The notes below the pieces were generated by a model. The model saw nothing but the letters and a program-made list of their open reading frames with translations. It did no database searches and was not told the DNA's origin. A stretch of DNA of 64,000 nucleotides, from the IMG/VR virus record IMGVR_UViG_3300026484_000110; one strand, written 5' to 3'. A program made the position numbers and the translations under genes. Of this stretch, positions 1 to 64,000 are shown in pieces (the first letter of the stretch is position 1; each line of letters begins with the position of its first letter). Origin of the DNA: a virus.

Positions 1-2053
1 GTTTACTCCTTAAATAGTAAAGTGTTTTTAATCCTTTTTTCCATGCATGTCTAATGGTATCTCTAATTGTCTTACCGGTAATCTTAGTTGGATCGAAATA
101 CAAATTATGACTAATACCCATGTCTATATATTTTTGTCTAATAGCAGTACAATCTATTAATTTTGTTTGTTCTATTTCATAAGGGTTTACATAATAATAA
201 AAGTTATCAGGATTTATATTAGGAGCAGTGACTTTGAAAGCACCTAACAAGTTTTCTTCTATCCATACTTTATCATAAACTGGTTCAACATTATTAGTAG
301 TACAAGCTATAATACCTGAATTACTATTAGGTGCTATAGCCATTGTATATGCACATCTTACTCCTTTCACAGCAGGACAGCTACCTCTCTCTTCAGCTAG
401 ATTTCTATTAGCCTTATCTACGTATTCTCTTGCTTTACTATAAAAACTTTCTATCCATTCCATATGTTCTTCACTAGCATACATTATTTGTTTATTCGCT
501 ATATATTCAGCTTCACCAACAAATCCTATACCAGTAGATCTTCTCTCTTTTTGTGTTTTCTCAGATTTTTCAGATGGATAAACTGTTAAATCTATAGAAT
601 TATCCAAATATCTTAATGTAAGACTAATTACTTTTTCTAAATCATATTCATCCAGTTTAGCAATATTGATAGATGATAAATTACACACTGCTGTATGGTT
701 TTCATCAGTAGGCTGAAGTACTTCTTGGCATAGGTTGCTACTTCTAATAATACCTAATTCAGGATGTTCATGTTGTCTATTAGCATTATCTTTAAATAGC
801 CAAAATGGCATACCTTCATCGTTGTACATCGCTACTAATTTTTTCATTAGGTCTCTAGCTTTAATCTTTCTTGTATTAGGATTAAATCTACTTGGATTCT
901 TTTCAAATTCTCTTTCGTATTCTTCGTATTTCTTTTTAAATTCTTCTCCATATAGTTCTGTTAATTCAGGCACATCATATGGATCGAATAACGTATATTC
1001 TTCGTTATTACCTTCTCTTTCCATAAATACATCATCTACTACTACTCCTAAGAATAAGTCTCTACAAATTCTTCTATCTTCACCAGACAATCTTCTAGTA
1101 TCTAAGAAATCATAAATATCACAATCCCATATAACATCAAATACACAAAAAGCTCCTGGTCTAGAACCTAACTGATCTACAGCGATACTAATATCGTTTA
1201 ATATTTTCATCCATGGAACTTTACCACCTGCTACCCTTGGATAATTCCTAATCCAACTATTCAATGCTCTAATTCTAGCAATATCAATTCCCCAACCACT
1301 ACCTATTTTACTACCTAATGCGATTTCTTTAAATCCTTCAAAGATACCTTCTAAATTATCAGGTAAGCTAGCTAATAAACACGAAATAGTACCACCATCT
1401 TTCTTTCTACCATTTGATAAAATAGGTGTTGAGAATACTATCCATAATCTACTAGCAGCTTCATATAGGTCTTCTACTAATTGAATTCTTTTATCTCTAT
1501 CCTCATCCTGCATTAGAAACATACTAATAGCCATATACATGTGCTGTGGTAATTCTAATACTTTACCTTTATCTTTTAACAGGGATCTATTTATTAAAGA
1601 ATCTACTGCTAAATAAGTAAATAAGTTATCTCTTTCACCTACTATTTTACTATTTAAATATTCAATTTCCTCCTCTGAATATTTATCAGTCCAATCTGAT
1701 AATAGATGTTTGTTAAAATTAATATAATCTTTTAATGTAATTTTTTTATATACATCACCACTACCCTCTCTATTGTAATTTCTTTTAATATTATGGTATA
1801 AATCATAAAGTTTTAACCTAGCAGCCACATATATCCAATCTGGTTTATCTACATCTACTAAGTTAAGAGCTGTTTTTATTAATGTCTCTTGAATTTCACT
1901 AGTTTCAATACCATCGTAAAACAAAAGTTGAGATCTTAATTCTAATTCTTCATAACTCACATTCCTTAATCCCGTACATGCGGGGATAGTTTGTTTTCTA
2001 ATTTGTGAAATATTTAGTTTTTGACTACTACCATCTCTTTTAACTACGTACAT
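1..2053 (-). CDS. nrdA: Ribonucleotide reductase class Ia alpha subunit (3' end runs off the window)
   Basis: Hand-translated in part; absent from the ORF track, consistent with running off the window edge. Starts MYVVKRDG (ATP cone; CAT at 2051-2053 after AAGGAG). Contains SNLCQE (~721-740), VCNLSSIN and TMAIAPNSNS. Confidence 0.95.
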   Translation of the reverse strand, partial: MYVVKRDGSSQKLNISQIRKQTIPACTGLRNVSYEELELRSQLLFYDGIETSEIQETLIKTALNLVDVDKPDWIYVAARLKLYDLYHNIKRNYNREGSGDVYKKITLKDYINFNKHLLSDWTDKYSEEEIEYLNSKIVGERDNLFTYLAVDSLINRSLLKDKGKVLELPQHMYMAISMFLMQDEDRDKRIQLVEDLYEAASRLWIVFSTPILSNGRKKDGGTISCLLASLPDNLEGIFEGFKEIALGSKIGSGWGIDIARIRALNSWIRNYPRVAGGKVPWMKILNDISIAVDQLGSRPGAFCVFDVIWDCDIYDFLDTRRLSGEDRRICRDLFLGVVVDDVFMEREGNNEEYTLFDPYDVPELTELYGEEFKKKYEEYEREFEKNPSRFNPNTRKIKARDLMKKLVAMYNDEGMPFWLFKDNANRQHEHPELGIIRSSNLCQEVLQPTDENHTAVCNLSSINIAKLDEYDLEKVISLTLRYLDNSIDLTVYPSEKSEKTQKERRSTGIGFVGEAEYIANKQIMYASEEHMEWIESFYSKAREYVDKANRNLAEERGSCPAVKGVRCAYTMAIAPNSNSGIIACTTNNVEPVYDKVWIEENLLGAFKVTAPNINPDNFYYYVNPYEIEQTKLIDCTAIRQKYIDMGISHNLYFDPTKITGKTIRDTIRHAWKKGLKTLYYLRSK

Positions 2054-2187
2054 CTATTCTCCTTATTAATAAGATCATTTCATTTTTATTTTTTTAGCAT
2101 GTGAAAATATGTTCGAAAGAAAATCTTAACAATATGATACGAATATGGTAACTATTAATAGTTATTGTAGCTCCAGTTAATTTCATT

Positions 2188-2200
2188 TATATATTATTAA
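2188..2200 (+). promoter_or_regulatory. Putative early phage promoter TATATATT(A/G)(C/T)T(A/T)A, representative copy
   Basis: Copies start at 2188, 2834 (shorter), 8812, 29693, 30658, 38900, 40862, 47525, 53475, 54352, 56850 and 63779. All are intergenic, on the + strand, upstream of SD-bearing + strand genes. Resembles the phiKZ early motif TATATTAC as recalled. Confidence 0.7.
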
Positions 2201-2232
2201 GATGTAAACAAATTAAATAAAAGGAGTCTACT

Positions 2233-2805
2233 GTGAAAAACTTAGAAGTAATTTTAGGAAGTGATGTAGTTAATTTTAGTATTGTAGAGGAGGTCGAAAT
2301 GGAATTGAACAGAAGAGAAGAATTAAGACTCTTTATAAGTCTTAAGGAATTCGGGTATAAAAAATTATTAGGTCTTTTAAATCTTTTAAGACCAAATGGT
2401 AAAGAAGAAGTAATTGTAAAAGATTACTATTTGTTGGAAGATGATGGAAATACTAGATACAGAAGAAGACATTATCCAAATAAAAATGTGAAAGATGAAT
2501 ATTATCTAGTAAAAGGTTTTGGTGGTAATAAAACTACTAAACAAATCACAAGAGATGAATTCATAAACGGGTTGAAAGGTAAAAAAGCATGGAGAGTAAG
2601 AAAGGATGTAATTGTTGTTAGAAATTTCTGCGGTTTTAACGGCTGTGTAGAGTTGATGCTAGTAAATAACAAACTTTATTTCTCTATAGAGGTAGAAGCA
2701 GATAACTTATTCAAACCTATGGAGCAGTTAAGAGCGATTTCCGATATGTTAGATATAAAACCGGATATCACTACCGAAACAGTCTGGGAGTATTTCAGGA
2801 AGTAA
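2233..2805 (+). CDS. CYTH/triphosphate-tunnel-like protein (tentative)
   Basis: GTG start after AAGGAG. N-terminal REELRLF, internal TRYRRR and C-terminal SIEVE resemble CYTH ExExK, basic and ExE motifs. Confidence 0.4.
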   Translation: MKNLEVILGSDVVNFSIVEEVEMELNRREELRLFISLKEFGYKKLLGLLNLLRPNGKEEVIVKDYYLLEDDGNTRYRRRHYPNKNVKDEYYLVKGFGGNKTTKQITRDEFINGLKGKKAWRVRKDVIVVRNFCGFNGCVELMLVNNKLYFSIEVEADNLFKPMEQLRAISDMLDIKPDITTETVWEYFRK

Positions 2806-2816
2806 TTTCCTGAAAT
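2792..2816 (+). terminator. Intrinsic terminator
   Basis: ATTTCAGGAA/TTCCTGAAAT stem overlapping the stop codon, followed by a T-tract. Confidence 0.75.
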
Positions 2817-2889
2817 CTATTCTTTTTTCTTTTTATATTATTAATAAGAAGAGAAGTCAATTCTCGAAATCACGCATAAAGGATAGTAA

Positions 2890-3249
2890 ATGGATAAAAT
2901 TAAAGACATTAAAAATTATGACAAAATTGAAAAAATCTTAGGTGAAGAAAAGTTAGTTACAGTAGCAGATGAAATAGAAGAAATATTAAACCTGCATAAC
3001 AGATTAAGTAAACTAGAAAAAAGATTACAAACGTTACCGGATTGTGAGGAAGGTGACGAATGCTGGAATTATCAATTTGACATTAAAGTAGAGATTAATG
3101 AAATCAAATCAGATATCTCAGAAATCTTAGATAGAGATATTGATGACATAAAGTTATTTTTAGACCATAAACCTATTAACAAAAATGAAAGAGATATCAT
3201 TGACGAGTATATCGATCTCTATGAAAAAGATGAATTAATTGGACTATAG
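2890..3249 (+). CDS. Hypothetical acidic protein
   Basis: ORF track; preceded by a promoter-like motif; no motif recognised. Confidence 0.7.
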   Translation: MDKIKDIKNYDKIEKILGEEKLVTVADEIEEILNLHNRLSKLEKRLQTLPDCEEGDECWNYQFDIKVEINEIKSDISEILDRDIDDIKLFLDHKPINKNERDIIDEYIDLYEKDELIGL

Positions 3250-3282
3250 GCTAGATATTCTCTACCCTATGTCTTTTCTTTT

Positions 3283-4101
3283 TTAGTCACAGTCTATATC
3301 TTCTACTAAATCTCCTAATATTATTTTTATATCATAACCATTTTCTAAATAGTCCTTCATATACTTAGACATTCTATTTTTTATAACATCTTTCACATGG
3401 TGTCTATTAATATCCCATGCTGTTCTATTACCATATAATTTTCTTCTAGCTCTTTTACTCTTTATTTTTTCTACATTTCCAAACCATTTATTAGGATCAC
3501 AATTTTTTATTAAACCACAATATTTTCTTTCGTATCTAAAATATTTCCATCCACCATTATAAACAGAATCAGCAAACGCTATTCTGGTTTCTATTGGTAT
3601 ATTTTTACTAAACTTAATAAAGTTACTTTTCCATAATAAAATACCAGCTTTAATTTGTAAATCAGGACGTTCATAAACATTATTCCAATTTAATTCATGT
3701 AACTCTTTTGGAAAACGTTTTCTTAAATATTCAATTGTATCCCATTTTACTCTACCTGTTTTATTAAACACTCTTGTTAACTGAAAAAACCCTGCTCCCT
3801 CTTCTCTTTTAGTTTTTAATCTAGATTTAGGAGACCAACACCTTTTAGCCCAATAATTATTACCACACAATTTTACACAACTCTCATGTTCTATTAAAGC
3901 TGGAAAATAGAATGGATAATTAAAATCATTGCCCAATATTTTATATACTTCTTCATAAACTATGGGTAATAATTTTTTAGCTTTATCGGGTATGTAGGTT
4001 TTACTATCACAATTCTGGCCATATAAGGAAGTAACAACAGTCGTAGACAATACTAATAAAATAAACAATGATTTTTTTAAAAATATTTTTGGTTTATTCA
4101 T
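3283..4101 (-). CDS. Lytic transglycosylase (SLT-like), probable endolysin with N-terminal hydrophobic anchor
   Basis: IEHES (catalytic Glu), GAGFFQLT, VYNGG and PNKWFGNVE. Start moved to the SD-preceded ATG at 4101 (MNKPK), which is followed by a hydrophobic stretch. Confidence 0.75.
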   Translation of the reverse strand: MNKPKIFLKKSLFILLVLSTTVVTSLYGQNCDSKTYIPDKAKKLLPIVYEEVYKILGNDFNYPFYFPALIEHESCVKLCGNNYWAKRCWSPKSRLKTKREEGAGFFQLTRVFNKTGRVKWDTIEYLRKRFPKELHELNWNNVYERPDLQIKAGILLWKSNFIKFSKNIPIETRIAFADSVYNGGWKYFRYERKYCGLIKNCDPNKWFGNVEKIKSKRARRKLYGNRTAWDINRHHVKDVIKNRMSKYMKDYLENGYDIKIILGDLVEDIDCD

Positions 4102-4149
4102 TTTTACTCCTTGATATAAAATTATATTCACTTCATGAAGCATTAAGCC

Positions 4150-4734
4150 TCATGAAGCATTATATTTCGTTAATAATTTTTTTACATTATCTATAGTCAT
4201 TTCAGCTACATCCATTCGATATGCTTCAGCAATAATAGATTCTACATCGTTATATCTTCCTTCTCTTATTAAAATACCCAATTTTACTCTAAAAGCTTCT
4301 ATCATTGCTACAAATTTTTTTATTGCATAATCATATTCCTTACCTGTAGTTATAATTAAATCTACTAATTTATCGGTAGTCATACCCGTTAATTCTGCTT
4401 CCCATTTTAATTCATTAGCATAACTACCATCTGTTTTATATTTTAATGCCATTTCGTATTTTTGTTCATATCTAAATAATTGGTCATTTGTTACTCTTTT
4501 ACCAGTTATTAGATTTCTAGCTTCAGATGTTTTTGTATCCGCCAATTTATCTACCTTTTGAAATAAATCAAATTGTTTAGTTTCATTATTGTACTTTTCT
4601 AATTCAGTCAATATTTCAGAATCAGTAGGCATTGTCCTTTCATCATTCCAGACAATCTCCTCTCCATTTAGTATTTCCATTTTAGGATCAGGAACCAATC
4701 TTTTTATCATTTCTATTTTTAACCAAAAATCCAT
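4150..4734 (-). CDS. Tail fibre assembly/chaperone-like protein
   Basis: IVWNDERTMPTDSEI and YEQKYEMA...EAELTGMTTDKLVDLI resemble phage tail-fibre-associated proteins; adjacent to the putative fibre gene. Confidence 0.5.
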   Translation of the reverse strand: MDFWLKIEMIKRLVPDPKMEILNGEEIVWNDERTMPTDSEILTELEKYNNETKQFDLFQKVDKLADTKTSEARNLITGKRVTNDQLFRYEQKYEMALKYKTDGSYANELKWEAELTGMTTDKLVDLIITTGKEYDYAIKKFVAMIEAFRVKLGILIREGRYNDVESIIAEAYRMDVAEMTIDNVKKLLTKYNAS

Positions 4735-4745
4735 TTTATATCTCC

Positions 4746-5489
4746 TTATCTATTTCTAAGTACTGTAAGATAAGTGGTATAACTATAACTATTACGACAA
4801 TCGTTATACCATTTAACATAACCATTTTCATTATACCAAATTCCCAAATACGCATACTTTTCATAGTCCCCGTTTGGCTCAGTGACGTCTGTTCTATCGC
4901 TTGCCCACCATGTGTTACTACCATCTATTACTTTCCATCCTTTCCTTCCCATTCCTTCACTATTTAATGGTATGTTGCTATGCCAGCACCTGGTACAGCA
5001 TCTGCCAGGTATATCATTGCCATCGTAATAAATACCCAATGGTCCCATAGCAGTAGGTTTACCAAGCGCTAATAAATATCTCCTAGCTAATTCATATTCT
5101 TCTCTACTATGTGGGCAGAATAACTCATAACCATCTTTACTAGCACTACTACCTATAGGATCGTAAGAATATCTAATCCTAGCACCATTTTCTACTAATC
5201 TAAAATCTACAATGTCGTCATTAGGTAAGATTACTTTTTTAAGTTGTTCAATATTTAAACCCTCCAGTAACTTAGCATTTAAAGCCTCTTTTACAACTAG
5301 ATTAGGCGCTACCTCATTTATTATCTCCTTTACATCATCACTTGTCAAAGTTTTACTATTTATCAAATCTGTTAAATCTTTTACAGCCTGACTAAATTTA
5401 TCTTTTAATTCATTATTAAGATTTTCATAACCAGTATTTATATTGTTTAGTTTAAGGTTTATTTCATTAATTAATTCCAAAATTGACAT
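4746..5489 (-). CDS. Putative tail fibre/receptor-binding protein with C-type-lectin-like C-terminus
   Basis: N-terminal coiled coil; Cys/Trp-rich C-terminal domain with EPNGD and WYND. Confidence 0.5.
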   Translation of the reverse strand: MSILELINEINLKLNNINTGYENLNNELKDKFSQAVKDLTDLINSKTLTSDDVKEIINEVAPNLVVKEALNAKLLEGLNIEQLKKVILPNDDIVDFRLVENGARIRYSYDPIGSSASKDGYELFCPHSREEYELARRYLLALGKPTAMGPLGIYYDGNDIPGRCCTRCWHSNIPLNSEGMGRKGWKVIDGSNTWWASDRTDVTEPNGDYEKYAYLGIWYNENGYVKWYNDCRNSYSYTTYLTVLRNR

Positions 5490-6036
5490 TTGATAACTCC
5501 TTTAATTTTAAATTTATTATATTAAAATTATGTAATAGATTATTGCCTAGATTTAAAATATCCTCAGGACTCTTATTAAAAAATATTATTTCAAATCTAG
5601 TTTTATATAATAAACCATAAAATCCGTTTTCCAACATTCCTGGTTCAACTTGTTCGTCCTTATAATAGACCGGGTAATCTGTTGTATTTAGTTTAACAGT
5701 AAGATAATCAGTATTCATTTCGTTGGTTTTAAACACAATAAAGTTGTTATTATTAAATATTTCTAATTTTAAACTTGTTCCATTTTTTTCTAAAATTAAA
5801 TTACTGTCTGTACCTACATTTTTATAATATTCTATAACTGGTTTACTACTACCAGCAGCACCGGTATTAGATAATATATTTATTAGCATAGCCACATTTT
5901 TAATTTTATATGTTTTTAACTGATTTTTACTATCTAATACCTGTATTGTTAATTCTTTTGGTTCTGTGGAAAATAAATCATCAATGTACTCATTCATTTT
6001 CATACTGACTTTATCTTCTAAATTCATTATCATCAT
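5467..6036 (-). CDS. Hypothetical protein, possibly tail-associated
   Basis: ORF track; co-oriented with and overlapping the fibre gene. Confidence 0.6.
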   Translation of the reverse strand: MMIMNLEDKVSMKMNEYIDDLFSTEPKELTIQVLDSKNQLKTYKIKNVAMLINILSNTGAAGSSKPVIEYYKNVGTDSNLILEKNGTSLKLEIFNNNNFIVFKTNEMNTDYLTVKLNTTDYPVYYKDEQVEPGMLENGFYGLLYKTRFEIIFFNKSPEDILNLGNNLLHNFNIINLKLKELSNVNFGIN

Positions 6037-6116
6037 TACTTAATCCTTATTCATCAACTTCTTTTCAACGAAACTTCAAGTTTTCTTGAAAAAACAACAT
6101 ATTAAGGAGAAAATTT

Positions 6117-7052
6117 ATGGAAATTTATAATTTAATAAAAGAAATAGAAACCAAAGAAACAGTAGGTTATGAAGACATTTCTGAGATATTGAGAAAATTA
6201 GATAATGCAATTAGTAACAAAATTAAGAATTTTTTAGATTTCATAAGGACTACTAAAATTATAGTAGATAACCTACATAGTTATAAAACTAAAATGTACA
6301 ATATTAAAGATTTGCAAAAAATAAAAATAAAATTATTAAAAGCACTTAACAAAAATGAAATTGTACCAAATATTGTATTAAGAAGAAAAGTACCAATAAT
6401 TTTAGGTTTAAATAAAACATTACCAGAATTAGTAACAATACTGTCTACAAGTAGTAAAGTGTTAAACCAATATGAGAATATAGTAAAAGATCTAGAAGAT
6501 AGAATAAGTAAAACAATTATAAAAAACGATATTAGTCTATTTTTACCTAACAAAAGAGAAGTATCTGAAATAGCAAAAACTGTAAGTGAAGTAGGATTGG
6601 TAATAGAATCAATTACTGATAAAAAACAGATGACCGATATGGTGGAAATGCGTAAAGTAATTAACAACATAACTAAACTACCTGAAATAATAAATATGCT
6701 TTTAAAGCTAGGTGAAGTCTACAGAATGGAAAGAGTAGAAACCATGATAGACAGATTAAACGATGTAGTACCTAATGTTAAACTATTAATAGATAGACTG
6801 TTAAATGAAAACAACAATGACGAAAAAATAAAGAATGAAATAATCACATATTTAAAGACTGTGGCTGAAATAACTACAATAGTAGGTATGTTGGAATTAC
6901 TATACCTACAAACAGTAGATATGACAATAGCTATAATAAAAACAGTATTAGCACCTATAGATGCTAGAAAATTAGGCAAACAAAAACTAAAATCAGTAGA
7001 AGTAGAGCAATCCATAATACAAAAAATTAAATCAAAATTATTTAGTAAATAG
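6117..7052 (+). CDS. Putative virion/head protein (helical)
   Basis: AAGGAG SD; N-terminal VGYE matches the G-x-E prohead protease motif. Confidence 0.5.
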   Translation: MEIYNLIKEIETKETVGYEDISEILRKLDNAISNKIKNFLDFIRTTKIIVDNLHSYKTKMYNIKDLQKIKIKLLKALNKNEIVPNIVLRRKVPIILGLNKTLPELVTILSTSSKVLNQYENIVKDLEDRISKTIIKNDISLFLPNKREVSEIAKTVSEVGLVIESITDKKQMTDMVEMRKVINNITKLPEIINMLLKLGEVYRMERVETMIDRLNDVVPNVKLLIDRLLNENNNDEKIKNEIITYLKTVAEITTIVGMLELLYLQTVDMTIAIIKTVLAPIDARKLGKQKLKSVEVEQSIIQKIKSKLFSK

Positions 7053-7071
7053 AGGATTTTCCTCTATTTAC
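7045..7071. terminator. Bidirectional terminator between convergent genes
   Basis: 11-bp stem GTAAATAGAGG/CCTCTATTTAC containing both stop codons. Confidence 0.75.
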
Positions 7072-8485
7072 GTTTTTTCACTTTTACAGATGAATAGTAA
7101 TTACTAGTAATTAAATATTCTTTATCTTCATTTCCTATTTCAGTAATTGTAAAATACTGATAGGTATAATCATCTTCTAAGATTACTAACGTAACTTTTG
7201 GATTTAATTTTTCTAATTTCTTCATGGTGTTTCTCTTAGGTGTATCTAAACCTATCATTATTTGTATTTTTACTCCATTATAATCCACATCCATAACTAC
7301 TTTATCTTTGGTTATATCTTTTTTCAATACTGTCTTATTTTTATCATTTGTTTCATAAAACAAATCAGTAATATCTTTATATTCAGTATTTATTTTCTTA
7401 TCTTTGTTAATATAATCCACTAGAATATTATCTAATTCTACAAATATTTCGTTAGCTCTATAAGACAACGATGGTGGATATACATTTGTAGCTAACTCTA
7501 TGTCATCAACAGTCCTTACTGTCATTTTTACACGATTGTCGGGTATTAAATAATCCTTACCATATAACTTAATGTTTCTATTAATTTGTTTATTAAATAT
7601 GTTATCTAATTTTAAAACAAAAGGTACTACTAAACCATCAGATACAGTTATTAATAAGTCGGTTATCGTTTTGATATAATTGTTAGGTTCTTTTGTTAAA
7701 TATTCCTGATAGATAATTTCATTATCTCTTTTACCTATTTCATCGATTTCTTTATAATTAAGACCTAAGTAAGAAATCATATTTACTGTGTTTTTATCGT
7801 CTATATTCAGATACCCAAATAATAATTTGTTCTCCATAAAGTATGGTCTTTCTGTTTCCATATCCCAATATGTTTCTCTATTGGTAATTACTATTTTTTG
7901 TTCTACATCATCTCTATATCTCAATATTACACCTAAATTAGCTAATAAATCAGCTCTGTCATTCCCTAAGTCACCAGAATGACCTGCTACTTTTCTCGTA
8001 GTTATTTTTACTATTCCTTTTAAGCTATCCAATAACTCTTTTAAAATTTTTATTTTATCAGGATTAGCATTAATATCTTTAATATCGATATCTGTTTCTA
8101 AAATCTTTTCTATGGTATTTAAAACATACGTAGAATCTATATTAAGCACAATCTCATCAATATCTGAAAAATTATCATTATTTTTTAAATTTAGTTTTAC
8201 ATATTCTAATGCTTTAATCACTGCATCTAATTCTGCTCTATTGTTTGTATTACTATCATTTTCGTATCCATAAATGTCTACTATGAAATCTACAGAGGTT
8301 TGAGATACGCCTGAATTAGATTTTTTAAATACAGTCTTGGGTAGATATCCTATCTCAGTAGCTACATATTTAGAGAGTATCTGCTTTGTTTTATTTTTAC
8401 CTGCTTTATACATATGTATTCCATATCCTGTAGGTCCAGGATTTTGTTTACATGCTCCATCCGTATAAATTACTAAGTTACTCAT
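7064..8485 (-). CDS. rnhA: Ribonuclease HI with C-terminal extension (phiKZ gp155-like)
   Basis: IYTDGACKQNPGP, TNNRAELDAVIKALE, IDSTYV and VAGHSGDLGNDRADLLA. Confidence 0.92.
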   Translation of the reverse strand: MSNLVIYTDGACKQNPGPTGYGIHMYKAGKNKTKQILSKYVATEIGYLPKTVFKKSNSGVSQTSVDFIVDIYGYENDSNTNNRAELDAVIKALEYVKLNLKNNDNFSDIDEIVLNIDSTYVLNTIEKILETDIDIKDINANPDKIKILKELLDSLKGIVKITTRKVAGHSGDLGNDRADLLANLGVILRYRDDVEQKIVITNRETYWDMETERPYFMENKLLFGYLNIDDKNTVNMISYLGLNYKEIDEIGKRDNEIIYQEYLTKEPNNYIKTITDLLITVSDGLVVPFVLKLDNIFNKQINRNIKLYGKDYLIPDNRVKMTVRTVDDIELATNVYPPSLSYRANEIFVELDNILVDYINKDKKINTEYKDITDLFYETNDKNKTVLKKDITKDKVVMDVDYNGVKIQIMIGLDTPKRNTMKKLEKLNPKVTLVILEDDYTYQYFTITEIGNEDKEYLITSNYYSSVKVKKRK

Positions 8486-8733
8486 GCTTCATCCTTTAAA
8501 ATTTTAATTCCAATCTTATTCACAGTACCGAATAACGCAAACGAACGTTTTGTTTTTATAATATTTTTTCTCTCATATTTTTTAATCTTTTCTCTAACAG
8601 TGGTATCAGAACAACCTATATATTTAGATATATCTTTATAATACCCAACATAATAACCCTCAATTTGTGGTAATTGTTTTATAGCTTTTAAAAAATGTTT
8701 ATCAAAGATTTTACTTAACTTTCTATTATCCAT
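8482..8733 (-). CDS. Small helix-turn-helix DNA-binding protein
   Basis: YKDISKYIGCSDTTVREKIKKY helix-turn-helix pattern. Confidence 0.55.
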   Translation of the reverse strand: MDNRKLSKIFDKHFLKAIKQLPQIEGYYVGYYKDISKYIGCSDTTVREKIKKYERKNIIKTKRSFALFGTVNKIGIKILKDEA

Positions 8734-8856
8734 TAAAATCCTTTAGTTTTTTCTTTCAGTAAAGAATCAATTCTGAAAAACTTAACTTTGTTATTTCCAA
8801 ATTTTTTCATTTATATATTACTAATACGAGAACAAAACAAATTAAAGGAGTCTACT

Positions 8857-9231
8857 ATGAAATTTTTAAACGCACATAATGGTAAAATAGAAGAAAGAAA
8901 AGTAGTTGGTTTGTGGAGAAGTAATAAAAACCATAATAAAGTTGTTCCCGCATTCGAACTAGACTCAAGAGTAATTAGTAAAATCTGTCACAGCCTAAAC
9001 CCGATTATTAAAACTCAAAATGGCCTAGTGCTATCTGTAGTTTCCGTAGGTCCAGTGGTTTATAAAGAACATTTAGATGCCGGTTTTTATAAAGCGTTTG
9101 GCGGTGAGATATGGAGATTTGAACCAATGTCAGAAAGCGAAGTAATCGAGCAATTACCAAGCGACGGCGATTTAACAATGTTTCCTAACCACGATATGAT
9201 AGCGCTGGATCTCCCAAAACTCTCTGCTTAA
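8857..9231 (+). CDS. Hypothetical protein
   Basis: Start moved to the ATG after AAGGAGTCTACT; follows an early-type promoter motif. Confidence 0.7.
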   Translation: MKFLNAHNGKIEERKVVGLWRSNKNHNKVVPAFELDSRVISKICHSLNPIIKTQNGLVLSVVSVGPVVYKEHLDAGFYKAFGGEIWRFEPMSESEVIEQLPSDGDLTMFPNHDMIALDLPKLSA

Positions 9232-9237
9232 AAATCT

Positions 9238-9264
9238 CGACCTGAGCATGTCGTTAAACTGCTC
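9238..9264 (+). other. Compact H-type pseudoknot just downstream of a stop codon
   Basis: CGAC(9238-41)/GTCG(9250-53) stem; loop GAGCA(9244-48) pairs with TGCTC(9260-64). Confidence 0.55.
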
Positions 9265-9320
9265 TCATCCTTTCCCCTATTTTTCTTTTTTGTCTGAAAA
9301 GATATTATAAAGGAGAATAG

Positions 9321-9929
9321 ATGAACTATTTATTACCACCTATTGGAGCTACAGGAGTTTTTAAATTAAAAGAACCACTTAACAATATTATTAATACTAG
9401 ACAGAATTATAAAGTAATAGGAATACGTTCTATTAAAGAAATGTTAGAAAATGATGAAGATGTTTTAACATTTGTATATTTAAATCAAGATTTGACAGAA
9501 GACGATTATAACGCAGACCTAGAAAATGATATACCTATAGTAGTTTTACACGGTGAAGATGATGCATTTTATTATATACCAGCTAACAGATTATTATCTA
9601 TACCTGATATAACAGGTAAAATCTTCAGATATAAGACAATAGCAGTAGACTTAGGCTTAGTACCAGATGATCAAGATTTTAATTTCTTAATAGACGAAAT
9701 TAAAGATATGGTAATGAGTTATTATGGTATAGAGACAAATCCTAAAGTCATAGACATATCTTCAGCATACATTTATACAATGGATGAATATAAGAATTTT
9801 GAAAATAATAGGAAATTAAACATTACTAATTTTAAGCCTTGCAGAGTAATACTAAAAGAATTAGACAACAAGGTACAATTAATGAAATTAAAAATAAAGA
9901 CATTGTTAGAAAAACTAAATAATCAGTGA
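9321..9929 (+). CDS. Putative virion structural protein (phiKZ-like)
   Basis: PPIGATGVFKLKEP...GIRSIKEM N-terminus recalled as similar to jumbo-phage structural proteins; unverified. Confidence 0.45.
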   Translation: MNYLLPPIGATGVFKLKEPLNNIINTRQNYKVIGIRSIKEMLENDEDVLTFVYLNQDLTEDDYNADLENDIPIVVLHGEDDAFYYIPANRLLSIPDITGKIFRYKTIAVDLGLVPDDQDFNFLIDEIKDMVMSYYGIETNPKVIDISSAYIYTMDEYKNFENNRKLNITNFKPCRVILKELDNKVQLMKLKIKTLLEKLNNQ

Positions 9930-9949
9930 GGATTATTATATCCTCACTG
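9924..9949. terminator. Bidirectional terminator
   Basis: CAGTGAGGAT/ATCCTCACTG stem between convergent genes. Confidence 0.7.
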
Positions 9950-10481
9950 TACAATATTCTTTTACATCCAGAGGTAACTCTAAAAACTCTTTTTTACCTA
10001 GGACTTTGCTATTTACAAAATCTTTATACAATTTTTGTATTCTGACTAATTGTTTCTTAATTCTAATAACATTTTCTAAACAATCTAACTTATAGTAATA
10101 AAGTTTATTATCCTTATCCCTTAGTCTAAAAATTACCACTAAAGTATCTAGATCCCATATTGTTCTACCAGTAATAGAAAATTCTATATTGGATATTATT
10201 TGTTTTTTACCTATGATTTTTTCTATCCTTTTTAATCTGTGTTCTACTACAGAATCGGCATCTTCTACAATAGATGTACCAGTGAAAAAAGGTAATAACC
10301 CTTTCCTTTCTAACTCATAGTACATATCTACAATACGTATAGCTTTATCTAATAATTGCCCAAATATAATAATATTATTATTCATAAATTTTGTAAGGGG
10401 TTTATCTTTTTCGTAGTTAACTATTAAATACGGTAAAACATCTTCATAATACTTAGTATCTATCATTATTGTATAAGCCAT
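9936..10481 (-). CDS. Hypothetical protein
   Basis: ORF track; GGAG SD. Confidence 0.7.
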   Translation of the reverse strand: MAYTIMIDTKYYEDVLPYLIVNYEKDKPLTKFMNNNIIIFGQLLDKAIRIVDMYYELERKGLLPFFTGTSIVEDADSVVEHRLKRIEKIIGKKQIISNIEFSITGRTIWDLDTLVVIFRLRDKDNKLYYYKLDCLENVIRIKKQLVRIQKLYKDFVNSKVLGKKEFLELPLDVKEYCTVRI

Positions 10482-10484
10482 TAG

Positions 10485-10760
10485 TTACTCCTTCACTACT
10501 CTTTTCCATTCTTTTCCATCTACTATTGCAAATATTTTTCCATCTATATACGCTTTTATATCGTTTCTATTACCTTTCTTAACTACAATTTCCATTTTAT
10601 GTATTTCATCAGGATGTTTTTCGTCTATTACATCAAATGCATATTCATCTACATCTACCAAACCATGATGGAAGTCCTCATATTCATAATTTTTAAAACG
10701 TAAAAATAAACCAAACTCTTTAGAAAATTCCAATATTGATACTAAATCTATTTTATCCAT
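10485..10760 (-). CDS. Hypothetical protein
   Basis: ORF track; GGAGG SD. Confidence 0.7.
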   Translation of the reverse strand: MDKIDLVSILEFSKEFGLFLRFKNYEYEDFHHGLVDVDEYAFDVIDEKHPDEIHKMEIVVKKGNRNDIKAYIDGKIFAIVDGKEWKRVVKE

Positions 10761-10861
10761 TTATTTCCTCCTTTCATATTTTCATCGATCATTAAACCTA
10801 ATTCTCCTAATACGATACCTATCATTGTACCTATCCATATCGCAAACCATGGATTTGTCAT
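10748..10861 (-). CDS. 37-aa membrane peptide
   Basis: Hand translation MTNPWFAIWIGTMIGIVLGELGLMIDENMKGGNKWIK; GGAGG SD. Confidence 0.55.
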   Translation of the reverse strand: MTNPWFAIWIGTMIGIVLGELGLMIDENMKGGNKWIK

Positions 10862-10872
10862 TTCTTCCTCCT

Positions 10873-10956
10873 TTATTTGTCTACTATTTTACTTAAAGAA
10901 TAGCCAGTTATAAAACCCAAAACCATAGAAATCAGATAGATTAAGACCTCATACAT
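10873..10956 (-). CDS. 27-aa membrane peptide
   Basis: Hand translation MYEVLIYLISMVLGFITGYSLSKIVDK; AAGGA SD. Confidence 0.5.
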   Translation of the reverse strand: MYEVLIYLISMVLGFITGYSLSKIVDK

Positions 10957-10966
10957 ATGCAATCCT

Positions 10967-13399
10967 TTAATTTATTTTCACTACGGTATTATCAGATTCA
11001 ATACTGATATTTTCATCGTTTAATACGACCACATCTACATCTGTAAATCTGTTATACATAGACTCAAAATGACTTACCAAGTAAATTTGACTAAAATATT
11101 TCTTACTCAATTCTTCTATTAAGTCATAAGCTTTTATTCTATGTGTCTCATCCATTGTCCTACCAAACTCATCTAGAATTAAAGGATAATCCAGCATATT
11201 TAAATATTCCATAGCTACTATTTTAAAAGCTAAATCAATAATCTCCTTTATACTACTACTACCTTTACTTACATCTGATATTAGCTTAACATTATTGATT
11301 AGTACAGGAAATCTAAAAGTTAAATCTGTTTCATCTATATTACAAGGTAAAATTTTTATTTCATATGTCCATACTCTGTTTATAATGTCATTCATTTTTT
11401 CCAATACATCATTTATTATTTTTACTATAGACCTACCAATTATGCCTTTATTAGGCGATAATAAATCCACTAATACTTTTACTACTTTAATTCTTTCTTC
11501 ATAATCTTTTAACTCTTTTATTAAAGATTCGTATCTCTGTTTACTGTTATTGTATTCTATTAGTTCTGTTTCTAACGTATTTAATAATTTCTTTAATTCG
11601 TATATTAATCTGTTTATATATTCGTTTTTGACTTTTTTAATTTCGTTATCTTTTATTTTCCTATTTAACTTAATTAAATTTTTTAATTCATTTGTTTTTT
11701 CTTTTATATCTTTTATAAAGTTGTCGATGTTCTTTAGTTGTTCATATTCTTTATTGTAATTGTTAATTTCCTCTATTGTCTTACTGTATTGTTTTCTAAC
11801 TTCATTAATTCTATCAAAAATCTGATTTAGTTTACTAGTAGATAACTTTTCTATAATGTTTAATTTTCTTTCTATTTCAATTTTTTCATCTAGTTTTTCA
11901 TTTAGCAAGATACTATTGTTATGTATGCTTAAAAGTGTTTGTAGTTTATTACTAATGTTTTCAAAATCCCTTATATCCAAGAAATCCCTAAATGATGTAG
12001 GTAATGAAAATAGTTCATTCTGATATACCATTACCAACTGTTTCTTTTCTTCTAAGATATTAATTATCTCTTCCAATTCTTTGTATTCTTTGTCTAACTT
12101 TTCATATCTTTCTTTTAACTTTTTTTGTTCATTAACTAACTTTTCATGTTTTAATTTATCATAACCATTTATCCATGTAAACCCGCATTTCGGACATTCT
12201 ATCTTTTTACCATTTTTTATATCTTCTAAATGTTTCAAATCCTCTTCTAATAATAGTAGTTTTGATTTTGTTTTATTTAATTCGGTTTTTATCTTTTCAT
12301 ATCTCTCCTTATAACTCTTATAATCCTTTAATTTAAGGTTTCTATATCTCTCATCATTGAGTAATGTAACTGTTTCTAGTAGATTATTATAACTATCTAA
12401 GAAATTTGCATTAAATTGTTCTATCTCTTTTATAGATACTCTAAAAGGAAATAAATTTATAATTTCATCAATTTCATTATTCAGTATGTTTAATCTTTTC
12501 CTTAAATCTTCAGGGTTGTCTGTTTCATCAATATTCATATTTTCTATTTTTTCTATTCTGGTTGTTAAATCTTCTTTAGTGTGTTTTAAATATTCCAACC
12601 TACTTTTCACTTCTGTAATTCTTGATTCTAAATTTTCTATATTTATTTTTCTATCTTTAATTAAGTTTTCCAGTTTATAAATATCTCTATACAGTTTACT
12701 AGAAATTTCATCTATTTTCGTTAAATATTTTTTTGTATCTACTTCTTTATAAGGTTCTTTACTTTCTAATAGTTTTTCTATTAAGCTATTTAACCTATTA
12801 ATTTCATTTTTTAAGGCTATCTGAAAATCTTCTCCTTTTGTTTTAAACATCTCTTCATCTTTTAATATTTTAGACCTGGTTAATTTCATAAATGATTGTA
12901 ATTCTTTATATCTGTCTTTAGCTCTATTAAATACAGACATTGCGTATTCGTAATCTATATGCGATAGAATCTTTGTAAACCATTTCTTTCTCTCGTTTAC
13001 TGTCATAACTGTAAAACTATTAGTAGATAACAATACTTCCATTACTTCTTTTGTTATTTTAAATTCATTATCTATTAATGACTTTTGTATTTTAAGTTGT
13101 CCTGCTGTATTTAGTTCTTCATTATTTTTTATAAAACTGTGTTTATTAGTCTTTCTATCAAATCTTATTACATATTTATTACCTCTATGAGAAATTTCTA
13201 ATTCTTTTTTACCATTTTCTCCATAATCATCTTTTAAATTGTCGACATTAGGAATTATTTCTTTTAAAAGAGATGATTTCCCACTACCGTTTGTGCCCAA
13301 TATAACTTGTATTTTTTTCTTTGGTGTATATTCTATTTTTTTAATACCGGAAACATATAGTCTTTCATAATCTTCTATATATAATCTTTCTAATTGCAT
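10967..13399 (-). CDS. sbcC: SbcC/Rad50-like SMC ATPase (phiKZ gp165-like)
   Basis: Walker A GTNGSGKSS; long coiled coil with central CPKC zinc hook; Walker B LILDEFG; C-terminal SH motif. Confidence 0.92.
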   Translation of the reverse strand: MQLERLYIEDYERLYVSGIKKIEYTPKKKIQVILGTNGSGKSSLLKEIIPNVDNLKDDYGENGKKELEISHRGNKYVIRFDRKTNKHSFIKNNEELNTAGQLKIQKSLIDNEFKITKEVMEVLLSTNSFTVMTVNERKKWFTKILSHIDYEYAMSVFNRAKDRYKELQSFMKLTRSKILKDEEMFKTKGEDFQIALKNEINRLNSLIEKLLESKEPYKEVDTKKYLTKIDEISSKLYRDIYKLENLIKDRKINIENLESRITEVKSRLEYLKHTKEDLTTRIEKIENMNIDETDNPEDLRKRLNILNNEIDEIINLFPFRVSIKEIEQFNANFLDSYNNLLETVTLLNDERYRNLKLKDYKSYKERYEKIKTELNKTKSKLLLLEEDLKHLEDIKNGKKIECPKCGFTWINGYDKLKHEKLVNEQKKLKERYEKLDKEYKELEEIINILEEKKQLVMVYQNELFSLPTSFRDFLDIRDFENISNKLQTLLSIHNNSILLNEKLDEKIEIERKLNIIEKLSTSKLNQIFDRINEVRKQYSKTIEEINNYNKEYEQLKNIDNFIKDIKEKTNELKNLIKLNRKIKDNEIKKVKNEYINRLIYELKKLLNTLETELIEYNNSKQRYESLIKELKDYEERIKVVKVLVDLLSPNKGIIGRSIVKIINDVLEKMNDIINRVWTYEIKILPCNIDETDLTFRFPVLINNVKLISDVSKGSSSIKEIIDLAFKIVAMEYLNMLDYPLILDEFGRTMDETHRIKAYDLIEELSKKYFSQIYLVSHFESMYNRFTDVDVVVLNDENISIESDNTVVKIN

Positions 13400-13468
13400 T
13401 TATAGACTCCTTTAAAGATATTCAACTAACAATATTGTACTGAAAAGTTTATTATTAAGGAGTAAATA

Positions 13469-14299
13469 GTGGAAACACGTGAAAAAGAATTATATTTACA
13501 TAAGATAGATCCATCTAATTTTATTTTTTATTCAGTAGGTTTTGTAGCAAAAGATAAAGACTGGGATACAGATATAGTAGAAGTTTTTCCTGTAGAAAAA
13601 ATTCCTGAAGAAGGTCCTGATTTACAAGAAGAAACTGATTTAACAGACTCTGCTCCGATAGTTAAAAAAGGAACATTAAAAGATGAGGTTAAAGATGAGT
13701 TAATCGTACTAAAAAAGTCAGCTACTATACGTGCTAAATGGTTAAGTCTAGGACAATATAATAGACTAACGCCGCCTGATGTAAGAAAAGGAGAACAAGT
13801 TTTAATTTATAGATATGGGAATAGTGATTTATTTTTCTGGACTACGACATTTAACGATTTATCATTAAGGAAAGAAGAAATAGTAAGATTTGTATTTTCT
13901 GATAAACCACAGTTAGATCCTGAAGAAACTTTAGAAGATACATATTATTTCGAAATAAATACTAAAGATAAAATTCTAAAATTTCATACTACTGATAAAT
14001 GGAAAGAATACACGACTTATGACGTAATGTTAGATACTAAAAACGGTAAATTAATTTTAAACGATGGTAAAGGTAATAGTATTACTTTGGATAGTACATT
14101 AGATATGTTAAACATTTATACCAATTTAGTATGCACTATCACCACCGGCGCCACAGTGACCGTTACATCACCTACTGTAAATGTATTGGGCGGAGGTGTA
14201 GTAAACGTAGCCGCGCCAACAATAAATGCTAATGGTGAAACAATAAATATTAAAGGTAAAACGGTAAATATTAAGGGTGGAAGAGTAAACATAAACTAA
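13469..14299 (+). CDS. Baseplate central spike protein
   Basis: OB-fold-like N-terminus (IRAKWL...PDVRKGEQVLIYR); C-terminal short beta-strand repeats ending VNIN; two genes upstream of PAAR. Confidence 0.7.
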   Translation: METREKELYLHKIDPSNFIFYSVGFVAKDKDWDTDIVEVFPVEKIPEEGPDLQEETDLTDSAPIVKKGTLKDEVKDELIVLKKSATIRAKWLSLGQYNRLTPPDVRKGEQVLIYRYGNSDLFFWTTTFNDLSLRKEEIVRFVFSDKPQLDPEETLEDTYYFEINTKDKILKFHTTDKWKEYTTYDVMLDTKNGKLILNDGKGNSITLDSTLDMLNIYTNLVCTITTGATVTVTSPTVNVLGGGVVNVAAPTINANGETINIKGKTVNIKGGRVNIN

Positions 14300-14308
14300 G
14301 GAGAAATC

Positions 14309-14938
14309 ATGGGATGTCAAATTTTAACTACTGGATTAATACCAAACCAAAACGGACCTACACAAAACCCATGGGAATGTCATTATTTTACTCATCAGGT
14401 AGAAACAATAGAAGATGAATATTTTAAAGAACATATTGAATGGGGTCTAGATGGCGATATCCCGTTAGATATAGAAATAGATAAGGACATTGGTTTAATC
14501 CACGGTGTTATTAAACCATTAACAGTAGAACAACCCGGTATTGATGAGTCTATGTTTACTCCCGATGAAGTGTTGAAAGAAGATGGTAGCAATTGGAAAA
14601 ATATAGGTAGATACAAAAATACTACGTATACATTTAAGTTTAGACTATATAGAATATATAGAGATGAATCAGTGAACGGACCAATTAGTTGTGAAACAGA
14701 AAACTGTAGCATAATAGAGTCAGGAGAAACAATTGATGGTAAGTTTTATGCTATAAAGGTGCAATGGACTTTTATAGAAATAATGGTTATAAAGAATAAT
14801 GATATTGATAATTATATTTTTGCTAAAAAGTATTTTGATGCAGGATATAAAATAGTCTATAACGATATCAGTTATACTAAAGAAAATGAAGATGACTTTT
14901 TTAAAAACCATCCAGGTCCGTTTGGTAATAATTGTTAA
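14309..14938 (+). CDS. Putative structural protein with He_PIG/Ig-like segment
   Basis: GDIPLDIEIDKDIGLIHGVIKP resembles the putative-Ig consensus; located between spike and PAAR genes. Confidence 0.45.
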   Translation: MGCQILTTGLIPNQNGPTQNPWECHYFTHQVETIEDEYFKEHIEWGLDGDIPLDIEIDKDIGLIHGVIKPLTVEQPGIDESMFTPDEVLKEDGSNWKNIGRYKNTTYTFKFRLYRIYRDESVNGPISCETENCSIIESGETIDGKFYAIKVQWTFIEIMVIKNNDIDNYIFAKKYFDAGYKIVYNDISYTKENEDDFFKNHPGPFGNNC

Positions 14939-14949
14939 AGGAGTATAAA

Positions 14950-15240
14950 ATGCCACCTATTGTTAGATTAGGAGATACAGGTAGTGGTCATGGTAGTTTT
15001 CCACCTACAAACGTATGTAATAATAGCGATGACAGTAATGCAAATAGTCTGGGTATTTGTAGACAAGGTGATTGTTTGGGATCTCATGGATCACCCAGTC
15101 CATCGCCACCGCATAGTAGAGCTGCCTGCGGTGGTAGTAGTGATACTTTTGTAAACAGTAGACCAGTAATTCGCATAGGAGATCCGGTATGTTGTGGCGG
15201 AATGTTGGTCACAGGTAGTCCAGATATAATTGTTAATTAA
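14950..15240 (+). CDS. PAAR-domain spike tip protein
   Basis: MPPIVRLGD...GH, ICRQGD, VIRIGDPVCCG; start moved to the SD-preceded ATG. Confidence 0.9.
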   Translation: MPPIVRLGDTGSGHGSFPPTNVCNNSDDSNANSLGICRQGDCLGSHGSPSPSPPHSRAACGGSSDTFVNSRPVIRIGDPVCCGGMLVTGSPDIIVN

Positions 15241-15252
15241 AAAGGATACAAA

Positions 15253-15648
15253 ATGCTTAAATGGTTACACAGAATAAAAAAAATATTTAAACTTTTAGAT
15301 AGTATTGATGAAATAAAAATAAATGAAGAAAACATATTAATAAAATTTAATAAAAATCTTTTAATAGGTAGTGAAAAACATCTAGTTACATTTAGCAAAG
15401 GAAACAGTATAAGTATATCTAATCGATTACATCTGAATCCTTTATATAAAAAGGATATAATAAATTTATTAGAATTAGATGGTTACGATAAAAAAGTAGA
15501 TGACTTATTGCTAAAAGGAATAATAGAGAGTAATCGAAAAAATTTATTAAAGAAAATCAAAAACTTTAAATTAATAGAAAGGAATACTAATGGTGACAAT
15601 TTACATTGTAAAGAACGGAATAACAATAGAGAAAAAATACATAAATGA
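15253..15648 (+). CDS. Hypothetical protein
   Basis: ORF track; AAGGA SD. Confidence 0.65.
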   Translation: MLKWLHRIKKIFKLLDSIDEIKINEENILIKFNKNLLIGSEKHLVTFSKGNSISISNRLHLNPLYKKDIINLLELDGYDKKVDDLLLKGIIESNRKNLLKKIKNFKLIERNTNGDNLHCKERNNNREKIHK

Positions 15649-15772
15649 TAAAAATCGAATAAAAATCATATTAGATATTCTACAGAAATATCACAATGAA
15701 ATCTATGTAGAAGATAAAAATAGAAATAGATGGAAAACAGAAAATTATCTATCACAAGAGACTATTAGTTAG
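15590..15772 (+). CDS. Small hypothetical protein
   Basis: ORF track; AAGGA upstream. Confidence 0.55.
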   Translation: MVTIYIVKNGITIEKKYINDKNRIKIILDILQKYHNEIYVEDKNRNRWKTENYLSQETIS

Positions 15773-16085
15773 TCTCTTGTGTAATTATTTTATTTGTTTT
15801 TTTATACCAATTATTCATTTCTTTAATTTTTGACTTATATTTTTTTATAGTGCCTAATAAATCCAAAGTATAATTTACTAGCATTCTTTCCCTATTAAAT
15901 GGAGTAGCTGTTACGTAGCTAAATTTACTAGGAGGACTAGGTATTTCTATATTATCGGTTAATAAGTATTTAGGAGGTTTAACTAATGTAATTTTTTCTT
16001 TATAAACTATTTTGTATTCTGGTGTTCTGTTAGCACAACCTATAAAAAATAAAATTGGTATCAATAGGAATATTAACTTTTTCAT
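15765..16085 (-). CDS. Lipoprotein, putative o-spanin
   Basis: Lipoprotein signal peptide MKKLIFLLIPILFFIG-C; Pro-containing mature region; overlaps the upstream membrane protein gene. Confidence 0.65.
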   Translation of the reverse strand: MKKLIFLLIPILFFIGCANRTPEYKIVYKEKITLVKPPKYLLTDNIEIPSPPSKFSYVTATPFNRERMLVNYTLDLLGTIKKYKSKIKEMNNWYKKTNKIITQETN

Positions 16086-16636
16086 TCTTCATCCTTTAAG
16101 CTATTGTACATGTCATAAATAGCATTTATGTTTTTTAATCCTTCTAACTGATAATCAGTTTTATTAATTATTATAATTTCATCATTTTTCACAGGTTTGT
16201 CTTTTACTACATGCTTGTTTTTGGTAATTAATTTTAATTGTTCAACCTCTTTCTTAGTAGGTGTAGAAATTACTTTTTCTTTTAACTTCATAACTTTTTT
16301 ATCTATCTTTTTTTCTTTTCTAATTACTGTAATAGTCTTATTCTCATCTAGTTTTTTTATCTTATCTTTGATTTGTATGGTTTGTTTCAATTCTTTATTA
16401 TTGTGTTCCATGTTATCAATAACTACTTTTTGTTCAGCTTTTATTTCTGCATCTGTTTTAATGTTAAAGGTTTTATAAACAAACCCTTTTATAGTCATTA
16501 CTATAAAAATTATTAATGGTGCTACTACAAACAAGGTAATAATCACAGATAATAAACCTTCTTTAGTTTTTATAAAATTCCATAGTTTAAGCATTTCCAT
16601 CTCCTTATAAATTTCGTTTTCAGAAAAATTGAGCAA
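16082..16636 (-). CDS. Putative i-spanin (single TM plus coiled coil)
   Basis: TM GLLSVIITLFVVAPLIIFIVM followed by a Lys/Glu coiled coil; immediately precedes the lipoprotein gene. True start may be one of the internal Met codons. Confidence 0.55.
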   Translation of the reverse strand: MLNFSENEIYKEMEMLKLWNFIKTKEGLLSVIITLFVVAPLIIFIVMTIKGFVYKTFNIKTDAEIKAEQKVVIDNMEHNNKELKQTIQIKDKIKKLDENKTITVIRKEKKIDKKVMKLKEKVISTPTKKEVEQLKLITKNKHVVKDKPVKNDEIIIINKTDYQLEGLKNINAIYDMYNSLKDEE

Positions 16637-16676
16637 TATATAATTAATATGTAAAATCGATTAAAAGGAGTCTAAA

Positions 16677-17681
16677 ATGTTTGTACCACCTATTATAAAT
16701 TTAACAGGTGTTTATGAATTAAAAGAAATGAATGGTATTTATACACCGGTGTTTAAAAGTTATCAGTTTGATACGCCAAAAAAGTTCTACGGTAGACATA
16801 GAAGATATTTAGATCTACTCTGGAGTGCCTTTAAAAGACATAATCTAAAGACTGGAGTCATATTGACAGGTCTACAAGGTACTGGTAAAACTGAAATAGG
16901 TAAGGAATTATGTAATAGAACAATAAAAGAATTTGGTGTAAATGTATTATTAATTACTGATATTAATTATACTCCTGAGTTATTACATTTTTTAGAATCA
17001 TTAGAAAATGTGGTTTTGTTCTTTGACGAATTTGGTAAAAACTTTCCTTATGATAAACAAGAAAAAATGTTAACTTTGTTATCGAACCCTTATTCAAAAA
17101 GAAGAGGCGTTATTATTACAGAAAATGAAGTATGGAGTATTAATAGACATATACGTAATAGACCAGGTAGACTAAAATATGCAATTAATTTTAGTAAACT
17201 ACCAAAGGATACGTTATTAGAATATTGCAGAGATCAAAAAGTTCCTGAAGATGTGATAAAAGAGATTATTGCCTACTATAGTGTAAACAGTAGATTTGTA
17301 TTCGATCACCTGAAGGCGATTGTGGAAGAATGGAAAGAGACTAAATTAGATATTCCTACTATTGTAGAAATTTTAAATATAGAATCTCCTGGTACGGGTA
17401 AAATAATAAAAATACTAGAAGCCAAAAGTAATGAGAATCTTGAATATGAGGTAGTAAGCCAAGAACCTATTGAATTGGATTACAATATGTTTATGTCTGG
17501 TGATTTATCATGTATGGTAAAAATTAAAGAAAAAGATAAAGAAGATGCAGTTGAATTATATTATAGACTAATGTCAGAGAACATAGTCAAATCAGACGAT
17601 AACGAAATTATATTAAAAATGAAAGATAAGAAATTCAGAGCAATCGTAACAGATGCTAAACCAAAAAGTGAAGACTACTGA
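16677..17681 (+). CDS. AAA+ ATPase
   Basis: Walker A GLQGTGKT, Walker B LFFDEFGK, Arg-finger-like NRPGR. Confidence 0.9.
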   Translation: MFVPPIINLTGVYELKEMNGIYTPVFKSYQFDTPKKFYGRHRRYLDLLWSAFKRHNLKTGVILTGLQGTGKTEIGKELCNRTIKEFGVNVLLITDINYTPELLHFLESLENVVLFFDEFGKNFPYDKQEKMLTLLSNPYSKRRGVIITENEVWSINRHIRNRPGRLKYAINFSKLPKDTLLEYCRDQKVPEDVIKEIIAYYSVNSRFVFDHLKAIVEEWKETKLDIPTIVEILNIESPGTGKIIKILEAKSNENLEYEVVSQEPIELDYNMFMSGDLSCMVKIKEKDKEDAVELYYRLMSENIVKSDDNEIILKMKDKKFRAIVTDAKPKSEDY

Positions 17682-17698
17682 CCTATTTTGGTCAGTAG
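17675..17698. terminator. Bidirectional terminator
   Basis: CTACTGACC/GGTCAGTAG stem followed by a T-tract. Confidence 0.7.
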
Positions 17699-17710
17699 CT
17701 TTTTTCTTTT

Positions 17711-18247
17711 TTACAGTATTAATAACTCTGGATATTTTCTAAAGTTTATCAATTGCGTATAACCAATTGAAATTGCATCTATTTCGTGTTCACTTTCATT
17801 ACCTATTAGAAATTTACTTAATTCTTCTATATTGCTAACAGCTAAAAACATATCATTTTTATTTGCTAACCCGTGTTTACTAACTACTTGTTTAACTATG
17901 CTAGGTGGATATTCCGTTATATTTCTTAAACCTGTATTATCCATAAAAGCTTTTTCTATAGCAAAGATAGATTTAGCTATTGGTCCATATGCCGCTGGCC
18001 TAAATCTGTTTATAAAACCAGCTTCTATAGCTAACCATACTGGTAATGTGTCTTGAAAGATTTCTGATGTAATTTCATAAAGCCTCTCCAGTCTATAATT
18101 TAAATTATTTTCAATAATTGAATATCTGGGTTCTGTTAAGTCTATTAGTATTGTATTTAAATTATTGATAGTCATATCGTCATTTATATTAAATATAGCT
18201 ACACCGCAATAATTGGTACCAGGGTCTATGCCTATAAAATTAAACAT
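17711..18247 (-). CDS. ruvC: RuvC-like Holliday junction resolvase
   Basis: GIDPGTNYCGVA, LAIE, PPSIVKQVV and EIDAISIG. Confidence 0.85.
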   Translation of the reverse strand: MFNFIGIDPGTNYCGVAIFNINDDMTINNLNTILIDLTEPRYSIIENNLNYRLERLYEITSEIFQDTLPVWLAIEAGFINRFRPAAYGPIAKSIFAIEKAFMDNTGLRNITEYPPSIVKQVVSKHGLANKNDMFLAVSNIEELSKFLIGNESEHEIDAISIGYTQLINFRKYPELLIL

Positions 18248-18248
18248 T

Positions 18249-19073
18249 TTATGCTCCCATATAAAGAGGTTCCATTCCTCCTATTTCTACTTGATATTCT
18301 ATTTCTTTTTCGTTAGCCAAGTTATATAATAATTCCAAATCAAAATTAGTATCCACAAAATAGTTAATCTGTGTCCAGACGCTCTCTTTACCATAAGTAG
18401 TATCTACATCTAAACTACTACAAAATCCTATTTCTGTTATGGTATTAGTATTATCATTAGGATACAATATCTTAATAGCATTTTTTATTTCATTAATTTC
18501 ATCTTGTGTAAAATGAAAATATACTTTACACATATTTAAAATATATCTACCTTTCGTACTAAAGATATCCGTATTTAAGGTAGGTACTGGATTTAATATG
18601 TTGCTATCCGATAGCGTATCATAAGGACCTATAAAATTATCACCTTCCACTGATGTAACTTGGAATAATGTGTTAGTAAATTTTATATCATCAATTAGTC
18701 TACCATAATATGCAATATATGCACCTGAGTCAGTGTAAACTGTTTTTCTTAGCCTATATCTTTTTCTTTCATTTTCTGATAAGTCATTATTTTCAGGTCT
18801 TAAGATAAACGGTATATGTTTAAATAATGCGCCATCTACAGGTCTATGAGAACCTCTCTTTCCATTTATAGCTGTGTTTTCTATAACAGGATTACCGCCA
18901 ATACCAATTGTCATTAGACGTAATTTTGGTAACATATCTGATATTCCGTAATTAGGTAATATATCAAATTTTTCATTTAGTGTAGTATTTGGTAAAGGTC
19001 TAAACGGTTGATCTAATAATAATGCCGTTTGTAAATTTATACCGTATATTGTTCTGGTTACATTAAATACCAT
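18249..19073 (-). CDS. Putative virion structural protein (phiKZ-like)
   Basis: RTIYG...NTTLNEKFDI, FKHIPFILR and YIAYYG recalled from jumbo-phage structural proteins; unverified. Confidence 0.5.
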   Translation of the reverse strand: MVFNVTRTIYGINLQTALLLDQPFRPLPNTTLNEKFDILPNYGISDMLPKLRLMTIGIGGNPVIENTAINGKRGSHRPVDGALFKHIPFILRPENNDLSENERKRYRLRKTVYTDSGAYIAYYGRLIDDIKFTNTLFQVTSVEGDNFIGPYDTLSDSNILNPVPTLNTDIFSTKGRYILNMCKVYFHFTQDEINEIKNAIKILYPNDNTNTITEIGFCSSLDVDTTYGKESVWTQINYFVDTNFDLELLYNLANEKEIEYQVEIGGMEPLYMGA

Positions 19074-19082
19074 TTCATACTC

Positions 19083-19490
19083 CTAATCTTTAAAATCTTC
19101 TAAACTCAATTCTTCATATTCTATTTTATCTTCACCTAGTACAATTTCATCTGGTCTCAATCCTTCTGTTAATTCTATGTTTCTTTCCTCTATCTGCACA
19201 CTTGCTTTTTTAGCATTTATATTTTTTAACATTTCACTTATAATAAGCACAACATCTTCTTGATTTTTATTATCGTCGTTTTTCAGTCTTCTATCTACTT
19301 TACCTAAAATTTGACTATCTATAGAGTTTAATAATTCGTTAATGACTCTTATTTCTGAAGTTTTATGTGGTAGACCATCTTCCAATAAATGATCCACTAT
19401 TTTTTCTCTTATATCAATAGTCTTGTTTAACAATCTATTTTCTTCTGGTAAAAAAATACTTCCTTTATCCATTTCACCTATTTGACTCAT
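19083..19490 (-). CDS. Hypothetical protein
   Basis: ORF track; AAGGAG SD. Confidence 0.75.
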   Translation of the reverse strand: MSQIGEMDKGSIFLPEENRLLNKTIDIREKIVDHLLEDGLPHKTSEIRVINELLNSIDSQILGKVDRRLKNDDNKNQEDVVLIISEMLKNINAKKASVQIEERNIELTEGLRPDEIVLGEDKIEYEELSLEDFKD

Positions 19491-19559
19491 GGTTGTTCTC
19501 CTTAATATATAAGTTTTTCACAGTATTCGGATATATTTGAATATCTAAAAGGAGAATTT

Positions 19560-20027
19560 ATGTTAAACTTTATAAGTAATTTATTTAAAACCAATTGTGA
19601 TAAGATAGATAAAAACGATGACAGGCGTTACATATGTTTAGAGAAAAAAAAGATAAATTTATTAGAAATACTTAATGACAAAATAAAAATAAATAGTATC
19701 CATAAAAATATTTACCAGTACAATGAAGTTTTAGATCAAATATTAGAAAATGATTTAGAACACTATCTAAATCCTAAAATAATTAAAACTACTGTAAGTT
19801 ATAAAAATATCGATTTACTAGTTTGGTGTTTGAATAATGAAGAAGAATTAACTAATGACATAAATACTGAATTTGAAATTTTTAAACAAAATTTGGTAAA
19901 ATTACAAGATATTAAATCAGTTCTGGTAAATAGAAGTGACAACATATCAATGTTTAATTCCAATATTATTAGTAAATATATTATTAATATGCGAAACATA
20001 GTGAATGAGATACATTCTGTTTCGTGA
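19560..20027 (+). CDS. Hypothetical protein
   Basis: ORF track; AAGGAG SD. Confidence 0.7.
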   Translation: MLNFISNLFKTNCDKIDKNDDRRYICLEKKKINLLEILNDKIKINSIHKNIYQYNEVLDQILENDLEHYLNPKIIKTTVSYKNIDLLVWCLNNEEELTNDINTEFEIFKQNLVKLQDIKSVLVNRSDNISMFNSNIISKYIINMRNIVNEIHSVS

Positions 20028-20059
20028 TTACTTATGTACCTTATACCAAGGAGTTACCC

Positions 20060-20638
20060 ATGGAAAGTAAATTTAAGGAGGTGGCTAGTACTGAGAATGG
20101 AATATTAGCCAGGTTATGGCGTAGGATAGTCTTTGACAATAATTTACAAAATGCTTTACCGTTTCTAATACAACGGTATAGTAAAAAAGGAACTAGGAAT
20201 ACGAGTACTATTGTCTCGCTAATTACAAATAGCGAACTGACATGGAAAGCATTTGTGTTTCTAGTATTCGAAATTCTAACTGTAAAAGAGTTAGAGTTAA
20301 CTCTAGAGTTAACTAAAAATGATGAAGTCTATAAAGTTAGTATTAAACTAACTAAAGACGATGTGAAATACCCGGGTAAAAAATTAGCAGAACTAAGAAA
20401 TAAAGTTGTTGACATCTTAGGTCTGGATGAATCTACTATTGTCAAAGACTATAAAAAACGCGGAGGCGGTAAATCAGTAAATACCATAAACAACCACCTA
20501 AAGAAATCCAGTATTACCTGGAAAGTATTGGTGTTTCTACTATTTGAAGTATTTGAAATTACTGAACTTAATGTAATTATAAAAATACGTTGGATAAATG
20601 ATGAAATTAGTTTACATAATGTAAAAGTAAGGAGGTAA
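20060..20638 (+). CDS. Hypothetical protein with internal tandem duplication
   Basis: Two similar halves (LTWKAFVFLVFEIL and ITWKVLVFLLFEVF); start moved to the ATG after AAGGAG. Confidence 0.7.
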   Translation: MESKFKEVASTENGILARLWRRIVFDNNLQNALPFLIQRYSKKGTRNTSTIVSLITNSELTWKAFVFLVFEILTVKELELTLELTKNDEVYKVSIKLTKDDVKYPGKKLAELRNKVVDILGLDESTIVKDYKKRGGGKSVNTINNHLKKSSITWKVLVFLLFEVFEITELNVIIKIRWINDEISLHNVKVRR

Positions 20639-20640
20639 TA

Positions 20641-21084
20641 ATGTTAGAAGAAAATTTAAAGAATTTAAAGAAAGATCTTAGATTGTTATTTTCGAGTCTG
20701 AATAGAAATGAAAAAACAGCAATAATCAACTTTTTAGAGTCATTTGAAGATTTAAACAAGTTGGTAATTTTCAAGGAAGTCGATAAAATAAAAGAGATTA
20801 TAGAGGAAAACGACAATAAACACGGCTACCATTTTATTAAAGCGGGTGTAATCACTATGGCAAGTCTAGACGATGCTTTAAACGACTATAGGGTGTTTGA
20901 AAAGCTAGCAAGCATGTTGGAAGAATATTATAATTATGTCTTATCAATATCTACTAGAAATCCTTTACTAAAACCGTTACTACTCTATAAAGACTTCGAT
21001 ATTAGGACAGTTCTAGATGATGAGATAATGGTTTTTTTCCTCACTATGTTAATATTTGACAACATATTACCAAAAGAAATTTAA
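20641..21084 (+). CDS. Hypothetical protein
   Basis: ORF track; GGAGG SD. Confidence 0.7.
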   Translation: MLEENLKNLKKDLRLLFSSLNRNEKTAIINFLESFEDLNKLVIFKEVDKIKEIIEENDNKHGYHFIKAGVITMASLDDALNDYRVFEKLASMLEEYYNYVLSISTRNPLLKPLLLYKDFDIRTVLDDEIMVFFLTMLIFDNILPKEI

Positions 21085-21095
21085 AGGAGAATAAA

Positions 21096-21740
21096 ATGGC
21101 ATTAAGAGATAAAACAAAAGTACAAAAAGAAATTAAAATTAGAGAAAATGGTGTAGACATTCTAGATACATTACATCCTAAATTTGTAAAACCTTTTAAC
21201 AGCATTATAGGTAAAGTAAATAGTCTTGAAAATGCTTTGTTGTTTTTAAGTAGAGAATTCTTTCCAGTACAAAAACTAGATAAAGAATTATCACCAGGGT
21301 TAAGAAAGAAAATCTTTAGATCAAAAGTAAGATCTTTACCTAACTACTGGTACATAGTAGAATTAATTGCTACGGACAGAGTATTAATGGACAAAGCTAT
21401 TGTAAAGGAATTAATCTCTATTCCTGAAGTAGAAAAGACATATTTCAAAATCTACCACAAAATTAAAAAGGGTGTAATTGAAACTGAAGTAGAAAACGAA
21501 AAATTGAGAAGATTAGCAAAACAATATAAAATCATCACACTTAACATTCTGGATGTAGTTAAAGAAATGGAAATTAATCCAGATGAAATAACTGAATTAC
21601 CTCTTAAAGAGTATAAAGAATTTAAGAATAAAACAAAAGAAAAAATCTGGAATGACATAATAAAAAGAAAAGAAGGTAGAATAATGGAAAACATTTCTGA
21701 TGTTAGCGATGAGGATGTGTATAAGATATTTATGTCATAG
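21096..21740 (+). CDS. Hypothetical protein
   Basis: ORF track; AAGGAG SD. Confidence 0.7.
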   Translation: MALRDKTKVQKEIKIRENGVDILDTLHPKFVKPFNSIIGKVNSLENALLFLSREFFPVQKLDKELSPGLRKKIFRSKVRSLPNYWYIVELIATDRVLMDKAIVKELISIPEVEKTYFKIYHKIKKGVIETEVENEKLRRLAKQYKIITLNILDVVKEMEINPDEITELPLKEYKEFKNKTKEKIWNDIIKRKEGRIMENISDVSDEDVYKIFMS

Positions 21741-21763
21741 GTAGGTATTCCTACCTATGACAT
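21732..21763. terminator. Bidirectional terminator
   Basis: Perfect 14-bp stem ATGTCATAGGTAGG/CCTACCTATGACAT. Confidence 0.7.
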
Positions 21764-21765
21764 GT

Positions 21766-24700
21766 TTAAAATTGATGAGCATTAGCAGTAACTGGATGTG
21801 AAATTGGTGCATCCATTACTTTATTTTCTTTTTTATTTTTTACATTTTTATCAGTATTCTTTATTACATCTTTAGGATTGTCATTTGTAGTTAACATAGC
21901 TTTTTGCAATGTATAAATTCCTTTTAATACATTTAACATTTCATCTTGTACACTAACAGATCTTTCCAATATTTTAGTAGTTTTTTCAGAGTGCTTAGCT
22001 AAATCTTTTGTATCAACATTTATGTTAGTTGTATTTATAACAGGATTTTGTTGTACCATAGGTTTAGGCTGCGATATAGGACGTTTATTAATATCTGTTA
22101 AATCTGTTTTATTTATATTCATATTGTTTTTATTAATTTCTTTTGGTAAATATTCTTTTAAAATACCATTTATAGTATCTTTTCCGTCTATTCCTAGAGT
22201 ATCTACCATAGTGATTATTCTATTTAATAAATTTTTACCTTTTTCTGTAGTTACTTTACTCGCTATTGCTGATAAATCATCGGTATTGCCAGTTGTGTAA
22301 TATTTATCCACAGCCTCTTTAATAATTTTCACATCTGAGATAAATTTAGGATCTAATTTTTTAGTAGTAGGTTTATTATTTAATTTTATATTCTTACTTA
22401 TATTCTCTTTTTGTTTTTCTAACTTACTAGTAGTTGTTTTTTTATTTGTTTGTTTTTTATCAGCATTCTTTTCTGCTTTTTCTTCTTCTTTCTTAACTAG
22501 TTCTTCATCAGGTTTAATAGGCTCACCTGTTTCTGGATCAACGGCAGGTTCATCATCTTTAAATATATCAAAACCTAAAATCTGTTTAGATACAGCTGAT
22601 TTAAAATCTAACTTATCGTGTAACATATAGTAACCTATTTTAGCAGCATCATATGCTAATAAGGCCCATCCTGCAAACGGTACAAACCTAGCTGCTATTT
22701 TACCTACTAGTTTAGCACCTGCTTTTACGCCTAACTTTTTAATAACACGTTTTTTAAGTATACTCAGAAAGTTTTTAATTTTATTTACTAACCCTGTTTT
22801 AGATAGTTTACTAACTGTATTTCCAACAGCCTTACCTATTTTTGTATTTGCTATTTTACTACCGACTGATTTAATAACCGCTGTAGTTCTACTGCCTATA
22901 TTTTTAACAAAGTCTACAGATTTAGTAGCTACATTTTTCACCATGTTTACAGCACCGGATACACCAGGTATTTTCATTACTAGATTTTTAAGACCAGATA
23001 AGGTGTTTCCTACACCGCTTATAATAAAGTTACCTAAACTAGTAATACCAGACAATAACTTACTACCTAACCATTTTATAGGTTCCCAAAAAATAGTTTT
23101 TAATCCTTTTAATAATAACTTACCTGTACCGGAAATAATAGATTTAAATTTACCACCTATTAATGCTACTAATGGTAAAATCCATTTCATATAACCGTTG
23201 TCCTTCTCTTTTATTTTATTTGTTATATTAATTCCTGTATCTGTTTTATCTTTCTTTTTAAATAAATTTAATCTATCTTTCCAATTACCATCTCTATCGC
23301 CATCACCATCTTTATCGAATGGATTTATTTTTCTATTAGTAGTTTCTTTAGTTTTGTTTTTTATTTCTTTTACCAAATTGTCAGTGGTTTTAGTTAACTT
23401 ATCTATTTTCTTTTCAATAGTTTTTTCTTCTCCACTAGTTTCCGTTACGATACCCTTAATTTTATTTTTAACAGTATTTAGTTTTCCTTTATAAAAGTTT
23501 TTTAACTTACCTATTTTACTAATATCTACTTGTCCTACGTTATCTTTATCCAATTCTATTTTCTCTTTAGGTATTTCTTTTTTAGTTTCTTTTATTTCAT
23601 TATTTTTAAGTATTCCGTCTTTTCTTAGTCCTACTAAATCTTTTCCTGCTTTGTATAAATTACCATATAGTTCTCTTGTAGCTTTACCAGTAGTAACTGC
23701 TGTACCAAAAAATGTTTTACCACCGAATTTGACTAATTCTTTTACCGTAGGTAATTTAAACTTACCATCTTTGAAAAATAATTCTTTACCTTCCTTACCT
23801 ATTAATTTAAAATTATCTATAAATATTCTACCAGTCGATTTAAAAGAATTTAATATATCTTTTGTAAACTTTTTAAATCTATCTGAAAACTGTAATGTAA
23901 ATTTATTATGTAAATTACCAAATAATTCTTTAGTTTTAGCTGTAGTATCTAACATGCCTTCTTGTACTTTAACAATAGCAGATGAATGCAATTTTGACAT
24001 TTTATCTAAGAATTCACCATCTTTATTCATTTCTTTTAATAAATTACCAGTAGGATCCAAAGTATTAATGACAGTAGTATATAGTTTTGCAGCTTCCTCT
24101 TTATTAGTAGGCATAGGTTTACCTGCTAACAATGTTTCAATAGCTTCTTCTAACTTACCATCTTTAATTAATTTCTCAGTATTAGCTAAAACATCTTCGA
24201 CTGATACATTTTTACTTTTATTAGTCATGGAGTTAAATAATGCTGATAGTTTACTACCTATTGAACTGGCTTTGCTAGTTAATTTATCAAATATGCCTTC
24301 ATCTCTAAATTTACTTAAGTTATCTTCAGCTTTTTTAATATCCAAATCCTCTACTTTTATTTCGACTGTCTCTACCTTTGGTTTTATGCTTTTAATAATT
24401 TTTTCTTTATTTTCCTCTACGTTAGATTTTATATTAGGTTTTTTGATAACAGTTTCATTTTCAATATGTTCTTCAGTATTCTTATTATGCTGTTTAGATT
24501 CAGTATTTGGTATTTTAGTTACATTTGTTAATTTATTAAATTTATTTAGAACATCATTTTTAATTTTATCACCATGAGTATCAGATATATCCTTAATGGC
24601 TTCTTTTAACTCAGATTTTTTCTTATGTTCAGTAATTTCATTTTTTATATCTGATTTTAAATTTTCTATTTTTGTATTTAGTGGTTCTGAATTATGGCTA

Positions 24701-26973
24701 ACTTCTTTAGCTTTTTCTTTTATAGCTTCGATATGTGAAAGTATCTTTCTTTCTTCTATATTAGGCTTAATTTTGTCTTCTTTATTATCAGCAACACCTT
24801 CAATATTTTCTTTAACTGTTTTTATTTCTTTAGGAATATTTCTTTTAGCATCCTCTATAAAATTATTAGTTTTTTCTTTTATGTTTTCTTTACTAAATTT
24901 TGTTTTAATAAATTTTTTAGGTTTCTCAATAATTGTTTTCTTAATATTTTCGAATTTTTGATTTAATAATTCATTTACTGTTTTTGGTTCATTTTCTTCT
25001 TGTTTAAAATTAATATTATTTAGATCTATTTTATTTAGACCTAGCTTGGTATGTTTGCTTACCATATCTAATAATCTATTAGTTTCTATAGTATTACCAT
25101 CATCTGTTATAAGACCCAATTCTTCTAATAGATCCGTTCTACCTAATTCGCTTAATCTTTTAGCAGCAATACCTATAGCCATTGCATTTGTATCAATACT
25201 TTGTGTAATATTTTCTAATTTACTTTTTACTTCATCATTTATCTTATTTGTTTCATAATTTATATTTTCTTCATAATGTTTTAGTACTTTTTCAATTTTA
25301 TTTTTAGTTTCTTCGTCTTTTATTTTATCCAGCAATCCTTCTTCTCTCATCAATCTTAGGTTTGATGATTTGCCTTCTTTTAAATATTCTGTTAAACCTT
25401 TTAATAATTCTTTTTTATCCTTATCCGTAAGGTCTTTATTAATGTCAAAAGCTTTAAATATTGTATCTTTACTATAATCTAAAGATTGTAATGCATATTT
25501 ACTAGCATCTTTAGTATATTTCATAAACTCACGTTTTAATCTTTTCGTAGTAGTGAATTTATTTTTATCGTAATCGTATACTAATTCATCTCTGAATTTC
25601 TTAATACCAAAATGTGCTCTAATACTAGTTATTTCGTTTAATATCTTACTTAAAAAAGTAGGTATTACAGAAGTAATTGCCTTATGCGCTTTATTATCGA
25701 AAATGGCAGGTTCATCTGGTTTAGATGTTGTTAAGCTAATATTATTTTTAGTGGAATCTAAAGAATACGAAATTGTTCGCAGTATATCTGATGTAAATCC
25801 TGCTAACGCGCCTTCCTTACTAGCTAGTTTATCAGCTGTCTTTTCTAGAACAGTGCTCGGATTACTAGTTAAAGCTGAAATTTTATCATATAGTTTAGCG
25901 CCTATTTTTGTTCTACCTGCTATACTACCTATACCTGATACTGCTTTTTTTGTTGCAGTATCTAAGACCGGTGATAATCCCATTTGTAAATACATTTGTT
26001 GCTGAGTCATACCCATCATCTCAGCATTCTCTCTTAACATTTCTTTTGTTTCAACACTTTGTTGTAACGCTCCGGTCAAAGTACCTATTTTTTCTGTTAG
26101 AAGATTTTTTGTATTTTCTGTTAAATTCTTTACAAATTGACTACCAGTCACCCGGTTATAAATATTACCAGATAATTCTGATTTAATTTTATGTTCTAAA
26201 TATTCTTTATTTTTTACTTTAACCATATCTGGTAAAGCTGTATTTTTCACAATGGCTTCTAATTGCTTACCTTTAGCAGGTAAATCGGTTTTAAATAAAT
26301 CGTATATTTTGGATAAATAAAATACTGATTGAAATTGTAACTCTAATGATTTTTTATAATATGTACTAGTAACAGTAGATAAAAAATTAACTATTTTATT
26401 GTTAGAAGATAAAGTCATTTTTTCAATATTATTATTGGTTTCTAATTGCTGTGCTTGAATATTTGAAAATAATGATTCTACCTTGTTCTTAGCAATGTCT
26501 TCCGGGGTTTCTGTTTTAGTATAACTAAAACCGTTGTCTTCTTCAACATCTAATGCTGATCTAACTTTAGATATTAATTTACCCAACATACTATCTTCGG
26601 AGTATTTTTCTTTTAAACTATCTAATTTATCTCCATAGCTCTTATTAAGGACTTCTTTTAATGGTTTTAAAGATTCATTAACTGTATCCTTAATTTCTGA
26701 TATAGAAGAAATAGTAGTATCGAGCGTATCTCCCAATTCATTAGGTAAGGAATCTACCAATGATTCCTTTACCCTATTAGCTAAATTGTTAACACTCATT
26801 TCCTCTTTTAATACTTTTTTGGTATCTTTTAATATTTTAGTTATCGGTTGTCTATCATTGGTATCTAGTTCTTCTGTTTCTTCTTCAAAAGGATCTTCGT
26901 CTAATAGCTTATCTAATTCGTCTAACCCGTCGTCCATATAATCGATATTTAACTCATTATCTTTATCAGCCAT
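21766..26973 (-). CDS. Tape-measure-like large tail protein (phiKZ gp181 position)
   Basis: 1735 aa, helical and low complexity, with Gly/Ala/Lys amphipathic and hydrophobic segments and DKDGDGDRDGNW; lies near the virion beta' gene as gp181 does in phiKZ. Confidence 0.6.
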   Translation of the reverse strand: MADKDNELNIDYMDDGLDELDKLLDEDPFEEETEELDTNDRQPITKILKDTKKVLKEEMSVNNLANRVKESLVDSLPNELGDTLDTTISSISEIKDTVNESLKPLKEVLNKSYGDKLDSLKEKYSEDSMLGKLISKVRSALDVEEDNGFSYTKTETPEDIAKNKVESLFSNIQAQQLETNNNIEKMTLSSNNKIVNFLSTVTSTYYKKSLELQFQSVFYLSKIYDLFKTDLPAKGKQLEAIVKNTALPDMVKVKNKEYLEHKIKSELSGNIYNRVTGSQFVKNLTENTKNLLTEKIGTLTGALQQSVETKEMLRENAEMMGMTQQQMYLQMGLSPVLDTATKKAVSGIGSIAGRTKIGAKLYDKISALTSNPSTVLEKTADKLASKEGALAGFTSDILRTISYSLDSTKNNISLTTSKPDEPAIFDNKAHKAITSVIPTFLSKILNEITSIRAHFGIKKFRDELVYDYDKNKFTTTKRLKREFMKYTKDASKYALQSLDYSKDTIFKAFDINKDLTDKDKKELLKGLTEYLKEGKSSNLRLMREEGLLDKIKDEETKNKIEKVLKHYEENINYETNKINDEVKSKLENITQSIDTNAMAIGIAAKRLSELGRTDLLEELGLITDDGNTIETNRLLDMVSKHTKLGLNKIDLNNINFKQEENEPKTVNELLNQKFENIKKTIIEKPKKFIKTKFSKENIKEKTNNFIEDAKRNIPKEIKTVKENIEGVADNKEDKIKPNIEERKILSHIEAIKEKAKEVSHNSEPLNTKIENLKSDIKNEITEHKKKSELKEAIKDISDTHGDKIKNDVLNKFNKLTNVTKIPNTESKQHNKNTEEHIENETVIKKPNIKSNVEENKEKIIKSIKPKVETVEIKVEDLDIKKAEDNLSKFRDEGIFDKLTSKASSIGSKLSALFNSMTNKSKNVSVEDVLANTEKLIKDGKLEEAIETLLAGKPMPTNKEEAAKLYTTVINTLDPTGNLLKEMNKDGEFLDKMSKLHSSAIVKVQEGMLDTTAKTKELFGNLHNKFTLQFSDRFKKFTKDILNSFKSTGRIFIDNFKLIGKEGKELFFKDGKFKLPTVKELVKFGGKTFFGTAVTTGKATRELYGNLYKAGKDLVGLRKDGILKNNEIKETKKEIPKEKIELDKDNVGQVDISKIGKLKNFYKGKLNTVKNKIKGIVTETSGEEKTIEKKIDKLTKTTDNLVKEIKNKTKETTNRKINPFDKDGDGDRDGNWKDRLNLFKKKDKTDTGINITNKIKEKDNGYMKWILPLVALIGGKFKSIISGTGKLLLKGLKTIFWEPIKWLGSKLLSGITSLGNFIISGVGNTLSGLKNLVMKIPGVSGAVNMVKNVATKSVDFVKNIGSRTTAVIKSVGSKIANTKIGKAVGNTVSKLSKTGLVNKIKNFLSILKKRVIKKLGVKAGAKLVGKIAARFVPFAGWALLAYDAAKIGYYMLHDKLDFKSAVSKQILGFDIFKDDEPAVDPETGEPIKPDEELVKKEEEKAEKNADKKQTNKKTTTSKLEKQKENISKNIKLNNKPTTKKLDPKFISDVKIIKEAVDKYYTTGNTDDLSAIASKVTTEKGKNLLNRIITMVDTLGIDGKDTINGILKEYLPKEINKNNMNINKTDLTDINKRPISQPKPMVQQNPVINTTNINVDTKDLAKHSEKTTKILERSVSVQDEMLNVLKGIYTLQKAMLTTNDNPKDVIKNTDKNVKNKKENKVMDAPISHPVTANAHQF

Positions 26974-27057
26974 TTTGTTCTCCTTACATATCTGTCGTTC
27001 ATTTCAACTAGATTTTTTCTTTGTATTATTATACGTGAAATATCAAAAGGAGGAAAC

Positions 27058-27600
27058 ATGTATATTAATAATCTAAATTTACAGATAGTGAATAGATATC
27101 ATACTGAAAATGGTAAAAGTATTAAGTTAGTAGAAAAAGATAAATTAGTATTAACTTTACATTTAACAGAACAAATAAGTACATTTGCAAAAACAAACTT
27201 TGTTATTAATATAGATCTTTTATTTATAACGGATACAGATAACAATATTTTAGTTAAATATTTAGACCATTTGGAACATAATCTTAAATTGTTATTACTA
27301 GGTCTAAATATACCTGATGAAAAAATTAAAAAATTTAAACATAAAACTAAAGTAAGGATTAGTCCTAAAATTACTAAAATTCTTAAAGGTATCTTGACAG
27401 GATTTCCAAAGACACCTATCACCGATAACAAATTTAAACAAATAGAAAACGAATATAGAAATAGTGAAATATCGGAATCTACTTACAAAAAATACAAAAA
27501 TAGAAATATTACAAATGTCTATTATTTATTAGGTAGAATAGATGGATTAAGATATAATGCTATAGAAAATATGGAAAAAATTAGAAATACAATAGGTTAG
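27058..27600 (+). CDS. Hypothetical protein
   Basis: ORF track; GGAGG SD. Confidence 0.7.
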   Translation: MYINNLNLQIVNRYHTENGKSIKLVEKDKLVLTLHLTEQISTFAKTNFVINIDLLFITDTDNNILVKYLDHLEHNLKLLLLGLNIPDEKIKKFKHKTKVRISPKITKILKGILTGFPKTPITDNKFKQIENEYRNSEISESTYKKYKNRNITNVYYLLGRIDGLRYNAIENMEKIRNTIG

Positions 27601-27627
27601 GATGAAAAAATACTATAAAGGAAAATT

Positions 27628-29253
27628 ATGAAAAATACGACATTTAAACCAAAAATACCTTTTAATATAGAATTATTAATACTCACAACAGATCTTATAA
27701 AGTATCTAGGCGAAGTAAAGTCTAAAGATACATATGAACAAAATTCTACTGTCTTTAAAGAAGACGGTCTATTCTCGTCTACAATTTTTGGTCCTAAAGG
27801 TAGCAGAGAAAGAATGGAGAAATTCGGATATATAGATTTACACATTCCGGTATTTCATCCGTTAATTTATAGACATCTAATTAGCTTAGAATCTCTATAT
27901 AAAGGAATATTAGATGGTAGCAAATATGCTATCTGGGATGATAAAATTAAAAACTTTTTACCTGCTGATAAAACAACAGGTGAAACTGGTTATAACTTTT
28001 TTATTAAGCATTTTGACGAGATTAAATTTAGAGAAACAGATTCTGATTTAAGAAAAAATAAAATAAACTTTATTAAGAAATACAAAGCTAAAGATGTTTT
28101 AATAAGTAAATATTTAGTAATTCCTGCAGGCATGAGAGATAGAACTGAATTACCAAACGGTAAAATACTAGAAGATGAAATAAACAATCTATATAGAAAA
28201 TTATTAACAGTAGCTAATACTGCAAAGAGATTTAGAATTGATGCAAAAGACAATCCTATAATAAATACTGTTAAAAACAGACTACAAAAAGCAGTATTAG
28301 ATATTTATGAATATATAGAAAACATATTATCTGGTAAAGAAGGTTTTATACAAGGTAAGTGGACTAAAAGAACAATCACGTATGGTACAAGAAACGTAAT
28401 TACAGCCTTACCTATAAAAATAAGACATAATAAACAACCTAATAGACCAAAAATGGACCACACAGTAATAGGTATATTTCAATTTGCTAAAGCAATTACA
28501 CCAGTTACTATTTATCAAATACGTACTAAATTTTTAAATAGAGTATTTGACCAAAATAGTAATATGAGCTATTTATATAACAAAAAGACTCTTGAAAAGG
28601 AAATGGTAGAAATTAGTGAAAAAACAAGAAGTAACTGGATAACAGATGAAGGCTTGGAAAATACTATTAATAAATTATCACAAGACGAAATTAAAAGATC
28701 TCCTATTATTGTAGATGACCATTATATGTTTCTTTTATACGACGATGGTAAGAATATTGAATTAATAGATGATGTAAACAGTTTACCATATACATATAAT
28801 AAAAAATACATAAGACCTATGACTTATATAGAATTGTTATATCTTGCCTTATATGACGTAGCAGATAGATATCCAGGATTTGTTACTAGATATCCGATTA
28901 CAGGTTTAGGTTCGGTGTATCCTACTAAATTCTATATAAAAGTAAATTTAAATCCTAGAGTAGTAAACCTAAGGTTACATGGTCAGGCCGAAGGTGTAAC
29001 GTTATACGAATATCCTAACTTGAATGAACCATTCTTTTCATCTATGTCTCCGCATATTACGCATCTAGATAGATTAGATGCTGACTTTGATGGTGATAAA
29101 ATGTCCGCTAACGTAGTAATGGAAGAAGAATCTATAGAAGAACTAGAAAACATATTGAATAGTGCTAAATATTATCTGGACGAAAATGGTAAACTAATAT
29201 ACAGTGCTAGTAATGATATTTCTAATTTAACATTAAAAATATTTACAGAGTAG
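27628..29253 (+). CDS. Virion RNA polymerase beta' N-terminal subunit (phiKZ gp180-like), intron-free
   Basis: GLFSSTIFG, GYIDLHIPVFHP, IPAGMRD, RTITYGTRNVIT and intact catalytic DADFDGD. Confidence 0.9.
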   Translation: MKNTTFKPKIPFNIELLILTTDLIKYLGEVKSKDTYEQNSTVFKEDGLFSSTIFGPKGSRERMEKFGYIDLHIPVFHPLIYRHLISLESLYKGILDGSKYAIWDDKIKNFLPADKTTGETGYNFFIKHFDEIKFRETDSDLRKNKINFIKKYKAKDVLISKYLVIPAGMRDRTELPNGKILEDEINNLYRKLLTVANTAKRFRIDAKDNPIINTVKNRLQKAVLDIYEYIENILSGKEGFIQGKWTKRTITYGTRNVITALPIKIRHNKQPNRPKMDHTVIGIFQFAKAITPVTIYQIRTKFLNRVFDQNSNMSYLYNKKTLEKEMVEISEKTRSNWITDEGLENTINKLSQDEIKRSPIIVDDHYMFLLYDDGKNIELIDDVNSLPYTYNKKYIRPMTYIELLYLALYDVADRYPGFVTRYPITGLGSVYPTKFYIKVNLNPRVVNLRLHGQAEGVTLYEYPNLNEPFFSSMSPHITHLDRLDADFDGDKMSANVVMEEESIEELENILNSAKYYLDENGKLIYSASNDISNLTLKIFTE

Positions 29254-29302
29254 AGGTATATTGATACCTCTACTGAATGAATCTTTTTTAAAGGAGAATT
29301 AA

Positions 29303-29674
29303 ATGTTTCACTTATACAACGAAATAGGATTAGAAATATGTCAAACTAGTATTCAGGATCTAGAGAAGATATTTATTAAATATGCCGGTTTCATCTCGAG
29401 CATAGAAAGTATTGATTCTAGACTATTAAAAGAAATACTAGAAACAATGTTAAAATGGAAACTTAAATCTGCTTCCAAAACATTGGATAAACTATTTATA
29501 CTAGAAAAACAACTATTTAATCCGGAAGGAGTTCCTATCAGTTTTAAAGAATCTATGATTCAAATACTAAAAATAAAAAAGAATTGGTGGAATAACGGTG
29601 GTATTATAAAATTTGCGTTATTATCTAAATCTGGTAAATGGATTACATATTACTTAAAAATAGATTATATTTAA
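29303..29674 (+). CDS. Hypothetical protein
   Basis: ORF track; AAGGAG SD. Confidence 0.7.
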   Translation: MFHLYNEIGLEICQTSIQDLEKIFIKYAGFISSIESIDSRLLKEILETMLKWKLKSASKTLDKLFILEKQLFNPEGVPISFKESMIQILKIKKNWWNNGGIIKFALLSKSGKWITYYLKIDYI

Positions 29675-29735
29675 CATTCAACTTTCTTTATTTATATATT
29701 GTTAAGACGTAATAAAAAAATAAAAGGAGTATGAA

Positions 29736-30623
29736 ATGGCTAAAATAAAAATCTATACACATGAGGGTATTTTTCACGCAGATGAAGTAACTGCTTGTGC
29801 GCTAATAAAATGTTTTTATGCCAAAGATGAAGATGAAGTTTATATCGAAAGAGTAAACCATAATAAATTTACTGGTAAAGAATTAAAAGAGTTAGGTTTA
29901 AAAACAGCCGATGAGGTATTTATAGTAGATGTAGGTAGAGACCATAATGCTGCACAACTTATGTTCGATCATCATCAATGGGGATCTGAAAATGGGTTAG
30001 CTGCGGCCGGTCTTGTCTACAAATGGTTAAAAGAGCAAAATCTAATTCCAAGATTTATTATCCCAGAATTAGACAAAATAATTAACATTGTAGATTTACA
30101 CGATGTAGGGCAAAGAAAAGCTTTACCAGGAGAATTACCTTATATTGTATCGAAATATAACGCTGAAGACCCATATGGTAAGGAACAAGTAAATAATTTT
30201 AATACTGCTGTTAATATTGTTTATAAAGTGTTTTCTAGTCTTAAAAGAAAAGGAGAAAAATTACCAGAAATTGAAAATAGGATATTAAACGAAAGTACTT
30301 TTATAGACGATCTAACTAAACAAACAAATAAAGGAGATCCGAACAGAGTACTTGAATTTTCAAAAGGTTTTATACCATTCTGGAACGAAGTACTCCCTGT
30401 GTTAAAAAGACCGTATACTATGGTAGACATAGTAATCTGGTATGATGAAAAACGTGATACCTGGAAAGCACAAACAGTACCGACTATACCAGGTGATTTC
30501 GATAAAAGAGGGAGAATTTTAATAGATAAAGATGTACCTGGTAAAATCTTTATAAATAAAAATGGATTCTTTGCAGTATTCGATACTAAAGAAAATTTAG
30601 TAAATTATTTAAAATCTCTTTAA
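29736..30623 (+). CDS. MYG1 (UPF0160) family DHH-like exonuclease
   Basis: THEGIFHADEV, VDVG, FDHHQ, AAAGLVY and VDLHDVG. Confidence 0.85.
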   Translation: MAKIKIYTHEGIFHADEVTACALIKCFYAKDEDEVYIERVNHNKFTGKELKELGLKTADEVFIVDVGRDHNAAQLMFDHHQWGSENGLAAAGLVYKWLKEQNLIPRFIIPELDKIINIVDLHDVGQRKALPGELPYIVSKYNAEDPYGKEQVNNFNTAVNIVYKVFSSLKRKGEKLPEIENRILNESTFIDDLTKQTNKGDPNRVLEFSKGFIPFWNEVLPVLKRPYTMVDIVIWYDEKRDTWKAQTVPTIPGDFDKRGRILIDKDVPGKIFINKNGFFAVFDTKENLVNYLKSL

Positions 30624-30700
30624 TCCCTCCTCTTCTTTTTTTCTAAACTATTTTACCTATATATTATTTAAACGTAGAAAACAAATCAAAAGGAGTCTAT

Positions 30701-31120
30701 ATGAAAACGTTAGTAAGATTTAAAGTAGAAAAAGAAGAATTTATTCCGGAATTTATAGAAGGTCCAGTCCTAGATATTGAAAACTATAAAGGTTTTATTA
30801 AACAAACTATGGGTTATGATCTTTTACATTCAACCTTACCAAGATTTAGGGATTATCGTTTATCTGCTTTGGTGGAACACAATATAAAACCTCATAAAGG
30901 GGATTTTTTGGAATATGAAAAACATTTAGCGGGAGATCTAACGGCAATAGTAATAGTTAAATCCCTAAAAATAAAAGACAACAAAAAAATAGTCCTTGAC
31001 GTAGTAGAAAAGCATGTAATTACATTATTCGAAATGGACAACATTGATTTCTCGGATACAGCGTTCTTCGAAAAAATAAATAAAGAAATAAGGACCCTAT
31101 CATGTTTAGTAACACAATAG
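30701..31120 (+). CDS. Hypothetical protein
   Basis: ORF track; promoter motif and SD upstream. Confidence 0.7.
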   Translation: MKTLVRFKVEKEEFIPEFIEGPVLDIENYKGFIKQTMGYDLLHSTLPRFRDYRLSALVEHNIKPHKGDFLEYEKHLAGDLTAIVIVKSLKIKDNKKIVLDVVEKHVITLFEMDNIDFSDTAFFEKINKEIRTLSCLVTQ

Positions 31121-31166
31121 CTAAAATCGAATATTTAATATCGAAGTACTAGAAAGGAAATAAGAA

Positions 31167-31445
31167 ATGAAAGTAGTTTTAATAAAAGATTATGATAAAT
31201 GTAGATTAAATTTATGTCTATTAACAGGCGATAGTAAAAACACCATTTATTATCTATCAGTTGCTAAAGGTGATCCATTATACGCGGCTATTCCGTTGTT
31301 AACAGACATAGAATCTTTTAATAGATTAACCAACCAAAAAAATGTAAAGGTAGAAGAATTGGATTGGAAGATAAACGATATAAGAGAATTCTCATTAAGA
31401 GCATTCAAATATCTTAAAACTTCATCATTACCATGTGAAGAATAA
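31167..31445 (+). CDS. Hypothetical protein
   Basis: ORF track. Confidence 0.65.
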   Translation: MKVVLIKDYDKCRLNLCLLTGDSKNTIYYLSVAKGDPLYAAIPLLTDIESFNRLTNQKNVKVEELDWKINDIREFSLRAFKYLKTSSLPCEE

Positions 31446-31465
31446 AAAATAAAAAGGAGTCTAAA

Positions 31466-32023
31466 ATGTTAAAAGGTATTGTTTGGAGAAGCCATATAAC
31501 AGGTCTACTTACACTTGCTAGAGCAGTTGAAAAAGATGATAAAACAATAGTCAGAATTATTGGAGATAGTTCAGGAATCTATCCTATAAGTAAAATATTT
31601 TATGTAAAAGATTTTAGTAAATTTAAATATATGTATACCATATCTGCAAAGCCACATAAATTTAATTTTATGTATTGGTTAAAGGTTAGAGGTAATTTGA
31701 AAGATGCGGTAGGATTATTAGGTGCTGAATTAATAAATGAAAATCCTAATTTAAAAGAAATTGATGAAAACCTATCTATTATAATAAAATTAATAGAGAA
31801 AGATTTAGATAATAAATTCAGACCTAAAAGAAAAAACGACTATTGTCATATGTCAAAAGACATAGAAGGACTATTTGATTTTATAGATCAAATCAGGCAT
31901 AAAGCAGTTATATGTCCAAAAGAAGCAGGAGGTAAATTAAATGTATTTATGAATGTGGTGTTGGAAAGAGTAGATGACCTATTATTGTATAGAGAAGCAA
32001 TTAATAAATCACTATTATATTAA
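31466..32023 (+). CDS. Hypothetical protein
   Basis: ORF track; AAGGAGTCTAAAATG start context. Confidence 0.7.
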   Translation: MLKGIVWRSHITGLLTLARAVEKDDKTIVRIIGDSSGIYPISKIFYVKDFSKFKYMYTISAKPHKFNFMYWLKVRGNLKDAVGLLGAELINENPNLKEIDENLSIIIKLIEKDLDNKFRPKRKNDYCHMSKDIEGLFDFIDQIRHKAVICPKEAGGKLNVFMNVVLERVDDLLLYREAINKSLLY

Positions 32024-32033
32024 GGAGGAAATT

Positions 32034-32642
32034 ATGGAAAGTATTATACCAATGGACCTATTAGCAGAAATCGCAGCAAATAAAGCACAATTGAAAATAC
32101 CTACTAAATTTACAGTTAATGATTTAACTAACGTATTTAACGAAATAGGTAATGAAGTAGGAATTGAGATAAAATCTACTACAACATCTGGTAGAGTAAT
32201 TTACAGTGCCTGGAATCGTGAGTATATTGAAACTAGAAAAGACTTTACATTAGAGAGTGCTTTTGAATTGGCTAAAACAATCTATGGAGACTACTTTACA
32301 GATTTCGATACCGAACCATTATGGCATCTAAGATTTTGGGATGTTATGCAAAAATTCGTAAGGACATTATTACGTAACACAAGATTTCTAACGAAAAAAC
32401 AGAAAGATTACTTAAACAGAAGTTTATGCAATGTACGAATAATAGATGATTTACTGGGTGCTGCAACATGCAGAGAAAATAAAGTCATTGAAGATGAAGT
32501 TATAACTAACATTTTGACAATAGATGTTTTGGAAACTGTAACAAAAGAATTGGGTTATGAATGCAATTATGAAGTATTGAAAGAAGACAATGAATACATC
32601 CCAAAATACTTACGTAAATTTAAAGTTAGAATAGTTGGGTAA
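32034..32642 (+). CDS. Hypothetical protein
   Basis: Start moved to the ATG after AAGGAGG. Confidence 0.7.
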   Translation: MESIIPMDLLAEIAANKAQLKIPTKFTVNDLTNVFNEIGNEVGIEIKSTTTSGRVIYSAWNREYIETRKDFTLESAFELAKTIYGDYFTDFDTEPLWHLRFWDVMQKFVRTLLRNTRFLTKKQKDYLNRSLCNVRIIDDLLGAATCRENKVIEDEVITNILTIDVLETVTKELGYECNYEVLKEDNEYIPKYLRKFKVRIVG

Positions 32643-32714
32643 CCAACTATTCTTTTTTTCTTTTTTACTATATGGGTTTGAATTCCATGAAAAGCACTAC
32701 ATAAGGAGAATAAG

Positions 32715-35700
32715 ATGGATTTAAGATTTAAAGAATGGTATAGAAAATACGGTACTAGGAAAATGACTGACTTTGTCACTCCGAAATTGATTAATTTAGA
32801 TAATATTTTCTACCCTAGAAATACTATTATACATTTTTATAATATGGATAGTAACATTTTCCCAACAACAAATATTTCGTATTTAAGAAATATTAAAAAA
32901 GGAATAGTTACAAACTTAGTAGATTATAATAAACCAGTATTTGATGTTAAAAAGAAAACAGTATCGGAAACTACATTTAATAATAATCTAAAAAGAAGAT
33001 TTACGGATTTTAAAATTGTACCACCTAGTAAATTAAACAAACAAATAGAAAACAATCATAGTCTAATTAGGAAATATAATATAATTTACAATTATAGTTT
33101 TATAAATCAATTCTATAGGTATAAAAACTTATATTTAGACGAATACTATAAATTTAGAAATATAGGTAACACAATATTTTCGAATATAATAAACATTAAC
33201 AATATGAATTTTAAACCTAGTGAACAACCTAATCACTTTGTAATAATGAATTTACCATCTACATTTTATAGTAGACAAATCTTATTAAAATACATACATC
33301 AAAAATGGACTAATAGACAGTTATTAAATCTATTTTTCGATTATAACAGATTGAACATTTTAGAACTATTTAAAGCAATAATTAAAGAATTTAAAATAGA
33401 AACTAAATATGACCTAATAAGGAAAAAAAGAGATTTGGACAGTGTGAATATTCTATTTGTCCTTGAAGATAAAGGTATTATAATAAATTTAGGGATTTTA
33501 TTCAGCATGCTTAAAACATATCCCGAACTAGATTACAATACAAAAGTAGAACCTGATAAAATGTTTAAATTATTACACTATATGTTACATGCGATGTATG
33601 TATTACCTGGTTTTACCGTAGATGAGATTGAAACAGGTAAACATGAAGAAAAAATAAAAGATATACTAAATATAAAAGAAAAAACTAATTTATCAAACAT
33701 AGTAGATAATGAAGATAATAGTAAAGTATATCTGGTAGAGGAAATCGATGATAATACAGTAATAGACGATGAAAAGGAAATAGATAAGATAATAGAAAAA
33801 GATGAAGAAACCGAATTAGACATAGATGAAGAGATAAAGACTATTCCCAAATACAAACATATAAAAGAAATGCTCACTACTGATGATAATCCTGCTACTG
33901 ATGTAGATAAAACATTAGAAGCTATAGCAAAGGACATGGATTTAGATAATAAAAAATTAACGAAGATAAAGAAACAATTTGAAGAAGTCTTAAATACTCC
34001 TTCGCCGTTTGGTGATGAAAATACTATAAAAGACTTACTAGAAATAAGTGAACATGAAATAGAAATAAAGAGTGAAGAAAAGAAATTACCAAATGTAAAA
34101 GTAGCATTCGATAAAAAGATGCTAGAAGACCCTATTACAACTATAGATAAAAAATATATAAAACATGTTTATAAAAAAGATATCACTAGGACTGTGTTCA
34201 GTCTACAAAGAGCAGGTATGCTAGTTAAAGATTATAAAGTGGAAAAAGAAGATTCTATATTAGGAGAATATGAAATACATGAAATTACTTTTACAGATAT
34301 TAAAAAAGGTACTCATAAAGTTAAATTAAAACTACCTACAATAAACGAAGACGGTGTTTATAGTATGTCTGGTAACAGATATTTATTACGAAAAAGTAGA
34401 CAAGATCTGCCTATTAAAAAAATTGCTTTTAATAGAGTAAGTCTGTCGAGTGCATATGGTAAACTATTTATAGATAAAGCACCTCTTAAAAAATACGATA
34501 TAGGTTTTAGTATTAAAAAACAATTGACTAAAATGCTAGATAATAATAAAATTAGAAACTTAGTTTTAGGTAACGAAATTCCGCCTGATTTAAAGTTACC
34601 CATAGAATATACATGGTTTATGAGATATATAAAATCTTTTAGACTAAATAACATATTTTTTAATTTCGATTATGAAAATAGAGAGAAGATAGTAATAGAG
34701 AAAGGTCTAAAATTAGAAGATATTGAAAAGGATGGTTATGTTATCTGCGGTACAATAGATAACGACATATTAGTAATAGATAAAGATAATGTACTATACA
34801 GGTATAAAAATAAAAAGTATATTAAAATAGGTAAACTGATTGATGTTGTAGGTTTGGATAAAAAGAAACTAACTAGAGATTATTCAATGGTAAAGATTTA
34901 TAAAAATTATACACCAGTAGTATTTATGCTAATGTTTTACTTAGGATTAGACAATATGTTTAAAATACTAAATATAGACTATGTGAAATATGAAGGTAAT
35001 AAACAAAATAAAGATGAAAATACAATTGTATTTAAAACCAAATTCAGTACCTATTTCGTTAAACCAAAAAATGAAAAAGAAATGATGTTATTAAAAGGAT
35101 TAACACATTGGAAAAAAGAATGTAAAAGTTATCCAGATAATGTATTTAACGATAAAGATTTGATGCTAAGCTTTTTCAGAGATTTAAAAATACCTTTAAA
35201 TGTAATTACTGAAATAGAGTTATTAGATAATCTTTTTATAGATCCAGTTACAGCAAATACATTAAAACAAATGAAAGAACCTACTACGTTTACTGGTTTA
35301 TTATTAAGAGCTAATGAATTGCTGGCTGATGATAATTATATACATCCACAGAGTTTAAAAGGTTATGTTATCAAAGGTTATGAAAGAATTCCTCAGATGG
35401 TATATAACAAAATGGTAGAAGCTATAAGAAATAAAAAGAATGAAGAATTCTTTGGTAGAAATAGATTAGTATTTGATCCTTATAGTGTATGGAGAATACT
35501 AAATGAAGATAGTGCTAGTGTATTAGAAGACGACTTAAATCCTATAATATATCTAAAACAAAAAGAAGATGTCACTTATACTGGTTTTCTAGGTAGAAAA
35601 AAGGAATCAATGAGTAAGAGTACTAGAGAATTGCATCCTGATGATGTAGGCGTAATCTCTGAAGGTCATAAAGATAGTGGTGATGTCGGTATTTCGGCAT

Positions 35701-37285
35701 ACTTATCCGCTAATCCAATAATAAAAAATTTAAGAGGAATGAAAGGTGAAGAAAAAGAATTAAGTTTTAGTAACATTTTAAGTACCTCTGCATTATTAGC
35801 ACCATTTAGTACAACAGATGACTCAAAGAGGTTAACTTTAGCCTCACTAGTTGGAAACAACTAGGAAAATTAAGGCGGTTAATTCGGGGGAACTCCTAAT
35901 CTAATAAAAGAGGTGATTTTGGTTAGGACAATCCCGAGCCAAGCTCCTATCTGGTTACGACTGGATAGGTAGAAGGTGTAACGACTATCCCGTGAGGGAG
36001 TAGGGTGCAAGCCACTGGCACTCGAAAAGCCGCCCACCCTAACGTAAAGTCGAGGGTGAAGATATAGTCTGGTCTCTATGGTAACATAGAGCAGAAGTTA
36101 ATGATTATGGGTATAAAGAAAAGTTTTATATCCATAACATTAACTTCGGGTATAGGAGTGGCGTCCTATACTGAACACATCGTAAATTTTATAAATATCC
36201 AAAATTCACACGTAATACCCATGAAAAATGCTACAGTTTATCCTGTAAGGACTGGTTACGACTCTGTATTAGCTTATAGATTACCTAAAAAGTTTATAGG
36301 ATTTGCTATTGATGATGGTATAGTAGAAACAGCTAGTAAAAATAAAATAATAGTTAATTACAAAAATAAAGGTAAGAAAACTTATATATTTAAAGATTGG
36401 AATAGTAAAGAAGAATCAAATAGTAGTTTTATACACAGAATGAAATCTAATGTTGTAAAAGGGCAAACAGTTAAACATGGAGATGTTTTATATTACGATA
36501 GTAGTTTCTTCGAACCTGATTTCTTCGATAAAACAAAAGTAACTTATAAACCATATCTTACAGTAACAACAGCTTTAATGGAAATAAATGAAACATTTGA
36601 AGATAGTAGTGCTATATCTAAAAAGATAGCTGATCTAGCAGAAATAGAACAAGTTAAAAGCAAATCAGTAATTTTAGATTGTACAGATGAAATTAGTAAT
36701 GTATTAAAAATAGGAGATAAAGTAAATCCTAACACCGCATTAATGACGATAGGTACTAGTATACTGGATGAAACTGGTAAATTATCAGAAGAGGCTTTAG
36801 ATATTTTACAAGGATTTATAAAGACTACTCCTAAAGCTAAAGTAAAAGGTGAAATAATAGATGTAAAAGTATTTTACCATTGTGAAAAAGAAAACATGAG
36901 TGAGTCAATAAGAGAAATAGTAGAATATGCTGAGAAATTTTTAGTAGATAAAAATACTGGTAAAAAATATACTGGTAAGGTAGATAGTAGTTATAGTATA
37001 AAAGGAAAACCTCTAGATCCAGGTAAAATAGAAATTAAATATTACTTTAGATTAGGATCTAAAATGGTAACAGGTGATAAAGCTATTTTTGGTAACCAGT
37101 TAAAAACTACAGTAGGTGAAATATTTAATTATCCGATTGTATCTGACTCTGGTAAAGAAATAGATGCATTATTTAGTGCTAGAGCAATTTACGCTAGGAT
37201 AGTTAACAGTCCTAGTCTAATGGGTACTACTGCTAGATTATTAAGAGAAATCAGTAAAAAAGCTGCTGATATGTATCTGGGATGA
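32715..37285 (+). CDS. Virion RNA polymerase beta subunit (phiKZ gp178-like), spliced from 32715-35832 and 36183-37285, 1406 aa
   Basis: RpoB-like motifs HPDDVG, TTDDSKR, GDKAIFGNQLKT and IDALFS. Removing the intron joins two track ORFs in frame as DDSKR-L-NFINIQNSH. Confidence 0.88.
35833..36182 (+). mobile_element. Group I intron (350 nt, no ORF) in the virion RNAP beta gene
   Basis: P1: exon GAGGU pairs with GCCUC, with the U.G wobble at the splice site. Core elements: P AATTCGGGGGAAC, Q AATCCCGAGCCAAG, R GTAACGACTA, S AAGATATAGTCT. Terminal G at 36182; P10 UUUA/UAAA. Confidence 0.9.
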
Positions 37286-37343
37286 TTTTCCCAGATACAA
37301 ATATTAGTTTCGTTGAAATAATACGATAAATAAGGAGTAATTA

Positions 37344-38858
37344 ATGGATAGACAGGTAAACAATAAAAAAATAAAAACGTTAATGAAAGAAATTATTATC
37401 CTAACATTAAAAAGAATAGCTGTTGAGGATGATGATTTTAAAAAAGTATTGACTGGAATGGATAATAACGTACTAAAAGATTATGTAGACACTAAAGTAG
37501 AGACTAGAATAAAAGAAATGTTACAAGAATGTGCTGAGAAAAATCCAGCATGTACTGGGACTATAAAGACAATGTTAAATAGTATATTTAGTACTGTTAA
37601 ACTAGAGTCGGTAGATAATGATAACTTTATGCCATTGATACCAGATGTAGATAGTAATCTAATAGAAATGATTGCAAAAAAGATGCTAAACGAAATTTAT
37701 CTATATAGAAAGTTTAATGGTGGATTAAAAGCTTATATAGCTAGTTTAAAAAACCTATTAAACAGTAGTGAAACAATAAATCCTAATGAAATGTTTAAAA
37801 TTACATTTTTGGATAAATTATACTATTTCGATATACTAAAAGAATTTGATAAGTTAAGTCCTACTATTTATAAATTTGATCCTAATAAAGTAGTTACATT
37901 AAATTATGCAGATTTAGACATTGTAAGTTTACCAGATTTGATAGCTAATAACAAAATAGAAATAAATATGGCTATTGAAGATATGATAACACAATTGGAA
38001 GATAGTGAAGAAATTGTATCAAAAGCAATTGATATTTTAACATTACCTACAGCAACAGATATTTATAATAAAATAACAAAATTAAAAATAAAAGATGTAT
38101 ATGTATTAACAGTAGTACAGATTATTTTGGATAACCTATTCGATTTAACAAGTGATAAAAATTTACCTATGTTAAGAGAGGCATTAGGTGGTTTACTAAC
38201 TGAAGTAAATAATCGTCTAAAATATTTTATAGATAGAATAGAAAACTTTATGAATAACAAGATAGTAGTATCTGGTGTAAACATATTAGATAAGTACAAT
38301 TATGAAATTGTAGTAACAAAACCAGTATGGTCTGAATTAAAAAATGAACATCCTGAAGTAAATCTGAATACGCTATATGGATTAGCATTAACAATTGCTA
38401 GTGAGAATCCTGGTACTACTGAAATAGTAAGATATGTTAAAGGAGACGATTTAATAATAAATAAAGAAACATATGATAATGCTATTACTAAATTTATAGA
38501 CATGTTAACATTGAGAAATAAACAAAAAGAAAAAACCAAATTAGCTAGCATGTACTTAATACCAAAACATTTACTACCAAACGGTAAAGCTAACGATGGT
38601 TTATTAACAGAAATTATAACTAATCTGACAGACGAATTAAGTTTATCAACATTATCCGATATAAACGCTACAGCTAAATCAATCATAACTGAATATGCTA
38701 TTAAAACAAATAATACAGGTTATGTATGGTTTTTATGGGGACTAGAGGATATACAAAAACTATTAGGTAAAACTGATATTGATCCAGATGAAGGATATTT
38801 TCTAGGTAGTATAGAAACTCTACTTAGATGGTTAACAAATCAAATTAGAATAGTATAG
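37344..38858 (+). CDS. Hypothetical protein, possibly virion-associated
   Basis: ORF track; AAGGAG SD; directly follows the virion RNAP beta gene. Confidence 0.65.
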   Translation: MDRQVNNKKIKTLMKEIIILTLKRIAVEDDDFKKVLTGMDNNVLKDYVDTKVETRIKEMLQECAEKNPACTGTIKTMLNSIFSTVKLESVDNDNFMPLIPDVDSNLIEMIAKKMLNEIYLYRKFNGGLKAYIASLKNLLNSSETINPNEMFKITFLDKLYYFDILKEFDKLSPTIYKFDPNKVVTLNYADLDIVSLPDLIANNKIEINMAIEDMITQLEDSEEIVSKAIDILTLPTATDIYNKITKLKIKDVYVLTVVQIILDNLFDLTSDKNLPMLREALGGLLTEVNNRLKYFIDRIENFMNNKIVVSGVNILDKYNYEIVVTKPVWSELKNEHPEVNLNTLYGLALTIASENPGTTEIVRYVKGDDLIINKETYDNAITKFIDMLTLRNKQKEKTKLASMYLIPKHLLPNGKANDGLLTEIITNLTDELSLSTLSDINATAKSIITEYAIKTNNTGYVWFLWGLEDIQKLLGKTDIDPDEGYFLGSIETLLRWLTNQIRIV

Positions 38859-39041
38859 AGAGTATTGACTCTCTATACTGATTTTATTCTTTTTTTATCT
38901 ATATATTATTAAAACGAGAATCTAAGGATTTTACTAAAAACTAAAAAAGGAGTTCAAAATGGAAAAACTAACATTCTGCTTAAAGTAAATAGATGCAACT
39001 TTCTAAAAGTCACTGTACGCTCACCTAGCGATTTCCTAGAC

Positions 39042-40820
39042 GTGCTAAATAAACTAATAACAACATTACCTAATGGAAAGTTTAATACCGATCTAGAGCT
39101 ATCACTAACTACCCATACCAGTGACTGCGATTATCTAATAAAAGATTTAAATACCTCAGAATTAGCAGTTTTTGATAAAAATGGTAAAAAGGTAATGACT
39201 ATATCTAAAACAAAATATCCGAAATTTGCTAATTGGATAAAATGGGAAAGACCACAGTTTGAACTTTATGAAACAACAACGGAAACAAAACAACCAGATT
39301 TAAACAACAATTCCCAAGAAATTATTGTAAAAAATGAATTTTTAAATAGTCTAGAAGATATATTAAAAGAAACAAACAAAAGCATTTGTTTAACTTCTGA
39401 AGGTGAATTATGTTTTACGGACAAAGAAGACCAGATGGATTATATACCAATACCTGTTAGAAATCAACTGTTAAAAATGGATTATGAAGAATTCAAAAGA
39501 CAGGTAGAATATATTAGAACAGAAATAGCAAGAACAAGTAAAAGCAGAAAATACACTGTTTATCTAAAGACAATAAAAGATTATTATCTAAGATTTATTA
39601 TTAAAGCTAAATCATTAAACTACTGCCTATTGAATATTTCTGACTACTTAGCGTATAAACGTAAAGATGATGATTTTTTAGCAATTGATTTAATATCAAA
39701 ATTACCACTTAACGCAGAATATCTTCTAAAAGAAACTGAAAAACGTGATTTTATTCTGTATAGAATAAACCCTGAATTTGATTCTAACAGTAAAGGAATA
39801 AAAATTATTGAATCCGATACTGGAAAAAGAATTGGTATAAAAACTACAGAAGATTGGTGGAATAATCTTAAAGAATTAAAAGAAACATTATACGAAGAAG
39901 GAGTAAAAATGAATTTCAAAAATAAGGACGAAGCAATCGACAAACTCTATAAAGTATTAAGAGATACAAATACATTTCTAGATTTGGACTTAGAGGATTG
40001 TAAAATAGGCGCTAGGATAAACAATCATGGAAATATGGACCATTATATATCTGGTAATTTTGCAAACTTCTTTGTAACATTGAACAATGAACAAGCTATA
40101 AAATTAGTGGAGACTATAATTCCTATAATTCAACGTGAGTTTGATCCAGAGCATACTGTTACAACTAACGTATGTCTAGTTACAAGCGTATTGCCTGATT
40201 TAAATTACTGTTATGAGCAACCTAACAACAAGGAATTACCAGAAATGGAAAATTTAATACTTTCAGAAATTAAAGTAAAAGACGGATACAAATATGAAAC
40301 TTACGTGTCCCACGATGGAAAAAGAAAATTTATAGCAAAATACAAATTAGAAGAGTTTAAAGAAATAGAAACCAACATAACAAACATTTACAGTAAATTT
40401 AAAGAAAATAAAAAACTAACTAATGAAGAGAACGGATATGTGATCCAATACATCGAAAACAAAATTTCGAATAAAAAATCAATAAGTAATGAAGAAATGA
40501 GACTATTTATAATTGCTATTTATTCTAGAATTTGCTGGATATTAAATGCAGTAAAGACATTTCCTGATCTATCTTCTAAACTAGATGAGGTGTTTGATAC
40601 AGTAAATGAATACTTAAATACTGCCAAAAAAGTAGGTTACCTAAAAGATTTCCATACGGTTCTATTTAATGGGATTGAACTTTATATGGCAGACGAGAGT
40701 AAAGAAGACCATATGAACTTGGTAGATGATTTACATTTAGTATTTACTATGTTACTATCAAAGCTTACTGTGGCAACAACCGAAGAATATCAAAAATCAA
40801 ATACAGTACCAGAGGGATAA
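39042..40820 (+). CDS. Large hypothetical protein; likely true start 38959 with a 1-nt frameshift
   Basis: The reading frame stays open upstream to ~38958. The SD-preceded ATG at 38959 is out of frame by one base across an A5 run. A second in-frame SD plus ATG lies at 39909. Confidence 0.65.
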   Translation: MLNKLITTLPNGKFNTDLELSLTTHTSDCDYLIKDLNTSELAVFDKNGKKVMTISKTKYPKFANWIKWERPQFELYETTTETKQPDLNNNSQEIIVKNEFLNSLEDILKETNKSICLTSEGELCFTDKEDQMDYIPIPVRNQLLKMDYEEFKRQVEYIRTEIARTSKSRKYTVYLKTIKDYYLRFIIKAKSLNYCLLNISDYLAYKRKDDDFLAIDLISKLPLNAEYLLKETEKRDFILYRINPEFDSNSKGIKIIESDTGKRIGIKTTEDWWNNLKELKETLYEEGVKMNFKNKDEAIDKLYKVLRDTNTFLDLDLEDCKIGARINNHGNMDHYISGNFANFFVTLNNEQAIKLVETIIPIIQREFDPEHTVTTNVCLVTSVLPDLNYCYEQPNNKELPEMENLILSEIKVKDGYKYETYVSHDGKRKFIAKYKLEEFKEIETNITNIYSKFKENKKLTNEENGYVIQYIENKISNKKSISNEEMRLFIIAIYSRICWILNAVKTFPDLSSKLDEVFDTVNEYLNTAKKVGYLKDFHTVLFNGIELYMADESKEDHMNLVDDLHLVFTMLLSKLTVATTEEYQKSNTVPEG

Positions 40821-40935
40821 ACTATCCCTCTGGTATTTCTTTTTTCCAATCTTTTTTTAAGTATATATTATTAATTTGGTCTAGGTAGTTTCTAGACTAA
40901 TTGTGATCACAATTATTCTACTAAAAGGAGGCCCA

Positions 40936-43900
40936 ATGCCTGTTGTACAACGTATAAAAAATCTGGACGAATACTTTCACGCTACAGAAAGAAAGTTGTT
41001 GCTGAATAATTTTAGTCTTTTAGAGACTAATCCAGAAGACCTAGTAAAACTCCTCTATACTAAATACGAGGATGAAATCACATTAATACCACAATGTGAG
41101 TGTGGTAATTATAAAGGAGCTTATCTATTAGGTAAAGTGTGTCCTAAATGCAATACCACAGTAATCAAGACGTTTGATGAAATTAAACCATTACTCTGGA
41201 TTGAACAATTTAGAGATGATTTACCATTTTTAAATCCTCACTTTTGGACACAGATGCGGTATCTATTATCCAGAAAAATAGATTGCGTAAGATGGTTAGG
41301 TGATACATCATACAATCCACCAGGAGTACCTGCATTTATGCAAACTATTAAAGAATTAATAGGAGGTAGAGGATATAAAAATCTAATTTCCAATATAGAA
41401 AAGATTTTACTATACGTAGCCAATAATAGTCTTTTCAGAGCTAATGGTAAAGATGTTAAAGCTAAAAAGCTATTAAAAGAATATCAGGAGAATAAAGATA
41501 AACTGTTTTCCAGTTATCTACCACTGATAAATAAAAGACTATTTGTAATGGAAGTCACTAATAAGGGTAATTATACTACATCCATGTTAGCCGATACAAT
41601 AGACATAGCATTATTTGCTATCAAGTTAGCTAATCTGGATAAAAACAGTAAAAAGGTAGAAAACGGTACAGCTACCCTAATAGCTAATTTAAGTAACTTA
41701 TTTAACAAGTATGTAAAAGAAAAATTAGCTGGTAAAAAAGGTATGGTAAGAAAACATATTTATGGTAGTAGATCCCATTTTACATTCAGAGCAGTAATTA
41801 CGTCATTACCATCTACTGCTGACTATGATGAATTATGGGTACCGTGGACAATAGGAGTAACAGCATTTAGACCGCATCTGTTAAACAAACTGTTAAAAAG
41901 AGGATTTACCTATAAGAAAGCTAGTAGACTGTTATTTAATTCAGTAAACAAGTATGATCCACTAATAGACGAGCTCTTAATCGAATTAATAAAAGAGAGT
42001 CCTTATAAAGGAATACCTATATTGTTTAACAGAAATCCAAGCCTTCTTCAAGGTTCAATTCAGCTACAATATATAACCAAATTCAAAAAGGATGTTAGAG
42101 ATAAAACTATCAGCGTAAGTATGCTAGTAATAAAGGCGCCAAACGGTGATCCATTGACTACCCGTTAAACTTAATAAATTTTATTATTATGACTCCTTAT
42201 ATTGAATATTTAAAAAAGGAGTTAAGAATGAAAACAAAAATCAAAAAACAATTTATAAAATACCCAGAGATTCACAAATACCCAAAAGGTTTAGAATGGT
42301 TAAAGGATGCTATAAAATACGTTCCTGCCAAAATAAGACAAGGCAATGGTCCGTATGAAATAGTTCGCATACCGATGTTTGACGCACCTGTTGTATTTTG
42401 CAGTATAAAAACAAGAAAAGAATATGCTGTTGTCCCAATAGCGCCTAGATATGTCGTGGATAAAGTTGGTAATGTTTATGACCTACTAACAAAAACCAAA
42501 CTAAAAACACATGGTCATAACAGCGAATATGAATATGTCGTAATCACAACACAAACACATCCCCAGTACAGAACAACGGTGCACCGCCTTATGGCTTATG
42601 CGTGGTTACCAAACAACGACTTTGTTACAGATTACATTGTGGACCATAAAAATAATGACAAAAAGGACAATCGTTTAGAAAACATTCACTGGACTACTAT
42701 GGAACAGAATTCTGCTAACGTACATAGTAGAACAAACCTAAAATTAGGTATGTATGTGTTAACAAATGTGCTAGATAAAAAGATATGGTTTTGCGATAAC
42801 TTAAACAGAGTGAGTGAAATATTAGGATTGAGTAAATCCACCATATCCGAGAAAAAGACACCATCTTGGTTTAACAAGACATCTAATTCAGAGACAGAAC
42901 CTGATGAGTTATATTATCTAACAGATGACAATAGTTACAGACAATATCTCATGGATCCCAGTTTAATAGATTTACCATGGGGTGTGATTGTTAAAAACAA
43001 GGAAACTGGTGAATTAGAGTTCTATAACAATAAGACTAAATTATGGAGAAAATTGACTGGTGAAAAAGGATACTTATATAAAGATTCTGACTTATTGGAC
43101 GTCTTAAAAGACCATGAAAAGTATGAGTTATTTAAACTACACAAAAAGCAGTCTAAGGAACCAGTGAAAGTCAAAAACTTGGTTACAGGTGAAGTAAAAG
43201 AATTTAATGGTATAAAACCGGCTAAAAAGCTTTTAAAGATAAGTACTACTAAGTTAGCAGAATTTCTAAACGATGACAAGTGTTATAACATAAATGGCTG
43301 GGTGCTATGGAAAAATGGTAAATGGTGTATGGATGACTTAATTAATTATAGTAGAAATACACCTGTATTGGTAGAATTTAAAGATGGAACAAAAAAGGAA
43401 TTCAATGGTATACGGGAGGCAGCTAGACATCTTAATGTAAATCAAAAGACTATTATTAACTTTATGAAAGGTAAGAATGCTCCTATAATAGATTCTCTGG
43501 GTATTAAAAGAATTGTTAAAGTTTAACGGGTCGAGGTCACCCTAGGGTAGTAATACTCTAGCAAAATACTCCCCTAACTGCGGGAACCGTGTAAAAGCTA
43601 TGGCTACCACTCATACCGGGAAACCGAGTATGATACTCATCCCAGTAATGGAGGTGATGAGCATGGTGAAAACGTCATAGTGTTGCGGGATCGACGCAGC
43701 GAAGTCCCTACGTCTTCTATAGATATGGGATATGTTCAGAGGCCACCGAAAGCTGCGACTATGTCGAAAGACATAGTAATAGTGAGGGTAAGGTAAGACT
43801 GCCCGCTGGTAGTGTGACTACTGGTAAAGCGAGTAGGGTACCATCTATATAGATGGGAAACGGGGAGCATCCGACTGCCTAAGGGATGAATTGTCCTATG

Positions 43901-44585
43901 GTAAGGGATGAAGATATGGTCCGGGTACAATGTACTCGTTCGACGGTTAATGTTGGCTGTCCTAGAGTAGGAATACTCTAGTCAAAAACCCTCCTAATTG
44001 CGGAGACATCCTAAAGCTAACGAGTACTAACTTATCTGGGAAACTAGATAAGGGCATGGAGAGGCGAGTGCTCCATGGTATAGTAAAAAGCTCGTTAGTA
44101 TGGGACAATCCGCAGCGAAGCACCTACGTCCTATTGGATATGGTGTGTGTTCAACGACTGTCGAAAGGATAGCTATTCTGGAAACGGAATAGTGAAAACC
44201 GAGTAGAGTAGGACTCAAGTGAGTTCGAAACGGAGGGCACCCGACTGCCTAAGGGATAAAATATCCTATGGTAAAGGGTGATGGTGTAGTCTGGTCTCTA
44301 GTGAAAGCTAGAGCTGCGGGTAATGCCGCGGGACAGGAGTAACGACCCTGTCTGAACATCACGGACGAGATGAATGCCACAATATTGCTAGACAATGAAA
44401 TGGTGAGACTAGCAGATACATTTAGTCCTGAGTTCAATATTGTGGATTTAGATTATTTTAAGGTAAATAAAAATCTATATCTACCATCTAGTATTATTGC
44501 TACGTTATCTAATTATTTACATAATGAAGATAACAATAAGGTAGATAAAGATCCAGTATTTGAAAAATTGGTATCTACGGGTTAA
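40936..44585 (+). CDS. Non-virion RNA polymerase beta' N-terminal subunit (phiKZ gp55-like), spliced from 40936-42150, 43939-43947 and 44364-44585, 481 aa
   Basis: Zinc motif CECG...CPKC, KKGMVRKHIYGSR and FNRNPSL. The splice product reads APNGD-FDG-DEMN, reconstituting the catalytic motif. Confidence 0.9.
42191..42223 (+). promoter_or_regulatory. Hairpin sequestering the HNH ribosome-binding site
   Basis: ACTCCTT(42192-98) is complementary to AAGGAGT(42216-22); ATG at 42228. Confidence 0.7.
42228..43526 (+). CDS. Intron-encoded HNH homing endonuclease with NUMOD1/IENR1-like repeats
   Basis: VHRLMAYAW...VDHKNNDKKDNRLENIHW (I-HmuI-type). C-terminal repeats PVKVKNLVTGEVKEFNGI and PVLVEFKDGTKKEFNGIREAARHL. 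Confidence 0.92.
   Translation: MKTKIKKQFIKYPEIHKYPKGLEWLKDAIKYVPAKIRQGNGPYEIVRIPMFDAPVVFCSIKTRKEYAVVPIAPRYVVDKVGNVYDLLTKTKLKTHGHNSEYEYVVITTQTHPQYRTTVHRLMAYAWLPNNDFVTDYIVDHKNNDKKDNRLENIHWTTMEQNSANVHSRTNLKLGMYVLTNVLDKKIWFCDNLNRVSEILGLSKSTISEKKTPSWFNKTSNSETEPDELYYLTDDNSYRQYLMDPSLIDLPWGVIVKNKETGELEFYNNKTKLWRKLTGEKGYLYKDSDLLDVLKDHEKYELFKLHKKQSKEPVKVKNLVTGEVKEFNGIKPAKKLLKISTTKLAEFLNDDKCYNINGWVLWKNGKWCMDDLINYSRNTPVLVEFKDGTKKEFNGIREAARHLNVNQKTIINFMKGKNAPIIDSLGIKRIVKV
43939..43947 (+). CDS. 9-nt micro-exon encoding F-D-G of the RNAP catalytic motif
   Basis: TTCGACGGT lies between the terminal G of intron 1 and the P1 of intron 2; it is the only in-frame source of FDG. Confidence 0.88.
43948..44363 (+). 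mobile_element. Group I intron (416 nt, no endonuclease ORF)
   Basis: P1: GACGGU pairs with GCUGUC. P3 CCCTCC/GGAGGG; P AATTGCGGAGAC; Q AATCCGCAGCGAAG; R TTCAACGACTG; S GGTGTAGTCT; terminal G at 44363, followed by GAC GAG ATG. Confidence 0.9.
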
Positions 44586-44627
44586 ATCTCGTAGATACTA
44601 TGTCTAACTTTGACTTAAGGAGGGAAT

Positions 44628-44771
44628 ATGGTAAAATTAGAAGATTTTTTAAAAAGACTGAAAAAACGAAGAATAAAGAATAGAAAAATAAAAGAATGGT
44701 TAGTTAGGACAAAATGTCCAAAAGACGAAGATTATTTTACAAAAGGTGAATTTAAAAATATTACTAAGTAA
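44628..44771 (+). CDS. 47-aa basic hypothetical protein
   Basis: Hand translation beginning MVKLEDFLKRLKKRRIKN; AAGGAGG SD. Confidence 0.55.
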   Translation: MVKLEDFLKRLKKRRIKNRKIKEWLVRTKCPKDEDYFTKGEFKNITK

Positions 44772-44792
44772 GAATATTCCAAGGAGTCTAAG

Positions 44793-45839
44793 ATGAAATG
44801 TAAAATTGATTTTAATGTCCAACCAATATTTGATACTGAAGAACTAGCTAAGGTCTATTACGAAACAGATGTATTAGCTAAAGGCAATTTTACTATAATA
44901 CCTGATTTAGGTAAATTAATTGTCTTAAAGAACGAATGGAATACCGGGGATACATTTGATTTATTCAAGTATCCCTGTATATTTAAAGATGAAAATGGTA
45001 ATTGTTTAATAGGTAAATATAAGCCTCAATTCTGTAAAAGTGTAGAAAACAGATTAGAGAATAACATGGACGTTAAAGATACAATAATTGAGGAACTAAA
45101 CGATATAGATAAAAATATACCATTGATTACAAATCTAAAGAATAGCAAGCACTTAAGAATCATAAAACCATTTACAAAACATGACCTCAAGGATTTGAAA
45201 TGGAATAGCGTAATCTATTATCTGGTATATTGTTTCCAAAGAGTGAATATTGGAAAACTGGATATAGGATTAAAAACAGATTATGAATATGTATTAGTAT
45301 TTATAAAAGAAAAAAATAAAAAACGTGTAACTGCTATTAGGTTGTTAAATGTAGATTGCGAAAATGAGTTTTTAAAACCTTATATAAAAATATATAACAA
45401 ATTGAATAAGTACAGTGTATTAAAAGACTATGACTATATCCAGTTAATAATGAACAGATTAAACAGATTATTAAACGGTATCTCGTTTACAGAAATACCG
45501 GAAGAGATATTAAAGAAATCACCTATAGAAAAGGAAAAGAGAGACGAACTAATAAAATTTGTTTATTGGTTAGTCTTGATACAAAAAATGATAACAGAAT
45601 TTAAAATACCATTCATCAGTAGGTATTTAAGAGAGATAGAAAATGATAGTAAAATGCTATTATTTTTAGCCATATATTACTTATATGAAGCCTTGACTGA
45701 TGAGAAATTAGAACTAAAATCTAAAGAAGAAATTACTATAAATGACTTAATACCAAAAAATAAATACGTAGAAGAGGTATTAAGTATTATAGATAAAATA
45801 GCTAGTAGTACGTTAAAGGCATTTATTATGCAGAAATAA
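44793..45839 (+). CDS. Hypothetical protein with a partial YkgJ-like Cys motif
   Basis: PCIFKDENGNCLIGKYKPQFC resembles the C-terminal Cys cluster of CxxCxxCC proteins; the N-terminal Cys cluster is not evident. Confidence 0.5.
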   Translation: MKCKIDFNVQPIFDTEELAKVYYETDVLAKGNFTIIPDLGKLIVLKNEWNTGDTFDLFKYPCIFKDENGNCLIGKYKPQFCKSVENRLENNMDVKDTIIEELNDIDKNIPLITNLKNSKHLRIIKPFTKHDLKDLKWNSVIYYLVYCFQRVNIGKLDIGLKTDYEYVLVFIKEKNKKRVTAIRLLNVDCENEFLKPYIKIYNKLNKYSVLKDYDYIQLIMNRLNRLLNGISFTEIPEEILKKSPIEKEKRDELIKFVYWLVLIQKMITEFKIPFISRYLREIENDSKMLLFLAIYYLYEALTDEKLELKSKEEITINDLIPKNKYVEEVLSIIDKIASSTLKAFIMQK

Positions 45840-45849
45840 GGAGTCCAAA

Positions 45850-46461
45850 ATGGCTGTAATTTTAACCGGGGATATTGACCCTAATATAGTAGCAGATCTA
45901 GCTATATCTGCAGCACAACCACCTGATGTGCTAAATTATTTTAGACACAATTATGAACAGTTTACACAAATGGCTAGTAATTTATCCAGTAGTTTTAGAC
46001 AAAGGGTAGATCAAATTGTAAATTATTTCAATAACAACAGCATAATACAAAAGGCAAAAGAAATTATTGCTAGAAGTACTAATACTGTGTTTAACGATAG
46101 AGTCTATAGTGTAACTTGGGATACGATACATGATGCGGGTTATTTAATGCGAGAGTATATTCTAGCAGAGCCAACTATGTTTAACATGTATATGAATAAT
46201 AGATTGGATGGTTGGATGGATGAAGTATTTGTTCCGGAACAAACTACTGATCCAAAATGGAGAGATGATTATCTATTTGCAATTGATGGAATAATGAGAT
46301 TCGAAAATGAGGATGCAATAATTACACAATGTAGTCTAGAAGTGGATAATCCATTTAATATTACTGAAAGACTAATTATCCAAGATGCTTGGGAAGTAGG
46401 ATTAACTAAAATAGCAGCAGGAATAGATCCTACTAATCCAGATAAAGATAATAAGATATAG
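45850..46461 (+). CDS. Conserved jumbo-phage hypothetical protein
   Basis: LMREYILAEP...RLDGW pattern recalled from phiKZ-like phages; unverified. Confidence 0.55.
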   Translation: MAVILTGDIDPNIVADLAISAAQPPDVLNYFRHNYEQFTQMASNLSSSFRQRVDQIVNYFNNNSIIQKAKEIIARSTNTVFNDRVYSVTWDTIHDAGYLMREYILAEPTMFNMYMNNRLDGWMDEVFVPEQTTDPKWRDDYLFAIDGIMRFENEDAIITQCSLEVDNPFNITERLIIQDAWEVGLTKIAAGIDPTNPDKDNKI

Positions 46462-46536
46462 ACGGGTTAATATCCTGTCTATATTTCTTTTTTATTATAG
46501 AATACTACTATGAAAAATTACATATAAGGAGAAATA

Positions 46537-46908
46537 ATGGAGAATATTTTAGACTTAGGTTATTCAATTATTAGAAATAAAAAAGTACCCGATTTTAAAA
46601 ACAGAGCTGATAAGTTTAAAAAAGGTTTAGCAATAACTATAGCGACATTCGACACATTGCATATAGTTGAAAAACCAAATGAGAATGATAAAGCTGAATA
46701 TGAAGATTGTAGAAAAGATGCAATCATAGGTTTGCGTATATTACAAGATATGTTTCCTATGTTAGAATATTTTAATACAATCTATACAGAAAAAATTAAA
46801 TTAGATAAAATGTCTGAAAATGATTTTAAAATCCTATATGATACTCTAGTAAGCTTAGAAACATTATTAAGAAATCTATACAATACTGAAATAAAAAAGG
46901 AGAAATAG
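46537..46908 (+). CDS. Hypothetical protein
   Basis: ORF track; SD present. Confidence 0.7.
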   Translation: MENILDLGYSIIRNKKVPDFKNRADKFKKGLAITIATFDTLHIVEKPNENDKAEYEDCRKDAIIGLRILQDMFPMLEYFNTIYTEKIKLDKMSENDFKILYDTLVSLETLLRNLYNTEIKKEK

Positions 46909-47498
46909 TGAAATTAGATAAAAACACTCTCGATATTTTGTTAGATGATTTAGGTTTAGATAAACTAACAGTATTATTAAAAAACATAGATAAAGGACTA
47001 GAGGTCAGAAGTATTACACTTTATGAAGATTCAACAATACAAGTTAGAATTTATAGAACAGTAAAAAGAATAGAAAATGAATATTTAAGATTACAATTTG
47101 ATTTATTGGGTAAAAATAAAACAAAAATCAGAACAAGCGATATGGAGTATTTTGATTACGTGGAACTAGATGAATTAAACAAAATTATAGACTGCATTTA
47201 TGGGTTTTTAGATAAAGAATTAAATAGAGATACATTAAGTACAATAATAAACTTTATGAAAGAATTAAACTCGCATAACAAATTAGAGACTCTAGGTGAA
47301 AAATTTAAAATACAAAATGAAAAATTCTTTAAAAAAGGTAAAAACACATCAGTAATTAAATTATGGAAAAAAGATAGACCATATGTCAGCGAATTTAAAC
47401 ACCTATTAAAAGGATGGTTAAGCGGTACAGTAAAACTAACAGATAAAAAGAAAGAAGAAAAAGTACAAGTAATAATTAAAGAAGAGGGAGAGGAATAA
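46908..47498 (+). CDS. Hypothetical protein
   Basis: ORF track; GTG start overlapping the upstream stop. Confidence 0.7.
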   Translation: MKLDKNTLDILLDDLGLDKLTVLLKNIDKGLEVRSITLYEDSTIQVRIYRTVKRIENEYLRLQFDLLGKNKTKIRTSDMEYFDYVELDELNKIIDCIYGFLDKELNRDTLSTIINFMKELNSHNKLETLGEKFKIQNEKFFKKGKNTSVIKLWKKDRPYVSEFKHLLKGWLSGTVKLTDKKKEEKVQVIIKEEGEE

Positions 47499-47592
47499 TC
47501 CTCTAGCCTCTATTTGTTTTTATTTATATATTACTAATAAGAAGAGCCCTTAGAGGGCATAGTAAACAAAAAATCTAATTAAAGGAGAAAAG

Positions 47593-48201
47593 ATGGAAAT
47601 AAAAAGTATTAAAGAAATTTATGAAAAATCAGGACTTACTTATAATCCTGACAAACTTACAAATTGGATAGACGAGATCAAAAGAGGACTAGAGAATGAA
47701 GATGATTTTTTTATGGAAAAACCGGATGTATGGAAAAAAGAATTAGAAGATATGGAAAAAAGATTAGAAATGATTAAAAAACATAAATACTATACTCCAT
47801 ATTATATAACCTATTTTCATAGAGCGCGATTAGTAGATCACGCTCCTGACTATATCAAAAAAGACGCTGTTATTCATCCAACTAGGAGATGGGGTGTTTT
47901 AGCAAAAAATACCCCATTTCATTATTCTGATGGAGTATATAGTAGAGCTGGGAAAACATTTCCGTATATCCGTAATTCAGAATATACAGAACTATTTAAT
48001 AACAGAAAAGAACAGATAGTTGGTCTCTATAAATTTCTATTGGAAAAAACCATCATCGAGCCAAAAGACTTTGAAATAGAAGAAAACGATAATGTAATTT
48101 TAATTTATCCAAAAGATAAAAAAGGATTGTTCATTGGTAAAAAAGGAATAAATGTGAAATTTGTTGGAGAAGCCATAGGGAAAAAAGTAATTATAAAATA
48201 A
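47593..48201 (+). CDS. Hypothetical protein with C-terminal KH-like domain
   Basis: KGLFIGKKGINVK matches the KH GxxG loop. Confidence 0.55.
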   Translation: MEIKSIKEIYEKSGLTYNPDKLTNWIDEIKRGLENEDDFFMEKPDVWKKELEDMEKRLEMIKKHKYYTPYYITYFHRARLVDHAPDYIKKDAVIHPTRRWGVLAKNTPFHYSDGVYSRAGKTFPYIRNSEYTELFNNRKEQIVGLYKFLLEKTIIEPKDFEIEENDNVILIYPKDKKGLFIGKKGINVKFVGEAIGKKVIIK

Positions 48202-48213
48202 AGGAGAAAAAGA

Positions 48214-48672
48214 ATGGAGCAAGCAAAACAAAGAATAGCTTGGTTGGAATACCTAGTTAATCTAGGAAACCAAGCTATAAATAAAGCAAGAATGAAGATT
48301 GATAATTTAATAAAAGAAAAAGAGAATCTTTTACAACAATGGGAAAAAACTATGAAAGAACTTAAACATTGGAAAGAACAAGCAAGTATTTATCTTAAAA
48401 AATATCAAGATGAAAAACTAAGAAACATTGCCCTGGAAAGAGAGAACAAAGCTTTAAAAGCTCTACTAACTGAACTAAAAGTGGAGCTAGATAAAAAACC
48501 ACTTGTTAAAGAAAAAATAATAGAGGTCGAAAAACCGATTATAAAAGAAATCATTCGTGAGGTCGGGGTAGAAAAAGAAAATGTTTTAAACAATACAGTT
48601 GAAACATCTTTCGATATAAAATTAAAAGATGTTAGAGATTGTTTAAAACAAAAATTTGAAAAGTATGCATAA
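48214..48672 (+). CDS. Coiled-coil hypothetical protein
   Basis: Heptad-rich sequence. Confidence 0.7.
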   Translation: MEQAKQRIAWLEYLVNLGNQAINKARMKIDNLIKEKENLLQQWEKTMKELKHWKEQASIYLKKYQDEKLRNIALERENKALKALLTELKVELDKKPLVKEKIIEVEKPIIKEIIREVGVEKENVLNNTVETSFDIKLKDVRDCLKQKFEKYA

Positions 48673-48682
48673 AGGAGAATAA

Positions 48683-49234
48683 ATGAATAAAATAATAATT
48701 ACCTTTTTTCTTGGTTTTTCTTTTTTATTAAGTTTTAATCATGGTAGTAGAAAAAATATAAAACATGATACTAAATTAATCCAAGAATACAAATATGAAC
48801 TAACTCGTTTAAGCCCGTTACAACAATACTGGATGAATTTACTATATACTAGATGTAGTAAGTACGGTCTGAGTTATACGTGCGTGGCAATAGCTTGGGA
48901 AGAAACCAAGTTTAATAAATGGGCATTTAATCCACTAACAAAGGATTATGGTCTTATGGGTATAAATTTATATTGGTATATGCTAGATAACAATTTACCA
49001 TGGAAGAATAGATATAAACGCATTGAAGCCGCCACCAGATTGATTAAAGATGATGAATATAATATTCAATACGCCATATCTAAACTATTGAAACTAAAAC
49101 AAGAAGAAAACGGTGATTGGATCAGAATATGGGGTAGATATAACGGTGGTAGTAAACCAAATTACCATTATGCCAATCATATTTTAAATAGAATAATAGC
49201 TTTTAAGCAATGGAAAAAATCTATACATAGATAG
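48683..49234 (+). CDS. Secreted SLT-like transglycosylase
   Basis: Signal peptide; AIAWEET (catalytic Glu), DYGLMGIN, YNIQYAI and RYNGG. Confidence 0.75.
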   Translation: MNKIIITFFLGFSFLLSFNHGSRKNIKHDTKLIQEYKYELTRLSPLQQYWMNLLYTRCSKYGLSYTCVAIAWEETKFNKWAFNPLTKDYGLMGINLYWYMLDNNLPWKNRYKRIEAATRLIKDDEYNIQYAISKLLKLKQEENGDWIRIWGRYNGGSKPNYHYANHILNRIIAFKQWKKSIHR

Positions 49235-49248
49235 ACCGTGTGGTCTAT

Positions 49249-49731
49249 CTATTTCTTTTTATTTTCATCTATTAAATACTGAATATATGTAACTAAAATT
49301 CCTAAATTAAGAAATGAGTCTTTTTTAGACTTAACGCGTAAAACATCCAACATCGGACTAACTATAATATCAAACTCATCTTCAAAAATATTAGACAATT
49401 TTACTATTTTTCTAAGTATTTTATCAGGATTTTTAAGAAGTTCATTATTTAGATTATTAAAAGAAATACCATTAAACACCTCGTAACACTTGCGTCGACG
49501 ATTGGCTTCTTCTATTTCTTTAACAAAATTAAGTAATAACTTAAATTTCTTTATATCTTTTTTATCGCATAACAAAAAACAATTTTGCCCTATCATAGAT
49601 AGTTTTTTAAACATCTTTTTTAGTAACTTAAAATATCTTTTTTCTACATCTATGAAGTCTTCTGTTATTATTTTTAATTTATTACTACAGTTTTTCACCT
49701 TGCATACATAGATACGTACAATATCACACAT
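49249..49731 (-). CDS. Hypothetical protein
   Basis: ORF track; AAGGAG SD. Confidence 0.65.
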   Translation of the reverse strand: MCDIVRIYVCKVKNCSNKLKIITEDFIDVEKRYFKLLKKMFKKLSMIGQNCFLLCDKKDIKKFKLLLNFVKEIEEANRRRKCYEVFNGISFNNLNNELLKNPDKILRKIVKLSNIFEDEFDIIVSPMLDVLRVKSKKDSFLNLGILVTYIQYLIDENKKK

Positions 49732-49749
49732 GTTGACTCCTTTAATAAT

Positions 49750-51882
49750 TTAAGCTGCTCTGGTATATTTTTCTAACCTTTTCATTATTTTTAAATCTTT
49801 CAACATACTATCTAAGTTAAAATTCTTTACTATTCTAGTATCAATATCTTTTTCTAACAATTTAATTTTATTTATTATTCTAAGAGCTACTAATTCATTA
49901 TTTTCTTTTTTAAGTAAATCAAATAGTGCTGTTATCTTACGTTTTAATAATTCCTGTTTTCTAATATACTCTTTAGTTAAACCTGTTTTATTTATTAATT
50001 CAACGTCAGCTACATTCCTTAATACTCTATCTACATCTATACCGTACAAGTGTTTATTATTAGCATTAGTTAAAAACCAATATCCTAATAACCACGACAT
50101 TACCATATCGTCTTTTCCTGATTTAGTATGGTCTATTCTACCATTTCTAACTGTTAGAGATAATATTTGTTCTATAAGGATACTATCTCTTACCTTGTCA
50201 CCAGTATATTTAGCAGATGATTTAAAAATATTACCATATAATAAAGACCTACTAGTTTTACCAGCACCAGATGTAGCAAAACCAAAATACTTTTTCAATT
50301 CTGCAATTGTTTCCATGCTAGGTGATCTTTTACTTAATAGGTCTTTATATTTATCTTTATACTTATTAATATCATCATAGACCCAATTAAATATTTTTCT
50401 AAATGGATTAATATTTTTACTATGCATAATCCTTAGAATGTAATCTAACATAGCGATAGCAGATGATCTTCTCTCAGGTATAAATACCATGTTATCATAT
50501 TTTTCTAATAACGAAACAATAAAATCTGAAAATGTAATTAAATTAGTTTCGTTATATGTACCAGCAGCTACCACTTCGCCGGTGCTGGCTAATCTGATTA
50601 CTAATGCTATATCGTCATTACCTACTGCATCTGACGTATCTAAAGATAATATTAAAGAATCACTATGTAAAATTTCGCCTAGTCTTTGTTCAGTAACATA
50701 CCATCTAATAATATAACCATATTCAGTAATTTCTATCCTAGGATTTTTAATTTCGCTATTTTTAATAATCTCTAATAATTCTTTGTCTAATGGATGTTGT
50801 GTATTACCTGCTATCCATTTATTTAAATAATCACATTCTGCATCTTCACCATCTGCTAGCGCTGCCGCCATTCTTTCTTTCAACCATTCGTCCGTAAAAC
50901 CTAATTGTCTATGATTAAATTCTAATAAAATTAATTTCTGAGGACCTCTACAATTTTTATTTACTACTTCTTTTAATTCTTTTTGATCTTTTAAATCATA
51001 GAGTTCTTCTGTCCAACGCATTGCTGCTTTATAAACTTCATATGCAAATTTACCTTCCTTGGTATTTAATTTACCAGCAGTAGTAGTAAATATAGTACCA
51101 TAAGGTGCTCCTGCTCTTTCTGCAGCTTCTCTAGCTGCTGTAGTAGCCGCTAGTAATACCGGTAAAGTAATTTCTATATTAGGAATATATGCAAACTCAT
51201 CTATTTGCACAATTGGAGTGGTCATACCTCTACCTACGTTATCTGCTGCTTTAGGATCGTTTCTACCTACGTATAAATCTAAAATATTATTAAACAACTT
51301 AACAGTAATTCTCTCACTGTTTTTAATATCCTTTTTCGTCATAAACCGTACATATTCAGGTAGCACATTAATTATTTCTCTAATAGTCAATGATGTCTTA
51401 GCTCTGAGTTTATCATCTTTTGTTAAAACAGAAAGACTAGTATTTTGAGTACCTAAATCTAGTGCCCACGCTAATAATTCTCCAATAGATAAAGATTTAC
51501 CCGTCTGTCTAGGCTGTATGAGATAAGTCGTAATATGATTAAAAAATAGCCAAAATACCGCTATATTTGCCCTATTAGCCCTAAACGGCACATGGTCATT
51601 ACCGGCTACGGCTGGTACTCTAGCTACTTCTCTAATGTAATACCAAAAATTTATCTTACATTCTTCAGCTATCATTTGTTTAGTCTCTAAATCCAAATTG
51701 GGATCATGCGGATCTACATTTCTTAATAATGGATTATGTAAAGCTAACATAAATGCATGATTTTTAATTCCCATATATTTTAACAATCTAGCTAATCTTA
51801 AAAAACTCTCATTTCTAGTTTCCAAATGCACGATAGCGTTCGGGTATTTTTTCCAATCTTCATAAAACAATATCATCTTCAC
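49750..51882 (-). CDS. terL: Terminase large subunit (phiKZ gp25-like)
   Basis: Walker A PRQTGKS, Walker B VQIDEFAY, FTTTAG coupling motif, nuclease LDTSDAVGND and KDDMVMSW. Confidence 0.9.
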   Translation of the reverse strand: MKMILFYEDWKKYPNAIVHLETRNESFLRLARLLKYMGIKNHAFMLALHNPLLRNVDPHDPNLDLETKQMIAEECKINFWYYIREVARVPAVAGNDHVPFRANRANIAVFWLFFNHITTYLIQPRQTGKSLSIGELLAWALDLGTQNTSLSVLTKDDKLRAKTSLTIREIINVLPEYVRFMTKKDIKNSERITVKLFNNILDLYVGRNDPKAADNVGRGMTTPIVQIDEFAYIPNIEITLPVLLAATTAAREAAERAGAPYGTIFTTTAGKLNTKEGKFAYEVYKAAMRWTEELYDLKDQKELKEVVNKNCRGPQKLILLEFNHRQLGFTDEWLKERMAAALADGEDAECDYLNKWIAGNTQHPLDKELLEIIKNSEIKNPRIEITEYGYIIRWYVTEQRLGEILHSDSLILSLDTSDAVGNDDIALVIRLASTGEVVAAGTYNETNLITFSDFIVSLLEKYDNMVFIPERRSSAIAMLDYILRIMHSKNINPFRKIFNWVYDDINKYKDKYKDLLSKRSPSMETIAELKKYFGFATSGAGKTSRSLLYGNIFKSSAKYTGDKVRDSILIEQILSLTVRNGRIDHTKSGKDDMVMSWLLGYWFLTNANNKHLYGIDVDRVLRNVADVELINKTGLTKEYIRKQELLKRKITALFDLLKKENNELVALRIINKIKLLEKDIDTRIVKNFNLDSMLKDLKIMKRLEKYTRAA

Positions 51883-52050
51883 CCTTTAAACAATATATTT
51901 CATGGAATGCGAGAAAAATAGAAAACACACTAGACAGGAACTTCCTGTCTAGATAACAAAAAATGTTCCTACAAATTATTGCTCGTGCGGAGGCCGTCAA
52001 TGTCTCAAAAAAAAAATAAATAAACCTATCCTCTAAAAAAGGAGTCCAAA

Positions 52051-52194
52051 ATGAATGTAAATTACTTCAAATCACGGGTGCTAAATCTTAACGTATATAA
52101 CACCCGTGTGGTGAAATTTGCAAACTTGATTTCATTAATTCTCAAAGGAGGTTATGTCCAAAAATTACTTAGCAATTCAAACCAAGGAGTCTAA
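52051..52194 (+). CDS. 47-aa micro-ORF
   Basis: AAGGAGTCCAAAATG start; begins MNVNYFKSRVLNLNVYNTRVVKFANLISLILKGG. Confidence 0.45.
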   Translation: MNVNYFKSRVLNLNVYNTRVVKFANLISLILKGGYVQKLLSNSNQGV

Positions 52195-52195
52195 A

Positions 52196-52306
52196 ATGCC
52201 CATCCAATTTCTCGCTGGCCAGCTAAATCTTTTTCAATCCCCAAACCCTGCAAGCTCTCAATGCGGCTACGTTGAATCTTTGTTCCCAGAATGCGTGCGT
52301 TGTTAA
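52196..52306 (+). CDS. 36-aa micro-ORF with a clamp-binding-like QLNLF motif
   Basis: AAGGAGTCTAAAATG start identical to those at 16677, 31466 and 63820; MPIQFLAGQLNLFQSPNPASSQCGYVESLFPECVRC. A second in-frame SD plus ATG lies at 52154. Confidence 0.5.
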   Translation: MPIQFLAGQLNLFQSPNPASSQCGYVESLFPECVRC

Positions 52307-52710
52307 ACCCGACTACTTTGCGCTCTCTCCGAAACCATTTCTGGTTTCAAACTAATAGTCCCAAAAAAAGTTTAACAGATCGTAATTCATTCATCGTGAT
52401 CTACTAGCTGTGGTTTTTTGGTTCTTGCTTTCGATCTTTTTACGATCTGTCATAGTAATGTCATCGAAAAAAAGTTTGTGAAAAACTACAAATGTCAACC
52501 ACATGACAATCCAAACTCTTTTCTCAAAATTTCAAATTTCGAAATTTTGAAAAAAAAAACTGAACACCAAATTTTAGTTGCAAAAGAAAGAAAAGAAAAA
52601 AAGAACCAAAAAAAGAAAAGAAAGAAAAACTACAAGGTATATATATATAGCTAAAGCTATATATAATATTATCTACAAGGTGAGACAATATATACTCAAA
52701 TCTATACTTC

Positions 52711-53470
52711 GTAATATATATAAATATAAAATTTATATATATTACTTCGTATATCTTTTCGTATATATTGTACTAACATTAATTAATAGGGTTTTTCAAA
52801 AATGAACGATCTCAATATACATAACCTGTAAAAAAGATTGAAAAACCCTAAAACAAAACAACTGAGTATACCTGAGTAAAAATATTCCCTAATGGAGTGA
52901 GTTTTAAATTACTCACTCCTTAAAAGCATTTTACTCAGTTGTTTTGTAGTTAGATAATTCATTTTCCATTTCTTTCAAGCAAGCTTGAAAGTTTTAGTGA
53001 AAGAAATGGAAAATGAATTGAAAAGCTATTACTCTGAGAAATTACTTAGAAAGAAATTACCTTGATAGAGTTTTAAAGTAATAGCAAACAATCGTTTACA
53101 AACTTTTTTGAAGATACTATAACATGACAGAAATGTGATAAACGTAACAAAAAAATCAAAAACAACAAATTCATTTAGCATCATTTTTGTGTAGAACTAT
53201 GATAGCTTTGAAACAAACAAGTGTGACAAATTGTGAAAGCATTTTGAAACACCAAACAAAATTAATAGCATGTGGAAAAAGAATACAAAAACAAGGTAAA
53301 TAAAATCACATTTCTGTCATAAACACAGTATTTAGGTAGTATGTAGCGATAGACGAAAACTACTCAAGATTGGAGATAGTGAGTAATCTATCGCAATGAA
53401 ATTTAGTTAAAACATTCATATACGTCAATGTGGTCAAAATAGACCACATTGATAATATTTGATTTTTTTT
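52711..53470. other. ORF-free region rich in inverted repeats (candidate ncRNA, origin or packaging region)
   Basis: Perfect inverted repeats of 15, 13, 14, 22, 16 and 11 bp; coordinates in findings. Confidence 0.6.
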
Positions 53471-53520
53471 CATTTATATATTACTAAGATGTAAACAAAC
53501 TAATTAAAAAGGAGTTTAAT

Positions 53521-53982
53521 ATGGTAGCAACAAATACTGTGGAAAGAACAACAAAGTATTCTGTGGAACTTAAGGTATCCGATAAAAAGATAGTAACGGA
53601 AACAATCAGGTTATTACTACCTGATACTATATATGAAATTTTAAAGTATAAGTTTAATGGTTTACATCTTAAATTAAGGAATGTTTTAAATTTAAGTACA
53701 AACCAGGATTTAATAAGACAAATAAGAAAAATAGTAAATTCGATAATAATATTTGAAACATCTAAGAATGATGAAATTTACTTAGATACGGTTGTAGATA
53801 AAGGTAGTTATGAACATCACGTGGTCGTAGCATTGTTATGCGAAATCGGTACATGGTTGGAAGAAAGAGGTTTTGTGAGGATTATAAGATCTAAATATAA
53901 AAGTATTGAGTTGGATGAATTTGATGCAAACATTTTGATTACATTATTTAAAAAGGTATACGATAGAAATAATGAAAATTAA
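53521..53982 (+). CDS. Hypothetical early protein
   Basis: ORF track; promoter motif and SD. Confidence 0.7.
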   Translation: MVATNTVERTTKYSVELKVSDKKIVTETIRLLLPDTIYEILKYKFNGLHLKLRNVLNLSTNQDLIRQIRKIVNSIIIFETSKNDEIYLDTVVDKGSYEHHVVVALLCEIGTWLEERGFVRIIRSKYKSIELDEFDANILITLFKKVYDRNNEN

Positions 53983-53993
53983 AGGAGACAAAT

Positions 53994-54326
53994 ATGGAGA
54001 AAAGAATATCCTATGGAGAATACCTAGTTTTAAAAGATAAAGGTTTGGTTGCAAAAGATGATTTATTAGAAAGGTTAAGGAAATTAGGGGATGATATTGA
54101 TATCGAGTACGCGTTAGGAAACGACTATGAAGCAGTACTACGTGTTGTTAAGGAATATACCGTTTTAACGGATAATGAAATTAATGATGTGTCCTTGTTA
54201 AACGTTGATGTAGTTGCTTATGTGCTGGCTGCTTTACAATACCATATAAGTGAAGGTGGTCTGGTAAATTGGACATATTACGTAATACCTCCGATATTTG
54301 CTGTAAACGTAGTACTAGAAGATTGA
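53994..54326 (+). CDS. Hypothetical protein
   Basis: ORF track; SD present. Confidence 0.7.
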   Translation: MEKRISYGEYLVLKDKGLVAKDDLLERLRKLGDDIDIEYALGNDYEAVLRVVKEYTVLTDNEINDVSLLNVDVVAYVLAALQYHISEGGLVNWTYYVIPPIFAVNVVLED

Positions 54327-54427
54327 ATAAGTGTTTCCAATATAAATCATTTATATATTATTAAGACAGACTAGTGGCGAGTAATCGCTGCTAGGAGTCT
54401 ATTTAAATCCAAACAAAGGAGTAGAGA

Positions 54428-54577
54428 ATGTTTGATTTTATTAAAGATATTGACTTAAAATGCGTAGTCGTGGGTGCTGTAGCTGGTTTAGTTACTGGTG
54501 GAGCTATATTGGTAGGTAAGAAATTATTGGACAAAGATGAGAATGACGGAAAAAAAGGAGGTAAAGATGAAAATTAA
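54428..54577 (+). CDS. 49-aa single-TM peptide
   Basis: Hand translation beginning MFDFIKDIDLKCVVVGAVAGLVTGGAILVGKKLL; AAGGAG SD. Confidence 0.6.
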   Translation: MFDFIKDIDLKCVVVGAVAGLVTGGAILVGKKLLDKDENDGKKGGKDEN

Positions 54578-54722
54578 AGACCTCCTAAAAACAGCTGCGG
54601 TGGTGGTCATTGCTGTACCGGCCGTTGTAGTAGCAGCTAAGTATGGAGAAGATATCTATGAATGGAGTAAGGACAAATTAGAGGATATCTTCTCCAAAAC
54701 AGAAGAAGTAGACATCGAATAA
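54567..54722 (+). CDS. 51-aa single-TM peptide
   Basis: Begins MKIKDLLKTAAVVVIAVPAVVVAAKYG; start moved to the ATG after GGAGG. Confidence 0.6.
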   Translation: MKIKDLLKTAAVVVIAVPAVVVAAKYGEDIYEWSKDKLEDIFSKTEEVDIE

Positions 54723-54776
54723 TTCCTGACTTCTTCTGTCTTTTTTTCTTATAATAAATAATATAAAGGATTAAGC

Positions 54777-55223
54777 ATGGAAAAAGAATATAAAAATAAA
54801 AATCTAATAATTAAATTTTTAGAGGATAAAGGTTTGTATAAAAATGAAGTAAAAGTATTGAAATTAACAGAGGTAAAAGAATATGCTGAGAATGTATTAG
54901 GTATTCATGATCCTGATGAGCAAATTACCAAGGATCTAAACGAAATCAGATTTTGTAGAACTGATTTTATTGTTTACTCATTTCTACATAATTTAGGAGA
55001 TGTTGGTTCAATGATAACTCGAGGTAAATGGGAGTACCTTTTTAATAATGTAGAATTTATTTTCCTAAACAAGAATACAAATAATGATGTCATCATTTTT
55101 ACAAATGATCCTGGATACTTAATTGGTAAAAATGGTGAGAATATAAAAAATGTAGCAAAATTTTTTAATTTAAAATTAAACAGAAAATTGAGGTACATAG
55201 TGAAAAAAGAAGATGAAGAATGA
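54777..55223 (+). CDS. Hypothetical protein with C-terminal KH-like domain
   Basis: TNDPGYLIGKNGENIKNV. Confidence 0.55.
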   Translation: MEKEYKNKNLIIKFLEDKGLYKNEVKVLKLTEVKEYAENVLGIHDPDEQITKDLNEIRFCRTDFIVYSFLHNLGDVGSMITRGKWEYLFNNVEFIFLNKNTNNDVIIFTNDPGYLIGKNGENIKNVAKFFNLKLNRKLRYIVKKEDEE

Positions 55224-55360
55224 AACAAAATTAATTTAAATAAAGAAAATGAAAAGATAGTTAAAGATGCTATCAGGATAAAATCCTGATAGTGTACTCT
55301 TTTTTATTTTTATATCATTAATACGAGATAGTCAGTGTTTTCTAAAATAAGGAGTTTGTA

Positions 55361-55933
55361 ATGGCAACTGGTATGGTGAATGACAGACTAATGGTCTATT
55401 GCATTAGAAGAAGTGATGTAATTGATTTGTTTGTAATGTATAATGGTCTATGGTGTGGTAAAACATATAGTAAAGATACACTAGGTGAATATTTATGGAA
55501 GGATTTTAGTTTTTTAATAGAGGGGGAGTTGATATTTTTAGGAGATTTTGAAATGTTAACAGAATTTCTATTTCCAAAATATATTAAAATTACTGAAGAT
55601 AATTTTGGAGATTACATAGATTTGAAAATTGGTTTAATAGGTAGTTTACTTAGAAGATATGGTTTAATACCTGATGAATATTTATCAATAATAAAAATCT
55701 ATAAAAACATTCTATATGTTTTAAAGGAAAGGAACAATGAGAACGATAAAAATAAAGCAGGAGCTATAAAAGAGTTTTTGTTGTGGTGGAAGACTAATAT
55801 GTGGTTAGAACCTTACGTAGAATCTGAAATAGGAATGTTGTTGTCTACTATATTAGTGTTTTTTAATATTGATGTAAACGGATATAGGATACTAAATACT
55901 AACAATGAAAGGAGTGATTATGACAATAGTTAG
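55361..55933 (+). CDS. Hypothetical protein
   Basis: ORF track; SD present. Confidence 0.7.
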   Translation: MATGMVNDRLMVYCIRRSDVIDLFVMYNGLWCGKTYSKDTLGEYLWKDFSFLIEGELIFLGDFEMLTEFLFPKYIKITEDNFGDYIDLKIGLIGSLLRRYGLIPDEYLSIIKIYKNILYVLKERNNENDKNKAGAIKEFLLWWKTNMWLEPYVESEIGMLLSTILVFFNIDVNGYRILNTNNERSDYDNS

Positions 55934-56369
55934 TATAGTAAAAAGTATTCAAGATTTTCTAGGCATAACAGGATATAAGTTTGTCATAATAGATGACAAA
56001 TTGGTATCGGTAAACAAGTTTTTTAAGATAAAACATAAAGCTGGTGATATTTTCTTACAACTGTTAAGAGAACATTGTTTAGATAATATCGATAATAATT
56101 TAACCCGTATCTATTCTTTATGGAAAGAAGCAATATGTAATATTACGAAATACATAAAAATAGAAAATAGAGAATACATGATATTTGTTGGATATGATAT
56201 TGAAACACATTCAATTACTCTATCTATAAACAAAGATGAATTTGAGACACTTGATAGCGACATGATTAAAATTGCTAACATAATAGGTGTAGAAATATTA
56301 AAAATTCTTTTAGATTTTGAATTACAAGAAAAATATTTAAAAGGAGTGCAAAATGAGTATAATAGATAA
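55920..56369 (+). CDS. Hypothetical protein
   Basis: Start moved to the ATG after AAGGAG. Confidence 0.7.
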   Translation: MTIVSIVKSIQDFLGITGYKFVIIDDKLVSVNKFFKIKHKAGDIFLQLLREHCLDNIDNNLTRIYSLWKEAICNITKYIKIENREYMIFVGYDIETHSITLSINKDEFETLDSDMIKIANIIGVEILKILLDFELQEKYLKGVQNEYNR

Positions 56370-56838
56370 ATGGTTAGGAGATAGACTAAATAAGGCTAAA
56401 AAGAATAGCTATCCCGATTTACATAGTTTACAAGACATTATAGACATAGATCCAAAGGATAATACACTGTTTATAAAGTATTATCATGGTGAAGTAGAAC
56501 CATTGACTACTATAAGACTTTTAGAGTTTTTTCTAAGACAAGCTGAGTTTAAATTTGTTGTTAAAGCATTAAGGAGTGGAGATATTAGGTATAGTAGTTT
56601 AATAGATGATATATTAAAAAGAGAAATATGCGGCATTACGTGGCATGAGGGTAAAAAGATCAAGGGTTGTTTTAGGGAATTGGAGAATGGGAATAAAATT
56701 CAATTTACTATAGAGTCTGACGAATATGGTTTAGTAGATAAAATTAAAATAATGAGAGAGTTATTACCTGTTGTAGGTGGTAGAATTTTAGAATTAGCTT
56801 ATGCTTACAAGAATGGGATAAAATTAGATAACATCTAA
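56353..56838 (+). CDS. Hypothetical protein
   Basis: ORF track; SD present. Confidence 0.7.
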   Translation: MSIIDKWLGDRLNKAKKNSYPDLHSLQDIIDIDPKDNTLFIKYYHGEVEPLTTIRLLEFFLRQAEFKFVVKALRSGDIRYSSLIDDILKREICGITWHEGKKIKGCFRELENGNKIQFTIESDEYGLVDKIKIMRELLPVVGGRILELAYAYKNGIKLDNI

Positions 56839-56890
56839 AGTATTTTATTTATATATTACTAAGATGTAAATAAATTAATTAAAGGAGTCT

Positions 56891-57616
56891 ATGATGTTTG
56901 GACAACAATCATCTCTCAACAACAACAGTACATTCTTGCTATCAAGTTTCCCGGTTACAGAAAGCGGTTATTCGGTAGAGAAGAAATCACAGGTAAAAGC
57001 TATTATTGATAATTACAGCCTTGATACGTTTATTTCAATTCCTGGAGGTACCATATGGGTCCCAGGAGTAGAAATGGAAGTTATAAATATAGACAGTTTT
57101 CACGCCGATAATGAAACTGGTAAAATTAAGGAAATGAAATTTAGTGGTGAACCAAAAGTAGTTCTACTAGATGAATGGGAAGTAGCGGGCGTGAACGTAA
57201 CGTTGAATTATGAAATGACAAACTATATTATTAACAACCTAATATTTAGGGATGGTAAACTAGATTTTAACGGTGAAGGGATTGAAATCTTAGAATTAGC
57301 CGATGAGGATTTACAATTACTTTTACATAGTAATTTTATTAAGACTAGGTTAAAAGAAATGATAGATGAATTTGATTTTGATTTAGTAGAACTAAGGTTC
57401 GAAAAAAATGACAATTGCGATGTTATGGGTAGAGTTAAAGTAACTTATGATTATGATGGAAGAATCTATCACATGGTCTTTCCATTCACCATGCCTAAGT
57501 GGGGGTATGAAATAGTCATTTTAGATAATGAAGAAAAAATTTCTCCAAATAGTGCTGTGTTATTTAAAATATTTTTGAATACTCTTATAAAAAGAGAATT
57601 TAAAAACGGAGAATAG
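56891..57616 (+). CDS. Hypothetical protein
   Basis: ORF track; promoter motif and SD. Confidence 0.7.
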   Translation: MMFGQQSSLNNNSTFLLSSFPVTESGYSVEKKSQVKAIIDNYSLDTFISIPGGTIWVPGVEMEVINIDSFHADNETGKIKEMKFSGEPKVVLLDEWEVAGVNVTLNYEMTNYIINNLIFRDGKLDFNGEGIEILELADEDLQLLLHSNFIKTRLKEMIDEFDFDLVELRFEKNDNCDVMGRVKVTYDYDGRIYHMVFPFTMPKWGYEIVILDNEEKISPNSAVLFKIFLNTLIKREFKNGE

Positions 57617-57624
57617 GAAGACTC

Positions 57625-57939
57625 CTATCTCCTCTTTTTATTTTTCTTATTTTTATCTTTCCACTTTTTGACACACTCACAATCTTTACCAAGCTTTTTT
57701 CTAATACCAAAATTATTAGCAAATATAGCTCTTTTGTGTAAAACAGGATCATCAGTCTCCAATGCTTTACAAATACATTCACAAGTGACACCTTCAAAAC
57801 CTTGTTCTATACACCATTTTGTAAATGCTCCAGGATGTTTAATTTCTATTTTAGGTTTTTTATTTTTATCGTTTTCTTTTTTATTATTTTTAGGTTTGTT
57901 TTCTTCGAAACCTAAATATTTCGTTAATATGTTTTCCAT
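57625..57939 (-). CDS. Small basic Cys-rich putative head protein
   Basis: N-terminal LGFE motif; IKHPGAFTKW; six Cys; Lys/Arg-rich ends. Confidence 0.6.
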   Translation of the reverse strand: MENILTKYLGFEENKPKNNKKENDKNKKPKIEIKHPGAFTKWCIEQGFEGVTCECICKALETDDPVLHKRAIFANNFGIRKKLGKDCECVKKWKDKNKKNKKRR

Positions 57940-57951
57940 TGTTGTCTCCTT

Positions 57952-59169
57952 TTAGTTTTGTTTTAACATTCTTAAAAACATATAAATTACAATTATTATA
58001 ATCAATGAACTTATGACCCAAGACGTTTTCACAGTCATGCATTTTCTTAATACTTTCTTAAAATATTTTTTAACTGTATCCATATCCTTATTTTTTACTT
58101 TACTACTACTCCAGTAATTTCTTAACAACACTAGTGCATTAGGTATATTAGCTCTATTCGATATACTTACATTCATTCTTTGTAAGTATTCCATGTTAAT
58201 AGATATTACTAATTCTATAATTTTAAACATATCTTTTGGTTTATTTATTTTCTCATTTGTTATACATTTTATAGCATCCTGAATATACTTTTCTTTTACA
58301 TTAGGAAATAAACTACTCACTACGTACAATAAGTTATTATCTAAAAAGTCATTAGGTTTATAAATGATATTTTTTAATATAGAAATGTAGACTGTTTCGT
58401 TAGTACGTTCACGTATCTGCTTTTCATTTTTTTCTCCACCTACATACGTAGTATCTTCTGTAGATATGGTAGTCTTATTTTTTACTACATCTACCAATAC
58501 TTTATAAATACTAACTAACATTGACCTTAATTTGGTTTGTGTATCTATAATTATTCTAACTGCATCTTCAGTAGTTAGTCTAAGTATTCTATTGTAAAAT
58601 TGTGATTTTTTATCTAAACACATTTTTACTCTATATAAAAATACATCTTGCCATGATTCAAGTTTTTTAATTAGGTATTTATGAGATAATTTTTCATATA
58701 CTGTTAATGCTGTGTTTTCATCTACAGCATACTTAAAGTACCAGCTATAAAGAGACGAAAACATTCTATACTGCATTATTAAACATGCTTCTTTTACTCC
58801 ATTATGTCTTTCATTTTCACTTAGTTCTTTATTATTTAAGAATCTATGCGCTGTATAAATTAATAACTGGTAAATTAGATTGCTAGCTACTTTCCATTTT
58901 TTATCTATTCCGTTTACTTTATATAAGTCTTCTTGTAACTTTTTTGGATCTTGTATATTGAAAATACTCAATAGGTTTTCATCGTCTATTGATGAAAATC
59001 TTATACTATGTACTCCAACAAGATTACTACCCAAAAATTCTATATATTCTTCATCTTTAGTGCTCCATTCTAATCTAAAATTTTTTAATTTATTTATTAA
59101 TGTCCTATCGAATTTTATATCTTTTAGATAATAGGAGAAAAAGGATTTTATGTCTTTATATTTTTCCAT
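57952..59169 (-). CDS. Conserved jumbo-phage protein, function unknown
   Basis: EFLGSNLVGVHSIRF recalled from phiKZ-like core genes; unverified. Confidence 0.5.
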   Translation of the reverse strand: MEKYKDIKSFFSYYLKDIKFDRTLINKLKNFRLEWSTKDEEYIEFLGSNLVGVHSIRFSSIDDENLLSIFNIQDPKKLQEDLYKVNGIDKKWKVASNLIYQLLIYTAHRFLNNKELSENERHNGVKEACLIMQYRMFSSLYSWYFKYAVDENTALTVYEKLSHKYLIKKLESWQDVFLYRVKMCLDKKSQFYNRILRLTTEDAVRIIIDTQTKLRSMLVSIYKVLVDVVKNKTTISTEDTTYVGGEKNEKQIRERTNETVYISILKNIIYKPNDFLDNNLLYVVSSLFPNVKEKYIQDAIKCITNEKINKPKDMFKIIELVISINMEYLQRMNVSISNRANIPNALVLLRNYWSSSKVKNKDMDTVKKYFKKVLRKCMTVKTSWVISSLIIIIVIYMFLRMLKQN

Positions 59170-59177
59170 TTTGTATC

Positions 59178-59558
59178 CTATTTTTTATTTTTTAAAGATT
59201 TTTCTATTAATTCTACAATATTTACCTCTTCTAAATAGAAATTATTTTTATAATTATATTCGTAAGCCTCAAATTGAGTTATTGAATGTAATTCTCTATT
59301 TACGGCCAATAGATATTTTTTACTTTTTTTATCGTAGACTATTTTAGCTTTTACTGGTAATTCTAACCATAGCATAATTAATAAACTTAATTCATATTCT
59401 TCTATAAATTTTTTACCTGCAGGACATTTCTCTAAATTTTTCATTGCTATGTGAAATTCTCTTATTTTGTCTTTACCAGTCATCGCGTCACCTATAGCTC
59501 CTAATACCTCTAGTAATCCATCTAAAAAACCTTCATTTCCAGTTACTATGTTTTTCAT
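59178..59558 (-). CDS. Putative head protein
   Basis: N-terminal TGNE (G-x-E) motif; AAGGAG SD. Confidence 0.5.
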   Translation of the reverse strand: MKNIVTGNEGFLDGLLEVLGAIGDAMTGKDKIREFHIAMKNLEKCPAGKKFIEEYELSLLIMLWLELPVKAKIVYDKKSKKYLLAVNRELHSITQFEAYEYNYKNNFYLEEVNIVELIEKSLKNKK

Positions 59559-59641
59559 CTTTGCTCCTTTAAATCTTAATGTTTCACATCATTTTTAAAA
59601 CATTTACATTTTCTGAATGTAAAAAATAATAAAGGTAAGGA

Positions 59642-61507
59642 ATGATGGTAAGTGAGGAAAAAATAAATGAATATTTAAAAGAACTAGAACATGACAATAT
59701 TTTCTTAAAACCTGTAAATTCTGAAATATATGAAAAATTAAGTAAAGAGGAACATAGAGATTTAGTTAAAAGAATTATATCTAGCAGGTATAACAATTAT
59801 GAGGAATATAAGTTATTTAAAGATACAAAATTATCCACAATTTTAAGTAGACCGTTTATGAGTAGGTTAATAGGAATACAAGATGCCAGCAATGCTATAA
59901 ATGAGGTAATCGAAAATAATGGTTTTATTTTACATATATGTGATTACGATGTAGATGGAGTAACATCAGGTGCTATTGGATACAAAATGTATAAAAATCT
60001 TTTTGAACATACTAATTTTGAAATAATGGTAAATCGTAGAGAGTGGAGTAATGGTATAAATAATACAATAGTAAATAAAATATTAGAATTAAGCAAAACT
60101 AGAAAAATAGACTTAATAATTACTTCTGATCACGGTAGCCATGATAAAGACAGATTAAAGATATTAAAAGATAAGTTAAATTGTAAAATAGTAGTAACAG
60201 ACCATCATCTGTTTGATGAAAAAGATAGCGTACAGTCAGTAGTTGATGGTTTTGTAAATCCACAAAGAAACGATAATAAAGATTTAAAACAAATTACTGG
60301 TGCTAATGTATTATACTTTACGTTACTTTATAGTTATTTAGATTATATTACTAAACACCCAGAGTATAAAACAATCGTAAATAAAGATATTGTAAATATA
60401 AACACATTAACAAAATTAGATTATATATATTATCTTTTATCATATGTAGCTATGACAATTATCTCTGATGTAGTGGATGTTAAATTCTATGTTAATCGCA
60501 AACTTCTGATAAAAGGTTTATCTACTATAAATAGTAAAACTGTCATTCATGAAGTATTCTGGGAATTAGCAAAAGAAAGACTATCTACTAGTTATTTTAT
60601 CGATGAAACAGTATTAGGTTTTGATATTGTTCCAGCTTTAAATAGTGCTGGTAGAATAGATAATCCTAGATTGGCATATGAACTTTTAATAACTGAACAT
60701 AAAGAAAAGGCTATAGAATTTGAGGATAATATCTTAGAACTAAATAATAAAAGAAAAGACATACAAAATACAGCTATGTTAAGAGAGGATATTTTGGAGT
60801 ATAAATCAGATAGAGTATATGTAGCTTTAATAAAAGATAGCGAAGGCGTACAGGGTAATATTGCTAATAACATTTTGTTTAATAGTAATTATAGTGTGGT
60901 AATTTGTTTTACAGAACAGGTAAATGAAAGAGGTAAAATATTTATAGGTTCAGGTAGATTATCTGGCAATGGAAATTTAAAAGAATTGTTAGATAAAATA
61001 AACGAAGAAAAGGATATCATTATTGATTATGGTGGACATAAACAAGCATGCGGTATTAAAATAAAACCTAAATTAAAAGAATTTTTTAAATCAATAAACA
61101 AATTAGTAAATGAACATGATATTAAAAAAGAAGATAAACTCTTCATAGACGAAGTAATTTATAGTAATAGAAAATTGTTTACTAGTCTTTTTGATGTAAA
61201 AGTAGCAGGACCATATGGTATGGGTTATCCTAAACCATTATTTGTATCTGATGTTTATCTACATAGTTTTAGAATATTTACTAAGAAGAATAAAAAATAT
61301 TTAAATGCTAAGGTATTGTTGAGTCCTATTTCCGATTTTAAAGTAAATTTATTTTATTCACTTACTAAAAACGATATAGAAAATAATCTGCATGATGAAA
61401 TAAAAAATGTAAAGAAACTTAGGTTGGTTTATACAATATCTATTAATACATATATGAGTAACAATCAGATATTGTTAAATGTTGAAAAATTAGACATACT
61501 GGAGTAG
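59642..61507 (+). CDS. recJ: RecJ-like ssDNA exonuclease (DHH/DHHA1)
   Basis: DYDVDG, ITSDHG, VTDHH, NSAGRID, GSGR, GGHKQACG and GPYGMGYPKP. Confidence 0.92.
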   Translation: MMVSEEKINEYLKELEHDNIFLKPVNSEIYEKLSKEEHRDLVKRIISSRYNNYEEYKLFKDTKLSTILSRPFMSRLIGIQDASNAINEVIENNGFILHICDYDVDGVTSGAIGYKMYKNLFEHTNFEIMVNRREWSNGINNTIVNKILELSKTRKIDLIITSDHGSHDKDRLKILKDKLNCKIVVTDHHLFDEKDSVQSVVDGFVNPQRNDNKDLKQITGANVLYFTLLYSYLDYITKHPEYKTIVNKDIVNINTLTKLDYIYYLLSYVAMTIISDVVDVKFYVNRKLLIKGLSTINSKTVIHEVFWELAKERLSTSYFIDETVLGFDIVPALNSAGRIDNPRLAYELLITEHKEKAIEFEDNILELNNKRKDIQNTAMLREDILEYKSDRVYVALIKDSEGVQGNIANNILFNSNYSVVICFTEQVNERGKIFIGSGRLSGNGNLKELLDKINEEKDIIIDYGGHKQACGIKIKPKLKEFFKSINKLVNEHDIKKEDKLFIDEVIYSNRKLFTSLFDVKVAGPYGMGYPKPLFVSDVYLHSFRIFTKKNKKYLNAKVLLSPISDFKVNLFYSLTKNDIENNLHDEIKNVKKLRLVYTISINTYMSNNQILLNVEKLDILE

Positions 61508-61728
61508 TATCTACTACTCCAGTATAATAAAATTTTGAGTACGGGCATCTTAAATATTTAATTTTAAATAACATATGTAGTCTCTTTATTTTTTTTTACA
61601 ACTTTTAGCATATAGCATTATACCTATAACATCCCCTAAAAATGAAAATCTCTTAGTAAGGTAATGAGAACTATTAAACCCGTACTCAAAGAAAAGATAG
61701 AATGAATTAATAATATTAAGGAGAAATT

Positions 61729-63744
61729 ATGGATATTCTTAGTAAGTATGGAGTAGAAAATACCACAATAGGTTTCGAATCATTAATAAAACCTCAACTA
61801 GATGACTGGTTTAGTGTTTTTTTATTGGATTGGGTAAATAAAGTAAGAGGAAAAATAAAATCTAGTAAAAAAATGGAAGACACATTTAAAGAATTAGAGG
61901 ATAACATAGAAAAAAGATTTGGAATACCGGTAAAATGTAGATTGGCTAATCTAGATGATTTTGGTACAATTACTATAGGTGTTTTAGCTGATTCTTTAGA
62001 TAAAGGATTAGTACCAGGTGAAGTTATTAAAGAGTGGAGTAAAGGGGATAAAACAATTAAATATGTGATGGAAATGTATAAAGAATTAAAGAAACTAAAT
62101 TTAGAAATAGATTTTGATAAAGCGGTTATAAAAGGTCTTAAGAAAGATATGAAATCTTTATTGTTCATAGGTAAAAATCTTTTTAATGCTCCTACTGTAT
62201 CTGCTGAAGAATACGTAGCAATTATACTGCATGAAATAGGGCATATGTTTACTTTTATAGAAGTACAGGGTAGAGCTGTTAGAAATACTACTGAATTACT
62301 AGAAGCTATAATTTTATATAAATCAGGAAAGCCTGATAAAGCTATGAAAAATGTTTATAAAATTACTAATTCTAAACCAGATGATGATAAAGTAAACGTG
62401 ATGTATAACTTAATTAATAAGTTTAATAACTCTATTTTACCAGTTACACAGCAATTAGGTAATCCTGAAGGTATGTTTTCTGATTCTGAAGTTTTGGCGG
62501 ATAGTTTTGCTGTTAAATTTGGTTTTGGTAAATATCTAGCTACCGCTTTATCAGATTTTTATAAATCTTATAATTTTAAAAGAGAATATTTAAAATTAAT
62601 TTTTAACAATCTAATTAAACTTATTGGAAGTGTTTTATTAGCTTCTAGCGTTGGCATAACTATAATTAGTGGTTTTGGACAAATTGTAATAGGAGCATTG
62701 TTGATTATATTCTTAGACATGGTCTTCTTAATGCTTACAGCTAATACTTATAGAACATATGATAAATTACACGAACGTCTTGAAAAAATGAAACTAGAAA
62801 TGATACGAATGTTACGTACTTATAATTTAGATAAAAAATATGTGAAAAAAATAATATCCGATATTGAAGATGTTGATTTTATTGTAAAAAAAGTATTTGA
62901 AGAAAGATCATTTAGAGGCTTCATACTAGCAGCTAGTAATATATTAAATATGGGACTAGAGTTAAATAATGAGAAACAAGTTAAATTATTAATAAGGAAG
63001 TTAATAGATAATGATTTACATTATTTGTCTGCAAAACTAGAAGTAGGTAATGAAGAATTTGTATATAAACTACCTGATAATAGAATTTATGAAATACTGA
63101 ACGATGAAGATAAAAATTCAGTATCTGAGAAATTAAATAACGTTTTAAAAGATTTGGGTGTAGCTATAGACTTTGAAGATAGACAGATAATTACCGAAGA
63201 ATATATAGTATTAAATAGTGGTTATTTTTCAATAGCTCTGACTAATAAAGAAACCAATGAAGTAATTATTATAACAGTAGACGGAATGAAAAATAAATGG
63301 TTATCTATGAATCCATATATTAAGTTATTAGATGTTATAAAGATACCAATTAATGAAATTAAAAACATATATATAATTAGAACTGAAAAGTTAAATACAT
63401 TTCAAACATTATCTAAAGAAGAAAAGGAAGAATTAAATAAGGTAATAAGTGAAATAGAATCCATAAGAAATAAAATATTCGATGATTTTGGCTCATTACG
63501 TATAGATAAGATGTTACCTATGTTTATTAATTATATAGAAGAAAAAGATTTACCTAGTGAGATAAAAGATCAATTTGAAGTTTTATTAGAAATGACTAAA
63601 ACACTTAATTTAACAGAAGATGATGATGTAGTTCTCGATATACACGGAGGTAATTTTGCTATAAATAGGGATAATAAAATTGTAATTTTAGATCCAGTTT
63701 ATAATCGTAGAGAGTATGGTAAGTTAGTACCTAATGATTACTAG
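61729..63744 (+). CDS. Putative head protein: HEXXH domain fused to a C-terminal kinase-like domain
   Basis: IGFE propeptide motif; ILHEIGH...EVLADSFA; internal VGNE; then LNSGYFSIA and DIHGGNF...ILDP. Confidence 0.65.
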   Translation: MDILSKYGVENTTIGFESLIKPQLDDWFSVFLLDWVNKVRGKIKSSKKMEDTFKELEDNIEKRFGIPVKCRLANLDDFGTITIGVLADSLDKGLVPGEVIKEWSKGDKTIKYVMEMYKELKKLNLEIDFDKAVIKGLKKDMKSLLFIGKNLFNAPTVSAEEYVAIILHEIGHMFTFIEVQGRAVRNTTELLEAIILYKSGKPDKAMKNVYKITNSKPDDDKVNVMYNLINKFNNSILPVTQQLGNPEGMFSDSEVLADSFAVKFGFGKYLATALSDFYKSYNFKREYLKLIFNNLIKLIGSVLLASSVGITIISGFGQIVIGALLIIFLDMVFLMLTANTYRTYDKLHERLEKMKLEMIRMLRTYNLDKKYVKKIISDIEDVDFIVKKVFEERSFRGFILAASNILNMGLELNNEKQVKLLIRKLIDNDLHYLSAKLEVGNEEFVYKLPDNRIYEILNDEDKNSVSEKLNNVLKDLGVAIDFEDRQIITEEYIVLNSGYFSIALTNKETNEVIIITVDGMKNKWLSMNPYIKLLDVIKIPINEIKNIYIIRTEKLNTFQTLSKEEKEELNKVISEIESIRNKIFDDFGSLRIDKMLPMFINYIEEKDLPSEIKDQFEVLLEMTKTLNLTEDDDVVLDIHGGNFAINRDNKIVILDPVYNRREYGKLVPNDY

Positions 63745-63819
63745 GAGGCAAACTCCTGGTAATCTAAATATTTTTACTTATATATTATTTAGAGGATAAA
63801 AACAATAAAGGAGTCTAAA

Positions 63820-64000
63820 ATGAAGAATATTGTGTATGAAATTGTCCTAACAAAAACATTAGCCAATAAGTTTAGAACAGAATTGTATATTAACAGACCT
63901 AATGATGGATTTCAGTTATTGTTAAATTACTGGGAGGATTATAACGTTTACGAGGTAGTAGAAAAAGCTCTTATTGATTATTTAGATTTAGTTGTCCTAA
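63820..64000 (+). CDS. Hypothetical protein, truncated by the window end
   Basis: Promoter motif at 63779; AAGGAGTCTAAAATG; open to the end. Confidence 0.6.
   Translation, partial: MKNIVYEIVLTKTLANKFRTELYINRPNDGFQLLLNYWEDYNVYEVVEKALIDYLDLVVL

Follow-up and report, generated by a model that had tools for sequence, protein, structure and literature searches.

Two group I introns and a predicted 9-nt micro-exon within the catalytic-loop codons of a phage RNA polymerase gene

The window analyzed is a 64,000-nt stretch of viral DNA (IMG/VR record IMGVR_UViG_3300026484_000110), originating from an uncultured large phage. A gene for the N-terminal part of an RNA polymerase (RNAP) beta' subunit lies at positions 40936-44585 of the plus strand, its coding sequence apparently divided into three exons. 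Exon 1 (40936..42150, +) comprises 405 codons and ends with the residues K-A-P-N-G-D, the last codons being CCA AAC GGT GAT and the final base U42150. Its start codon is ATG 40936, where the database protein P0001 also begins, although translation might instead start upstream, from an in-frame GTG (40903). The micro-exon TTCGACGGT (43939..43947, +) consists of 9 nt, TTC GAC GGT, and encodes F-D-G with the middle Asp of the DFDGD motif, while exon 3 (44364..44585, +) begins with D-E-M-N (GAC GAG ATG AAT) and contains 73 codons plus stop. The three Asp codons of DFDGD are thus found one per exon. A preliminary description of this DNA had placed the exon borders at the same positions and each catalytic Asp on a separate exon, and both statements hold. 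The upstream ORF 39042-40820 was considered as a chimallin gene on the basis of synteny with PhiPA3 and phiKZ and was set aside, having neither a Pfam match nor BLASTP similarity to the chimallin of a relative; nucleus formation is therefore not claimed.

Joining of the three exons from ATG 40936 yields a reading frame of 1215+9+222 nt, i.e., 481 aa plus stop, in which NGDFDGDEMN is restored in frame as had been proposed. The predicted double-spliced junction reads GGTGAT-TTCGACGGT-GACGAG, and the peptide spanning it contains APNGDFDGDEMN. The micro-exon, which is in frame and is identical in a second phage (L004/L015), is required for this restoration, and the motif NGDFDGD was found solely in the spliced product. 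Alignment of the 481-aa product with PhiPA3 gp054, AgentSmith gp102 and FLC9 gp381 was gapless across NADFDGD, and exon 3 matched the C-terminal ~75 residues of intronless homologues; the comparison with phiKZ gp55-type subunits suggested in the preliminary description thus gave a continuous alignment. Using tblastn, phiKZ-type beta' subunits were detected in 318 phage records with 30-36% identity and 93-99% query coverage (best E 1e-67), and exon 1 alone gave a weak match to Pfam RNA_pol_Rpb1_2 (15.3 bits). The identification of the predicted gene as a homologue of phiKZ gp55 and PhiPA3 gp054, namely a non-virion RNAP beta' N-terminal subunit with the Mg-binding loop, is supported. A megablast comparison of the locus with 50,697 phage records returned zero matches, a single-protein search for relatives in IMG/VR found none, and the IMG/VR match L014 was rejected as a chance match. 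The 23-mer spanning the spliced junction was absent from IMG/VR, which is expected of DNA collections. For annotation, the consequence is that gene calling reports this essential polymerase subunit as two ORFs, one truncated (410 aa) and one of 71 aa, and the catalytic Asp-Gly is lost, as the preliminary description had anticipated.

Intron 1 (42151..43938, +) is 1788 nt long and carries an ORF in its P1 loop. Its core (43515-43943) scored 41.6 bits (E 2.5e-9) against Rfam RF00028 (Intron_gpI), below the gathering score of 50, because the ORF splits P1; J8/7 and J6/7 agree nearly base for base with the Rfam consensus. The ORF (42189..43526, +) matched the Pfam families HNH_3 (3.4e-08, 33.4 bits), NUMOD1 (5.2e-09, 36.5 bits) and I-HmuI_NUMOD-like (2.4e-06, 27.4 bits), all above the cut-offs. 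Its predicted product is an intron-encoded, I-HmuI-like HNH homing endonuclease consisting of a nuclease domain and a NUMOD DNA-binding module. The true start is likely ATG 42219, downstream of the Shine-Dalgarno sequence AAGGAGT, and the equivalent ATG starts the gene call in L004. The internal guide sequence of intron 1 (43530..43541, +) lies beyond this ORF, directly 5' of P2 (43542-43561), a position matching that in intron 2. Within it, GUCACC (43536-43541) pairs with GGUGAU at the end of exon 1 (42145-42150) to form a P1 of 6 bp including U42150·G43536, and GUCGAG (43530-43535) pairs with UUCGAC of the micro-exon (43939-43944) to form a P10 of 6 bp. The 5' splice site lies 1.39 kb upstream of this guide, a distance that P1 must span. 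A scan for P1-partner hexamers in intron 1 revealed three further candidates, each with at least one extra G·U pair; only 43536-43541 adjoins both P2 and the P10 partner.

Intron 2 (43948..44363, +) is 416 nt long, lacks an ORF and scored 74.7 bits (E 1.5e-18) against RF00028, above the gathering score. The group I model search proposed in the preliminary description has thereby recovered both cores. Scanning of the whole window at the gathering threshold gave 0 matches and so none of the window's three introns, a filter effect, since matches of 100.2 and 74.7 bits exist in the window. The last six bases of the micro-exon, GACGGU (43942-43947), pair with the guide GCUGUC (43956-43961) in a P1 of 6 bp including U43947·G43956. 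In the hexamer scan GCUGUC was the unique P1 partner within intron 2, and it lies directly 5' of P2. P10 of this intron is weak, at about 3 bp. Subgroup IA is characterized by an insert of extra hairpins (P7.1/P7.2) that separates the 5' strand of P7 from the 3' strand of P3; two candidate hairpins of this type, drawn by hand, lie at 44173-44192 and 44211-44226, the second (P7.2) covarying and the covariation count covering only this one of the two. The U·G pair in P1 and the terminal G (omega-G) at the 3' splice site (G43938 and G44363), which had been noticed for both introns, are confirmed.

The two introns are related to each other (62-73% identity), and covariation supports their cores. 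Across 69 core pairs, counted in six related introns only and with the structure drawn from one of them, 89.8% of cells were paired, compared to 36-42% when the partners were slid. Changes on both sides were observed in 23 of the 69. P2, P3, P4, P6, P7, P7.2 and P8 were 93-100% paired (P3 97%, P7 100%, P7.2 100%), all six pairs of P7.2 had changed, and P2-P8 of intron 1 covary. It is therefore well supported that both intervening sequences are group I introns, as predicted from their cores. Regarding specificity, each guide pairs 6/6 with its own exon, versus 5/6 and 4/6 with the exon of the other intron. The combination of three 6-bp guide pairings, fixed just 5' of P2, with the in-frame F-D-G of the putative micro-exon is not accounted for by chance.

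A decaying pseudogene, in which splicing of at least one of the introns has been lost and the polymerase function is either dispensable or provided by another copy, would be compatible with the sub-threshold Rfam score of intron 1 and with relatives such as L005, where a degenerate 63-aa remnant stands in place of the endonuclease. Nevertheless, we consider it very improbable, given that every core helix is intact with compensatory changes, J8/7 and J6/7 are close to consensus, the exons are open and conserved, and the layout persists in another phage despite exon divergence to 67%. In addition, no second copy of the beta' subunit was seen within the 64-kb window.

We are quite confident that a pair of related group I introns, separated by 9 bp, interrupts the N-G-D-F-D-G-D codons of the RNAP beta'-N gene; both would be spliced out, and they probably spread as a cassette. 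We infer splicing of both introns as follows. The guide of intron 1, situated beyond its own 1.3-kb HNH gene, would bind the end of exon 1; the intron would then align the micro-exon by means of P10 and join GAU to UUC. For intron 2, the exon strand of P1 would be the final six bases of the micro-exon, and GGU would be joined to GAC. The P10 of intron 1 (43939-43944) and the P1 of intron 2 (43942-43947) overlap on GAC, and since the two helices cannot fully coexist, the reactions are probably sequential, in either order. An active catalytic loop would be encoded by the doubly spliced mRNA only.

The main or regulated outcome could instead be skipping of the micro-exon, with the introns acting as one unit or intron 2 splicing from a distal 5' site at the end of exon 1, so that exon 1 is joined to exon 3 and an in-frame NGD-DEMN product without F-D-G arises as a catalytically dead or regulatory isoform. 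Loss of 9 nt preserves the frame, the introns are related, and the guide of intron 2 matches the end of exon 1 at five of six positions in register. Precedents exist in Twort orf142 with its 23-nt exon, as related in PMC10136302, in Coxiella 23S (34 nt) and in engineered Tetrahymena pairs (PMC10136302), and in a gene of phage SIOphi (PMC11878797). However, the P10 partner GUCGAG of intron 1 pairs 6/6 with the micro-exon, while with the start of exon 3 it pairs at three central positions only. The duplex of the intron 2 guide was calculated at -0.9 kcal/mol with exon 1, versus -6.0 kcal/mol with its own exon. Furthermore, the conserved micro-exon supplies precisely the residues that the enzyme requires. 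Skipping as the main or regulated outcome therefore appears improbable, if somewhat less so than pseudogene decay. With double splicing as the preferred reading, a 9-nt exon that serves as P10 partner of one ribozyme and as P1 substrate of the next would constitute a compact natural test case for the avoidance of tandem-intron interference and for exon skipping.

The intron pair probably spreads as a single cassette. Intronless alleles would be cleaved by the HNH endonuclease of intron 1; intron 2, which has no ORF and lies 9 bp from its neighbor, would move with it through co-conversion. Both this co-mobility and the splicing order are what we infer from the arrangement. The layout of the second phage (L004/L015) is identical to that of the window, with identities between L004 and the window of 93.9% for the intron 1 core, 95.7% for intron 2, 84.7% for the HNH ORF and 66-67% for the exons. 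Part of this excess of the introns over the exons could stem from ribozyme constraint rather than transfer. A metagenome scan for the pattern GTACANTGTACTCG-N9-TAAT returned 48 loci; the pattern was too loose, and the sole real locus was L048, which is the L004 phage.

Other relatives carry different combinations. In L007 the sole intron is at site A and is followed by Y-D-G-D-E-M-N, with guide GUCACC and exon GGUGAU as in the window, and L012 has only the site-B intron, the counterpart of intron 2, with a compensating P1 (GAUGGU/GCCAUC). Further relatives have introns one or two codons away. Two more two-intron layouts were found, with micro-exon candidates of ~11 and ~13 nt; the 11-nt candidate, in L005, is based on reading frame and splice-site bases only, and P1 helices searched for in the two L005 introns were not found. 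For L064, frame-preserving junctions place a G rather than a U at position -1 of both 5' splice sites. Outside the window/L004 pairs, the six introns share 55-67% identity pairwise, a range too flat for an ancestral site to be assigned.

Among the 120 closest homologue clusters, ~60% seem to carry an interruption, with at least six positions in use: five lie within ~24 nt of the N-x-D-F-D-G-D motif and one ~50 codons upstream. The stretch coding for the catalytic loop thus looks like an intron-insertion hot spot. Given the frequency of interruption and the further two-intron layouts, the catalytic loop of jumbo-phage polymerases is a good system for studying homing-endonuclease competition, a process shown experimentally for PhiPA3 and phiKZ. 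More speculatively, the ~24 nt coding for N-x-D-F-D-G-D might be a contested homing site, where rival endonucleases act at single-codon spacing and resident introns destroy the targets of rivals, with micro-exons of 9 to ~13 nt as the result. The ORF-less intron 2 might then persist by traveling with intron 1 and by shielding the allele from site-B/site-C nucleases of co-infecting phages, and the P10/P1 overlap might impose ordered splicing on an essential enzyme. We put this forward tentatively, as a possibility with the odds against it.

The preliminary description had stated that phiKZ/AR9-type RNAP genes can carry group I introns, and phiKZ gp55/gp56/gp56.1, whose gp55 introns are cited in PMC11512511, indeed contains a homologous group I intron at N/ADFDGD (75.6 bits). 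The phiKZ locus shares with the window the gene family, the intron family and an HNH ORF between the 5' splice site and the ribozyme core; the intron 3' ends read CUGAACAAUACG in phiKZ and CUGAACAUCACG in the window. However, phiKZ has one intron, after Asn (KAPN/ADFDGD), two codons upstream and adjoining the catalytic loop, with all three Asp on one exon, whereas the window has two introns within the motif and a 9-nt exon between them. The gp210 intron of PhiPA3, located in the gene for virion RNAP beta, encodes a nuclease directed against the intronless allele carried by a co-infecting phage (Birkholz et al., 2024; PMC11620839). Here too an HNH-bearing group I intron lies beside the catalytic Asp codons of a jumbo-phage RNAP gene, right after them in PhiPA3, yet the subunit is different, the intron is single and the competitive function is experimental, while homing by the introns of the window is a prediction from sequence. 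In placozoan mitochondrial cox1, a 1-bp micro-exon between two group IB introns, supported by RNA-seq (PMC5436844), is likewise created by two adjacent group I introns and restores an essential residue; that system is organellar and of another intron subgroup, whereas in the phage window the micro-exon is long enough for a full P1 and P10 partner. Staphylococcus phage Twort orf142, as related in PMC10136302 citing Landthaler and Shub (1999), contains three group I introns, of which two similar ones of type IA2 enclose an exon of 23 nt, and it shows exon skipping. As far as that account goes, it resembles the window in having tandem related group I introns around a very short exon in a phage protein gene, and the window differs in the exon length of 9 rather than 23 nt, in the catalytic residues encoded, in the overlap of P10 and P1 of neighboring introns and in that its splicing is predicted from sequence. 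The preliminary description had stopped short of calling the arrangement undescribed. A 9-nt exon inside the motif does distinguish it from phiKZ and Twort, but it is not wholly undescribed in view of the phiKZ intron two codons upstream, the micro-exons known in mitochondria and Twort, and the identical layout in the L004 phage. As predicted here, the locus is an unusually dense example of a known phage-intron habit.

The beta' N-terminal subunit gene of this phage comprises three coding segments. Exon 1 (40936-42150) ends in ...GCG CCA AAC GGT GAT at 42150, the micro-exon TTC GAC GGT occupies 43939-43947 and exon 3 (44364-44585) opens at 44364 with GAC GAG ATG AAT, exactly the boundaries that the preliminary description had drawn. 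The gaps between the exons are filled by a 445-codon ORF (42189-43526) and two structured, G+C-richer stretches (43527-43938 and 43948-44363). Joined, the three segments form an open frame of 481 codons reading ...KAPNGDFDGDEMNATILLDN... In a tblastn search with exon 1, 318 phage records matched 93-99% of the query length at 30-36% identity, among them PhiPA3 gp054, which its RefSeq note equates with phiKZ gp055. Aligned with the intact proteins of PhiPA3, Bacillus phage AgentSmith and Burkholderia phage FLC9, the spliced product showed no gap; its NGDFDGD fell exactly on their NADFDGD, and exon 3 corresponded to their last ~75 residues. A continuous alignment with beta' homologues, whose failure had been named beforehand as the main refuting outcome, was therefore obtained against all three proteins. 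Overall, the micro-exon layout is confirmed, and the interpretation of three exons and two introns is supported. Just upstream of the gene, a 592-aa ORF (39042-40820) lies where PhiPA3 and phiKZ encode chimallin; Pfam gave no match for it, and BLASTP showed no similarity to the chimallin of a relative. In the related locus L065, an IS605 OrfB/Cas12f1-like TnpB gene (2209-3378) lies between the chimallin and beta'-N genes.

The assignment of both intervening sequences to group I was borne out by the Rfam Intron_gpI model. Intron 2 scored 74.7 bits (E 1.5e-18) with the whole model covered, while the intron 1 core scored 41.6 bits (E 2.5e-9), under the 50-bit gathering score because the ORF interrupts its P1. 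The two cores are related: aligned as a pair they are 73% identical, and within an alignment of six introns (both of the window, both of the related locus L004, and those of L007 and L012) the value is 62-64%. When the core structure (P2-P8) was drawn on intron 2 and pairs were counted on this alignment, 89.8% of the cells were paired, compared with 36-42% when partners were slid; P2, P3, P4, P6, P7, P7.2 and P8 were 93-100% paired, and 23 of the 69 core pairs had changed on both sides. This covariation supports a group I core, short of proof, with six sequences and a structure taken from one of them. A default Rfam scan of positions 1-64000 at the gathering threshold returned zero matches, missing the group I introns; narrower scans gave matches of 100.2 and 74.7 bits, both over the 50-bit cut-off. 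The empty whole-window result is thus a filter effect, and any pipeline dependent on that default would overlook the three introns of the window. The third, which is ORF-less, matched at 35823-36091 (100.2 bits, E 2.9e-26; intron about 35833-36190) and separates ORFs 32715-35864 and 36101-37285 of an RNAP beta-type gene, directly after ...T-D-D-S-K-R. The exon there shares 35% identity with jumbo-phage 'RNA polymerase beta subunit' genes, so a second polymerase gene of the window also seems to need splicing.

Splice-site pairings were placed by hand and then checked by a hexamer scan. The guide of intron 2, GCUGUC (43956-43961), immediately precedes the P2 hairpin, is the sole such hexamer within the intron and pairs 6/6 with micro-exon GACGGU, the last pair being U43947·G43956. 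At the homologous position of intron 1, directly 5' of P2 and after the ORF, GUCACC (43536-43541) matches GGUGAU of exon 1 at 6/6 positions, the final pair being U42150·G43536, and both introns thus have the U·G pair in P1 that had been proposed. Three further intron 1 hexamers also satisfy the scan, at the cost of additional G·U pairs, none of them adjoining P2. The GUCACC guide follows the ORF and is separated from the 5' splice site by 1.39 kb, which therefore places the endonuclease gene within the P1 loop. The six preceding bases, GUCGAG (43530-43535), form P10 with UUCGAC of the micro-exon (6/6), so that bases 43942-43944 are common to P10 of intron 1 and P1 of intron 2. The Mg-binding loop would be rebuilt only if both ribozymes act; the two reactions could occur in either order, simultaneous reactions being disfavoured because P10 and P1 share GAC. 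If the micro-exon were skipped, the frame would be preserved and F-D-G lost, and similar tandem introns in Twort do skip a 23-nt exon (PMC10136302). However, each guide pairs better with its own exon (6/6 in both cases, at -6.8 kcal/mol for intron 1 and -6.0 kcal/mol for intron 2) than with that of the other intron (5/6 and -0.9 kcal/mol for the intron 2 guide, 4/6 and -3.9 kcal/mol for the intron 1 guide), and this specificity, together with that of the P10 pairing, disfavours skipping.

A homologue search covered 5.8 billion proteins, and contigs were then examined for several relatives. Many homologues are ~405-435 aa long, with frames ending in or beside the motif, compared with ~480-495 aa for intact ones. 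Of 120 homologue clusters judged by their ORF ends, ~44 are intact and ~70 interrupted, at no fewer than six positions, an indirect count verified only at the examined loci. One 185-kb phage (L004, L015 and L048) has the layout of the window, namely GGTGAT, an intron with HNH, TTCGACGGT, an intron (79.3 bits) and GACGAA. L007/L008 carry the first intron alone, followed by TAT GAC GGC GAC GAA ATG AAT, and L012 the second alone, ORF-less, with a P1 (GAUGGU/GCCAUC) that compensates relative to that of the window and a 3' end CUGAACAUAACG|GAU. An intron lies 3' of the third Asp in L013 and L009, and L065 carries introns at both RN|P and NA|D. In L005, a probable 11-nt exon lies between introns scoring 45.7 and 41.6 bits; a P1 was sought for both introns and none was found. 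L064 (ENA ERZ27258030, 215-kb contig) has cores of 79.2 and 45.3 bits at 4700-6800 around a ~13-nt GACTATGATGGGG encoding D-Y-D-G-(D); both introns start with AAAATT, and the sole frame-keeping junctions put G, not the usual U, as the last base of both 5' exons. In phiKZ, KAPN is followed by an intron with the gp56 HNH gene (75.6 bits) and ADFDGDQLN. ORF ends (P0001-P0120) and contigs (L005, L009, L010, L012, L013, L065 and L066) point to insertion at RN|P, N|A (phiKZ), N[AG]|D, NxD|, DxDG| and DxDGD|, as well as within the codon for the third Asp. Taken together, these positions indicate a cluster of intron sites in the catalytic loop, spaced by one codon or less.

Between the window and L004, identity is 67.2% for exon 1, 66.2% for exon 3 and 54.8% for the next downstream gene, but 93.9% for the intron 1 core, 95.7% for intron 2 and 84.7% for the HNH ORF. 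A cassette so much more alike than its host genes fits a recent joint transfer of both introns, and ribozyme constraint may contribute to the high intron identity. The intron 1 ORF contains HNH_3, NUMOD1 and I-HmuI-like NUMOD domains. Within 42189-42222, the Shine-Dalgarno AAGGAGT just 5' of the ATG at 42219 has a potential pairing partner in ACTCCTT, and likewise in L004. The endonuclease probably starts at 42219 rather than 42189, and a hairpin may mask its ribosome-binding site.

HNH-bearing group I introns beside catalytic residues are known from jumbo-phage RNAP genes (PMC11620839), and the phiKZ gp55 intron has already been described (PMC11512511), as have phage genes that carry two or three introns along with short exons (PMC10136302, PMC11878797) and mitochondrial micro-exons between group I introns (PMC5436844). 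In the literature searched, we found no description of a 9-nt exon in a phage, of one catalytic Asp per exon, of overlapping P10/P1 use of a single micro-exon or of such a density of insertion sites across the DFDGD motif. In phiKZ gp55, a member of the same gene family, an HNH intron follows KAPN and the whole ADFDGD lies downstream, whereas in the window the introns follow NGD and FDG.
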